NCBI GenBank assembly: GCA_035221665.1
Contig: CM069150.1
Span: forward strand, 35,030,001 to 35,094,000
Direction of reading: 5' to 3'
DNA length: 64,000 bases
Origin: Okamejei kenojei
Lineage: Eukaryota
Shown: in pieces, positions 1 through 64,000 of the stretch
How positions within the stretch are numbered: position 1 is the stretch's first letter
How the letters are laid out: every line of letters starts with the position of its first letter
Notes under the pieces: generated by a model
Told to the model about the DNA's origin: nothing
The model's input: only the letters and a program-made list of their open reading frames with translations
Databases searched by the model: none
Made by a program: the position numbers and the translations under genes

Positions 1-190
1 AAGAATCTATCCATCTCTGCCTTAAAAATATCAACTGACGGCCTCCATAGCCCACTATGGCAAAGAATTCCACAGATTCACCACCCTCTGACTAAAGAAA
101 TGTCTCCTCATCTCCTTCCTAAAAGAATGACCTTTAAATCTGAGGCTATGACCTCTAGTTCCAGACGCTCCAACTAATGGAAACATTGCC
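1..190 (-). mobile_element. CR1-type LINE 3' fragment (runs off window start)
   Basis: Reverse complement matches the CR1 ORF2 C-terminal region (aggaaggagatgaggaga...tttagtcagagggtggtgaatctgtggaattc) seen in other copies at 7420 and 9290. Confidence 0.85.
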
Positions 191-489
191 CCTCCCTCCC
201 AATCTAAAATCACTGTTCGTGGCCCCTCCAACTTCTTGCTTGACTAGTCCTAAGGTGGAGGGTTGTCTGCCGTATGCTGGAGTTCAATAACATGGCTTGA
301 GTGGAAGTAGTCTAATGAGAAAATCCTGCCCGTAAACCCCCTCTTTACGTTTTGACAGCAAGCAAAGCTTTAAACAATTTTATTGTTCAGAGCTATTAAA
401 ATTGGAGTGATTAATTGAAAGGAAATTAAAAATCACCTTTTTTACAAAACCCCCACATCTGGACAATCACAAACAGTTCTGAACATCTC

Positions 490-870
490 ATCGTGAAAAG
501 GACATAATGGTTGAAGAGAGAGTGCTGTAGAGGTTTACCACTATCATAGCTGAAGTAGATTAACATGGGAGACTGCAAAATTGAGATCGCATTGACTGGA
601 TTTTAGACGGTTAACTGTTATTTGGTTGGTTTTCATACTCTATTTGAACTGGTTGACACATTCTGGCTCCAGTGGCCATGGTCTAAAATGAGCTAAACCT
701 CTCGAGAGTGATGTTAGGAAACAGCAACACGCAGAGAGGTTGGCAGAAATGTGAACTCGCTTCTGTGTCCGGGAATTTAATCTCAGTCAGCTATTAATTT
801 TAATACCTGAAATTGATAGAGTTTGCTCACAAACGATATAAACCAATATAGGGAACATTGTGGCCATGTG
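490..870 (+). mobile_element. Old degenerate CR1 3' fragment
   Basis: Diverged similarity to CR1 C-terminal motifs (gaaaaggacata...gagagagtg...gaggtttacc; cacgcagagaggttggcagaaatgtgaactc). Confidence 0.5.
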
Positions 871-2235
871 GAGACAGGTAACAAATCAGCCATGACCCCA
901 CTGAGAGCGGAACACGCAGGAGAAGCTCAACACTCATACCTGCGTGACTTTTGATCTTGCATGCCACAGATACTGACTTCTTTCCAGTAAAGTGCAACAG
1001 GTAATCATGTCTGATGTAAACCCAGTAATGCAAGTGGTTCATCGGGATATCAGAATACAGAGGGCAAACACAATCTTGTTAGCATTCAATATTCACATGC
1101 ATGGATCAGGTACTACATAATGGTTACATTCATCTTTCCTGGACGTTTCAGATGCCCACCATCCACCCGTACTATGTCACTCCAATATCATCCCTGGCTA
1201 CACTCAACAGCATGATACAGTGGGATGAAAAATTATTTTCAGATGGTTTGAAAGTGATCATTGGAATATGGGATGCTTAAAAGATGAGCAATCTTCCATC
1301 AAGATCACTATTAAAATGAGTGCAATGTTCAAATAACATTGTTTAATTTCTTTTCTGTCGCTGTTTGGCTTCCAACTGATTTCACAAATGCGGCGCTGAA
1401 GAGATATAATGTTGGTTCTTAGGTTAAACAAAACTGCATTTATGTTGGTTTTCTTTTCATTCTCAGCCAATTAATACAGTATAATTAGAAACTGTTTTCT
1501 GTAATTTACAAAGTATGATGTTGCTCCTAAAATTACTCGTTTAAATTAAATTAATGTTCTCTGTGAAGTTTCTAAAAATATGTAACTTCAAACACAAGTT
1601 GCAAGGTGAGTGTAATTATCTATGCGGACTTAGTTTTCCAATTTGATGGAAATGCTTTTGTTGATTTTTTTTACCTGGCCCAAACTTCTTCAAATGCAGA
1701 ATGTCTCCCTGTGACCTCCAAGGTGCCTTCCAGGGCATGTCTAGTTACATATACAGGTCCACGTGTGCCTGCTAAGCTTTAAGACAAGTATGCTCCAAAA
1801 ATGCAGCTGACGCCAGCCTGATAGCATCTGTGTTGCCCTGCAATAGGCCTGGTAATACAGGCATTCTGGAGAAATCTTAGCAATCTGTTTAGATTACCCC
1901 AACTTCAGTGTGTAGTGGGAGATTTCCTTCTGTTTGGTATCAAATTCCGTGTATTAGTTGCATTTACATAAAATATTTTAATTCTGAAGCATGACTGTAA
2001 ATGGATTATGTTTTTTTCTTATCGCCCATTATATTTATGATACGATACGCTACAATAGAACTTTATTCATCCCAGAAGGGGAATTGGTCCATTATGGTTC
2101 AATGGTCCACTATAAAGTTCAGGGTCTCCCATTTAGATAATCAGTGACAGGCCCGTGAACAGCTTGAGAACATTTGGACAACAATATGGTTCTCTCTCGT
2201 TTTAACTGGTTAAACTATCAGTTAAAAAAGCAGGC

Positions 2236-3563
2236 AGAAACACATCTGCGCCTTCCTCCCTCGCAACATGGACCCGTTACAATTTGCATACCGTCCGAAC
2301 AGATCCACGGACGATGCGGTCTCCCAGGTTTTGCACACCGCGCTCTCTCATCTTGACAGCCAGAAAGGGGGCAACGTGAGGAATGCTGTTCATAGACTTC
2401 AGTTCAGCCTTCAACAGCCTTCAACACGATAGTCCCCACCAGACTGGCCGAGAAGCTACTGGAATTAGGGCTCAACACCCCCCTGTGTGCCTGGGCCCTG
2501 GACTTTCTCACCGCTAGGCCCCAGGTAGTCAAGATGGGATGGAATACATCAAAGTCCCTCACCCTGAGCACAGGATCCCCCCAAGTTTGCATCCTCAGCC
2601 CCCTGTTGTACTCCCTGTACACACATGACTGTGTGGTTAGGTTCAGCTCCAACTCGATAATCAAGTTTGCTGATGACACCGTGGTGGTGGGCCTGATCTC
2701 AGACAACGATGAGAAGGCCTACCGGGAGGAGGTGGGTGATCTGGCACTCTGGTGTCAGGACAACAGCCTCCTCTTGAACATCAAAAAAAGTAAGGAGCTG
2801 ATCGTGGACTTTAGGAGGGCACATCATACGAGGACGTACACACCATTGAGGATAAATGGGGATACTGTGGAAAGGGTGAGCTGTTTTAAATACCTGGGAG
2901 TCCACATCTCTGAGGATGTGACATGGACATCACACGCTGCAGCACTGGTGAGTAAGGCAAGGCAGCGCCTTCACCACCTCAGGCAATTGAGGAAATTCAG
3001 AGTGTCTCCGAGGATCCTCCAGTGCTTCTACTCAACAGCTGTGGAAAGCATCTTGTCCGGAAATGTTACAATTTGGTTTGGGAATTGCTCTGCCCAGGAC
3101 AGGAAGGCTCTGCAGAGAGTAGTGCGTTCGGCCGAACGCACTATGGGAACTTCTCTCACCCCTCTGCAGGAACTATACATCAGGAGGTGCAACTCCAGAG
3201 CCAATAAGATAATGGGAGACCCCTTCCACCCCTGCAACGGACTGTTCCAGCTGCTACGGTCAGGCAAACGCCTCCGTTGGCATGCTGTGAGAACGGAGAG
3301 GATGAGAAGGAGTTTTTTCCCAGAGGCCATTCGGACTGTAAACTCCTATCTCACCAGGGACTAACTTTACTAACTTTACTGTACCACAATACCGCCCACA
3401 ATATTTAATATGAAAAAGAACATGTGATTCTGTTCCATTCTGTTTGTAGTTTGTTGGTTGTTTGGTTGTTTGCTTTTTGCACAAAGTCCGCAGGCACGGC
3501 CACTTTTCATTTCACTGCACATCCCATATGTGTATGTGACAAATAAACTTGACTTGACTTGAC
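2236..3563 (+). mobile_element. Rex1/Babar-clade non-LTR retrotransposon, 5'-truncated, young
   Basis: RT motifs [57 protein letters not shown]; C-terminus [18 protein letters not shown]; 3' end aataaa followed by (CTTGA)n. Confidence 0.9.
2242..3364 (+). pseudogene. Reverse transcriptase ORF of the Rex1/Babar element (open 2534-3364; frameshifted upstream)
   Basis: 276-aa ORF with FADD catalytic motif; upstream frame broken by a 1-nt insertion near 2381 and a 10-bp tandem duplication (cagccttcaa x2, 2405-2424). Confidence 0.85.
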
Positions 3564-3726
3564 AGAGGGCGGGAAAATGAATTCATTTGCATGTTGGATA
3601 TTGAAACCATAATATGTCCATTTATTTTAATTGTGAGTATATTTGTGAAGCTTGCAGAATTTCTGAACTGTGTGAGTTTATAAAGGGTGTCGTTATTGTT
3701 TAATTAGATGGAACCAACATTCTGTC

Positions 3727-3850
3727 ATAGAGTGATACAGTGTGGAAATAGGCCCTTCGGCCTAACTTGCCCACACCAGCCAACATGTCCCAGGTACACT
3801 AGTCCCACATGCCCGCTTTTGGTCCATATCCCTCCAAACCTGTCCTATCT
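3727..3850 (-). mobile_element. CR1 3' tail fragment
   Basis: atagagtgatacagtgtggaaataggcccttcggcc is the reverse complement of the shared CR1/SINE tail. Confidence 0.75.
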
Positions 3851-4029
3851 AGGATTTGTCGAGGAGTATTTCAGTGATTAAACTAATAACAATAAATCCT
3901 GGTTCTATTCTTGGATTTTCAACCTGTAATGTTACTATTTTCTCTTTCTGCACAGATGCTGCCTGAGCAGCTGAGTTTTTCTAGCCTTTTCTATTTTTAT
4001 TTCTGTTTGACAAACTAGTCCTCTTGTAA

Positions 4030-4485
4030 CTACATAACTCTTCGCACTCCCTTCTTCTCCCGTACACCTCCTCATTCTTCCACTGCCTTTCCCTGTGCCC
4101 CACCTGGACTCGCACCTAATTCACCTCCTCCCCCCCCCCCCCCCCCTTCACCTACATTCTCTCCTCTAGCTTCTCAATTCATAACTCTTCAATCGTTTTG
4201 TCCACACCTTCTGTTTTTTTCGTCTCTGGCATATGTGCAATTATCGACTTATCAAAAAAACCTCACCTGTAACAACCTCGGGGTTTTATCCTCCCCCTCC
4301 TCTCTTCTAGCTTTCTTTCTCACGCCCCCCCCCCCCCCCCCCCCCCCCCCTCCGACAATCAGGCTGAAGGGTCCTGATCCGAAACGTCATCTATCCATGT
4401 TCTTCAGAGATGCGGCCTGAACCTGTGTTACACCAGCTTTTTGTGTCTTTTTTTTGTAAGCCTGCATCTGCAGTTCCTTGTTTCC
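4030..4485 (+). mobile_element. Penelope-like element 3' UTR and terminal repeat
   Basis: C-rich UTR like that at 49400-49680, then caatcaggctgaagggtcctgatccgaaacgtc and the terminal gatgcggcctgaacc...gcatctgcagttcc block. Confidence 0.75.
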
Positions 4486-5769
4486 ATTCTCTAATTCTCT
4501 CGCACACACAATTTCAGGTAATTTATCTGTGGAATCGCAAATGGGAAACTCATTCTTTGTGATTCGTATTTGCATTTTCTAAAATTGTAGATGAAATTTA
4601 TAGGAGATGAGATCACGTTTACTAAAGCACACACACCAAAGCCTTGAAATTATACCATGAGAGAACAGATTCGGCTGATTAACTCTTTCTCTGCAGTTTA
4701 ACAAAGTCATTAATCTGCTTAAGGAAGAAAAAAAAGAGTCAATAAATTCCTAGCACAGCAGAGAAAATTAAACTTCAAGAAAATCTGCAAATCCTACAAC
4801 TTAATTGCAAAACCATTACAAGATAACTTTGTAAAACTATTGTACAATGTTACAACAATAGGAATTGCGAGTACACTTGTATTTGAACAGTGGACCCGCT
4901 GTCGACGAAACTCTCAATCTCCGCAATGAAGAATGATGATCTGCAGTGTCACAGAATACTTGCAAACCAATCTGTTAATCCCAGGGGTAACATCACAAAA
5001 TCTAAGTACTTCTAACCTTGAGGAGACCCCCACCTCCAGCCCTTATGCACAGTTAAAATCTTTCCTGAAGTTCGAAGGAATGCAATTTTGCCATGTAGCA
5101 GGAAATCAGAAAAGAGATGCAGAAACTAAATGGGAGCAAGGGGACCCTATTAACGGGAAATGAAAGAATTGCATGGCTTGGAACTTCAATTTGCTGACCT
5201 CTGCTGAAAATTTGTTTTTCATGTTTATACGATTGTTGAATGTCACAATACCTAACAAGACCGCTGACTTGTTATCTCGCTTAAGATGGACTCAGAATGC
5301 TGGAGTAACTCCAGGCAGCATTACTGGAGACAAGGAATGGGTGATGTTTCATGTCGAGACCCTTCTTCAGATTTTGCTTGTTTCTGCCCACATTCAGTTT
5401 GATCTGTGTTTCCTTCATTCTTTTTAATATTTTCAGGCAATGTTATAATTTTCATTTAAAGTATTTACAATAAACAATAGTTTGACCAAAGCATTGCATA
5501 TGCCACCCATTGAGAATTATAATTCCCCAGTCTACCCCTCAGCTTTATATGATTGTTACATTTATGTTCTCATGTTATCTTCTCATCAAACAGTGTACAT
5601 GGTGAAACTCTATCATAGTATGTAGATCTTTACTACTTGACCCTTTATCCTCCCCAGTTGCATAACTGAAGCACTTTATTCTTGATTAGTTCCAATGGAT
5701 TTACATTTTAACCTTTCCCTCAGTTTTATATTCTTCTTACAGTGAGATGCTTCAAACTGTGTCCGCTGT

Positions 5770-6372
5770 CAATAAACAATAGACAATAGGCGCAGGAGTA
5801 AGCCATTCGGCCCTTCGAGCCAGCAGCGCCATTCAATGTGATCATGGCTGATCATCCCCAGTCAGTACCCCGTTCTTGCCTTCTCCCCATATCCCCTGAC
5901 TCCGCTATTTTTAAGAGCCCTATCTAGCTCTCTCTTGAAAGCATCCAGAGAATCTGCCTCCACCGCCATCTGAGGCAGAGAATTCCACAGACTCACCACT
6001 CTCTGAGAACAAGTGTTTCCTTGTCTCCGTTCTAAATGGCTTACTCCTTATTCTTAAACTGTGGCCCCTGGTTCTGGACTCCCCCAACATTGGGAACATG
6101 TTTCCTACCTCTAGCATTACCAAGCCCATAACAATCTTATATGTTTCAATAAAATCCCCTCTCATCATTCTAAACTCCAGAGTGTACAAGCCCAGCCGCT
6201 CCATTCTCTCAGCATATGACAGTCCCTCCATCCCAGGAATTAACCTTGTTAACCAACGCTGCACTCCCTCAATAGCAAGAATGTCCTTCCTCACATTAGG
6301 GGACCAAAACTGCACACAATACTCCAGATGTGGTTTCACTAAGGCTCTGTACAACTGCAGAAGGACCTCTAC
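5770..6372 (-). mobile_element. CR1 LINE 3' part
   Basis: ORF 5920-6354(-) YRALVKPHLEYCVQFWSP...IEGVQR..TRLIPG...SRTRGHSLRI; short-repeat tail at 5770-5790. Confidence 0.92.
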
Positions 6373-6525
6373 TCTCTGAATTAAAATTTAAAGTAAGTAT
6401 TTTTGTTTGTTTAAGAAGTGAAAAGCTAGCATTTTTACGCAGCAGTTTTTATGTGTTGTGCTTGAATCTCCTTTAATTCCTCTGACTTTCCATCTTAGTC
6501 AAGCACAATCTGACAAAATCTAGTA

Positions 6526-6710
6526 GCTGCAGATGCTGAAAATCTGAAATAAAAACAGAACACGGTGGGAACACCCTGCAGGTCAAGCAGCGTCTGGAAA
6601 GCGAATAGGTCAAAACCCTTTGTCAGAATTCCTTGTTGGCAAATGCTGCCTGACCTGCTGAGTATTTCCAGCATTTTCTCTTTTTATTTACAATCTAACA
6701 ACATCTTTGC
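6526..6710. mobile_element. Older fold-back (palindromic) Penelope-terminus element
   Basis: gcagatgctgaaaatctgaaataaaaacaga...caggtcaagcagc is inverted relative to gctgcctgacctg...tctctttttatttac...acatct. Confidence 0.65.
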
Positions 6711-7119
6711 TGGATGAATAAAGCAAACCTTTTCTTACACATCACCGAGCACAACTTATTCAGAAATTATATTTTAATGAGCAATCTACATACCTACATG
6801 GTGAACCAAAGGATAATTGAGCCTATTAAACCATTAATTAGTAGTGACTTTCTTTTGTCACAATTTTTAATTACCAAAAAATATATGATAAGATCACTGT
6901 TAACTTTTCAGATCATAGTGTACAGCTGAAGTATTTGTGAAGATATCTATTATAAGATTAGTCTTGGGTTGGCATTTTTTAATCTTTTTGAAGTGATATT
7001 GCACACATTAAGAACATGAGAAAACAGGAGCTAGAGCAGTCCTCACAAGCCTGTCTCACTATTCATTATGATCATAGCTGCTATACCCCAGGCCAGATCT
7101 CATCTGTGCCAATTTTTCC

Positions 7120-7677
7120 TTGCTCACAATTTGGAGTATTGTGAGCAATTTTGGGCACCCTCTCTGAGGAAGGATGTGCTGCCTCTGGAGAGGATCCAGA
7201 GGAGGTTGACAAGAATAGTCCCAGGAATGATTGGGTTAACCGATGATGAACTTTGTTGGTACTGGACCTATGCTTGCTGGAGTTTAGAAGAATGAGGGAG
7301 GCTCCCCGTTGAAACATACAGAGAATAGTGAAAGGTTTGGATAGAGTAGATGTGTAGAGGATGTTTCCACTAGTCTAGGACTAAAGGTCATAGCCTCAGA
7401 ATTAAAGGGTGTTTTTTTAGGAAGGAGATGAGGAGAAATTTCTTTAGTCAGTGGGTGGAGGATCTGTGGAATTATTTGCCACAGAAGGCTGTGGAGGCCA
7501 TCAGTGGATATTTTTAAGGCAGAGATAGATAGATTATTGATTAGTACAGGTGTCAGAGGTTATGGGGAGAAGGCAGGAGAATGGGGTTAGGATAGAGAGA
7601 TAGATGAGCCATGATTGAATGGCGGAGTAGACTTGATGGGCCGAATGGCCTAATTATACTCCTATCACTTATGACCT
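7120..7677 (+). mobile_element. CR1 LINE 3' part
   Basis: NLEYCEQFWAPSLRKDVLPLERIQRRLTRIVPG and the tail gggccgaatggcctaatt...cttatgacctt. Confidence 0.9.
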
Positions 7678-7819
7678 TAATTGCCTGCTCTTTCAAAAAT
7701 ATATCTTGTTCTTCTTCTTAATTTCTCAATCTGTTGGCACTGTCTGGAATTGACTGAGCTTTGGAAAATCTTCAACCAATGGATTTGCTATCCCTGCTGC
7801 CACTTTCTTTGAAAGGTCT

Positions 7820-8172
7820 TGATGAGATGCCTGCATAGGGTGGACGTGGAGAGGATGTTTCCACAAGTGGGAGAGTTTAGGATCAGAGGCCACAGCCTCA
7901 GAATAAAAGGGCATACCTTAAGAAAGGAGAGGAGAAGAAATTTATTTTGTCAGAGGGTGGCGAATTTGTGGAATTCATTGCCACAGACAGATGTGGAGGT
8001 CAAATCAATGAGGTTATTTTTAAGTCAGAGATTGACAGATTCTGGATTAGTAAGGGTGTCAGGGGTTACGGCAGGAGAAGGGGTTGAGAGGGAAAGCTCG
8101 ATCAACGTTCATTGAATGGCAGGTAAACTTGATGAACTGAATGGCCCAATTCTGCTCCAAGAACATGAACAT
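7820..8172 (+). mobile_element. CR1 LINE 3' fragment
   Basis: RVDVERMFPQVGEFRIRGHSLRIKG...RRNLFCQRVANLWNSLPQ; tail gaacatgaacatg. Confidence 0.88.
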
Positions 8173-8307
8173 GTGAGGTAGTGGAACCTGGTGCCTGCCT
8201 CCCTTCACTCTTTTTATTTTTTTTTCCAAAGTATTGTCCCCTGTAATGGGGATGGTTACAAGTTTTTCACTCCCATTTGAAAATAGTCCTTTTATCCTTG
8301 GGATGTA

Positions 8308-8671
8308 CAGGCACCTGGCGTTTTACATGGGGGTTACGGGCTTGAAAAGCAGCGCGTAAATCAAAAAGCTCTTAAATCAAATGTGCCAGGCACCGCACGT
8401 GACTATGCTGCCAATTGAAATAATTGAGGGTAAATCACATCATACAACATTGCAAAGTGCGCCCTCCCATCTGTACAATGTTTTCTTTCTGTTACGCAAA
8501 TCTGAACTTACAAAATAACTTTGAAAACTGATATGTAAGTTTGCTGGACATAAATCTGAGCGCATTATTCCGAAAATAGGAGCACATAAACTAAATTTCG
8601 ATTAGAATTAGACAAGAGCATTATTCTAATAACACGTGAATCAAGACCGTGTAAAGCGCGAGGTGCCAGTG
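8308..8671. mobile_element. Tc1/mariner (Tigger-like) MITE, degenerate
   Basis: Imperfect ~24-bp TIRs caggcacctggcgttttacatgg / ccgtgtaaagcgcgaggtgccagtg; TA precedes the left end. Confidence 0.55.
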
Positions 8672-9111
8672 TGCAGAATCGTCCATGGGGAAGATGATGC
8701 AAAGTATTAATTATTTACATTTCCTGTTATTAAAATCCCAGGCTTACGAAGTGCAAGTCCACACCCACCTATTTTGCCTATCCTTTATATGTCCATAGAA
8801 GTTCTTATTTATTTTTGTAATCATTCGTCAATTTACTCTCTTAATCAATTTTCTCCCTCCCGAGTATTTCTTTATGTTCCATTCTGGGTGCGGAAAAAAT
8901 CCTGTTCTGGTCTAGCACCAGCTTTAGACCAATTATATTAACCACCAATGTTTCATCTTTCCCAGCAAATCTCTCACTCAAAATTGGTTGATTTCTGCTG
9001 AGTACATATCTGCCATTACTCATCTACTGAACACTCCTTTTCAGCCTATCTTCGCAGTTCGCTTTGTCCAACCTATACTTCATAATCTTGTTATTGCCCT
9101 TACTTAACGGC

Positions 9112-9545
9112 ATTTGAGCATTTGATGGCATTAGGCCTGTACTCGCTGGAGTTTAGAAGAATGAGGGGGGGACCTCATTGTAACGTACGCAATAGTTAAA
9201 GGCTTGGATAGAGTGGATGTGGAATGGACGTTTCTACTAGCGGAAGAGTCTAGGGCTAGCGGTTATAGCCCCAGAATTAAAGGACTTCCCTTTAGGAAGG
9301 AGATGAGGAGAAATTTCTTTAGTCAGAAGGTGGTGAATCTGTGGAATTCATTGCCATTGAAGGCTGTGGAGGCCAAGTCAATGGATATTTTTAAGGCAGA
9401 GATAGATAGATTCTACAGATGTCAGGGGTTATGGGGCAAAGGGAGGGGAATGGGGTTAGGAGGGAGAGATAGATCAGCCATGATTGAATGGTGGCGTAGA
9501 CTTGATGGGCCGAATGGCTTAATTCTGCTCCTATTACTTATGACT
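9112..9545 (+). mobile_element. CR1 LINE 3' fragment
   Basis: DRVDVEWTF...RKEMRRNFFSQKVVNLWNSLP; tail gggccgaatggc...cttatgact. Confidence 0.9.
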
Positions 9546-10519
9546 TTATTTAAGTTGAGGGCACTGGTTGTGGACCTGAGGTGTTTACCCTCAAACTCCA
9601 TTTGGTATTCTTCCATGCTGTGGTAGAGTTAAAGTTGATTAATCCCAACTAATTGTGAATTAAGACATACCATAAATAAAAGTAAATTCTGTCTTCAATT
9701 CTGCTTAACTATGTTGACGCTATCCTTTCCCATTACAGCGTGTTAGTTTGTTTTAGGCAAGTCAAAAGAGAGAATAGTCCAGAAATGATTCTGGACTATT
9801 GTGCATTCTGCATTATTGTGCGTTTTGTGGTGAGTTATCTCCCAAAGTGGGTTCAGCTAAAAATTGTCTGCGTGCTATTGTTCCTACTTTCTACTTTGAT
9901 CTTTGTCACTGGTCCAAAGACTTGATTTATAATAACTATCAATCTTTCAGAGTCATTCATCAGGGTCCTGTTTCAATTCAGTAGCTCTTTGTTTTGTATT
10001 ACACAGAAAAGCTGTCATTCATTGCATGCAAATGATGTTTGTCCATTTTGCTTCTTTTCAGCAAAGCACAACCGCAAAAGGATAGCTTAAAACTGGAAAG
10101 ATTGTTTGCCACAGTAATTACAAATCTTTTTTTATACATATCATCATCTTGACCAGAACAGCTAAAACAAATAATCTCGTGTACACTTGATCTTCAGAAT
10201 AGGCCTGTGCAGAATAACAGCATTTTCCATTGTTGCCCTTTCGCCTTTAAAAAATGTAATGCAGTCTCATTAGCACTGAAATCTGACGGTGCAAAACTGG
10301 AAAAGCTGGCAAAATGCAAGTAAAGATTTGTATAAAAAATGTTGCTGAACAATTTTGCACTTTGGAGAATTAACACCAGTTTATAATAGTGAATGGCACT
10401 TTTGATAAAGGATTTTGTCACATTGGTCACTGTTCTTCTAGTTCTATCACATCCAAATGACATTAGCAATATTGTAACACCAGAATTTGTCTCAAGCAAG
10501 ATTTCCAACTACCCCGCTA

Positions 10520-11318
10520 TGGTTTCCTCGCACATGATGTGCGGGATTGTGGATTAAAGGGTCTCTGTAAAATTGACCCTAATGTGTAGGGAATGGGTGA
10601 TGAATATGAATGACATGGAGCTAGTGTGGATGGGTGATCGATGGTCGGTGTGGATAGTGTTGCCAACTGTCCCGTATTAGCCGGGACATCCCGAATATTA
10701 GGCCAAATTGGTTTGTCCCATACGGGACCACCCTTGTCCCGTAGTTGACTGCTACTACTCGGGTCGAGGAGACTGTCGGGTCGGAGTGCCGCGTCCGGCC
10801 CCGCCTCACCCGTCCCGACGTAGTGCAGCCCATGGAGTGAAGCAGCAGCACCTTGCCCATGGCCCCGTCGTTCGGCAGCCCGGCCAGCTGTCCGACCTTC
10901 GGATCTTCGCTTACGGCCGACACCACCACCCTCCTTTTCATGGCTGGTCATCGGTTCATGAGTTGGATGGGATGCTGACTTAGCGTGCAGAAGAACACAA
11001 AGCCCAGACGGTGGGCCAGTTGAGGAGGTTTGGCCCGGGCGCTGGACTTTGCACGCGATGTCCCGTGCCCCTGGCATCCGTGCCAAAACTCCTCAGCTGG
11101 CCCGCCGGCTGGGCTTTGTGTGCAGTCCAGCACCCGGGCCAACTCAGCCTTCACCTAGCCACGGCCGAGTCGATCAACAAAATGCCATCGGGAATTTGTC
11201 CCTTACTTTGACCTTATGTCCCTTATTTGGGAGTGAGAACGTTGGCAACCCTAGGCGTGGACTTTGTGGGCCGAAGGGCAAGTATCCATGCTGCATCTCT
11301 AAACTGAAACTAAACTAA
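10520..11318 (+). mobile_element. V-SINE/HE1-type SINE (5'-truncated) split by a hAT MITE
   Basis: SINE body ...ctagtgtggatgggtgatcgatggtcggtgtgga resumes after the insertion as ctttgtgggccgaagggc...ctctaaactgaaactaaactaaa. Confidence 0.8.
10655..11253. mobile_element. Non-autonomous hAT DNA transposon (MITE), 599 bp
   Basis: TIRs tagtgttgccaac / gttggcaacccta; 8-bp TSD ggtgtgga (10647-10654) / ggcgtgga (11254-11261); subterminal TGTCCC/GGGAC repeats. Confidence 0.9.
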
Positions 11319-11984
11319 AGAGCTCAAAGGAGGACCTGCTTGCAAGTTGGAAAGGAACTTGAAGTCCATATCAATGAATCCATGTAGGTCAAGCTTCCTT
11401 TAAATGAGGACATCTTCATCTCTGTACTGCAGGCTTGTTTTGGTGTCAGCAGTCTGCATTGTTTGGTGTGTAATGGAATACGAGATGTGTAGTCTGAGAA
11501 GCAGGTCCAAACTGTACTGGTTCACCTATTCTGATAGTTACATGGTCTCTTCTTGAATCAGAGATGCCAAAGTTAGACCTCCTTTGTATGGAGAAAATTA
11601 ACAATCATCTGCATTGGGTGCACAGGAGATAAGGAGATAAACCTTTGAGTTAGGTTTATACAAAGCAATTCCATGCATAAAACAGTCCATAAGGAAGGGG
11701 GCTAAATAAATGTCCACAATATTTCACTATTGTTGAATTTACAAAACTGAAATCCTGACATTACTTGGGTCATAAATACATTTTAAAACTGTGAATGCTG
11801 GAAACACTGAGTAGGTCAAGTTGCATCTCAGTGGAGAGAGAAACAATTTATATTTGGTGACTTTTCAACAAACTGACAAGCGTTCTATGCTTCTCAGAGA
11901 TGGATCCCACATGATCTTAGCTTTATTGAAATAATGTTCACTTTCAGATGAGTGCATTTTATATATTTTTTGGTACTTTAAATG

Positions 11985-12112
11985 ATAGGTCTATAAAGGG
12001 CAAAGGATACTGTCCCGTCGCAGGGTAATGGGACCAGTGGAGATGTGCAAGAGGTTTGGCATTGACCGGGTGGGCTAAAGGGCCTGTTTCTGTGTTGTAT
12101 GACTCTCTGATT
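11985..12112 (+). mobile_element. CR1 3' tail fragment
   Basis: gtgggctaaagggcctgtttctgtgttgtatgactctctgattc tail. Confidence 0.7.
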
Positions 12113-12584
12113 CTTAAAGTATGAATGGGAATCCCAGAGTGACAGCTTCAGCGAAAACAATTGTTTTCACTGTTCAGAACTTGCCTGGCTGCTTCCTACC
12201 GTGAACATAACTATCCTCAGTTATATTCCCATAGGTGTATTGCTATCTCATTGATGTCAAAGTGGAAACTATGGGAAGAGTTGATGGTACATTTTGTACA
12301 TTGAAGAGGACAGGTCACAGTCTGAACTAAACCTTTGTAAAGATGTAATGAATTTTAAAGTCAATACAGTGTTTTGGCTATACAGTCTCAGGCTGTAAAT
12401 GAAGGTGCTGTACGGCATGTTTCATTTCTAGATAGACTGGGGGAATTATATTAGTTTGGTACCATTTTTCTTGTATATTGTTTGAAGGCAAAAGTTATCA
12501 ATTTCCACAGAAAAGAGGAAAATATCATCTAAAGAGCAAAGTTCATTTTTAAAGCATCTTAGCCCTTTATTTAAATGTTATAAC

Positions 12585-13999
12585 TAGAGCCGGGATTTTG
12601 CCATAAATGCCATGTGCCTTTTCATGCCTTTTTTTTGATGGTTTCAGGAAGATAATGCCTTTTTCGTGTTTGCCTCAATCAGCATTTTTTTGCCATTTAC
12701 CGGGGCAAAACCCGGCTTTAAGTAGGTGTGAAATGGTGATTGGGGAGGAGTAGGTGGGGAAGGATCCACTTACTCCTCCCTTTCCTTGGCAGCTCTGATT
12801 CCTCTTCTCAGCTTGTACTTGGCCTGCCTGTAGAGGTCTGCATCCCCGTTCCTGTAGGATCTACCCCTGCAAGCGTCAAAATGCCTAAAGTCTAGCCAAC
12901 GCCTTGTAAAAAACTGAACGATTTGGTGAGAGTGTACGGGAGTGATATATTCTCGACAGACAACTGTGTGCTGTTTTGCAAAGCATGTGAGAAAGCAGTG
13001 AATCATGAGAAGAAATATTTTGCCTCCCAGCATGTACGGACAGCTAAACACAAGTCGGCGGCAGAGAAACTGAAGGTAGGAAATACGCAAGCCTGTCTCC
13101 TCACAACATTTACTGCTGGCTCCAGTTGCAAATCTGAGTTTTCGAGTGATCTGGGCAAAGCATTCATTGATGCTGGAATTCCACTGTGGAAATTGGAAAA
13201 CAAATCTCTCAGAGGTTTTTTAGGGAAATACACAGAGGAACATATACCAAGCGAGTCATCATTACGGAAAAATTATGTTGACAGCAACTTCAACATTGTT
13301 GTGCAGAAAATTAGAGATGAAGTTGCACGCAACAAAATATGGATCTCAATAGACAAGACAACCAATGCTGTGGGGAGATATGTTGCCAATGTGGTCATCG
13401 GTACACTGGAAGCAGGTCAACCATCAAAGGAGTATTTCTTGTCAGAAGTATTGGAGAAGTCAAAAAGCACAACTATTGCTCAGTTGTTTACATCTTCACT
13501 TGCTGTACTTTGTACTTAAAGTTCCTGGCGATGTAGGTAAAGACATAGAAGGAAAATATGAGAGAGTGATTTTAGCTAACAAAGATCTTGAAGAAATACT
13601 AAGAAATACATAGCTAAAGTTCTCAAAGATATTTGTAATGCACAAGATATCAACGTGAATGTAGAGTTTGTACCTTGTTTCAGGTGTGCACTAGTGACCT
13701 TAGCTGGGGTAGAAATACATTTTTCACAACTGAAGCATATTCTGTCTGACCGACGGCATAGTTTAACACCAGATAATTTGATAAAAATGCTAGTATTTAT
13801 GTGCAACCAGGCAACTTTGGTAATTTAATGTAGTATACCTTTATATTATTATTTTTAACCATATTTTGGTGGAGGAAATTAATGCCTTTTTATGCCTTTT
13901 TTGTCAATAAATGCCTTTTTCATACCTTTTTTGTCATTTTATTATGCCTTTTTGCCTGCCTATTTCAGAGATTTTTAGTGCCTAAACATCCTGGCTCTA
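12585..13999 (+). mobile_element. Internally deleted hAT-superfamily DNA transposon with CGGBP1-like transposase
   Basis: TIRs tagagccgggat / atcctggctcta; probable degenerate 8-bp TSD gttataac / gttttaaa; subterminal tgcctttt repeats at both ends; transposase remnant inside. Confidence 0.85.
12881..13828 (+). pseudogene. CGGBP1-like hAT transposase pseudogene
   Basis: MPKV*PTPCKKLNDLVRVYGSDIFSTDNCVLFCKACEK...SQHVRTAKH (C2H2/BED-like finger), AGIPLWKLEN, IWISIDKTTNAVGRYVANVVIG, then after a deletion the C-terminal dimerisation-like FSQLKHILSDRRHSLTPDNLIKMLVFMCN; in-frame stop at codon 5. Confidence 0.85.
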
Positions 14000-14009
14000 G
14001 TTTTAAACT

Positions 14010-14291
14010 ACAGTGGCACAGCTTGTAGAGCTGCTGCCTCATGCTGCCAGAGACATGGGTTTGATGCTGACTTCAGGTGCAGTCAGTGTGGAGTTTGCAC
14101 AATCTCCCTATGACTGAGTGGGTTTCGTCTGGGTGCTCCGGTTTCATCCCACATTCCAAAGGTTTGTAGGTTAATTGGCCTCTGTTAAAAACAATAAAAG
14201 ATTCCCTTAGAGTGTAGGGAGCGGATGCAAAAGTGGAATAACATAGATCTAGTGTGAACGGGTAATTGATGGTCGGTATGGACTAAACTAA
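14010..14291 (+). mobile_element. V-SINE/HE1-type tRNA-derived SINE
   Basis: A box-like tggcacagcttg, B box-like ggtttgatgc, V-domain gggtgctccggtttc, tail actaaactaaac. Confidence 0.85.
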
Positions 14292-15663
14292 ACATTTTGA
14301 AATATAAGTACTGCTGTGTTTTAGACAAAATTTGGGTGATGAATTTGTACACATTGATATTATTTCGGTAATTGTATGTAAGATTAATGGTTAGTTCCTC
14401 ATGATTGTGCATTTAGATAAGAAAAAGTGTCCAGGGCATAGTCAGAACTTGCTACAAGAAGAGAGCGAGCAAGCAGGACATTTCATGCCAATTTCAACAA
14501 TGAGCGCTCTCTTAATATTGGAGAGAAATGCTAGTTCATGCGTGTGAAGCGATTACTTTCTAAGATAAGACCACTGTAAATTGATGCTTGCCTTTGATGT
14601 TGAACTTTTTGTTGTTTCTTGATCCATTTTTGTTAATACATTTCAGTATATTTCCAAAAATGTATGTGCCTTTCAGGTGATTTTTCTATAATTTCAAGAT
14701 TGAATATACTAGTGCTTGAATGGCATTTCAATTCATCCCGAGAACCATATCCTCCACCTGTGCATACTTCCGCTTTCTTCAACAGTATCTTTCCAGTTTC
14801 TCCGTCGGGTTGGCTAATTATGTTCTGGTTTGGTGCACGTTTCTGGTGCTTGTGCAATAATGGGGAACTAGATTGAGAATGCCTCACCTCAATTTACATA
14901 TCTTGGATATGATGAAGAGGGGAGCTTTTCATTGTACCAGACTGATTGCATTTCAATATACTGGACTGTCTTCAAATCCAAGTCCTAAATGATGGTGTTG
15001 AAAAACCATTGTATTGTCTAAATTTAAGGGATGTTTTAAAAGTGACAGCAGTTGGGAATTGGACACATTGCACTGATGAGGCTCAAAGGAAAGTGTCTGC
15101 GAGGCACTATTGCAACACTCCCAAGCCTGTACTTTCCAATTGGGAGGCTTTTTTTCCCCCCACTTCAAACTAATTCCTCGCAGCTGAATTATGTTACTCA
15201 AGAACCAATGGAAAAATATGGTAGGACAAGTTTAAAACTAAAAAGACCAACCCTAGTCAGAAATGTGCACAAAATAACTATACGGGGAATCAATAACAGC
15301 TATTGAGTATTCTAGTCCAGGAATCGTACGCAAGACATTAACAAATCACATCTGCTCAGTGAAATATTGTCAGCCAGTGTTTTAGAGTGAAGCCACTAAA
15401 ACCAATTATTTTGTTAAGTAAATTTAATGGAATAATCATTTGATTCCTCTTTTTTTTCATCCTTAATGTACTAATTATTTCATAATAAAGCTCAAAAATC
15501 CTCTTGTAACTGAACCTCAAATTATACCTATCCAAAGACTGCCACTGTGTTTAGGAGTTGCATTCTATTCCATTACATCATGCTTTTGGGTCATTGCCCC
15601 AGATATTTGCAAGGCCCATAGTACTAAATCAGCAAGGGTGCAAGGAAGAGTGAAGTAAAGATG

Positions 15664-15835
15664 TGTAGAAAGAAACTGCAGATACTGGTTTACACCAAAG
15701 ATAGACACAAAACCAATTAACACGGCGGGTCTGGCAGTATCTCTGGAGAAAAGGAATAGGTGACGTCATCTATTCCTTTTCTCCAGAGATACTGCCTGAC
15801 CCGCTGAGTTACTCCAACATTTTGTGTCCACCTTC
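15664..15835. mobile_element. Fold-back Penelope-terminus element with 15-bp TSD
   Basis: gcagtatctctggagaaaaggaatagg-tgacgtca-tctattcctttttctccagagatactgc palindrome; flanks agtgaagtaaagatg (15649-15663) / agtgaagttaagatg (15836-15850). Confidence 0.85.
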
Positions 15836-15931
15836 AGTGAAGTTAAGATGATGGGTGTGTAAGATGTTGAGGTGGTTAGCCTCATGGGCAGACTGAATAT
15901 CAGTGGAAAAGGCCCTGCGGAGATCTGGCAC

Positions 15932-16590
15932 TCAAGTCACGTCAAGTCAAATTTATTGTCGTATGCATAAGTATGATGAGGTACAGGTAAAATGAAAATC
16001 CTTATTGAAGCAGTAAGACATTGACTCGAACAACACACCAGAACCAAATCACACACTAATTCTGCCATGAAAAGAAAAGGACTACATAAACAAGATATTA
16101 CGCAAAATACAATTACAACACAATTCCATGGTAGTGCAAGTGGTGGCCCATGGTGTTACATTGCTGAGATAGTATTATACAGGTTATACAGGTTGATTCA
16201 AGAACCTGATGATTGTAGGAAAGTAATTGTATCGGTTCCTGGCGGTGTGGCATCATCAGAATCAGCGAGAAGTGCCCAATCACATCAGCGAGAAGAGGCC
16301 ATAGCCTAGATGGGGGGGGGGGGGGGGGGTGGTATCCTTGTAGATAGATGCTGCCATATTGAAGCAGCACCTTGTCTAGATACTTTGGATGGTGGGGAGA
16401 GCTGTGCCTGTTGAGGAACAGGCTTCGCTCACCACTCTGCAGCCTCTGGTATTGCTGCATATTGGATTTGCTGTACCAGGCCTCAACCACCTGGGTGCTT
16501 TCTACAATGCATACTCTTAAGTTTGTTAGAGTATTCGGTGATATCCGAAATCTCTTGACACTTCAAAGAAAGTAGAGGCACTGGCGAGTA
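15932..16590 (-). mobile_element. Degenerate Rex1/Babar-like LINE 3' part
   Basis: tcaagtc..gtcaagtcaaatttattgtc is the reverse complement of the aataaa(CTTGA)n tail at 3541-3563; degenerate RT C-terminus. Confidence 0.65.
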
Positions 16591-16974
16591 GAGAACGGGA
16601 AAGGGGAGAACATCAGAGGAGGGGGTGGGAGGAGTGAGTGGGTGGGAGGAGGGGGTGGGAGGGATTAGAAGGGAGATTGCAGGTGATCAAGGTTAGATTG
16701 GCAGTAAGTAGTAAGTAGGTAAGTAATTTTTATTTATATGGCACTTTTAAATCAAATCATTTTGAAGCCAAAGTGATTTACAGAGAAAAAAATTAGATGA
16801 CCATACATCCATATAAAATAAAAAAGAAGAAAAAAGACACAATACACCATTGGATTCAACATGAACATCAAAGTGAGGGAATTACAAATTAAGGAGAACA
16901 ATCGGTTTAAGGGTGCATCAGGGAGACACCGTCTGTTTATGGGAACGTTAATAAGGTAACTTGGTGAACTACAT

Positions 16975-17247
16975 TTAGTTTAGTTTGGAGATACAGCAGG
17001 GAAAGATGACCTTCGACCCACCGATCGACCCCATATACAAACACTATCCTACACACTAGGGACAATTCACAATTTTACCAAAGCCAATTAACATACAAAC
17101 CTGTACATCCTTGGAGTGTGGGAGAAAACCGGAGCACCCGGAGAAAACCCACATGGTCACAGGGAGCACTCCTGACAGACAGCACCCATAGTCAGGATCA
17201 ATACTGGGTCTCTGACGCTGTGGGGCAGCAACTCTGCCACTGTGCCA
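16975..17247 (-). mobile_element. V-SINE/HE1-type SINE
   Basis: tttagtttagtttggagatacag tail; ggagaaaaccggagcacccggagaaaaccc V-domain; gcaactctgccactgtgcca head. Confidence 0.88.
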
Positions 17248-20200
17248 TCCTCAAACTGTGGCTACATCTGTCCCATAAGAAGTGCTGGAGAAGCATTTAA
17301 TTTAATTTGTCCATCCAGCAGACTTTGCCTCCCTTTAGTTTCCAAGCCCTGGCAAGCCAACCAAAACTGGAAGAGCGATAAAAAGACAATGAATAGCCCT
17401 TGTCCTATCGAGGGGCTCGTTAGTTCACCAATCTGCTTCACCCGACTTCATCTTTGTATCTTCAATAGTAGCAGCAGGTTTAAGGTGGTGTGGACTGGAG
17501 TTAGGAATGATCAATCCATCGGTGAAACTCCCATTTTTGGAGGTTGGAATGACACCCCCATTTGTTCTAATTTAAACCTGCCTTGCTAGTTCCAATGATT
17601 CAGATGCATGTCAAATTTGCATGACACCCTTTGAAGAATGATATAATTTCCTTGTGCACTGGTCAGCACTCTCCCTTTGGCCAACGTCTCCAAAAGATTG
17701 ATTAACTAGATGCTCATTTAATTACTTTATCATCGTACATACCAACAGTCACTGCATTAGGGTAATTCATTATGTATAAATCATTTTGAACAGAAAGAGA
17801 AGGCACTAGATGGCTGACAGTTCACTTGTCTGAATACTTTTTTTTTGCAGAATTAACAAATTAACTTCAATGTCTGTGTCCTGAATGTTATATTCAAAAT
17901 TTATTTGTGTTTTTGCTGTGTTCTTTTACGTGATGTTCTCGGTGTAACGCCGATGAAAAAGGATGGAGCTCCTGCTGGTAAGAATCACCATTGTTCTCCT
18001 GTTCTTCACTGGCGTTATCAGCAGTTGCCAAAGTGAAAGAGATAAATTGTGATGCTCACCTTCTTGGTCAAGCTGATTTGTGCCAACTCCCAAGACTGAA
18101 GGCACAATCAATTGTAAAGCTTGGCTCGAGTCATACATCAGTTCACAACTGTCCAACTCCATGACGTGATGACAGACTAGCTCTTCCCAGAAACCAATAC
18201 AGATAATATAAGCTTTGAGATAACTAAATCAAATAGGTCGGTAGTTTCAAATACTTGCCATGAGGTATCTGGGTTTCGATGGTGGATTTACTGCGTTTCC
18301 AAAGCTAGTTTTTGAAACATGACCTTTTTTTCACCTAACCTCACTTCTCATCATCGAACAGTAGACGTGGTTGAACACACAGCCTCTGAAAACAACGCCG
18401 CGGTTTGCTGGCATTCAAACTGTGCACACATTCATCAGATATCCTCCTCTCCATCACTTCACCGGGGTGCCAACCGCATGAAATAAAAAAAAGTGAAGTA
18501 TTTCAGTCAAGTGTAAAGGATATCTGTACGCTCTCATCCCACGTGTAACATCAATACCTACATTTTCTTTCACTTCACATTAGAAATGTACTAAAAATGT
18601 AAACATTTATCGTGTTCTCCCGATCTTTACTTTATGAAGCTACAGCGGTTTTGAGAATGCTTCACAAGCCAGCTCTTTCTTTTAAGAGACTGAGTAGTGT
18701 TTTTTGCTGGATAAAAGACACTTTCATTCTAGTACCATTTATTCACTCCAATACATTACTTATAATGGGTATTTCTGAGGATTAAGAGCTGCAATGTTTC
18801 TGTTTTGTTGGCACTAAGACATGGTCATGCACAGCATTTCCTATAAATTATTAGCACCACGACTACATTTGTTAAACAAATTTGAATTATTTTACTGTCC
18901 CCTGTTTTCAAAATTTGTTATAAATATGTTTCATAGAAATTACCATTTATTTTGTTCCCCTGCATCCATAATTTTAGTGCCTCTGCCTACTATATAAATA
19001 TAAAGGATGGATTTTCCAATAGATTTTACATCTCTCATCTGCCAATATTTCTGTTTGTCTTTTATTCATTTTCCAGGATACCAACTGTCCTTCCTCTTAT
19101 CGGTATTTTTCTCATTTGGTGGTTATGTTTCAGAACTGTAAATTGTTATCTTTCGTTGGTCTTTTCCTTTTGTGCAATTTTTAATCATTCTCTCATCATT
19201 CATCTTGATAAGCCTCCAACTAAAAAACTCTTAACATGGGATTTACACAATTGCATGAATGAAAATCCAGAGCATAAATGCTTCCACTGCACAGAATGCA
19301 GCTGGCCTCAATCTACTTGACATGACAGCATCTTATATCAAATGATAAAATCGTAACCTCCAAATGAAAATAATGCAGCTCATTATGTGGCAAAACATCA
19401 TTTAGTACTAAGACAAAAGCAAGCTATTCAACGGAAACCTAGAGAACAGCAGTATACCCTTCGCACTTCAAGAGTTAATTGATCACAGCCATTCTGGAGA
19501 GGCTAACGTGTCAGTTTAACCTTCTGCCTGGTACGGTGAATGCTTTTTAAGTGGTGGGAACAGCAGCTTTTTGTACAGAACATGAAGTGCTGAGAAATGT
19601 TTCTTGTAATGCATTATTAAGGATGTGTTAAGGTTGTTTGAGCGGAGACACTATGGAACAAAGTAATGCGGTTGTAAAAATGATAAACAAGAATTCAGGC
19701 TGTATTATTTTGCCCATAGCAAACTGGATGCGGCTCAGGGCAGTGTGGTAATTGGATAAAATGCTTCAGCTAAAATCTGCAGAGTTCATTTTCATTCCAG
19801 TGCATTTGAGACAGGCATGCCACAATATTTTGTTAGTTCAATGCAGAAAATGGTTTGGCAGGAAATACTCAATGAGCAACTTGGACTGCTCAGCTTATGC
19901 ACTGGTAAGTTAAGTATAGGAGGCCTGTGACAATGACGCTGTGCAATGATATTTGGTATCAACAGGATTTGAGTCACAGTAAGCTCCAACACGGTATGCT
20001 CAATTTAATAAAGAAAAAAATCATTCATCTGTTTGGCTGCTTCCTCTAAAGGGAGCATTTTCTCAATGCATTCACCATGTGTTGTGCAATGATTGCATAA
20101 ATGGAATACTTCATGCACCATGGGCATGTTTCCCCCAGACAGTTATTGAGAATTGAGGTTCTCGTCGATCTCTGAAATCGAACAGCACAACCTATAATTT

Positions 20201-20919
20201 CGGACCTTTGATGGAGCATTCTTCTGATCTTTCAAGAAGGAATCACGATCTCTCAAAAATTAACGTGTCGTGCAATTGTCAGTAATGGCAGATGTGACCA
20301 CTCACAGCGCCTTCTTTCAGTTCTTTAAGGAAGCATATGTTAAAAGCAGCATGTCCACTGTGAAACTGATTTGATGCTGGAGCAACTTCATTAAACTGTA
20401 TCTTCAGTGATCTTCCCATTGTGACCATAGAACGCTAGTTAAACTCTCTCACACTGCCAATCTTTGTATCTCCTCCAAAGTGGTCACTCTGATTGTTATC
20501 ATCAATGCTGTTAACCTAATATATCACAAAATTAAGTCAATAGGAAAAATAAACAATAAAACACATTGCATTCATCACTTCTTTCCAGGTAAGATATGGA
20601 GGCAAACCTTAGATCAAATGAATCCAGTTAAGATGTAACTGACACTTATTATTAACACATTCCAGTTACAATTAAGTCGTGTCAGTAATCCTTGCTGATT
20701 TCTCTCACATATTTTTGTGAAGGTTTGAAAAATATGTTTAGATATTCAATACATATTTAAAATTCTTAAATGGCGTTGAGATATCTGCTCAAATGTATAC
20801 ATCTGTCTATTTTTTTTAAATAATTTGGAAGCTGCTCTGAAATGTAATGTCAAATAATTAATTTATATATAAGTATGTATAAATGAAACATGCATTACCA
20901 TTAATTACTTTAATGACTG

Positions 20920-22620
20920 ATCCCTATCCCTTCTATCCCTTTGCCATTTTCCAGCACTGTCTTCACATCCCTTGGTTCCTTTAATGCCCAGAAATCTATC
21001 GATATGCATTTTGAACAAATGCAACAAATAAGTCTCCACAGCCCACCAGGGCAGAGAATTCTAAAGGTTTGCCAGGGCTCTCTGCCACCTAATTTCTCCT
21101 CATCTCAGTCCTTAACAGCCTACCCTGTATTCTCAAACTGTCTCCAGGTCCCAGACACCTTAAGCAAGCGAAAATATCCTGTCTTCTAGGCCCTGATAAA
21201 CGTTGTTCATTAAGTTCTCCCATTCTTCTAAACTCTAGTGAATACAGTGAATCCAACAACCCTGGAACCTGACACATCTTTGCTGCACGACTTTTATGAC
21301 AAGCATATTTTTTATTTGGTAACAAGACCAAAACCATACACAATACTCCAGCTGCGATCGCAGTGGTGGCGCAGGGGCAGCACAGTGGTGCAGCGTTAGA
21401 GTTGCTGCCTTACAGCGCCAGAGACCTGCGTTTGATCCTGACTATGGGTGCTGTCTGTACGGAGTTTGCATGTTCTCCCCATGACCTGGGTGGGTTTTCT
21501 CCGGGTGCTCCGATTTCCTTCCACATTCCAAAGACGTACAGGTTTGTAGGTTAATTGGCTAGATACAATTGTAAATTGACCCTGGTGTGTAGGATAGAGT
21601 TAGTGTGTGGGGATCACTGGTCGGCATGGGCTCGGTGGGCCGAAGGGCCTGTTTCCATTCTGTTTCTCTAAGCTAAACTAAACTAGACTAGACTAGATCC
21701 TGTGCAAATACAATAATATGTCCTTCCTCCTTTATATATCCTTTTGTAATTAAGGCCGATATACCGTTTTCTCACTTAACCGATTGCTGTTTCTGCACAT
21801 TGGTGTCCAGCAAGGTTCAAGCACACCAAAGTCCCGTTGAACATCAACATTATTCAACTCTCAACAATTAACATGCATTCCACTGTTTTATGCAAAAAGG
21901 AAATAGTCAGATATCTCCTCACATATTCCATCTGCCAGGTTCTTCACCACCTATTCAGTTTGCCCATATATTTACATCTACCTCAATACTCACGGTTCCA
22001 CCTCATTTAGTATCATCATCAGATTGTGAAAGACTGGGATTCAGGTACTAGATCCTGTGGTACCTCATTAGGTTGAGCTGCCATTTATTCCCAGTCTTTG
22101 CTCTGCATCTGATAACCAATTCTCAATGTTTGTCAGCATTTATCCCCAGTTCCATGTGTGCCTTGATGACCAACCTCCTGTGCAGGTCCTTATCAAATAT
22201 CTTTTGAAAATCCAAGTACACCACATGTATTGGCCATTCTGCTTGATACCTCCTCACAGAACATGAATTTATTTTCACTACCCGATGTTGACTCTGCACA
22301 ATCTTCTTATTTATCAGGGTCTTCATTATAGATTACTGTATTTCTGTTGGATAACAGGTCAGTAGTTTCATGTGTTTTCTCCCTCTTTCACTGAAAAGAT
22401 GGATCACCTTAGTCCTAATCCACAGAAACAATTTCAGAATCCATAGATATTTCAAAGGGGATACTATCTCAACAAACTCTGGAACTAAGATTTTAGGCAT
22501 TTATCCACTTTAAAACTGCCCACCTTCTTCAGTATATTTTTGATTGATACTAATTCCTTCATTTCTTCTTCTAGCTTGTCCCCTGGTTCTCTCAGATGTT
22601 CTGTGTGTTCTTCTCCAAAA
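20920..22620 (-). mobile_element. Old CR1 LINE, degenerate, interrupted by a SINE
   Basis: Remnants VVYLDFQKIFDKDLHRRLV (22123-22326 -) and LYSLEFRRMG...RTEMRRN (21089-21343 -). Confidence 0.75.
21362..21697 (+). mobile_element. V-SINE/HE1-type SINE, near full length
   Basis: tggtgcagcgttagagttgctgccttacagcgccagagacc..gtttgatcc head, V-domain, CR1-like tail, ctaaactaaactagactagactag. Confidence 0.92.
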
Positions 22621-22724
22621 GCAGATGTTTAGTAATTATTTAATATTTCTACCATTTTACGAGTAAGAGAAGTTTCATTGCTGTATTTTTCAATGAATCT
22701 TCACCAACACCAGAGGTGACATTT

Positions 22725-22968
22725 CTAAACACCTGGGGGACAACATTTTCACACAGAGGGTGATGGGTATATGGAACGAGCTGCCAGAGTAGGTGGTTGA
22801 GGCAGGTACTATAACAACATTTAAAAGACACTTGGACAGGTACATGGACAAGAAAGGTTTAGATGGATATGGGCCAAACATGGGCAGGTGGAACTAGTGT
22901 AGATTTGGCATCTTGGTTGGTATGGAAAAGTTGGGATGAAGGGTCTGTTCCCATACTGTATGACTATG
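22725..22968 (+). mobile_element. CR1 3' fragment
   Basis: ttcacacagagggtgatgggtatatggaacgagctgccaga...ctgtatgactatg. Confidence 0.85.
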
Positions 22969-25141
22969 TCCTCTACCTGTAGACTGAGGCAACTAAATTT
23001 CCTTTGGAGGTTGCGCTCCATGCAAAACTGGGAGTCAAACTAGCTGAAATACATCTGATATTTTGAGAGCAACTCTGCTTGATGGTACATCCCTTTGTTG
23101 GATGCATGATTTATGTATTTTGCATTACTTTTTTGTTTGAGGTCATTTGGAGGATGTTCTGAGAATATGATATCGGGACAGTGTCCAAGCGTTTTCATCT
23201 TGGTTTTCCAGACAAGGGAGTTAGCACTTTTGTAAGAGGCCCAATGATGCCATTGGATATGGGACCTCCCTGCTGCACATGTTTAGCCAAATACTCGATG
23301 GAGGAATAGATTGCAAAACCACCTCTGGAAAAATCCCTGTCAGGGCCTTTAAAACCTTAACTGATAGAATGAGCTGGGGTGTATATCCAAAATAAGGGGC
23401 AAAGAGTTTCACAGGTTTAAGCCATGCACTTGTAAAGTATCTCTGTCTCTGAGGACATTTCCAGATCAATCATTAATTCTAAGAGATTCCCGATTTTTCC
23501 TGGCTCTAAATGACTTGGAGTAAATAAAGAATTTACTGCATAGAATTTTTCAAAACAATTACTCTGCTCATTTTTTATTATAATTATCTGTAGTTTTAAG
23601 TACTTTGGTGATTTAGAATTGCTACCTATGGTAGAGACAGGTGTAAATGGTGACCTATGATCAGGAGATTAAATTGCAAGAGATAATTCATTTCATATTC
23701 ACTCTATTGCTGCAGTCTGGGCAAAAACCTCTCTCCGTGCCATTGATTAACTACACTCAGGAAATCTGTTCCTACTCATATTGATAAATGTGAGGAGGAA
23801 AACTGTTCCATTGAGATTGCACTTGGTTCTAATTGGGATGACCTGAAGTGAATGTGATTCTTCGCACTTTTCCATTCGCATCTGTCCTCTTTCAGTTCAT
23901 ACACCAGACGTCAGCACAAAATCAGTGGCATTGTTTCAATGTGTCTCCACAGTGACAGCAATGACTTTGTGTGATAAAACTACATCAAAACCCCTGGGTA
24001 TTGCTTCCAAATTTATATTCTTTGAAAAAAAATGAAGCCGAACACATTAATCCTATTTGCCCAACGATGTCAATTTATGTCCAATCTATTGTTGGTATCT
24101 AAGTTTAGCATTTCTACACACGAGTGCTCAAATATTTTGATGCAAAATCGTGCAGAAATGATAACAGGATGCTGGAACAAGGCACCCACCTAGGTGGCAC
24201 AGAGAATATACCATGAACTGCTGTGTACAAGAACTATATTCATCATGCAGAAATGCTTTGTAAAGGGATAATTTTAAAGTTACCTTAATGCCAGTGGCTG
24301 CACTGCTAAATATACTGTTTGATAAACATGAACTCAGATTCAAGTGGCTAAAATATTCACCACATCTGGATTGAATTGACATTGTCCTTCGGGAAGGATA
24401 AAGAAATGTCATTGTATAGAAGCAGTAGGGGTGAAGGCATATTATTGCCTCAAACTGAGTATACGGGTACCGATATTGCATTTAATCTTTGATTTCTTGA
24501 TGCCAGTGCATTTGGAAATAAAATTTCTGCAAAGCATATCATTCCCCAGTTCTATCATGTAGTACTCACAAATTAAACTTTAAGCAAGATGCAGGAATTT
24601 AGTAGTTGCACATTAGCCAATAAACATTAAAAATATTTGTGAATATAGAATCTAAACAGATAACTCGGTAACTTGATATGATCAGAGATTACATCCAATG
24701 GATGTTACATCAGCATAAAATGTTTCCTTGACAAGGTTATCGTGCCCTCTGAAATGGTGAGGGGATGAATTTTCTTTCTGATCCCATTAAAAAGTGTAAT
24801 CTAAAGGCCACAATTTATTTCAAATACTACTTCTCTTTTATTAAGAAGCTCATTGTGGGAAAAAAAAAACAGATAGCTGGACACTCATTTCAGAGCTGAA
24901 GAATGGAAAAGCTGGATGTCTTGCCAAACTTTTGCTAAATGTAAATTATCCTTCCCCCAGCCAGGGGACCCTCTGCAGACAAAGGATAAAACCCATGATG
25001 TTAGTGGGCTCATATGTATGACTTACTAAGGCTACGTAACGGTAGTCAAGGCGTTTCCTTTGATTAACCTGACTTCAGAGGTGCAGTATTCTAATTTAAA
25101 TTGCATTGCAGTGTAATTGAGGCATCCGGTGCACTGGTTAA

Positions 25142-25585
25142 ATAGAGTCATTGAGTCAAACAACACAGAAACTTCGTTCCAGCATAATGACATCCTTCCT
25201 AAAGTACGGAGAGCAAAACTAAACATGATACTCAAAATGCGGCCCCACCAACGTCTTGTACAATTGTAACATAACGTCCCGATTTATATACATTACCCTT
25301 CACGATGAAAGCTAATGTACCAAAAGTCTTCTTTATCACTCTATCTATCTAGGGCACCACATTCAGGAAACTACGTACCTTTATTCCCAGACATTCCCCG
25401 CGTCATCCCACCTCACCCCTCTCCCTTCCCCCTCAATTCCACAATACACCGCAAGGTCCTACCATTGTACTGGCCAGGCTTGGCTTCCCAAAATGTAACT
25501 CCTTGCACTTATCTGCATTAAACCTTATTAGCCATTCCTCAGCCCACTTGCCCAGGCCAGCTGATCAAGGTCCTGCTGTAATATA
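25142..25585 (-). mobile_element. CR1 fragments (tail plus RT C-terminal piece)
   Basis: atagagtcattgagtcaaacaacacagaaac tail; atgatactcaaaatgcggccccaccaacgtcttgtacaattg is the reverse of a LYKTLVxPHxEY-type motif. Confidence 0.65.
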
Positions 25586-25914
25586 TGGCAGAAGAAAAGA
25601 TGTAGACTGAGATGAATATTCCTTGAAATGTTTCAGAGCTTCTGGAGGTGTATTGGTACATTTAGTTCTACAACAATATATTGGAACTCCAAAATCGTGC
25701 TCCTTCTTTCTGTCCCAAGGATTTGCATGCATCCCACCTCCTCCAACCCACATACAGTATCTGTAAATTGTACCTCCCTTCCTGGGTACTATTTCATCAG
25801 TAGCTAATTGAAATCGTAATACGCCATCAATATTGGCATCTGACACTCGTTTGCTTTGGGTGGGACAACAGTTAACTCCATGGAACTGAAACACAAAGAG
25901 CTCATTACCACATG

Positions 25915-26210
25915 ATGGCACAGCGGTAGCGTTGCTGCCTTAAAGCACGAGACCCGGGTTTGATCCTGGCTACGGGTGCAGTCTCTACGAAATGTGTACG
26001 TTCTACCCGTGACCACATGGGTTCTCGCTTGGTGCTCTGGTTTCCTCCCACACTCTAAAGTACAGGCTTGTAGGTTAATTGGCTTCTGTAAATTGTAGAT
26101 TGTCCCTAGTGTGTACGGTAGTGCTTGTGTATGGGGACCGCTGGTCTGCGTGGACACGGTGGGCCAAAGTGCCTGTTTCCTTCTGTATCTCTAAACTAAA
26201 CTAAAGTAAA
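25915..26210 (+). mobile_element. V-SINE/HE1-type SINE
   Basis: tggcacagcggtagcgttgctgcc...gacccgggtttgatcc; tail tctctaaactaaactaaagtaaa. Confidence 0.92.
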
Positions 26211-27524
26211 CACCGAATCCCATCTTGCTAAAATTGCCTTTGTAGGCATATTTAAAAAAAACCTGTAAATCATACAAGGAATGAGAGATACCGGGGAATT
26301 ATGAGTTATGTAGTTACATTAAAGTGAATGAAACATATTTATTGAGCAACATATACTTACACATTTTTAATATTTTTCTGACAAATTATACAAGAGTCTT
26401 AAATGTAAATCTTATCGTCAGGAATCCTTGAAGGATATTTTTACAGTAAAATATATACACCCACTGTGCTCGTCAGTTGTTGTGTCACTAAGACAACCAA
26501 TACAATTATGTCCTCACGAATATAATACAGGCTGCTTGAACATAATACCCTTTCCTCAATTCAGAAGAGGCTGAGTATAATTGTTCTGATTCAGAACATG
26601 AGAAAAAAAGATTACAATCACTCCTTCTAGGTTCCCTCAGCAGTGTAATTGTGCAAAGCATGTGGTGTTTTACTTACAATTCCTTACTACTTTCAGAAAT
26701 TGTACATTAAAATCGGAGCTGTCGTAATCTTATTTGTTGGAGGACATATACTCACACCATGGCGCCCAGACATCACTTTGTATTGCACTCTATGCAAATT
26801 GAGTGTTTTGTGTGCCAGCGGCGTGGAACCAATGGGTTACATTTTTTACGTTGTGTCTAATAGAGATGCATCTTTATACAGCCAATCAACCTTGCATAAA
26901 ATCTCCGCTTAGCCTCGGTGTTGGCTTTTCGTGGAATTTGCGTCAGTGTTTTTGGTCTTGCATGATTGATGATGCAGGTTCTCCCTGTTGCTGACCCAAT
27001 GCTGAGAGGGTGAGGTACCAGGACACAGACAAACTCAGTAACACTGGGGGAGCCACTTCCAGCTGAGGAGGAAGACAGCCCAGATGTATATAAAAGAAAG
27101 CCTAGTGCTCTGCCCAGGCTATCTTTCACCAGTTAGTATGACCCATGTACTTAAACATCTCAACTTGCTACCAATAGGGAGTAGACACTTTGATTTATCC
27201 CTTGTCTCTTGTTTGAATTAAAGATGAATGTTAATAGCTAAGAGTAGAAAATGTGGATTTATTTATTTTTTAGAATAGGTGAATAAATAAATGTATTGCC
27301 TCTTACAGAGTTGCCAAATAAACAGTTTTTACAATTCAATGCAAACATTTGAAATCCCTTTCCCTTTTTTTTTTAATGAATTGCCTGTAGAAGTTTTAAC
27401 CATTGGAAGATAGCCCAACAGGGATTTGTGTAGAGTAACTAATACACAATAAGTTTATTTCCATCTTGACGATAGTCATAATGTAAGAGCTAGTTTGAAG
27501 AAGACCCAGCAGTCTTCTTATTTG

Positions 27525-27640
27525 CAGAAACGAAGAACTGCAGATGCCGGTTTTACAAACAAAGACACAGAGTGCTGGATTAACTCAGTAGGTCAGGCAA
27601 CATCTCTGGAGAACATAGATGAGTGACGTTTCGGGTCGGG
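27525..27640 (-). mobile_element. Penelope-terminus fragment
   Basis: gaactgcagatgccgg...gacacagagtgctggattaactcag...gtgacgtttcgggtcggg. Confidence 0.75.
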
Positions 27641-27939
27641 ATTCTCATTTCACAATTGTTACAATCTTCTGTACATAAGAACATATAAATTCTACTTGTG
27701 GTACTGGAGAGCTGCATTAGATTGGAAGTTCAAAAATATGAGAAAACTGAAAGGAACCCAAATCAAGTGACTATGGAGGCAAGACGAAGGGACTTTTTGA
27801 TGTGCTACTTATGCAAGGAACCTTACTCAGGGTCTTTGGTCAGATATACTTCAAAATGTAATTTCTTGCAAGCCAGGAGTTTTAGAAGAGGAACTGCCTC
27901 TTATGATAGTAACCCTTGGTGGAGTTCCAAAACCAAGAA

Positions 27940-28914
27940 TCTATATAATTAAAAGTCTCATCTTGACCACTTCCTGTCTGCGCTGTATATTGATTTTAGA
28001 AAAAAATGCTACTATATATCGCTATGATATTTGGCCATCTTACTCGCAGTCCTCCTCCGCTGAGCAGGCCCCGAGGATTTTTTCTATCGATGAAAAATAA
28101 AAAAGTGATTTGTGTTTAAAAAAAACTTGAGATGCTCTCGCCTGTCAATCACTGCGATGAAGGTAATGCCCCTTCTGGTGGGGGGGGGGGCAGGACTATA
28201 AAACCCCAGATGTCAGGACGTGACTCAATCACTCTGCAAGATCACGAGGGAGAGGCCACGACTCTCATTCTAAGCTATGAATCAACTGAACTGTGAGTTT
28301 GCAATGTACTTGCAATAAATGATTTGTTAGCCCTTAATGACAATGCCATGAGATGTTTGCCCTGCTGCCCTGCCTGTGCTTGAAACTGCAATGCTTTATT
28401 AGGTCCGACTGTGTTTGGAAGGAATAAATGCTTTATTAGGTCCGACTGTGTTTGGTTCAAAAGTCCCGCTCAATTTGTGACTTCCACTTAGTGGACAGGA
28501 AATGCCGCCGACAGCAGAAGTCCCAAAGTGGAGAGGCCACACTTAGCCATGTGAGTATTCAAGAAAGTTTACTGCCATATATATGGTGTGTGTCACTGAG
28601 TGTGTGTGTGTGTGTATGTGTTTGTGAGTGAGTAAGTGTGTGCGCGCGTGCGCGCGCGCGAGTGAGTGAGTGTGTGAGTGTGTGTGTGTGAGTGGTCTCA
28701 GTGACTGAGCTGCCAGCCCAAGAATCTATTCGGCCCACAATGTCCATACTATCCCTCTGGAAACCAGTCCCTTCGGCCCACAACACCATGCTAGCGCTCC
28801 AGAAAGCCTCCTCCCGCCCCCCCACTGGCCAGCAATATTGGAATTGGTGGAGCGGTGGAATATTGCATTGGGGGACCAGCCCTCCCATGTGAAGCTGGGT
28901 CCCACTTAGTCTAG
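27940..28914 (+). mobile_element. Non-autonomous Helitron
   Basis: 5' A|TCTATATAATTAAAAG; 3' GC-rich hairpin gggaccagc...gctgggtccc followed by acttagtCTAG; no TSD; internal (TG)n microsatellite. Confidence 0.78.
28585..28692. repeat. Imperfect (TG)n/(CG)n/(GAGT)n microsatellite inside the Helitron
   Basis: gtgtgtgt...gcgcgcgcg...gtgagtgagtgtgtg. Confidence 0.9.
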
Positions 28915-29740
28915 GAATGGATTATAAGCAGGATTGAGCATTCCAGGTCTCTGGACAATTGGACACCTTAGAGACACTTCTCTAGTGACACCTAGAGTAA
29001 GCATTAGATTAGTCAAGCCAAATCTACCCTGCCCTCCAAGAAAAATAAATTAAGCTTACCTCTAATATTTAGAGAACTCTGGTCCAAAAGTTAAGATTGC
29101 AGTTTAGGTATGGACTATCCCTACAATGTAATGTGCAGCAAGCTTCCATTCTTTCATTTTTGCATTGATGTTTTATGCAGTTTCTTAATCACATTTGTAC
29201 ACTTCAATCAGATATGTTTTGTGCAGCTATCATCATCATCACTGGTATGAGCCCATTTACCAGCCTCAGTACCAGTGTACATCACATACATGGAGGAGAG
29301 TGATATAATTTCACCTTAAACATTGAAGCATTTCACTGATTTTCAGCTTCAGATCAATGAGGATGAATATAACAATGTATGTACTATCTAGTAGAATTTC
29401 TAAGCTATTAAGTGTAGGAATTAAAATTTCTGTAGTTACTGCTGAAACCATCAATGATTTTACAATATTTCCAGGATGTTCTCAGCCATTGACTACTGAA
29501 TATATGCTGTAACCCAAGTGAAAGATCTCTCCTGACTTGCTAATTGACTTGAGCCCAGTTGATTAAACAGATGGGTATATCTGTTGCTGAAGTTTAATGT
29601 GTTAAATGACAGAAATAATCAGATTTTGTAGAAACCAAGCTAGGCAATTCCACTTTTCAACAGATATTGAACTGATGTAGGTATAGTCAATTTTTAAGCA
29701 GAGACTCCGTAAGTAGAGAAATACACCAGAGCAGCTTCAG

Positions 29741-29838
29741 GCTGAAAAAGGGTCTCGACCTGAAACGTCGCCCATTCCTTCTCTCCAGAGATGCTGCCTC
29801 ACCCGCTCAGTTACTCCAGCATTTTGTGTCTACCTTCG
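29741..29838 (+). mobile_element. Penelope-terminus monomer with hammerhead-like core
   Basis: ctgaaaaagggtctcgacctgaaacgtcgcccattcc...gatgctgcc...ttactccagcattttgtgtc. Confidence 0.82.
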
Positions 29839-32269
29839 GGTTCAATGGATTTTGGTTGACTAACTTGGAGGCCTGAATGTGAAAGCTACGACGACGTGGG
29901 ATCACTCGGAAAGCTTATTCTGTTGGTCAAAATGCCAAAAGACAATGGCAGGGTGCAGGGCTTGCTTGAATGTCTTGAGCACACTCTCCTGGTTGTCATG
30001 CAGTGTGCATCATTAATTGTAGCCATGGAGATTGTAGTCTTGGCTATTCACCACTCCCAGCTGTATGGAAAAAATATGTCTGTGCCCCTGGGTGAAGTGA
30101 AGGGATAAAATAGATGATGTGATAATTTTTCTATTATTAAAAAAAAAATTGTGTGCATTTTAATTTTAAAGAATAGGTAGCCTGCAGTATAAAATATTCA
30201 GTAGTCAGAAGAAACTAATTGTTTTGTTTGTTTCTCCACCCAGAAGGTGCCTGTTTCAAATATTCTGGTTGATTCTAGTTTATCAAATCTCCCCCCTTAA
30301 CTCTTTTGGCAATAGCACATGTTAGTACCAGGGGCTGCTATTTAAAACTAATTGCACAAGTACAGATCAGTAAATATTTGAGTCAATCAAGCTGCCAACT
30401 TCGAAGGGAACTTTGCAACAGAAAAAAAAACTATAGTAATTACCAAAGGTGAAAAAGTAGGGGTTAGGAAACTGTTGTGTGACAAAACTAAAGAACAAAA
30501 GTAATTAAAATACTCATTTGTAATTAAGTAGTAATTAAAATGTTACGTGTGACTCAGAGTGCCATTTTGAAGTTTAAATAATTTAAGATTATTGTTTAAT
30601 ATGGGTTTATAAGCTCATTAAATCACCTTTCTTTTAATGAAGCATCCAAAAAGAATGGCAGTGCAGACTTCTGTCAAAAAAGCTAAATCTTTCCAGACTA
30701 AATTAAAAGAAAATGAGGAAGCCTAATGGCTTCTGTTTGGCAGCTTAAGCTTCTGTTTTTACTGTCACCTTCGTTTTATTCATGGTTGTCACTGTTGGGT
30801 CATGCATTATTAATAATAATTTTAGGAACATTTAGCATAAATGCCAGTACAGTACCATGCTAGCTTTCGACACGAACCAACAGCATATTGTTACAATTGC
30901 TGGAAATGTTCTGAAAATGATTACACTAGAGAACCACAGCTGGCCCAAATGTCCATGAAATCTGCTGTGCTTTATTTCTTTTTCCCTACTTACTGCTACC
31001 GAGGTAACAAGTTTTTCCACATTGTACACCATTTCTAGTTAGGAATTTACGTACACCTTTCTATAATATTAATCTGCAAATATGAGTTAAAAGACAAAAA
31101 TGCAAATGTCAATCATAGCAGTTTTTAAAAAAAAGCTGAACCAAACGAAGTAAATCGGTGAGTGACTATAAGGAGTGCGATATTGGGTTTGTATTCTGTA
31201 TTCACAATGGAAATACATGTTTGCCTCTGATGGTCCCATTATGTCGGCATTTTCATTTCCGATGAAGGGTCAGAACTGAAACAAGAGCCTTCTATCAGCT
31301 CTGCGTGTAGGAGTTTGCTATTTTCTGGCTCTGTTGTTTGCTGATTTTGCATATTTGCAGAACTACATTTCGTGACCCTGGATTTTCAATGTATTTAACG
31401 CACTATATCCTCCATAGAAGAAAGGATATGGCGCAGTAGAGGAAAAATGATTAGAGAAAAATGCATAGAAATCAATCCTTGGGATCTCGAAGATTCCCCA
31501 AATTTAATCTTCCGCCTTCCTCTCTTCAGTGTATGTCCACGCTTGCCGTAGGGTAGCAACAACTATCAACCTCTCGTGATCTGGATTTGGCAGTTTTTGA
31601 GTTGGTTCATAATGAACAAAGATCTGAACAGTTCCTGCGATCTTGTGGATTTGGAGGTGCCTGTTGCCTTCAAAAGTGATAGTTAACTTAACTAAAGGAA
31701 CAAAATATTCCACTGCACACACACAATACCTTTTTTATGTCGCAGCATAGATTGGCTGTCACATTAGAAGCTGATATGCAATTTTAACACGGGGCCAGGA
31801 ATTTAAAATGCTCAATTTAGAAAAAGCAGTGGTTGCCCTATATGTTCCTGAAAAATATACTGATAGGGAACAATGTTGGTTGTTGGCTTTTATTTCCTGC
31901 CAAGCTCATATTGAAATTGTGTATTCCCTGCTAGTATCATGATTAGTATGTGTGGATTTCTCAGTGGGTGTGAAAGATTCACACTGGCAGTCCAATTACA
32001 AGTGCATATCTTAATCGATGTGTGTCTGTCCTGAAATATACTGTTATATTGCCACTTTATGGAGCCTCGCCACACACAGATATAGATATCTAAAAGATCT
32101 CTGGAATCTTATGGAGCATCTGACTTTGAGAGGATCTGTGATGAATTCTTCTCAAATTTGGCTACGCTCAGAAATTCATCTTTATCCTTCATGTGCTACA
32201 TGATCACAAAATCGTAAGAGATGGGAATAGAATTAAGCCATTCGACCTGATATCATGCAGGTTATGATT

Positions 32270-32445
32270 TTAACCAAGGGGCTACAACAGACCCAATTTG
32301 CAGCAAAGGCGAGCATCAAGCAAGGCTGTGTCGTCACTCTTTACACTTTCCTCGGTACTTTAGTACTGTGATTTATCTCCAATCAGCTTTCCACTGGAGT
32401 CAAACTAATCTGCAGGAAAATTAGGAAACTGTTGAGCCTACATCA
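32270..32445 (+). mobile_element. RTE-clade LINE RT fragment, degenerate
   Basis: acagacccaattt...catcaagcaaggctgtgtcgtc resembles TDPF...KQGCV. Confidence 0.55.
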
Positions 32446-34534
32446 TGATTACTCCATCCTCATTAGTTGAGCTGCACTCCATAGATGGTGCTTTGGTCCA
32501 GTGCCACGGGCCATTCGTACGTAGGTCACCAAAATGCTCAAGGGAGTGTGCATTAAACTAATCATCTGCAGCATATACTTATTACAAACTGCCCCATTGC
32601 ACAATAGCGACTGAGCAAGTCTCTGTAAATTGAGAATCAGTGCTTGGGTTGATGAGCTAGATGCTATGGAAGCAACAGATGAATCCTTGGGAAGAGGGAG
32701 AGAACATACATAACGTTTTGGGACTGAGTAATGTTTATAAATGGACAGGTTTTGTTTTCCCATTGTAAATGTTTGACAAATCATCAGCACTACAAAAAAA
32801 AAATGTGGACATTCCCATTTGCTCTTGCTGGGACCTCTTTGAGCAAATCACTTCAATCTTTCATTCACTGCAGGAAGAGATTCACCTGCAGCCCCAAAGC
32901 TTGACAATAACTGGGCACTTACAGTTTCCAGACCAACTCTGACATCGACTTAAATTGGATTAATGACCTTTACTGTTTAGCTGCTTTATATAGGAAAGGA
33001 TTTATCTAACTCACATTTTGCTATCGTATATCACCCACAGTGACATCTCCTGTGATTTGTCAATTGAGTAAGTACTTCAATTAACATGGAAAGAAAAATT
33101 GTTACCAGCCAAAGGTTAGAAGTGCAGCTGGCTATTTGGCTAATGCAACCGTAAACACTGGGATAATGATCTCATAAGTAATTGTGTTCTATACATTATA
33201 GTACATGACTTTCTGTTCTAACTTGTTCTTTGTGCTTATCAGAACCTTGTTTAGGTTTGCATCTTGCAATTAGAGTTGAACTTCCATGAGTTTCACACCA
33301 GACCAGCCCAAGATTGGACATGTGCTGTGCACCGGGCCAACAAACAAAAGACATTGCAACAAATGTCTACAGCAGAATTCCAAAGCACTTTTACCATACA
33401 CAAAGGCAGAGGAATGAAAGTAGTACTCAGTTCTTAGGTGGTTGGTACAGAGAAGGGGGCAGAGATGGGGAGGATGGAATAGGGTAGACATAGGGATAAT
33501 GGAGTTTGGTCAGGTAGCAATCAAGATGGGGAGGATGGTTCTGGTGGAATTGGAAGCTTGTGGATCAGATCAGTGCACAGAGAGACAATCAGTGAAATGG
33601 GTGTCGGATCAGCTTCTCGTTTAGCTGCGAGGTGGATCAGGATAGTAGTTGATTGCATTGGGGTGAAGATCAGAAGAAGTTGGTTGGAGTTCAAGGAAGA
33701 TTCACTTCTAGGTTTTTTGTTACATAAAGGGTCCCTACCTACCCTTAAGGTGCCCCATGTCTGTCACACTGGAGCAGGCCTTGCATGATTACTGAAGTCC
33801 TGCTTCTGCATGTGCAGCCCATGTACATGTATCCCGATAATATTTAACCAATGTGGTATCTGCATGCCTGTCGTTTCTGTTGGATGGGGGATTGTCTGGC
33901 TGGGGACATATGTGAGATAAGACACCATCATGTGTAGAGGGAAATTGTGGATTTTCTGAAAAACGCGGTAAGTTCGATGAACTTTTTGTTACCTTGTCTG
34001 CTCCAGAAACCTGGTGACTCTTGTGTACTGCCCAGGTGAGGTCCGCTGTATGATTTTACCAGGTTGTACACAAAACAAAGCATTTCACTGCACCTAGGTA
34101 CATGTTGCAGTAAAGAATCATTGAATCATTGAAGTCTTGGATCCCATTGAAAGATCAATTTGCTGAAGAAATGTTCTCACATAGTGCAACACATGGTGCT
34201 GCATAATCACATTTCGAGATCACTAACTCATATTTGCAAATGCCCTCAATTTGAATCATTATTTGCACTGAGCTAAATCTAGAACTTTTAAATAAATACC
34301 TAAAATACCATTTCTTTTTCTATTTTGTGCCTCTCCATTTTTGCACTTTTGATATATGTAAGCAAGTTGACTTGTATGCACATGTACAATTTCCTTTTTG
34401 AGAGTTGTAAAGAGCTCAATATGTGTGCATCAGAATGAGATGATTAACTAAAAATATTGTTTACTGTCTATTGTATTAGAGATTTGTATTGTAGTTCCAA
34501 AATACTTGGATTTTTTTTTGTGTAAATAAATTAG

Positions 34535-34708
34535 AGTTCATAGATTCCTAAGTGACAGGAGCATTCGGCTAATCAAGCCTACGCCTCCATTCGACCATGG
34601 CTGATCTATATTTCCCTCCTAATCCCATTTCCCTGCCTTCTTCCCATAACCCCTGACACCCGTACTAATCAAGAATCTATCTATCTCTGCCTTAAAAATA
34701 TCCATTGG
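34535..34708 (-). mobile_element. CR1 3' tail
   Basis: ccatggctgatctatatttccctcctaatcccatt...aagaatctatctatctctgccttaaaaata. Confidence 0.85.
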
Positions 34709-35979
34709 CTCGGCCATTGGCTGTAGTGTAGGTTTTCCAACATACCATGTGTACCGGCTGACTGAATATATGGTTTTGATAGTTAGATGAGCAATGCCGG
34801 ATTTATGGATATTTATTTTTAATGCTGCTTAACTGATCCTCTGGGATCCAGCATCCATTTTTCTGGAAATCCAGAGAGCTAACTCCTAGCATATATTGTT
34901 TGAATTAATTTTTATGAAATCCTCAATATCATGGCTGTCAACCCACTCGACTAGAAAAGTACTGAATATTTTAAGGATGGAAATTGTGCAGAAGCTGAAC
35001 ATAATTGTTTCTTTGGATGGTGGACTGTGCAAATTGAGAGGCATTATCTCATTTACTAGAACATTTGGTTGGCATCAGTTGCCTAGATTGAGCTGGCATT
35101 TGTCAAACTATATGTACCACCCATTCCCTCCAGTGTTTTGTCAATAATACCAGGTTACCTCAGCAATGCTGAATAAAGGCGTTCCTGTGGCATGCAACTT
35201 GTTTCAAAGTAACATCATGGCAAGGGTTAAGCCCAAACGAGATCTCTGTCCCTCTAAAGCCAAAATAAATTCATTTCATTAAGATAATTGCTGCAAAAAA
35301 CTTGACCGTTTGAGGGGCTTTTAACTGTGGTGGGAAGTCTTAGCACATTTTACTCTTTTACTTCAGGAGGTTGGTGTGATTTATGTTAAAGTGCGAATAC
35401 AAAGATAACTTGGTCAATGCACCAGCAAACGTTAAGGTAGTGGGAATTTCCAGTTTTTATGCGTGTGTATTACTGACTCTAATATGTTTACTGGGATCAG
35501 TTAACATGGAGGAGCAAAGGTGCACTCCTTATAGATATCTACCCATAACTGGGTCCAGATCTACTCATCGTGGATTAACTTGAGAGTCTGGGACTTCTAT
35601 TGGAGAAGGAGATGGTGTTCAGATCATGCCGTGTAGGGGCCCAGCCTGAGATCCCCGGACAGGGATCCAAGGTATCTTCTCAGTGCTTGCTTTAGACTGG
35701 AATAATCTCATTTTCCGATGCCCTTTGACAATTTTAAAATTTAGATGAACCTTAATACAGACAGAAAAACTCAGTCTTTGTCCTCTTATTGAATTAAGTT
35801 GACAATTGGTGGGATTTACTAATATTATTCAGCTCATACATTCGGGAATGATTAAAAAAATAATGTCTGATTATGTATTTTTGGTCTTGCCTCCTGTAAT
35901 CGTTCAGAAATCTGGAGGAAAGCACATGGAAAATCCCGAGATTCTCATGTCCTGGTCACTTAAAGGTTTGGCCCTGTTA

Positions 35980-36250
35980 TAGAATCATAGGAAACGTAGA
36001 ATAAAGATGTTGGCCATTTGGCCGACTGAACCTATTCTCATGGAGAGCTACATATCCTGGTCACAACATCTTGCTGTAGGTCAATGACTCTGCAGGTTGC
36101 AGCTGTTCAGAGGCACAGCAGAAAATGTTTTGAAAGTGATTGAGGGTGTCTGCCTCTCTCACCCCCTAGAGGCCATGAGAACCATATGCCTATTACCCTC
36201 TAAATTAAAAGAATGTTCCTCTAATTTTATGACTAATTATTTAAAATCTA
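35980..36250 (-). mobile_element. Old CR1 3' tail
   Basis: atagaatcataggaaacgtagaataaagatgttggccatttggcc tail; tctgcctctctcacccc...ccatatgcctattaccctct. Confidence 0.55.
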
Positions 36251-36362
36251 TGCTTCAAGTCATCTAATTAACAAAATTTTACGATTTACCATCGCAGTAT
36301 AATTAAACCCTTGGTCAGTAGGGATCTGTTTACTTGACCAAAACTAATATTATTGTAGATGG

Positions 36363-36588
36363 ACACAAAATGCTGGAGTAACTCAGCGGGAAGGGCAGCA
36401 TCTCTGGAGAGAAGGAATGGGTGACGTTTCGGATTGAGACCCATCTTCAGACTGATGAAGTCTAAAGAAGGGTCTTGACCCGAAACGTCACCCATTCCTT
36501 CTCTCCAGAGATGCTGCCCGTCACACTGAGTTATTCCAGCATTTGTGTCTATCTTCGGTTTAAACCAGCATCTGCAGTTCCTTCCTAC
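36363..36588. mobile_element. Fold-back Penelope-terminus element
   Basis: ~95-bp inverted arms centred on cttcagactgatgaagtctaaagaag; flanks aatattattgtagatgg (36346-36362) / aaaattatcgtggatgg (36589-36605). Confidence 0.88.
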
Positions 36589-36984
36589 AAAATTATCGTG
36601 GATGGTTTCAGTCAACTGTTATTCTATCTGTATTAAGGTGCATCTCAATTTTTAAAATGTCCATCGGCATAGGAAAATTAGATTGCTCCAATCTAAAGCA
36701 AGCACTGATGTAGATATCTTCGATTAAATAATCTCACCACATCTTGAAAGTTCAATGCAAAGTGATCTGTTCTTTTGTTTTTCCAATAATCCTGCATGTC
36801 ACCCATTTTTCGACGTCTTAATCTCCGGGAAGAAGTCTTTAAGAATAATTTACAGCTGCTGGATTTGTGTTAGTCAGGGGCAGCAACAATGTGACATCAT
36901 GGTCTGCTGACAAATGGCTTCCAATCAATAGTGAGATAACACCTACTTAGAGACCTGATTTTACTTGGCAGATAATAAGGTTAG

Positions 36985-37302
36985 AAATAAGGGTTAAGCC
37001 ATTTAAGGGGTAAGCCATCTTTTAAGAATAAGGGGTAAGCCATTTAGAACGGAGATGAGGAAACACTTTTTCACATGGAGAGTTGTGAGTGTGGAATTCT
37101 CTGCCTCAGAGGGCAGTGGAAGCCGGTTCTCTGGATACTTTCAAGAGAGAGCTTGATAGGGCTCTTGAAGTCAGGGGATATGGGGAGAAGGCAGGAACGG
37201 GTTACTGATTGGGGATGATCAGCATGATCACATTGAATGGTGGTGCTGGCTTGAAGGGCCGATTGGCCTCCTCCTGCACCTGTTGTCTATTGTCTTTTGT
37301 CT
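36985..37302 (+). mobile_element. CR1 3' fragment with reiterated 5' junction
   Basis: agaacggagatgaggaaacactttttcac...; tail ctgttgtctattgtcttttgtct; taagggg/ttaagccat occurs three times at the 5' end. Confidence 0.88.
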
Positions 37303-38179
37303 AAATGAATTATTGTCAGTAGATGTGAAAGGAAGGTTATGCATGTTAGATATAATTTTGCTCAACCCAGTGTGACTCTTTAAAGAAGAAACTAACAGTA
37401 ATAACCAAGAGAAATTTGGTTAAATGCACATTTATGACGTGTCATATTCCAGTCTGTAATATTCCATTATGTTTCAATTCAAACAATCCATCCCCAAGTA
37501 TTACATTTCTTGTTAGATGTTGGCATCTTCAGGTTTATCAGAAGAAATCATGACATCAATCAACTTTTCTCAGGAGTCCACATAACACCCTTTGTCAAGT
37601 CTAATTAGGAATATCCTGAAAAAAAACCGCTGGAGTTTCTCAGCGGGTCAAGCAGCATCTCTGGAGAAGGACAGATGATGTTTTGGGTGAGGGTAGGCGT
37701 CTCCTGATGCTTGCAAAATGTTCTCAGCATTATCTTACGTAACTCATAAATGGTGATGTAGGATAGGTACGTAGGGACATATTTTCTGTCTGTTTAATAT
37801 TCGGGCAGATTACAGATACAATTAATTTGGTTCATTCTTTTTATAGTGACCTAGTTGATGTTGATTGGTATTTTTTCCGAACCATATTTGAACTTCTTTG
37901 GATGGTCAAAAAATCTTGCTTTTTTAACAAATTTTCCACCAGAGTAATTGGGACTTAGCTGGGATGTATTATTTTGGAGTTTGATCAATTGAACACTGTT
38001 ATTTATATATTGACCATGTTGGTTTGAGATATACATGTAAGTATATACCTGCAGGTACTACTGTATATTGGGGTGGTTGAACTTTACGCAGGGACATAAT
38101 AACGGTAAGAGGAACAATCACACAAGTATCGTCTGGAACTTTGCAGCCTATACAATCAACAAAATACTACTACAATCGT

Positions 38180-38290
38180 GTTGTTTAAGGAAGAACTGCA
38201 GATGCTGGAAAAAGCAAAGGTAGACAAAAATGCTGGAGAAACTCAGAGGGTGAGGCAGCATCTATGGAGCGAAGGAATAGGTGACGTTTC
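38180..38290 (-). mobile_element. Penelope-terminus monomer (truncated)
   Basis: gaactgcagatgctgg...gacaaaaatgctggagaaactcag...ataggtgacgtttc. Confidence 0.8.
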
Positions 38291-38390
38291 TCCAGAAAAA
38301 ATCGTGTTCTTTTGTTTGCTTTCTGTTAAAGGAGTCTTTACATCACTTAAGTTCCTCCAGCTGGGAAAGCAAACAAGTAAGTCAAGGTTT

Positions 38391-38571
38391 ACACAAAAAG
38401 CTGGAGAAACTCAGCGGGTGCAGCAGCATCTAAGGAGCGAAGGAGATAGGCGACGTTTCATGTCGAGACCCTTCTTCAGACGTCTGAAGAAGGGTCTCGA
38501 CCCGAAACGTCGCCTATCTCCTTCGCTTTTTGTGTAACCCTCGATTCTCCAGCATCTGCAGTTCCTTCTTT
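38391..38571. mobile_element. Fold-back Penelope-terminus element with intact hammerhead-like core and 19-bp TSD
   Basis: Palindrome centre cttcttcagacgtctgaagaag; core ctgaaga-agggtctcgaccc-gaaacgtc at 38484-38511; flanks aacaagtaagtcaaggttt (38372-38390) / aacaagtgagtcaaggttt (38572-38590). Confidence 0.9.
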
Positions 38572-39929
38572 AACAAGTGAGTCAAGGTTTTCTGGAGCTC
38601 TTTAACACCCTGTCACAGATGTACACTTATTGTTGGGCAAGGTGCAATTTCTGCCCTGGCCCATAAGTAAGGTTTGTCAGATTTTCTGTGTCATTGAGAA
38701 GATTGTTACATAATGATTAGCCTCTAATCCACTTGATTAATACAAACAAGTTACCTGTGTCCTCTTTAAATTGTGCACATATAGATTGGATTACCATATC
38801 CCTGTATGAGATTAATGCATGGCTTAATTTCTTGAATAAAGTGCAGGATCAGTGTGGCATCAAGTGCAGAAGGTGCAGTACAGAATGGTGCAGTAAATGA
38901 CAATATAACCCGACTTGGCCTATTATGCTTGCATTGCATTGCCTTGATCATTTGACACAAATGCAGCTGGAAGCAAGACCATTAATGCTATTATTTCACT
39001 TTCTGTTCTTTATTTTTGTTGTAAATTTCCAAAATATTTTGCGTGTGTGTGGGGAAAGGGAACACAGATTGGCTAAATTTGTTCCTTGGAAGGAAGTGGA
39101 GAATTGCAACCTTCGGCAGTTGGTGGCAGGTTAGTGGCATTAAAGTGATTAGTGACCGTAACAGTTACCAATAACAAAGGAAATATTGGCATTGATGGCT
39201 TATGCTGTGGTTTCCCTTTCTCAGAACGTCCTGCAATCTCAGAAGTGTGCACAATTTATTTATAGCCGGAACGGAGCACCAGTGGTGTACAAGACGTTCT
39301 AAATGCAGATTGGCTGCTGTATCAGGATTTTTGTATTTTTTGACACCCCTGTGTATTATCATAATTGACTTCTGTACATGATATTGTGTTAAAATGAGGT
39401 GCATTTGTTTAAAGCCCTGGAGTCCCTTTCTTCGATTTTACCAAGTTTCAGCTTCATTGTCTGGGTCACATGACCTCTTCACCAGGCCTGTCCAAAGTTA
39501 TAAAAGCTGAGTGACAGGGAATGGAGATTCAGTGACAGACCAAATATATGAAAGAAATCAGACTGCCAGTTGCCCATTAGAGTGGCTGCTGTACACGGCG
39601 GCCTCATCATGTTTGCTTTCAAACTACACTGAGCACCTAAATCAGCAGAGTGAATGCAGATGGAAGTGGACAGTCGAGCTGCAAATGGCTGCAACAATGT
39701 CATCAAACTTTTTCATTCAACTGCAGGAAAGCTTATTATCGCCATTGTGTTGTGTGTTTAACTGTTTCAGTGAAGCAATCCAGCGATTGAGCTACGAGAG
39801 AAGATGATTCCTGAATTGTAACACTGGTGGGAGGGTTTAACTGGCTAAAAAAACAAAAACTTTGGTGGGAATAAAAGTACAAAGTGCAAGCGGATCTGGC
39901 AGGATCTTCAGAACAATAATAAAACCTGG

Positions 39930-40500
39930 ACATGTTAAGACCTTTTTGTAATATTGCAAAACATCCCAAAGTTCTTCACAGGAGTGTTGTTAAATACGAT
40001 TTGCCACTAAGTTACATAGGGAGATATTCAGGCAGATAACTAAAAACCTGGTTAAAGAGAAATCTTCTAAGGAACATTATTATAAAAGAAGAGTGATGTA
40101 GACAGGATAGAAATTCAACAAAGCAGTGAAGTTTACAGAAGGAATTGCCAAAGCTTAGGGTCTTGATCAGTGAAACCATTGCACATTGAATTCTGGGATG
40201 ATTAACAAACCAGATTACCAAAGTACATATATCAGGAAGGTGACAATGCTGGCAGAGTTTACTAAGGTAGAATGAGGCAAAGAGTTAAAAGCAAACGTGA
40301 ATAATTAAAATTAGGTAGCAATCACCGGGATCCATTGTGGATCGGTGTGTGCGTATCAGTTGCGGATAAATGGGATTAGAGTTGGTTAAAACATGGGAAA
40401 CTCGCATTGGTAAACATTTACCGATACTTGAAGAGTGAAGACAGACAAAGACAGACAGAAGAGTAAAGGCTTCTCCAAACCTGAGCACAATTTGGGTCAA
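39930..40500 (-). mobile_element. Old L2-like LINE 3' part
   Basis: aaacatcccaaagttcttcacaggag and gaaggaattgccaaagcttagggtc resemble reversed L2 3' sequence; heavily diverged. Confidence 0.5.
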
Positions 40501-40717
40501 ATTTGTTTTCTTAGGATATTGCTGAGGGCATTGGGGTTAGGGTTATGGTTGTGATAAAAGGAAAGGGGCAAAGAATATTTTTTTATAACTATTGGAGGTA
40601 ATCGTACGTGAGCGTGAAGAGAAACCACAGTTTTTAAAGCTTTTTGTTTCTCATTTGCAAGCATTGGCAAAATTGATGGTACAGTTTAAGTGAACTGTTG
40701 AGAATTACACTGAAGTG

Positions 40718-40807
40718 CTGGAGTAACTCAGCAGGTCAGGCAGCATCTCTGGGGAACATGGATAGGTGATGTTTTGGATTAGGACCCTTATTCAGGCCGA
40801 TTGTGTT
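40718..40807 (-). mobile_element. Penelope-terminus monomer with 16-bp flanking repeat
   Basis: ctggagtaactcagcaggtcaggcagcatctctgg...gacccttattcag; flanks gaattacactgaagtg (40702-40717) / gatttacactgaaatg (40808-40823). Confidence 0.78.
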
Positions 40808-41482
40808 GATTTACACTGAAATGGTTTGTGGACCTAAGCACTACAGTTGCTCCATGCTGCATTGGAGGTTCCTTAGAAAGGATCGGAGAGCTTTGGGTCT
40901 CCCATATAAAAATATATTCAAATAACGATCAGAAGTCTGGTTTATTGCTGTGTCTACACTGACGACATCAGTTTCTTCTTGACACCCCGGCAAAGGTGAA
41001 TATGAGGTATTTCTCTTCACACATGAGCAGGTTTGTTCCCTGTATTGTGCTAGTGTCCTCTCGCGGCCCATGTTACTTTTTTAGTGCATATCCATGGTTT
41101 ATTGTCGCAGAAGCAATGCATGAGGATTGCCATTTCACATGTGTATTTTAAGTCCACGAGAGCTTGTGATCAGACGTTTCAATGTGTTCAGTAAGGTCAT
41201 GATAGTATACCATGATTACATTTGTAGCCCAATTTAATCCTGTAATGAAGAAACAAATACAAGCTATGCATTTGAATTTCTAGGTGAGAATTTTACCTTT
41301 GATTGCGACAAACAAGTCTAAATCATAATTCAATTGTTTGTAAAATATTCTAAATAAACTAACAACTTTTTAAAAAAATGCATTCTAAGTGTAATTCATG
41401 TTTGCACTGGAGAGCTTTACACTGAGAGTCTGTTCCATTAGATGTTTGAAAATGCGCTTTGTGTGGGACATTTGAAGAGTTA

Positions 41483-42178
41483 AGGGCCTGTCCCACTTAC
41501 GTGTCCTTGGCACGCAAATTACGCGACCTCGTCGTTGCGTTGAGGCGCACGGGCATCGTGTGGCCGCACGGGGCCGGTCCCACTGAGAAGCGCGGAGGGG
41601 TATGTAGTTGTGCGCGGTATTGCACCGCGCTCCAAAATTTTGTAGCGAACAAAATCTTCGCGCGCCAACAGCCTGTCGCGTAATTGACGGCCAAAGTGGG
41701 ACAGGCCCAAGACCCTGGCGCGACGCAACGTTCTCACCTCGAACAGCAGCAGAAGCAGGCAAATGATCGCCGAGCTCGGCCTGGGGCTCACGGCCGTTGT
41801 GGATCTCATCCTCCCCCACTTCTACTCCCAGAGCGGGGCCAAGAAAATTGAAGATAGACACAAAATGCTGGAGTAACTCAGCGGGACCGGCAGCATCACT
41901 GGAGAGAAGCAATGGGTGACGTTTCGGGTCAAGACCCTTCTTTCAGACTGAAGAAGAGTCTCGACATGAACCGTCACTCATTCCTTCCCTCCAGAGATGC
42001 TGCTGGTCCCGCTGAGTTACTCCAGCATTTTGTGTCTAACTTCAAATGACGTCATGCGCTCCAGGCAGCTGTGCGGACCTATGATGTCACGTGTGACCTT
42101 CGCGGTACCGTCGCGCCTCAACGCGACCAGGAGGTTGCGTAATTAGCGTGCCAAGGACACGTAAGTGGGACAGGGGCT
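41483..42178. mobile_element. PIF/Harbinger-like MITE, ~696 bp
   Basis: ~65-bp TIRs agggcctgtcccacttacgtgtccttggcacgc.aattacgc / gcgtaattagcgtgccaaggacacgtaagtgggacaggggct; TTA on the left. Confidence 0.8.
41846..42047. mobile_element. Fold-back Penelope-terminus element nested in the MITE
   Basis: ttgaagatagacacaaaatgctggagtaactcagcgggacc... inverted relative to ...ggtcccgctgagttactccagcattttgtgtctaacttcaa. Confidence 0.88.
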
Positions 42179-44042
42179 GAAGGCTGCAAGGATGTCGCAT
42201 CCATTTGATAATGTCTTGTGCTTGAATCCATTGCTCTAGCTGGTCAGGACCGACGTGACGATTTGAAATTCTAATGTACTTATAATTGTCATTAAATCTC
42301 TTTACTTGTCATAATCAATACAATTTTTAATCTGTGAGTTTTTCTATAAATACAATTGCAGTAAACTACTGCAATTGAGCAAAAATCAAATAACTGATAA
42401 CACTGAAAGGCGGCAAGCAGCAGATATACTCGAGTTTGGCAAGCTGCCAGGTTGAAACCCAATCATTTCTTTCAGAGCTGGTCTAGTAAATCCCAAAATA
42501 CTATCCCTCGAAATACAACCTCTTAGTACTTTAATGTTACATCCAAATCCTTATTTTTCTCCCATATTGGCTCCCTTTTATCATATTACTTTATATGGTG
42601 TTTCACATTGATTCATATTTCCTCATGCCAAACGTGCTCAATGATTAACATCCATGTTTCAATATTTTTACAGTTTGTGTGATGAGCACATAATTAATCA
42701 ACTGTTAAATTTATCCTTTCCTTATGTCGGATTCACATTCTATAGTTACCCTGGTCAATAGTTACTGGTTCAGACATCCAATCCTCATCCCTTATAAACT
42801 TGCGCAACCAGTCAATACAGCAACTAATGCAACTAATTGACTAACTGCTAGCCTCATTTTGGACCACCTCATTGTGACTAACTGTCTAGTCTGGCGTGTA
42901 ACTCTGCACTTGTTGCTGTCTCCTACCATTAACAATCTCTTAACTCTTTGGTTGTTTACTCAATATATTTGTATCGGATGCACAATGCGACTTTGTCTCA
43001 TGTTCCTATGATGGTGCATCAGCACCAGAGCCTGAGCAACAATATGTGATGAGTGTTTAATTGAGGTGTTGCAGAATTAATGAAGAGGGGCATTTTGTTT
43101 GATCCACAGTTTTAAGACAGTTTGGTGGTGATGCAGTATTCCTCCCTTGTCTTTTATTTGGCCTAGCTTTAGTTTCTCCTTTCTGCAACACACAGTGGCC
43201 AAAGTAGCATTGTGCCTCCGTGCATAGACCCACAGACCCAAGTAGTCATTTTTGGGAGGCATCATTCCATATTTGATGTTACCCATATCTCTTCATCATT
43301 AATCAGATGCTGTAGGTGCTCGTCATGCTCGTTGTTTATTATCCCCTTCCCAGAATCTTCAATCACACAAACCATTACCTCCTAGCACTGTCTCTGAATA
43401 TTCTAACTGTACATTCCCATCAAAAACTCCCATTAGCAAGAATGGTACCAATACCACTGGAATGATGTCCTGATCATCATCTTATCCAAACAGAATGCCA
43501 TGTTCTCATTCCAAATGAACCATTAATGTAATTAAAGTTTACGGATATGGGAAACGCTAGTCGTATTGTTAATTATTTTGGCTTTTTAGTTAATAACCAA
43601 ATCAAACTCTGAATACATGCTGCATCCGATGCCTCTTGAAGGAATATGGTTCCCATTAGCTTAATTTTTAATTAATTGCATCCTTCCAATCTCTGTCACC
43701 AACATAGATAGACATTCTGAAGAAGGGTCCCGACCCGAAACGTCACCAATTCAATACCTCTCATAATGTATTTCTACATGTTATCTAAATAAATACAGTT
43801 TCCTTCTGACAATTTGCCATGGATTCTGTTCCTACCCATTTCTGCCAAATCTTATGCTGTTTGTTACTTAGCTTCTCTGACACCTTTCTCTGCTCTTGTT
43901 TTGTTTCTAATTTTACAACAGCAGTTCTCTTTACTAATTTAACATGAATTAATTGTAAACAGCTCCCTTGCCATTATTGTGTTGATCTATCCAAGCTCGT
44001 TTGTATGGCCCCCTTGCACAAAGTCTATTCAAGTCCATGTAA

Positions 44043-44352
44043 AGGGCAGCATGGTGTTGTAGCAGTAGAGTTGCTGCCTTGCAGCGCTTACCGTTCCAGA
44101 GATCCGGTTTCGATCTCGACTATGGGTGATGTCTGTACGGAATTTGTACATTCCCCCCCCGTGACCGGGTAGGTTTTCGTCGATTTCCTCCCTCACTCTA
44201 AAGATGTACAGGTTTGTAGGTGAGTTGGCTTGGCATAAATATAAATTGTCCGTAGTGTTGGTAGGGTCGTGTTAATTTGCGGGAATTGCTGGTTGACGGG
44301 GACTCGCTGGGCCGAAGAGCCTGTTTCCGCACTGTATCTCCATAAAAACTAA
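44043..44352 (+). mobile_element. V-SINE/HE1-type SINE
   Basis: gcagtagagttgctgcc...ggtttcgatctc head; tail gggccgaagagcctgtttccgcactgtatctc. Confidence 0.88.
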
Positions 44353-45119
44353 AGCCTGATTGTTGGAGGTACCAACAATTGGAGCCCAGCCTCTATGTGT
44401 TCCTCCTCTGCCAGTGTCTACATGTCCTATATAGAACACTTCAGTCGCTTGTATAGGAAGCAAGTCATCCACATCCACAAAGCAGTGCGTAAGAATCCAG
44501 CCACTGTTGTCTCCAGAGTCGAGGCATTGATCACTTGTTGTCCACAAGACCAATTAGTCATACGGCACAAAAATGGAAGTGCACCCATTCTTCTTTAAGC
44601 ATCTGTAGGCTTTTTAACCTAATTTTAATAGTTTGATATACATTGGATGTTGATTCTTTATTTCTAATGTCTGTTTTCAAATTTGTCTCTTCTCGTCTAT
44701 CTCAGATCTTACTTAGATCTTATGGTTGGGATCCCAACTATACTTTCATGATTTATTTTTTGATACCAATCAGTCACTACTTAGATTGTTGAATGTGACA
44801 AGAATTATTTATTTAGTCTGGATTATTTAGGTGGATTTCTTCTTCACTGGTCTTGTTGCTTCATGTGAAATGTTGAAGACTGGTTCCTAAATTGCCATAA
44901 GAAAAATAGCGTTCACTTCCACAAAGCCAGATCCCATGTTCTCACCTGTCTTTAAACTGCCATCTCATCCCAAACTTCTTCTCATGTTCTTTTGCCCTGC
45001 AAAGTCCACATTCTAATCTTTCCCAATTATTCTGTTTTAAAACCTTGCCATCTGCAATCGCTGTTTCCTTTCCAAAATCTTGAAGCAAAGTCTCAACTCT
45101 GTTTAGTTGATAGCGCAAA

Positions 45120-45214
45120 GCTGGACATGAAATGCTGGAGTAACTCAGCGGGTCAGGCAGCATCTCTGAAGAGAAGGAATGGGTGATGTTTTGGGTCGAG
45201 ACCCTTCTTCAGAC
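45120..45214 (-). mobile_element. Penelope-terminus monomer
   Basis: aaatgctggagtaactcagcgggtcaggcagcatctctg...gggtcgagacccttcttcagac. Confidence 0.85.
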
Positions 45215-45535
45215 CTTTTCTTCCTTTGACCTTTTCATTTCCAACTGCAGGCAGGACATCAACCGCCTCAACTTTTCCACTCCCCTGTCTTATTCTAACC
45301 TCTTCCCCCCCTGAACGTACAGCCCTCCGCTCACTCCGCAGTTACCCAACCCGGACTATAGTTGATAGCACAGGCAGAAATCGGAGGACTGAGGTGCTGT
45401 AGTGATTGCCCAGGCTTATGAATGATTCATCTCAACTGTAATGTTTGAGAAAATAATTTCTGTATGGCTTAATCTTATAGAAACATACAGCACAGAAACG
45501 GTGCCTTTTGGCCTACTTCAGCCATGCCAACGGTG

Positions 45536-45630
45536 ACGTCTGAAGAAGGGTCTCGACCCGAAACGTCGCCTATCTCCTTCGCTCCTTAGATGCTGCTGCA
45601 CCCGCTGAGTTTCTCCAGCTTTTTGTGTAA
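45536..45630 (+). mobile_element. Penelope-terminus monomer with intact hammerhead-like core, inserted in a CR1 tail
   Basis: gtctgaagaagggtctcgacccgaaacgtcgcctatctccttcgc, identical to 38482-38526. Confidence 0.85.
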
Positions 45631-45699
45631 CCCCCCATCCTTAAGTATACTCAGGTCATGGCCCATAGTGCAAAATAAACTTGGCAGTGAACAGGTTAA

Positions 45700-46030
45700 T
45701 ACCATTTGCCACACTAGACCTGTATCCATCCCTACCCTTCCTATACAAGTACATGTCCAAATGCCTTTTGAACGCTGATATCATACATGCCTCCACCACC
45801 TCCTCTGGCAGCAATTTCCAGATGTTCACCAACCTCTGTGTGGGAAATTTACCCTCCGATCACCTTTAAATTTCTCCCCTCTCACCTTAAATCAGTGCCC
45901 TTTACTTTCCAAGACCTTGTCATGGAAAGAAAATATTCTGACTATCTATCCTCTCTCTGCTCCTTTTAATTTTATAAATATAAGGTCACTGCTCAGCTTC
46001 CTACAGTCCAGTGAGAATAAACCCAAGCTT
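45700..46030 (-). mobile_element. CR1 3' part
   Basis: gcctccaccacctcctctggcagcaatttccagatgttcaccaacctctgtgtg; tail piece at 45475-45530. Confidence 0.75.
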
Positions 46031-46034
46031 TTAA

Positions 46035-46355
46035 GGGTGGGACAGAGCACAGCTGATAGAGTTGCTGCCTCACAGCGGCAGAGACCCAGGTTCGATCCTG
46101 ACTTCAGATGCTATCTCTGTGGAGTTTACATGTTCGCCCTGTGACAATGTGGGTTTCCTCCTGGAGCTCAGGTTTCATCACACATCCCAAAGACGTGCGG
46201 GTTTGTAGATAAATTGACCTCTGTAAATTGCCCCTAGTATGTAGGAAGTGGATGAGAAAGTGGAAAACCTTAGAACTAGTGGGAATCAGTGATCAATGTT
46301 CGGCATGAACTTGGTGGGCCTTGGTGCCTGTTTCCATGCTGTATCTTTCCATCAA
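46035..46355 (+). mobile_element. V-SINE/HE1-type SINE
   Basis: gagttgctgcctcacagcggcagagacccaggttcgatcc (B box) through ggtgcctgtttccatgctgtatc. Confidence 0.88.
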
Positions 46356-46749
46356 TTTAACAATATATCCAATATCTCCTTACAACTGTTTTCTGAACAT
46401 ATAGCTAAACACTTATCTGGTTTTCCATTTTTGGTTTCTTTGGAATAGACCTTGTCTCCAGATCACCATTGTTACATTACTCTTTCTATGGAAAATTGAT
46501 GCAATGCAAACCCTGATATGAAACTGTTAATTTATTGCTTTTTACGTATTTACATATCATTCCCTGTTAAATAATTGCATTTGGCCATTAACATTCAAGA
46601 CTATTATTCTACCACCTTTTGAAGCCTCGGTGGATCATGTCACTATGAAACCAGTAAGTTGTGCGAAAATCATTTTGCTCCCTGAATACCCAACACACAT
46701 AACAAAACTTCAGAATATAATGATGTAGGGAGATGTGTATTCACCTTTA

Positions 46750-47235
46750 GTATTTAGGTTTAGGATTATTATTGTCATATTTTCAGATGCAGTGAAAAGC
46801 TTTGTTTTACATACTTTCCAATCAGATCAGATAATACTATACATATATACAAGCAACTCAAACTCAAGTTCAGCTGGGGAAGATCCAGGGTGCAGAATAT
46901 AGTTCTCACCAACGAAGCGCATTAGTACCATAGACAACGTCCAGTCCTCAATGATGTCGAGGTGAATTGGGCAGTATCCTAGCTTAAGGAAGATTATTCA
47001 GCATCCTGATAACAGAGGGGACAAAGCTGTTTCTCAGTCTGGTGTTCCTCAAGCTGTTTCTCAGTCTTTCAAGCTTCTGTACCTTTTGCCGGAGAGAAAC
47101 AGGGAGAAGAAAAATGGGACAAGTGTAGGTGGAGTCAACGGTGGGAAGTCTGGTCCATGTGATAGACACTGGACTACATTTCCAACCCTGCAATTTCTTG
47201 TGGTCTTGGGCAAAACAGTTCTCAAACCAAGTTGA
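46750..47235 (-). mobile_element. Rex1/Babar-like 3' fragment
   Basis: ORF 46984-47193(-) ...NTRLRNSFVPSVIRMLN resembles the C-terminus of the 2534-3364 RT. Confidence 0.7.
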
Positions 47236-47321
47236 GAAGCAACATTTTGTAGAAATAAGGAAGATTAAAAGTAACTCCTAAATGTAACTAGTCCCCGGAA
47301 TCTTAGTTCCCTTTCTTTTGT

Positions 47322-47572
47322 TCAGTTTATTTTAGTCTAGAGATACAACGCAGAAACAGGCCTCTCGGCCCACCGAGCCTGCGCCGGCCAGCGATCCCCG
47401 TACACTAGCGCTATCCTACACACGAGAGACAATTTGCAGTTCTTACTGAAGCCAATTAACCAATAAACCTCGTACTTCTTTGGAATGTGGGAGGAAACCA
47501 GAGCTCCTGGAGAAAACTCACACAGTGAGTAAATACAAACCCCGTACACACAGCACCCATAGTTAGGATCAA
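47322..47572 (-). mobile_element. V-SINE/HE1-type SINE
   Basis: tagagatacaacgcagaaacaggcctctcggccc tail; gggaggaaaccagagctcctggagaaaac V-domain. Confidence 0.88.
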
Positions 47573-48099
47573 AGATGTAATAGTCTATGGGTTGCAATGC
47601 TTGGATTTGTTCCAGGTTTCTATGTATTTGCACTTTGCACAATGAGCCCAACATGGTGGGCATTCTACCTCATCTGTGACCGTCTTGTGAGGCTTTTTGT
47701 CACCTAATCCAGCGCATGCAAGGTTACCAGTAATGTATGGTAATAAAATGCAGAGCCCAGAAACTACTGTTCATGTTATTAGTAGACAGATGTTTAATAT
47801 GCATATATATCATTTTGTACACATTTTAACACTGGTATTAAGTATTTAATAGAAGCAAGTTAACATCAGTAGGTTAAAAGACGGAAAAGAGGAATATGAG
47901 ATCACAGATTGTAATTTTCAGTGTGATCTGATGTGTAAAACTGTATTGTAATACTAACTTCTCTGGTAAGGAAAAGCATTTGGCCGTGGATCCAGACTTC
48001 TGGCCAACCTTATTTTTAAGCCAGTCGGATGTACCAGCTCGGACTGATCAATCGCAAGCATATTGACATTGTTATTGTCGACATAACCAAAATAGTTGT

Positions 48100-48275
48100 G
48101 TGGCACGGTGGTGAAGTGGTTGAGATGCTGCCTTGAAGCGCTTACAGCGCCAGAGACCCGGGTTCGATCCCGATAGGGGTGCTGTCTGTTTGGAGTTTGT
48201 ATGTTCTCCCCGTGGCCACATAGGTTTATTCCGGGCTTTTCGGTTTCCTCCCACACTCCAAAGAATTTGTAGTTT
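48100..48275 (+). mobile_element. V-SINE 5' half
   Basis: tggcacggtggtgaagtgg, gacccgggttcgatcc (B box), cggtttcctcccacactccaaag. Confidence 0.85.
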
Positions 48276-48733
48276 CCAAAAAAGAAGAAGTAAAATACAT
48301 AAATTCAAGAGAGCACACTTGCATGCCAGATCTGCAATGATTATATGACTAGCCAAAACAATGTGCCTTAATGCAGGTTACATCTCTTACTGCATTCACA
48401 AGGTTATCTGTTTACAAGAAGTATGTGTGTTGTTGCCTCAGTCAATTGAATCCTATGTTAAACTATGTGTTTGTATGTTAGTTTCTTCCAATGATCGCTT
48501 GTCAGTCTGTGGCTGTCCCTCTTGCACTTAAAAATGCCTTGTCCATTGCAGAACTTGCCCCAATTTCATTTCCATTGAAAGCAGGCAGATTCAATATTGA
48601 GTTGCCAATTGGCAAAGCAAGTTAAATGTCTGGAAGCATCTTCAAAATCAGCTGTTCACTCGGTGGTGCATCTCTTTAGTTTGTCAAGGAGCATAGACTT
48701 TCCCCTCTCATAGGGACTGTTCTGGGTGACTTA

Positions 48734-49067
48734 AGGGGCTGTCCCACTTGGGCGACCCTAATTGGCGAGTTTAGAAGCGTTTTAAACAAATGACGTTGAA
48801 AACCTCCTTCAACTATGTGGAAGACCTCCATCGACCTCCTTCAATTTTTTCCATGGCGACCTTTTTTTACTCGCGGGCATTTTTTTAACATATTGAAAAA
48901 AAAACGCCGCGACCTTGCTGAGGCCTCAAGCACGCGGAGATCACTCTCGAGCATGAAGGAGAGTTACGAAGACCTCCTACGACCTTGTGTCGACCATGCT
49001 GCGAGTATGAGTCGAGGGCAAACTCGCCAGAACTCGCGGATTAGGTCGCCCAAGTGGGACAGGCCCT
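48734..49067. mobile_element. PIF/Harbinger-like MITE, 334 bp
   Basis: TIRs aggggctgtcccacttgggcgacc / ggtcgcccaagtgggacaggccct; perfect TTA TSD (48731-48733, 49068-49070). Confidence 0.88.
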
Positions 49068-49084
49068 TTACATTTTTTTTCCTG

Positions 49085-49748
49085 GGGGAACTGCAGATGC
49101 TGCTTTATAAAAAAGACACAGGAGACATTTTAGATCGGGACCCTTCTTCAGGCTAATTGTAGTGGGGATGATACATGTGGAGGGGGAGAGAGAGGGTTGA
49201 TTGGCGGATCGATGGACAAAGACCAATTGGAAAGAATATAGGTCGATGGGATTGGGGGAGTTGGAAGGGTAGCAATGGATGCAAATCCAAGTGGGGCACA
49301 GGGAAGTGGAGGGGGGAGGAACAACACCTTATATTTCACTTGGATACTCTACAGCCCAAAGGAATGTACATTAAATTCTCTAATTTGAGTAACTAACCTA
49401 TAAATGAACTCCTCTTTCTCCCCCCCCCCCCCCCACTCCTCCCTGTGCCCCATTGGGATTTGCACCCATTTCTACCCTCCCTCCCCATCATCTACCACCT
49501 ATATTCCATCCTCTGGCATCACAACAGGTACCTCTTCTATCCTTATCTCCTTATCACACACATTTTTTCTCATGCCTGGCTTTTGTCAATCAACCTCCAA
49601 CCCCTCGCCTGTATCCACCTATCACTTGTCAGGTGGTGTCCTGTCCCACCTCTCTTTCTGCTCCACCCCTCACTGCAATCAGTGTGAAGAAAGGTCCTAA
49701 CCCAAAATGTCCGGCCTGAACCGTTGAGCTACTCCCGCTCTTTGTGTA
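49085..49748 (+). mobile_element. 5'-truncated Penelope-like element with inverted upstream terminal segment
   Basis: 49085-49290 is antisense terminus/UTR; 49300-49396 encodes EEQHLIFHLDTLQPKGMYIKFSN* (GIY-YIG C-terminus); then C-rich UTR and degenerate core gtgaagaaaggtcctaacccaaaatgtc. Confidence 0.8.
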
Positions 49749-51534
49749 CAATTTCTCGTGCTCTTTTCTATTAATTTACTTGGATTCGGTTCTTTAATCT
49801 AAAGAAACTTTGTGTTTGCAGTCATTACTCAACGTTACAATAACGTTATTGTATTTATAAAATGAAAAATATAATGAAAACATGACAAAATTAGTAATTA
49901 ATGGAGATACCTTGAATTTTCTGTCTAATTTATAGTTGTAGATAAATACTCTCACAAGATAGTCATAGAAAGTTATTGTATAAAAGGAAGTCATTTGGCA
50001 TATTGTGGTCACAGCCTTTCTCTCAAAGACCTATTCACTTAGTTCCATTCCTCTCTCATATTGTTTATATTTCAAGTATTTATCCATTTTCTTTATAAAC
50101 AGGATAATCATATTTTGTTTCCACCACAGTATTTCATACAATGTTCTTTCACTGGTCCATTAACTGTCCAGAGAAAATGTAGCCAACCTCTCCTGTTGTC
50201 CTTTCAGATAGATGGTGAAATAAGTTAAACATTTCTCCCCAATCTCACCCAACTTTCGGATGATGGGGTATTAAAGCCAGAATCTACAGCTTACAATTGC
50301 TTTTATTTTTGCTGGCATGATATTTAACATGTAATATAATTATCATGTAAAATAGGAAAATATGGTTATTAAACGTGTTTGTGTAAAGGTTTTTTAAAAT
50401 CTGATAACATATTAAAATTGTATTGTGAAATATTGATATTCCAGCTCTTTACCTGTTTGGAATATTGAAAGAATACAGTCACTTGCATCAATATAATTGG
50501 GTGGAACCAAAGTTACATTCCATACCAATGTAGCACTGATTGCTATTGGAATTACTCCATAAAATCATTCAACATATTTTCTTGACATATATTGGAAAGC
50601 TAATTTGATTTACTTTGAAAGCTAGTTCACTTTGATAATTATCTAATGCAATTTCTCATTGTTGTATTAAATAATTGAAGAAGGATTTTGATATGGTGTT
50701 ACGAAGCTCCATTAAAATAACACAAAATTCTCTTTCTACTTGCTAACAAAGCATTTTTATGTCAAGAATATGTATGTGTAAACCTACACATACTTACTTA
50801 TTCAATGAGCATTATTTTCCAGCAGAAATAATGGTGGGGTTATTGGTGATACAATGTTTAAGCATATATTAAACAGTGAGTTATATTAACTGCATGGGGA
50901 CAATAAAAATTCCAGATGAGGAGGGTACTACTGAAGTTCCTGCTCCTTGTGTTGAGTGCAGAACTCAATCAACATGGTATCTCAAAGAAAGAATTAGCGT
51001 TCAAATATACAGAATGACACGAGGTTTGCTACAGTCTTGTTATGAAAAGCCATGAAACTCATTTGAAAAGATAACGACTTGTCAACTCCAGTATAGGTAA
51101 TTTTCTCACAGTGCAATGTCTACATTTTTGAAAACTTAAGCTGCAGACCATTGCAATTGAATGTTTGCAAGACCAAAATCTAACTCCTCTAAATTTACTG
51201 TTAAAACGAACAAATATCAGAAGTTACAAAGACAATTTTTAATGTAAATTTAAATACTCAATGTAATAATTTCCTTCTCTCTATGTTGCTTTCTATAGTT
51301 AATTTCATATTGAAATAAACTTTCTAACTTACACTTCCTGATTAAAATTTTGAGTTCATTGATAATTATTTAATCCAATTACTTAATGAATATCTGGTTG
51401 CTTTTCCTGTCCGCAGTGGACCAACCTTTCTTGAAAAGGGATAATGGAACTTTGGCTCCCTACTTCACAGTTAGTTCCAATAGAACTTCTGTGAGCAAGA
51501 GGAGATATAGTGAAAACTGTATGGTTGATTCTAT

Positions 51535-51776
51535 TAGTGTTAGTTTAGAGATACAGTGCAAAAACAAGCCCTTTGGCCCGCCAAGCCCACACCGACCAGC
51601 GATCCCCCCACATTAGTACTATTCTACACACTAGAGACAATTTACAGTCTTTACCGAAACCAATTAACCTACAAACCTGAATAGACATAAAATGCTGGAG
51701 TAACTCAGCGGGACAGGCAGCATCGCTGGATAGAAGGAATAGGTGATGTTTCAGTTCGAGACCCTTCTTCAGACTG
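51535..51776 (-). mobile_element. SINE 3' half (51535-51678) abutting a Penelope-terminus monomer (51682-51776)
   Basis: ttagtttagagatacag...ccaattaacctacaaacctg, then gacataaaatgctggagtaactcagc...gacccttcttcagact. Confidence 0.8.
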
Positions 51777-52099
51777 AACCCGATGTTTAATAATATGACA
51801 ATTGGGCACTGTTAGGTGGATAAACTGATGTTATTCTGATCTAGTTCAACAAGGTGACACATTAATGACAAAATCATAAGTCATTATGATTTATGAATCA
51901 TGAAGAATAACGCATGTAGTTGTTGAAAAGTGAAAATCTGCAGGTGCTGGTAATCTGAAATACGATCAGAGAATACTGAAAATACTCAGCAAGTCAAGGA
52001 GCAGCCACTGGAAGACAACTAAAGAAGGGTCATGTAGCAGAAAAATTAACTAGCAGATTGTGGTAATTTTTGCAATGTCCTTTGAGAAAGAAATCTGCA

Positions 52100-53230
52100 C
52101 ATCCAAAATGGGATCCCAGATCCAGAGAAAAGCAGTTAAGTCACAACCAGACCCTGAAATGGTCCCGCAATCCATTCAGTTGCATCAAATCAGGATAAGA
52201 ATCAAAATGATTGGAACACGGGTTATCAAACTGATCACCCAGAGACACCAAAAGGATGATCCATCTGAGCTTCCTTTTGATAGTTCCTCCATCATGTACC
52301 TCAGTCTTCAGCCATCTTGATTTGTGCCATGTGAGAGCATGAAATGACTGGAAATGACTGAGGGTAATGGATACTATAACTGATGCCAGACCAGACAATA
52401 TCCCCACTGCCGTATCATAGCATTATAATTACGCTGGAAGTGTCTTCAAGGAACAGCTGCACATATGCTGAACCATCTAAATATGGTGACAATACTGACA
52501 TCTACTGAAAAATGTGGAAAATTAACCAGATGTTTCCACAGACAGGCAAAGGCAATGTGGGTAATTACTGCCCCACCGGCCTACTCTCTGTCATCACCAA
52601 ATGAATGGATCATGGCACCAATAAAGCTCACACTTACATGTTAATAGTAAATGTTTACCAATGCTCAGTGTGGATTTCACTAGGTGCACTCAATACAGAT
52701 TACAATAGTGCAAAAGTAATTGCGCTGAGATCCAGAGGTGAGGGGAGAGTGACTGCTGCAGAATTCTAACACACATTTGAACAAGTGCATCCTCAGAGAT
52801 CCTTGATGAAGCTAAGGTCAACAGGCATCAGAGAGAAAACTCTCCAATGTGTAGTCGTAACCACCACTGAGAATGGTGGTTGTCAAAGATCAACTGGCCC
52901 TGCCCCAGGACATCTCTGCAGGAGTCCCACAGGGCAGTGTCTGAGACTCAACCAACCTATGATGTCTCATCGGCCACTTTCCTTCCATCGTAAGGTCAGA
53001 GATGTTTGCTGATGACCGATGCTATTTACAGCTCCTCAGGAACCAAAGAAGTCCTGCATGCATATGAGATTGAGAGAGATTGGAATTACTGGAGCATTCT
53101 AGGAATCACCATCAACTAGAAATTAATAGGACCATCTTCATGGATACTTTGACTATAAAACCAGCTCAGAGGCCAGGTATTATGCAATGAGTGACCCTGC
53201 TGTATCTACAGCCACTTGCACCTGAAAGTC
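52100..53230 (+). mobile_element. Very old CR1/L2-group LINE RT remnant
   Basis: aattactgccccaccggcctactctctgtcatcaccaaa (NYxPxxLLSVIxK), ggagtcccacagggcagtgtc (GVPQGSV), atgtttgctgatgac (MFADD). Confidence 0.65.
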
Positions 53231-53454
53231 TATGGTGGCTTAGAGACATCAGGTTTGGCAATAACTGCTGGCCCTTCCAGTAATGCGTACATTGCATAAA
53301 TAAATACAAAATAAAACTGAGTCTTTAGTATATTTATGTGCTGTCTATGTTATACCCCTGCCTTTTTATATGTGAGCAGCCAAAAACCAAGAATCTATTT
53401 TTGCTCTTAATAATTTAACATATCACTAAAGATGCAAAAGGAAATCTATCAACA

Positions 53455-53770
53455 TAAAATTAGAAACAGGTGTCAGGCATTCTGGTCCCTCATGCCTACT
53501 CAGTTATTCAATAAAATTGTAGCTGATCTGATTTTAACCTCAAACCCGCATTGCTATCTACTGCCTTTCACCCTTTTGCTTAACAATCATCCTTCTACCA
53601 CTACCTTATAAATATTCACCCCCTTTGAGGATGAGAATTCCAAAGAGTCTCATTCTCCTGAGTAAAAATAAAGCAACTCATTGCGATTTTAAACGAGTGA
53701 CCTTATCTTTAAATAGTGACACCTAGTTTTACAAGAGGAAGCAATTCATCCACATCCACCCTGCCAAGAC
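53455..53770 (-). mobile_element. Old CR1 3' tail
   Basis: acataaaattagaaacagg...tattcaataaaattgtagctgatctg; agaattccaaagagtctcattctcctgag. Confidence 0.65.
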
Positions 53771-53783
53771 CAGGATTTTGTGC

Positions 53784-53940
53784 AAGAAAGAATTGCAGAT
53801 GCTGGGTTTACACTGAAGATGGACACAAAATGCTGGAGTAGCTCAACGGGTCAGGCAGCATCTTTGGATCTGACTGATAAACGGTCTCAACCCGATACGT
53901 CACCTATTCATTTTCTACAGAGATGCTGCTTGTCCCCTTT
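53784..53940. mobile_element. Degenerate fold-back Penelope-terminus element
   Basis: Antisense arm then ctgataaacggtctcaacccgatacgtcacc; flanks caggattttgtgc (53771-53783) / caggattctgtac (53941-53953). Confidence 0.75.
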
Positions 53941-55351
53941 CAGGATTCTGTACGTTTTGATTCATTTGCCACTAATAGTAATATCAAAATAAATATAACA
54001 TTTCTGATCTTCTTGGCATGGAGTACCTTTGGATGCAGTGGGCTTACACATTTATTCTACTCTATATCTTTCAGCTGCTGTATATGGAAAATGGAAGTCA
54101 GGAGAAATAGAATTGTTTTCATTATAATGAAACCTATTACAGCTTTCCACTGCCTTACTCAAAATGGAAGATAACTAATAATACAAAGAAGGAATATTTC
54201 AGAGAAACAAAATTGTTTGTGCATTTGCGATAGCAGAGATTAATTCCATTCACTTCTAACGTCCTATGTCAGTGAATTTCAAGTATGCAGGGATAGATTT
54301 TGAGAATAAAATTATTTATTAATAGTACCTATTTTGTGATTGTTCTGCTGAATTGTATAACTTGCTGCATTCTCTGGTGTCCTTCCAGGTTATTAACTGT
54401 AGTAAAGGACTTAGCACATGTAGGTTGCCACTAAATATGGCATCAATTTCAATATGTGTTCATGTTTAATATTGACTACTGGTCATTTAATACCTCTTCC
54501 TCAGCAGTCTGCAATGGTTCAACTTTATATCTATATAAGCTATTGATAAAAAGTGAAAAAAACCTCTAGAACGTGAGGCCAGCAGGTTAAGTCTCTGAGA
54601 GTTTTATCATTCTGTCAAACCAGTCGTCCTATGCTTTTGATGTGAGGCGTATATATATTTCATGGCCCAATCACAATTTCACATGTTCAAAGCAATATCC
54701 ATGTAAAGGTAAGGGTTCAGGATTTGTAGAAATGTGGCTCACCCCTTCACTGTGACCAAGTTCAATGGATCAGAAAGGGTTCATTGAAAATCCACTCGAG
54801 CACAGCACAGCAAAAATATAACTGGAGAATGTAAGTATCATCACTGGGCCTTCATGGAATAATAGTCAATGATTATTCAATAACTGCATCCATAAAGAAA
54901 CATGAACAATGTCAAAAGATATCCAAATGTGCTCAGTAACTGCAAAAGGAAGAAATGAGAATAAAGCCAATCCTTAGAAAAATATTTGGAACAGGATTTG
55001 GCCATGTGCTCCGTCGCCCATTTCGTCATTAAGTACATGCATTAAATTTTAGATATATAATTCTCCCATTTAAAAGATGGACTCAGAATTGTTTAGAAAG
55101 GTTTTAAGCTTTTGGCTGTTGACATTGCCATTTCAATTTCTGCTGAATAGACTGGACACGGCTTGAATTTTTCACTTACTTGGTTTTGTTAGGGGGTGTT
55201 ATATCATCATTATAACATTGCTAGAACAAGCTACAGGCAAAAGCAAAATTGTATTTCTTTAATGAACTACAACTTAATTGGAAATGAACACATAATGTAT
55301 ACCAGCTGCCCATCCAAAGTTCCCAGTCACTTGACTGCCAAGTGCACTACA

Positions 55352-55490
55352 AAGACAGACACAAAATGCTGGAGTAACTCAGCGGGACAGGAGGAATGGG
55401 TGACGTTTCGGGGTGGTGCCCCTTCTTCAGAGTTACTACAACATTTTGTGTCTGTCTTTGGTTTAAACCAGCATCTGCAATTCTCTCATA
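55352..55490. mobile_element. Internally deleted fold-back Penelope-terminus element
   Basis: aaagacagacacaaaatg.. / ..cattttgtgtctgtcttt; flanks caagtgcactaca (55339-55351) / catgtccactaca (55491-55503). Confidence 0.78.
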
Positions 55491-56199
55491 CATGTCCACT
55501 ACACATGTGACTGGTCAGTGGTTAATGCATTTTAAGCACTCCCGGAACAGTGCTTTGGTTAACACAGTGAATCATTTTGCCAGCTCAGGGTTTTATCAAT
55601 ATTAAATAATATATTTTCTAAGAAGATCTACTGGAATATTTTTCAGTTATTACCATCAGCAAATCAAAAAATATTCAAACCCTAATTGTAGATGAAATAA
55701 ACTCTAAAATATACAGGAATATAACTATTACTTTGTCCCTACTTGATGAAAAAAAAACAGCCCTGGACAATACAGGGGTGATTGTGAAGTGTCTGACAAA
55801 CCTACCCACATGTACTGTGCTGACATGGAAACTCCATGTTTCTTACATTTATTCTGATCCCCAAAATGAGAAAGAAAGCTGAGAAACAGCACAACATGCA
55901 AGAGAGATTTTAAACATACCTTTTGTTTGGGAAGAGAAAAGGAGGTAAAACAGGGAATGACTGAGAAGGCATGCAGGTTGCAGGTCTGTTGTATGCTTAC
56001 ATGGTTGAAGTGCATTTTGCACGAGGTTAGGGTTTATTTGTAAGTATGCATTGTAATGTAATTAAATGCAATTGCAGTAATAAACTAATGTTTGAAAAGC
56101 TTTATTAATGATCGTAATGTAAAAGTGACTCTTGTGTGAATAGAAAATGTAGAAGCAAAGTTTTCTCTGCTGGGAAATTTCCCTGCATTGTGCAATCAT

Positions 56200-57502
56200 G
56201 GAAGTCAGCATGGATTTACGAAAGGTAAATCATGTCTGATGAATCTTATGGAATTTTTCGAGGATGTAACTAGTAGCGTGGATAGGGGAGAACCAGTGCA
56301 TGTGGTGTATCTGGACTTCCAGAACGCTTTCAACAAGGTCCCACATAAGAGATTAGTATACAAACTTAAAGCATACGGCATTGGGGGTTCAGTATTGATG
56401 TGGATAGAGAACTGGCTGGTAGACAGGAAGCAAAGAGTAGGAATAAACGGGTCCTTTTCACAATGGCAGGCAGTGACCAGTGGGGTATAGCAAGGCTCAG
56501 TGCTGGGACCCCAGCTATTTACAATATATATTAATGATCGGGATGAGGGAATTGAAGGCAATATCTCCAAGTTTGCGGATGACACTAAGCTGGGGGGCAG
56601 TGTTAGCTGTGAGGAGGATGCTAGGAGACTGCAAGGTGACTTGGATAGGCTGGGTGAGTGGGCAAATGTTTGGCAGATGCAGTATAATGTGGATAAATGT
56701 GAGGTTATCCACTTTGGTGGCAAAAACAGGAAGGCAGACTATTATCTAAATGGTGGCCGATTAGGAAAAGGGGAGATGCAGCGAGACCCGGGTGTCATGG
56801 TACACCAGTCATTAAAAGTAGGCATGCAGGTGCAGCAGGCAGTGAAGAAAGCGAATGGTATGTTAGCATTCATAACAAAAAGATTTGAGTATAGGAGCAG
56901 GGAGGTTCTACTTCAGTTGTATAGGGTCTTGGTGAGACCACACCTGGAGTATTGCATACAGTTCTGGTCTCCAAATCTGAGGAAGGACATTATTGCCATA
57001 GAGGGAGTGCAGAGAAGGTTCACCAGACTGATTCCTGGGATGTCAGGACTTTCATATGAAGAAAGACTCGACTTGTACTCGACTCGGCTTGTACTCGCTA
57101 GAATTTAGGAGATTGAGAGGGGATCTTATAGAAACTTACAAAATTCTTAAGAGGTTGGACAGGCTAGATGCAGGAAGATTGTTCCCGATGTTGTGGCGGT
57201 CCAGGACAAGGGGTCACAGCTTAAGGATAAGGGGGAAATCCTTTAAGACCGAGATGAGAAAGACTTTTTTCACACAGAGAGTGGTGAGTCTCTGGAACTC
57301 TCTGCCACAGAGGGTAGTTGAGGGCAGTTCATTGGCTATATTTAAGAGGGAGTTAGATGTGGCCCTTGTGGGGATCAGAGGGTACGGAGAGAAGGCAGGT
57401 ACGGGATACTGAGTTGGATGATCATCCATGATCATATTGAATGGCGGTGCAGGCTTGAAGGGCCGAATGGCCTACTCCTGCATCTAATTTCTATCTTTCT
57501 AT
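56200..57502 (+). mobile_element. Young 5'-truncated CR1 LINE with nearly intact RT
   Basis: SQHGFTKGKSCL, VVYLDFQNAFNKVPH, GV*QGSVLGP (stop at 56488-56490), ISKFADDTKLGG, LVRPHLEYCIQFWSP, RTRGHSLRI; tail tttctatctttctatc. Confidence 0.95.
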
Positions 57503-59141
57503 CTTGTATTTAAACTAATCTTATTTAGGTATTTTACTGGGGTTAAAATTGGACTGGGGTAGTTTTATGTGATTTGCCCAGCTCCGTGTTAATGCAGTGT
57601 TGTGATTCCTGCAGCCATGAGCATTCTTCATGCTATTGATTTCCTGATGACCTAACCTCAGAGCTTACTTCCATCATTGGCTGGCATCAATTTCAGCACT
57701 GATTAAAGCCAACCCACACCTTGAAGGGGAGATGCATTGTAGCTGAAACCAGTGGGGAAATCACTTTGAACACTCGTTGGAACTGATAGCAGAACATGAG
57801 TGAGCATGAATACCCAAATGGGTCTCCACTTTGATCGATATGCGCAGCAGCTGAGGTGGGCTGGTGGTGGAGGGAATGATTATAATGGCTTAATCCCGAC
57901 TCCTGGTTCATTGGGTTGAATCAATCCACATATAAATGCATTGGTATTGTTCGTAAAGTGCCAGGTAGTGTTTATACCAAGCAGAATCAACAGTGTAATT
58001 GTTAGACTGTTGAGTATGATATAAACTTAGCTGTTACTGTTGTAATAGATTACTTCCAGTTCCATAAATCATTTCATGCTTAAAAGCAAAGAAAGAAATT
58101 GGAAGGGAGTAATTAATTTTCGAGACCTACTGCATAATTGAGAACATGCTGTCAAATTTGTACGAGTTAATTTAATTTCTCCTTGACTCCCTAAGAATTC
58201 TATTGACATGTTTTTAAAAGAGCTTTCTACTACACCTGGCTGGGGGATCAACTTGTATGTACTTTAATTACTAAAAAAGAAATCTCTAAAGAGAGCTATT
58301 ATAGCCAGGATCAGATTTGACCTGACAAATGAATAAGAATTACCCCCAAAAAATCAAGCTGTAATTTGGGATCTATTGGGAGATATTTCAAAAAGAAAGA
58401 TGAATTCTGCATAAAATCAGTGCAGTTTGATTTTTTTTTAATTCAATTTGATTGCACAATGTCATTTTTATATTCCCATAAAAAGATGATAGCTGGTTTG
58501 GACTTACTGCCATCTTCTCCACTGATATTTATAGCTAACACTCTGACGTTTATAGGGATGACTGAGTTATATGATAATGCTACGTAGGCTTAATTTTTGA
58601 TGTATTAAATGCAGGTCATTTTAATCTGATCCAGGAACTTTATAATGGTTTTACTCATTAAAAAATATTTTTAATGGAAGTGCTTGTTTATTGTTTAAAA
58701 TCCCTGAATCATTTATAAGATGTGCATACTCAATGGGAAGATGTCGCCCATTCAAGAGAGGTTGTTTTGTTCTATAGACAGCTTTGAATATACCTAGCAA
58801 AAATTTGAATAGAGTATAATCTTATAAGGTTTATTCTATACAAAGTATGAGCAGAGGTACTGAGGTCATACTTAAAAATAAACCTAACACATATTTGGCC
58901 CTAATTACAGATCGCTATGATTTGAACTTCCTTTGAGGTAATAAATCTAATCTGTACATCGAGCATGTGTGCAAATTAGTTGGAATGGTTGTGAAACAGC
59001 ATCTGTGGACATGCTCACTCCCACCAAGAATGGGAATTACGCTGGCTGGTACATAATGGCATGTTGCCGGATAGCTCATGTAACAACACAGAGAGTGCAC
59101 AGATTCTCGTATGCAACAATGGAGATCCTGGTGGAAGAGAT

Positions 59142-59340
59142 AGGGCAACACAATGGCACAGCAGTAGAGTTGCTGCTTCACAGCGCCAGAGACCTAGGTT
59201 TGATCCTGAATACAGGTGCTGTCTGGACGGAGTTTGTACGTTCTCCCTGTGATCATGTGGGTTTTCTCTGGGTACTCCTGTTTCCTCCCACACTCCCAAG
59301 ACATACAGGTTTGCAGGTTAATTGGCAATTGGCAGGTTAA
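59142..59340 (+). mobile_element. V-SINE 5' two-thirds
   Basis: tggcacagcagtagagttgctgc...cagcgccagagacctaggtttgatcc...caggttaattggc. Confidence 0.85.
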
Positions 59341-59649
59341 TCCACAAAGATTTTTGCTATCTCCCGAGCACCTTGCACGTAAAGTGCAATTTAGAAACAA
59401 GAGGCTTTATCTGCAGCAAACTGCAATTTCAGAGGACTTTACTTCTAAACTTTTGGTTGTGACCTCCAGCATTTCTGTTAAGAACTGTGGACGATGTGGT
59501 ATGGAATACTGGCATCTCAGACCAGCTATTTACAGGGCAGTTTAATCTTAGTAACTACTCGGGGAACAGGAGATAAAGTCTCCATTTGCAATTGTAAACC
59601 CATCTTCTAAATCCAAACTCTATCTTCCCCTTTATAATGAAACTCTTAG

Positions 59650-61020
59650 GTTGAGGAAGATTTATTTCCACTCTGATTTAGTGCATTCTGAGATGCCTGA
59701 TGAACCCAATGTGGGAACTGCAGGTTCTTCCAAGGGCAGGGGATGCTTGACTGGGGCATATGGATAAGTGGTCATTGAGATGGTCCACTCTTGCCATTGC
59801 TTATGTATGTGTGCTCCCAATGTAAGGCATCAAAGTTCCCAATGTGCTGTCTCCCCCTTGCATCTGATTTTAATCTGCTCCTTTAAGCATTTTGTAAACT
59901 GAGAGTTCTTAGTTATTCAAAGCATAAATGGGCGAAATGTCGGGTGATGAGAGATGGGTTATAAAGGGAAGGTGTGTGTTTGCACCATTTGTGGCTTGGA
60001 GATGCAGAGGTTATTGTATGAAGAGGAAATGGGATACAAAAACATGGGAAAGGGACACCAAATGCGGGAGTAACTCAATGGGTCAGGCACCATCTCTGGA
60101 AAAAATGGATGTAACATTTCGGGTCAGGACCCTCTTCAGACTGATTGTAGTAAGGAGAATAGGGGGGGGGGGCTTAAAGAGAGGACAAATCCGGTTGACC
60201 TCAGGCAAGAAGGTTGCCTGATAGGCCAATTGTGGGCTAGAGACAAGTGTGAGCCCAAGAGGGATACATAGTTGTGAACTGTGGAGACTTTTACTGGAGG
60301 GATGAGGGTGTAGAGGGAGCTGTTGATAGAAGTAACAAAAAAATTAACATCCAACATTCATACTGCTAGGGTGTAGGCTACCCAAGTGAAATATGAGCCT
60401 CCTATCTTTTCCTCTGCCTATCTGCAAAGTCCTTCCAATGAAAGGGCTCGGGGTAGAATGTCTGTTTTTGGTGTCCCATGCTGGGCATATGAACAACATG
60501 GCCAGCACAGCATAGCAAACTGTATGTCGGGTCCCAAAGCTGAAATGTTAGCCGAGGAGAGGACACTGAAATTGGTTGCTAATCCATTCAGTGAATTTGT
60601 AGGATATTGCGGAAAGCACCATCATGGTATCTTTTCAACCTGCTGTTGTTAGACCAAGTTCCAGAAGCATATAGGAGGGTAGGGATCATTGCTAACTGGT
60701 AGACCATCTGTTTTCTGCCAAGTCTGATATGTTGATCTTTAAACACCTCTTCCCACAGTTAACGAAAGTCTGTGGTGGCACGTTGAAAGTGGTGGAGAAA
60801 TTCCATGATCAATGGCGGCCTTCAATGAAAGGTGGTTTCCAAGATACGGGAAGACGTCCATGTTTTCTAAAGTCCTGCCTTGAACCTTTACTGCCAGCAA
60901 GCAATGTGTTGCAGCATGGGCAGTTAAATAAAGGACCCTTATCTTGTGAATGTTGAGTGTTACACTGGCAACAGCTGGATTTTGTGAACCTATAAAGGCC
61001 ATCCACAATATTGAATGTTT
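59650..61020 (-). mobile_element. Old RTE-clade LINE 3' part, interrupted at 59842-60397
   Basis: ORF 60739-61134(-) LNIHKIRVLY...KVQGRTLENMDVFPYLGNHLS (RTE RT thumb); 3' UTR-like ttctgagatgcctgatgaacccaatgtggg. Confidence 0.7.
59842..60397. repeat. Direct duplication copy 1 (partner 62504-63069)
   Basis: Near-identical from atgtgctgtctcccccttg to cccaagtgaaatatgag; a few substitutions and one ~10-bp indel. Confidence 0.97.
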
Positions 61021-61074
61021 CAATGCTGATTTTGGTGTCAAGGGATTTGTCAACTGAAACCTTAGTTGCAATTC

Positions 61075-61235
61075 ATAGATAGATACAGCAAGAAAACTAC
61101 TCTTCCGACCGTTTAAGTCTGCACTGACCATCAAACGCCCATCTACAATAATGGCTTTTAAGAAAAATTCTTCTTACATTCGCATCAACTCACTTGCACT
61201 CTAGGGATAATTTACAGTGGCTAATCAACTTACCA
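61075..61235 (-). mobile_element. Degenerate SINE 3' half
   Basis: tagatagatacagcaagaaaact...cactctagggataatttacagtggctaatcaact. Confidence 0.6.
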
Positions 61236-62503
61236 TCTTCTCCATAGCTTCATGATCTTCTTTGTAGATTTTGTAAAGAAAGTATTTTGAAAGTCAAGCA
61301 AACGCTTTAGTGTTTCTGCACTACTAAATCATTTATCATTAGATGAATTGATGTGAAGTACCTTATTTCTCTCAGTTAACCCAGTTCCTAGTAGGGAACT
61401 GTACACAACAGTAGCTCTAATACTGATACAATAGTAAATAATTTTGAATGATACTTAGTCTGAAATTAATAAGCCCTGTCATTTACTGGGCAAATAATAC
61501 ATGATAGCAAAGATATAGCAGGTTTTTTGAAAAAGCTTAATGACGCAGAGTAAAAATGGAATAAAAGGCGACTCTAAACCCTATGCTCTAAATTATGAAT
61601 TTACCTTTTTTATACCAGAAAATTAATCATGGTTCAGAACTAAAATAATTTGAATTTAAGAGGCAGTATCGCGTTTTACTGTTTTTCCAGAATATTTAGT
61701 AATTGAAAATGCAGAAGAATTAAATTTAATTTATTCCATGTGTGTGCTCTCCAACTCTATTTTCTGTGGAGACTGGCAAACAACAACATCCAAAGATTCA
61801 AATCCCTTTAATTCAAGGCAGTTTTCTTTCCTGAGAGTCAATAGACTGTTCATCCTGCATGGGACAGAGGAAATTGTAAAGATGATTATCCTTCACATTA
61901 CCTCTACTATTCTTCATGAATAAATGGCACTCCATTGATAGTCACTGCATATAACTTCTGAACAATGTATTGAGAAATGTTCTTCATGGTCCACAGTCTC
62001 CTTCACTTCTCAACAGATGAAGTCAATGCTGCAGACTGTTTTGACTGGAGCAAATCGTCCTCCCTTGTCAAGGCAAGGTGATGGCTAATGGTAAAAAAAC
62101 AATATAGAGGTCGATGAGGCATTGGAAGTTATTTTCTGGACATTAATCTGTCAAAGACATGGACTGAGATGTGGTAAAGAATATGTACTTTATCTCTGCA
62201 TTTATATTTCCAATCAGTTCAAGGTAGGTCATTCTTTCTATGAGTGCAAAGGCAGTTCAGACGTAAAGTCTGAATAAGGTTTATCTTCTGATGTTGGTCC
62301 AGGCAGCTCCACACTCTCGCTCAGCAGCATTTAGGAGAGAGATAAGGTCATCAAAATGCTCCAGCAGTTTCGTTAGGTTTTCTAGAGATCTTGGTAAAAC
62401 AATCATACTCAGTGAGACCTCTGGTATGTTCAAACAAATGCAGCTGGAATTAAATACATTAGGTAGCTTCTTAAAAATATGTTGTGGAATTTAGCTTCTC
62501 AGG

Positions 62504-63069
62504 ATGTGCTGTCTCCCCCTTGCATCTGATTTTAATCTGCTCCTTTAAGCATTTTGTAAACTGAGAGTTCTTAGTTATTCAAAGCATAAATGGGCGAAAT
62601 GTCGGGTGATGACAGATGGGTTATAAAGGGAAGGTGTGTGTTTGCACCATTTGTGGCTTGGAGATGCAGAGGTTATTGTATGAAGAGGAAATGGGATACA
62701 AAAACATGGGAAAGGGACACCAAATGCGGGAGTAACTCAATGGGTCAGGCACCATCTCTGGAAAAAATGGATGTAACATTTCGGGTCAGGACCCTCTTCA
62801 GACTGATTGTAGTAAGGAGAATGGGGGGGAGGGCTTAAAGAGAGATGAAAACAGGACACACTCCGGTTGACCTTAGGCAAGAAGGTTGTCTGATAGGCCA
62901 ATTGTGGGCTAGAGACAAGTGTGAGCCCAAGAGGAATACATAGTTGTGAACTGTGGAGACTTTTACTGGAGGGATGAGGGTGTAGAGGGAGCTGTTGATA
63001 GAAGTAACAAAAAAATTAACATCCAACATTCATACTGCTAGGGTGTAGGCTACCCAAGTGAAATATGAG
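62504..63069. repeat. Direct duplication copy 2
   Basis: Matches 59842-60397; continues seamlessly into the Penelope ORF remnant. Confidence 0.97.
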
Positions 63070-63870
63070 GTGCTGCTCCTCCAATTTGCATGTGGCGTCA
63101 TTCTAGCAATGGAGGTGGCCCAGAACGGAAAGGTCATTATGGGAATGGAAAAGGGAGTTAAAGTGGTTACCAACTGGAAGATCCAGTAGCGGACCAAAAC
63201 TCATCTGTTCAACAAAACGGTGTACGCTTGGTGTCACCAATGTACAGGAGCCCGCATCAGGAACATCGACTGCAGTAGATGGAAGTTAGAGGAGGTGTGT
63301 GTGTGTCTCTGTCTCACCTGGAAGGACTGCTGGGACCCCTGTATGGAGTCAAGGGAGGAGGTATAAGTACAGGTGTTGCATCTCCTGTGGCTGCAGGGAA
63401 AATATCTGGAGAGGGGGTGGTTTGAGTGGGAAGGGATGGGTGAACCAAGGAGTTGCGGAGGAAGCAGTCTCTACGCAAGGTGGAGATGGGAAGATATGAT
63501 TAGTGGTGGGATCTCGTTGGAGGTGATGGAAATGTCAGAGGATGATATGTTGGATGCAGAGGCTGGTTGGGTGTCAGAGGACCAGAGGAACTCTGTCCTT
63601 GTTGCCTCTGGGGATAGAGGGAGTGAGTGCAGAACTCCGGGACACAGAAGAGACATGGGTGATGGAACCATCTATGGCAACTGGGAGGGAAACCAGGTTT
63701 TCTAATGAATGAGGAAATCTTAGATGTCCTTGTATGGAAAGCCTCTTCTTGGGAGCAGCTGTGGCAGAGACAGAGGATTGAGAGTAGGGGATAGCATCTT
63801 TGCAAGAGGCAGGGTGGGTGGAGGTGTGGCCAAGATAACGGTGGGGGTTGGTAGGTATGTCCACTAAATC
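62712..63870 (-). mobile_element. Penelope-like retroelement 3' part (RT thumb, GIY-YIG endonuclease, UTR, terminus), pseudogenised
   Basis: PTNPHRYLGHTSTHPASCKDAIPYSQ, CSQEEAFHTRTSKISSF, NKDRVPLVL, IYCSRCS*CGLLYIGDTKR, KLEEQHLIFHLGSLHP; hammerhead-like terminus at ~62770-62805. Confidence 0.9.
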
Positions 63871-63879
63871 TAGTCCCTG

Positions 63880-63975
63880 GTAGACACAAAATGCTGGAAT
63901 AACTCAGCGGGACAGGCAGCATCTCTGGTGAGAAGGAATGGGTGACGATTCAGGTCGAGACCCTTCTTCAGACTG
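63880..63975 (-). mobile_element. Penelope-terminus monomer with 9-bp flanking repeat
   Basis: gacacaaaatgctggaataactcagcggg...ggtcgagacccttcttcagact; tagtccctg at 63871-63879 and 63987-63995. Confidence 0.82.
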
Positions 63976-64000
63976 GTCTCTTTGTTTAGTCCCTGTATTG

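Follow-up and report, generated by a model that had tools for sequence, protein, structure and literature searches.

Fold-back insertion and other Penelope-like termini in the window

The window analyzed here is a 64,000-nt stretch of the skate Okamejei kenojei genome (GCA_035221665.1, contig CM069150.1), in which the focal insertion consists of two head-to-head arms that read as the terminus of a Penelope-like element (PLE), enclosed by a target-site duplication (TSD) (Table 1). The 18/19 direct repeat reported around it in an earlier note on this DNA was confirmed. No spacer separates the arms, which join at 38481|38482 and form a 46-bp stem with 96% complementarity. In the right arm, the deleted stretch is +44 to +80 (37 nt), with a 3-nt microhomology, and the final 4 nt are shared with the right TSD. 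The predicted hammerhead motif of this arm comprises the core, a 5-bp helix II, a palindromic 4-nt helix III region and a helix I of just 2 bp; the left arm carries a mirror copy with two substitutions. The focal copy folds at -109 kcal/mol (z -14.9), a value without special weight because any palindrome would yield it. The same family is also represented by an older monomer with a tail at 38182-38296, 80 bp to the left of the insertion.

All seven fold-backs previously listed in the window were found, and six of them have the tail on exactly one arm, the exception being 41846-42047. The fold-back at 6526 is present as described, but the end given for it (6710) overshoots into a flanking repeat of 15/17 (6505-6521/6690-6706, identified by eye) that had not been reported. 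The repeat at 15649/15836 (14/15) was recovered by the automatic TSD finder, and those at 36346/36589 (14/17), 53771/53941 (11/13) and 55339/55491 (11/13), as well as the monomer repeats at 40702/40808 (14/16) and 63871/63987 (9/9), were verified by eye; the finder returned 9-13-bp cores for the 53771, 55339, 40702 and 63871 repeats and missed the one at 36346. The monomer at 63880-63986 was inserted beside the decayed remains of an older PLE, an RT-thumb/GIY-YIG fragment at 63001-63860.

The exceptional fold-back multiplies solely as cargo of a MITE-like element. Positions 41476-42187 form a ~710-bp repeat with ~60-bp terminal inverted repeats, whose relatives were observed at five other loci (L093, L126, L175, L248 and L315); in the first three, the same flanks surround an insert gap of 167-204 bp at the same place. 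Other repeats in the window include non-LTR retrotransposon RT fragments at 2396-3364, 56491-57412 and 5920-6387 (with RVT_1 matches for the first two) and a DUF659-containing fragment at 12896-13519 (E=2.5e-5, under the cut-off), likely a DNA transposon relic.

Table 1. Coordinates of the focal fold-back and of other PLE termini in the window
Feature	Position	Strand	Remarks
Left TSD, 19 bp	38372..38390		18/19 identical to right copy
Left arm, PLE terminus +1..+91	38391..38481	-	stops at S1, tail-less; 97.8% to young genomic copy
Right arm, PLE terminus +1..+130, 37-nt internal deletion	38482..38575	+	stops at S2
Minimal type-I hammerhead motif, predicted	38484..38511	+	sequence reading against the description available in PMC4209133
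Tail, 35 nt, S1-to-S2 stretch	38541..38575	+	geometry as for the tail described in PMC11167929
Right TSD	38572..38590		mate of left TSD, one mismatch in 19 bp
Old fold-back, divergent subfamily	6526..6689		tail on left arm; 15/17 flanking repeat, by eye
Old fold-back	15664..15835		tail on left arm; centre is the hammerhead's 4-nt palindrome; TSD 14/15
Fold-back	36363..36588		tail on right arm; 5-nt spacer; TSD 14/17
Tail-less fold-back	41846..42047		no TSD; cargo within MITE-like repeat 41476-42187
Old fold-back	53784..53940		tail on left arm; TSD 11/13
Old fold-back	55352..55490		tail on right arm; TSD 11/13
Old monomer terminus	40718..40807	-	14/16 flanking repeat
Young monomer terminus, focal subfamily	45538..45628	+	begins at +1
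Monomer terminus	63880..63986	-	9-bp TSD

The arm and its parent element

Judged from its sequence, the arm corresponds to the last ~130 nt of a putatively Neptune-type PLE. Numbering sets +1 at the G two bases ahead of the hammerhead core. The arm contains the hammerhead motif (+3 to +30) and two fixed 3' ends, S1 near +95 and S2 near +130, whose distance is the 35-nt tail. Both the minimal hammerhead and the rule of one tail per fold-back had escaped the earlier note. An Rfam scan of the window detected no hammerhead, and only sub-threshold matches of miRNA-type hairpins were returned.

In the parent PLE, RT, a CX4CxxC linker and, at the C terminus, GIY-YIG precede the terminus. The Penelope-like origin suggested earlier for the fold-backs was upheld. 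Pfam analysis of a broken copy (L113) gave RVT_1 (E=7e-6) and GIY-YIG (E=2e-4), both slightly under the curated cut-offs. In translation, a CX2-5CxxC linker lies between RT and EN and cysteines lie between GIY and YIG, the features by which EN+ PLEs are defined in PMC8557442. A partial-tandem organization with pLTR, hammerhead motif and a 35-nt tail (within the 30-40 bp range) was found in three copies: L221 and L228 also have the terminus upstream of the ORF region, and L223 starts within the tail. L102/L104, considered as a 5-kb element, was rejected as a segmental duplication. At L221:4870-5000, an ATG in the terminus opens a frame that continues across the tail as far as a candidate splice donor ~35 nt past S2; the contigs examined contained no spliced joint.

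Young copies in the genome and their TSDs

Exact genome matches numbered 29,443 for a 35-mer over the hammerhead and 59,546 for a 31-mer nearer S1. The first 100 listed matches per pattern, on contig C1 (99 of 100 for the 35-mer; 100 plus two neighbours for the 31-mer), yielded 147 elements with 161 arms in total: 65 monomers, 52 long copies, 29 fold-backs and 1 other. Two duplicated pairs, one segmental and one cargo, remain in this sample. Based on 22 young fold-backs per 100 31-mer matches, their number in the whole genome is estimated at ~13,000.

TSDs of 12-24 bp were observed in 25 of the 29 young fold-backs and in 0/300 shuffled flank pairs. The earlier view of fold-backs as minimal insertions of an inverted terminus pair, each with its own TSD, was upheld; the coexistence of young and old subfamilies was also corroborated. 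Monomers had TSDs less frequently (26/65, against 1/300 shuffled pairs; Fisher P=4e-5 for fold-backs versus monomers). As in PLE inverted-pLTR insertions, the pLTRs are head to head, with a tail at one end only (25/29) and a TSD.

For the focal site, four DNA runs were compared, three of which do not span both flanks. In the run labelled X19, a contig of a related organism covers 38580-39100 from its letter 53 onwards (~94% identity) and lacks the tail, and the depth on the left flank is consistent with the same contig. This contig likely holds a single TSD copy, which points to an empty focal site.

Pairing of S1 and S2 arms

The outer ends of the fold-backs are not combined at random. S1 is paired with S2 in 25 of 29, S1 with S1 in none and S2 with S2 in one, and three have an unclassified end; the S1+S2 excess over independent ends is significant (P=2e-9, 25/26 classified). 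Monomers and long copies taken together end at S1 in 82 and at S2 in 32 of 117 cases (monomers alone, S1 in 45/65). S1+S2 pairing also holds for each of the five long fold-backs (0.7-4.3 kb), four of them with a TSD; a sixth row (L234) was removed from this set because it had been falsely paired with a cargo copy. Moreover, among 25 fold-backs the tailed arm begins >4 nt further out than the tail-less one in 14, the reverse applies in 2 and the arms are equal in 9, and in two fold-backs the tailed arm is the tail alone. Where arms are non-nested or tail-only, neither arm can have templated the other. Thus, the combination of one S1 and one S2 arm, often non-nested, favours priming at both nicks over snap-back self-priming, although non-nesting could also result if one side lost sequence after insertion (despite the lopsided 14 versus 2) and the nested 9/25 fit both mechanisms equally.

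We assign a probability of roughly 0.7 to the reading that every hairpin arose independently as a minimal insertion of a Neptune-type PLE, made by twin (or dual) priming at S1 and S2. RT would prime one cDNA at each of two staggered DNA nicks, one cDNA beginning at S1 and the other at S2, and the two short cDNAs would then be joined head to head, the junction probably being sealed through microhomology or end joining. S1 and S2 would be RT start sites, as the comparison with the anole element discussed below suggests. The hammerhead is probably a passenger. Twin priming on one RNA molecule and on two would look alike in these data. In two fold-backs (L167 and L356), 36-41 nt from downstream of the tail sit at the centre, which indicates that the template ran beyond S2, as in tandem copies.

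Inner ends, putative RNA start and hammerhead

PLE promoters have been located in the pLTR (PMC2377424). Here, the inner ends of the arms pile up at -2 to +6: 3,580 arms in the genome begin exactly at 0 and 3,735 at +1, and of 60 such arms inspected, none belonged to a long copy. Of the TSD-bounded monomers, 24/26 start at -4 to +9; this subset was used because some monomers scored at -1 have the C-rich upstream sequence of another subfamily and may be long copies. The pile-up site fits the initiator consensus. Given this match, the pLTR position of the promoters and the sequence from past the tail in L167 and L356, the likeliest explanation is that the pile-up represents run-off from an upstream pLTR at the 5' end of the RNA, with a putative initiator-like start. 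RNA contigs examined for this purpose revealed no start site. An extra-G test for a cap gave a mixed outcome: a G precedes starts at 0 in 36/100 (31% expected, P=0.15) and starts at +1 in 47/100 (32% expected, P=0.001, inflated by microhomology joins), and among 15 TSD-bounded copies scored by hand, 8 have G as the last untemplated base (P=0.012, without matched control).

It is rather unlikely, though worth weighing, that twin priming made the insertions but that the 5' pile-up marks RT stalling at the hammerhead RNA structure, or a ribozyme-cut template, instead of a transcription start. The main cluster does abut the 5' edge of the hammerhead core, and a second cluster of inner ends adjoins the predicted cut after +30 (52/100 listed at +34/+35, 18/100 at +31/+32 and none at +30, tallied by hand with internal deletions and a tandem array counted in). 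This smaller cluster, at +31 to +35, may reflect stalling or ribozyme cutting. However, the position of the main cluster, upstream of the cut site, means that those templates were uncut; helix I has 2 bp, the fold of the native terminus does not surpass those of shuffled sequences (z about -0.6), and ribozyme cutting was unneeded by an anole PLE in vitro, as described in PMC11167929.

We tentatively consider the possibility that PLE integration in general is a two-ended reaction, in which a dimer would allocate the start sites S1 and S2 to different nicks, and most insertions would be run-offs that begin in an upstream pLTR and reach the capped 5' end. Since the start motif and the two priming sites are all contained in the 131-nt terminus, secondary donors could include solo termini and hairpins; one local pair fits this idea.

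Single-cDNA and hairpin-family alternatives

Snap-back self-priming, in which one cDNA folds at its end and is copied into the second arm (PMC3846280 proposes a version with antisense RNA), appears improbable. It would suit the commonest centre counted, which occurs in 803 copies of old and young subfamilies and coincides with a natural quasi-palindrome located at the 5' hot spot, as well as the variants, even private ones, common to both arms (L256) and the nested minority of fold-backs. Nevertheless, it needs one arm to lie within the other, which fails for 14/25 fold-backs and for the two with a tail-only arm, and it leaves unexplained why the short arm should stop at S1, as most monomers do.

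Comparison of palindrome centres and breakpoints revealed 26 junction types among the 29 unselected fold-backs of the chromosome sample. The picture of ordinary truncations with unique breakpoints, offered earlier as one option, does not hold, since ends are shared between copies owing to a 5' stop hot spot and two fixed putative start sites in the element. The focal centre has 33 copies genome-wide, with at least three variant types that are each mirrored on both arms. Among 30 loci scored by eye for the asymmetric 803-copy centre, 14 have the tail on one side, 13 have it on the other and 3 lack it, which argues against a master copy, as this would fix the tail side. In a permutation test of 61 fold-backs (the sample plus selected centre classes), variants matched between arms in 49/56, 35/37 and 39/39 cases, against permuted means of 27.8, 21.5 and 33.5, respectively.

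Recurrent junctions also have recurrent flanks and are thus carried as cargo of larger repeats; besides the window case, two further fold-backs are amplified with shared flanks (L317, L319, L323, L331, L332 and L211; L304, L307, L309 and L298). The signs expected of descent from a few masters, a shared junction and arm-asymmetric diagnostics in unrelated flanks, were not found, with a single two-copy exception: L241 and L242 (G000:C1 near 834.6 kb and 890.1 kb) are the sole two genome-wide copies of one 7-nt junction, lie 55 kb apart in the same orientation and have different TSDs, which fits local re-copying of a hairpin or gene conversion. Nor do the skate fold-backs have the head-to-tail tandem hammerhead units of retrozymes.

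The self-propagating, non-autonomous SINE- or retrozyme-like hairpin family of the earlier note, copied from few hairpin masters, is therefore very improbable: the near-identical ~220-bp hairpins that are the best BLAST matches to the focal copy, and that first suggested such a fixed family, were selected for likeness (the idea was rejected as ascertainment), the identical junctions of certain fold-backs come with shared flanks, only the L241/L242 junction remains in its favour, and the diversity of junctions, the few focal-centre copies, the tail on either side of the commonest centre and the co-variation of arms by subfamily all speak against it.

Comparison with known systems

The anatomy is already in print (PMC3846280 and PMC8557442): these are inverted-pLTR insertions whose ORF is reduced to nothing, and neither a retrozyme nor a SINE-like family. 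A literature search that covered few subscription journals found no report on ORF-less PLE fold-backs in cartilaginous fish, and none that pairs S1 and S2 with two nicks or gives such counts. The closest relatives are the inverted-pLTR insertions of Adineta Pen2a_Av (PMC3846280; overview in PMC8557442), which are described with head-to-head pLTRs, a palindromic or overlapping junction, a 30-40-bp tail at one end only and a TSD around the whole unit. In contrast to these, the skate insertion is the pLTR pair alone, ORF-less and in ~13,000 young copies by our estimate, and its non-nested arms argue against the self-priming model of PMC3846280.

For the anole Poseidon element PAc, cutting and extension of both strands in vitro and a predicted dimer are described in PMC11167929, together with two internal RT start sites that bound the tail, ~100-130 nt downstream of the hammerhead, much as in the skate terminus. 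PAc belongs to another clade, however, and the skate start sites are deduced from insertion ends; in the available part of that account, the two start sites are not paired with the two nicks and fold-backs are not discussed. Twin or dual priming of L1, according to PMC2837659, likewise gives a TSD-bounded inverted pair, in which both nicks are primed and microhomology or end joining seals the inner junction. The second priming of L1 occurs at an arbitrary internal site, whereas the skate primings would be at fixed sites of the element, and a hairpin results because the skate arms share overlapping sequence. Non-LTR retrozymes and minimal PLE hammerheads (bioRxiv 10.64898/2026.07.22.740005; PMC4209133) are also ORF-less and pLTR-derived, with a type-I hammerhead motif. 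Retrozymes are described as head-to-tail tandem units with one hammerhead each (bioRxiv 10.64898/2026.07.22.740005), unlike the head-to-head skate pairs, whose two motifs are on opposite strands and paired up in the hairpin.

The origin of PLE inverted repeats and of the one-sided tail is treated as an open question in the available text of PMC8557442 and PMC3846280, and the thousands of tiny skate copies provide counts that speak more for priming at both nicks than for self-priming. For the existing in vitro PLE system, the prediction is that each nick uses a different start site and that cDNA ends at the 5' end of the RNA. As a genome feature, the hairpins are transposon debris.

Head-to-tail joints of the terminus were also observed. 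In run X5, from another organism, contigs matching L221:4820-4960 have joints from +130 to +140 back to -1 with short spacers, which resemble tandem retrozyme-type arrays of the terminus. In the skate genome, head-to-tail terminus pieces occur at G000:C1:123838956-123839212 (57-nt period) and C1:7376591 (triple tail); together with runs of A or C at the S2 and S1 ends, they suggest reiterative copying at the start sites.
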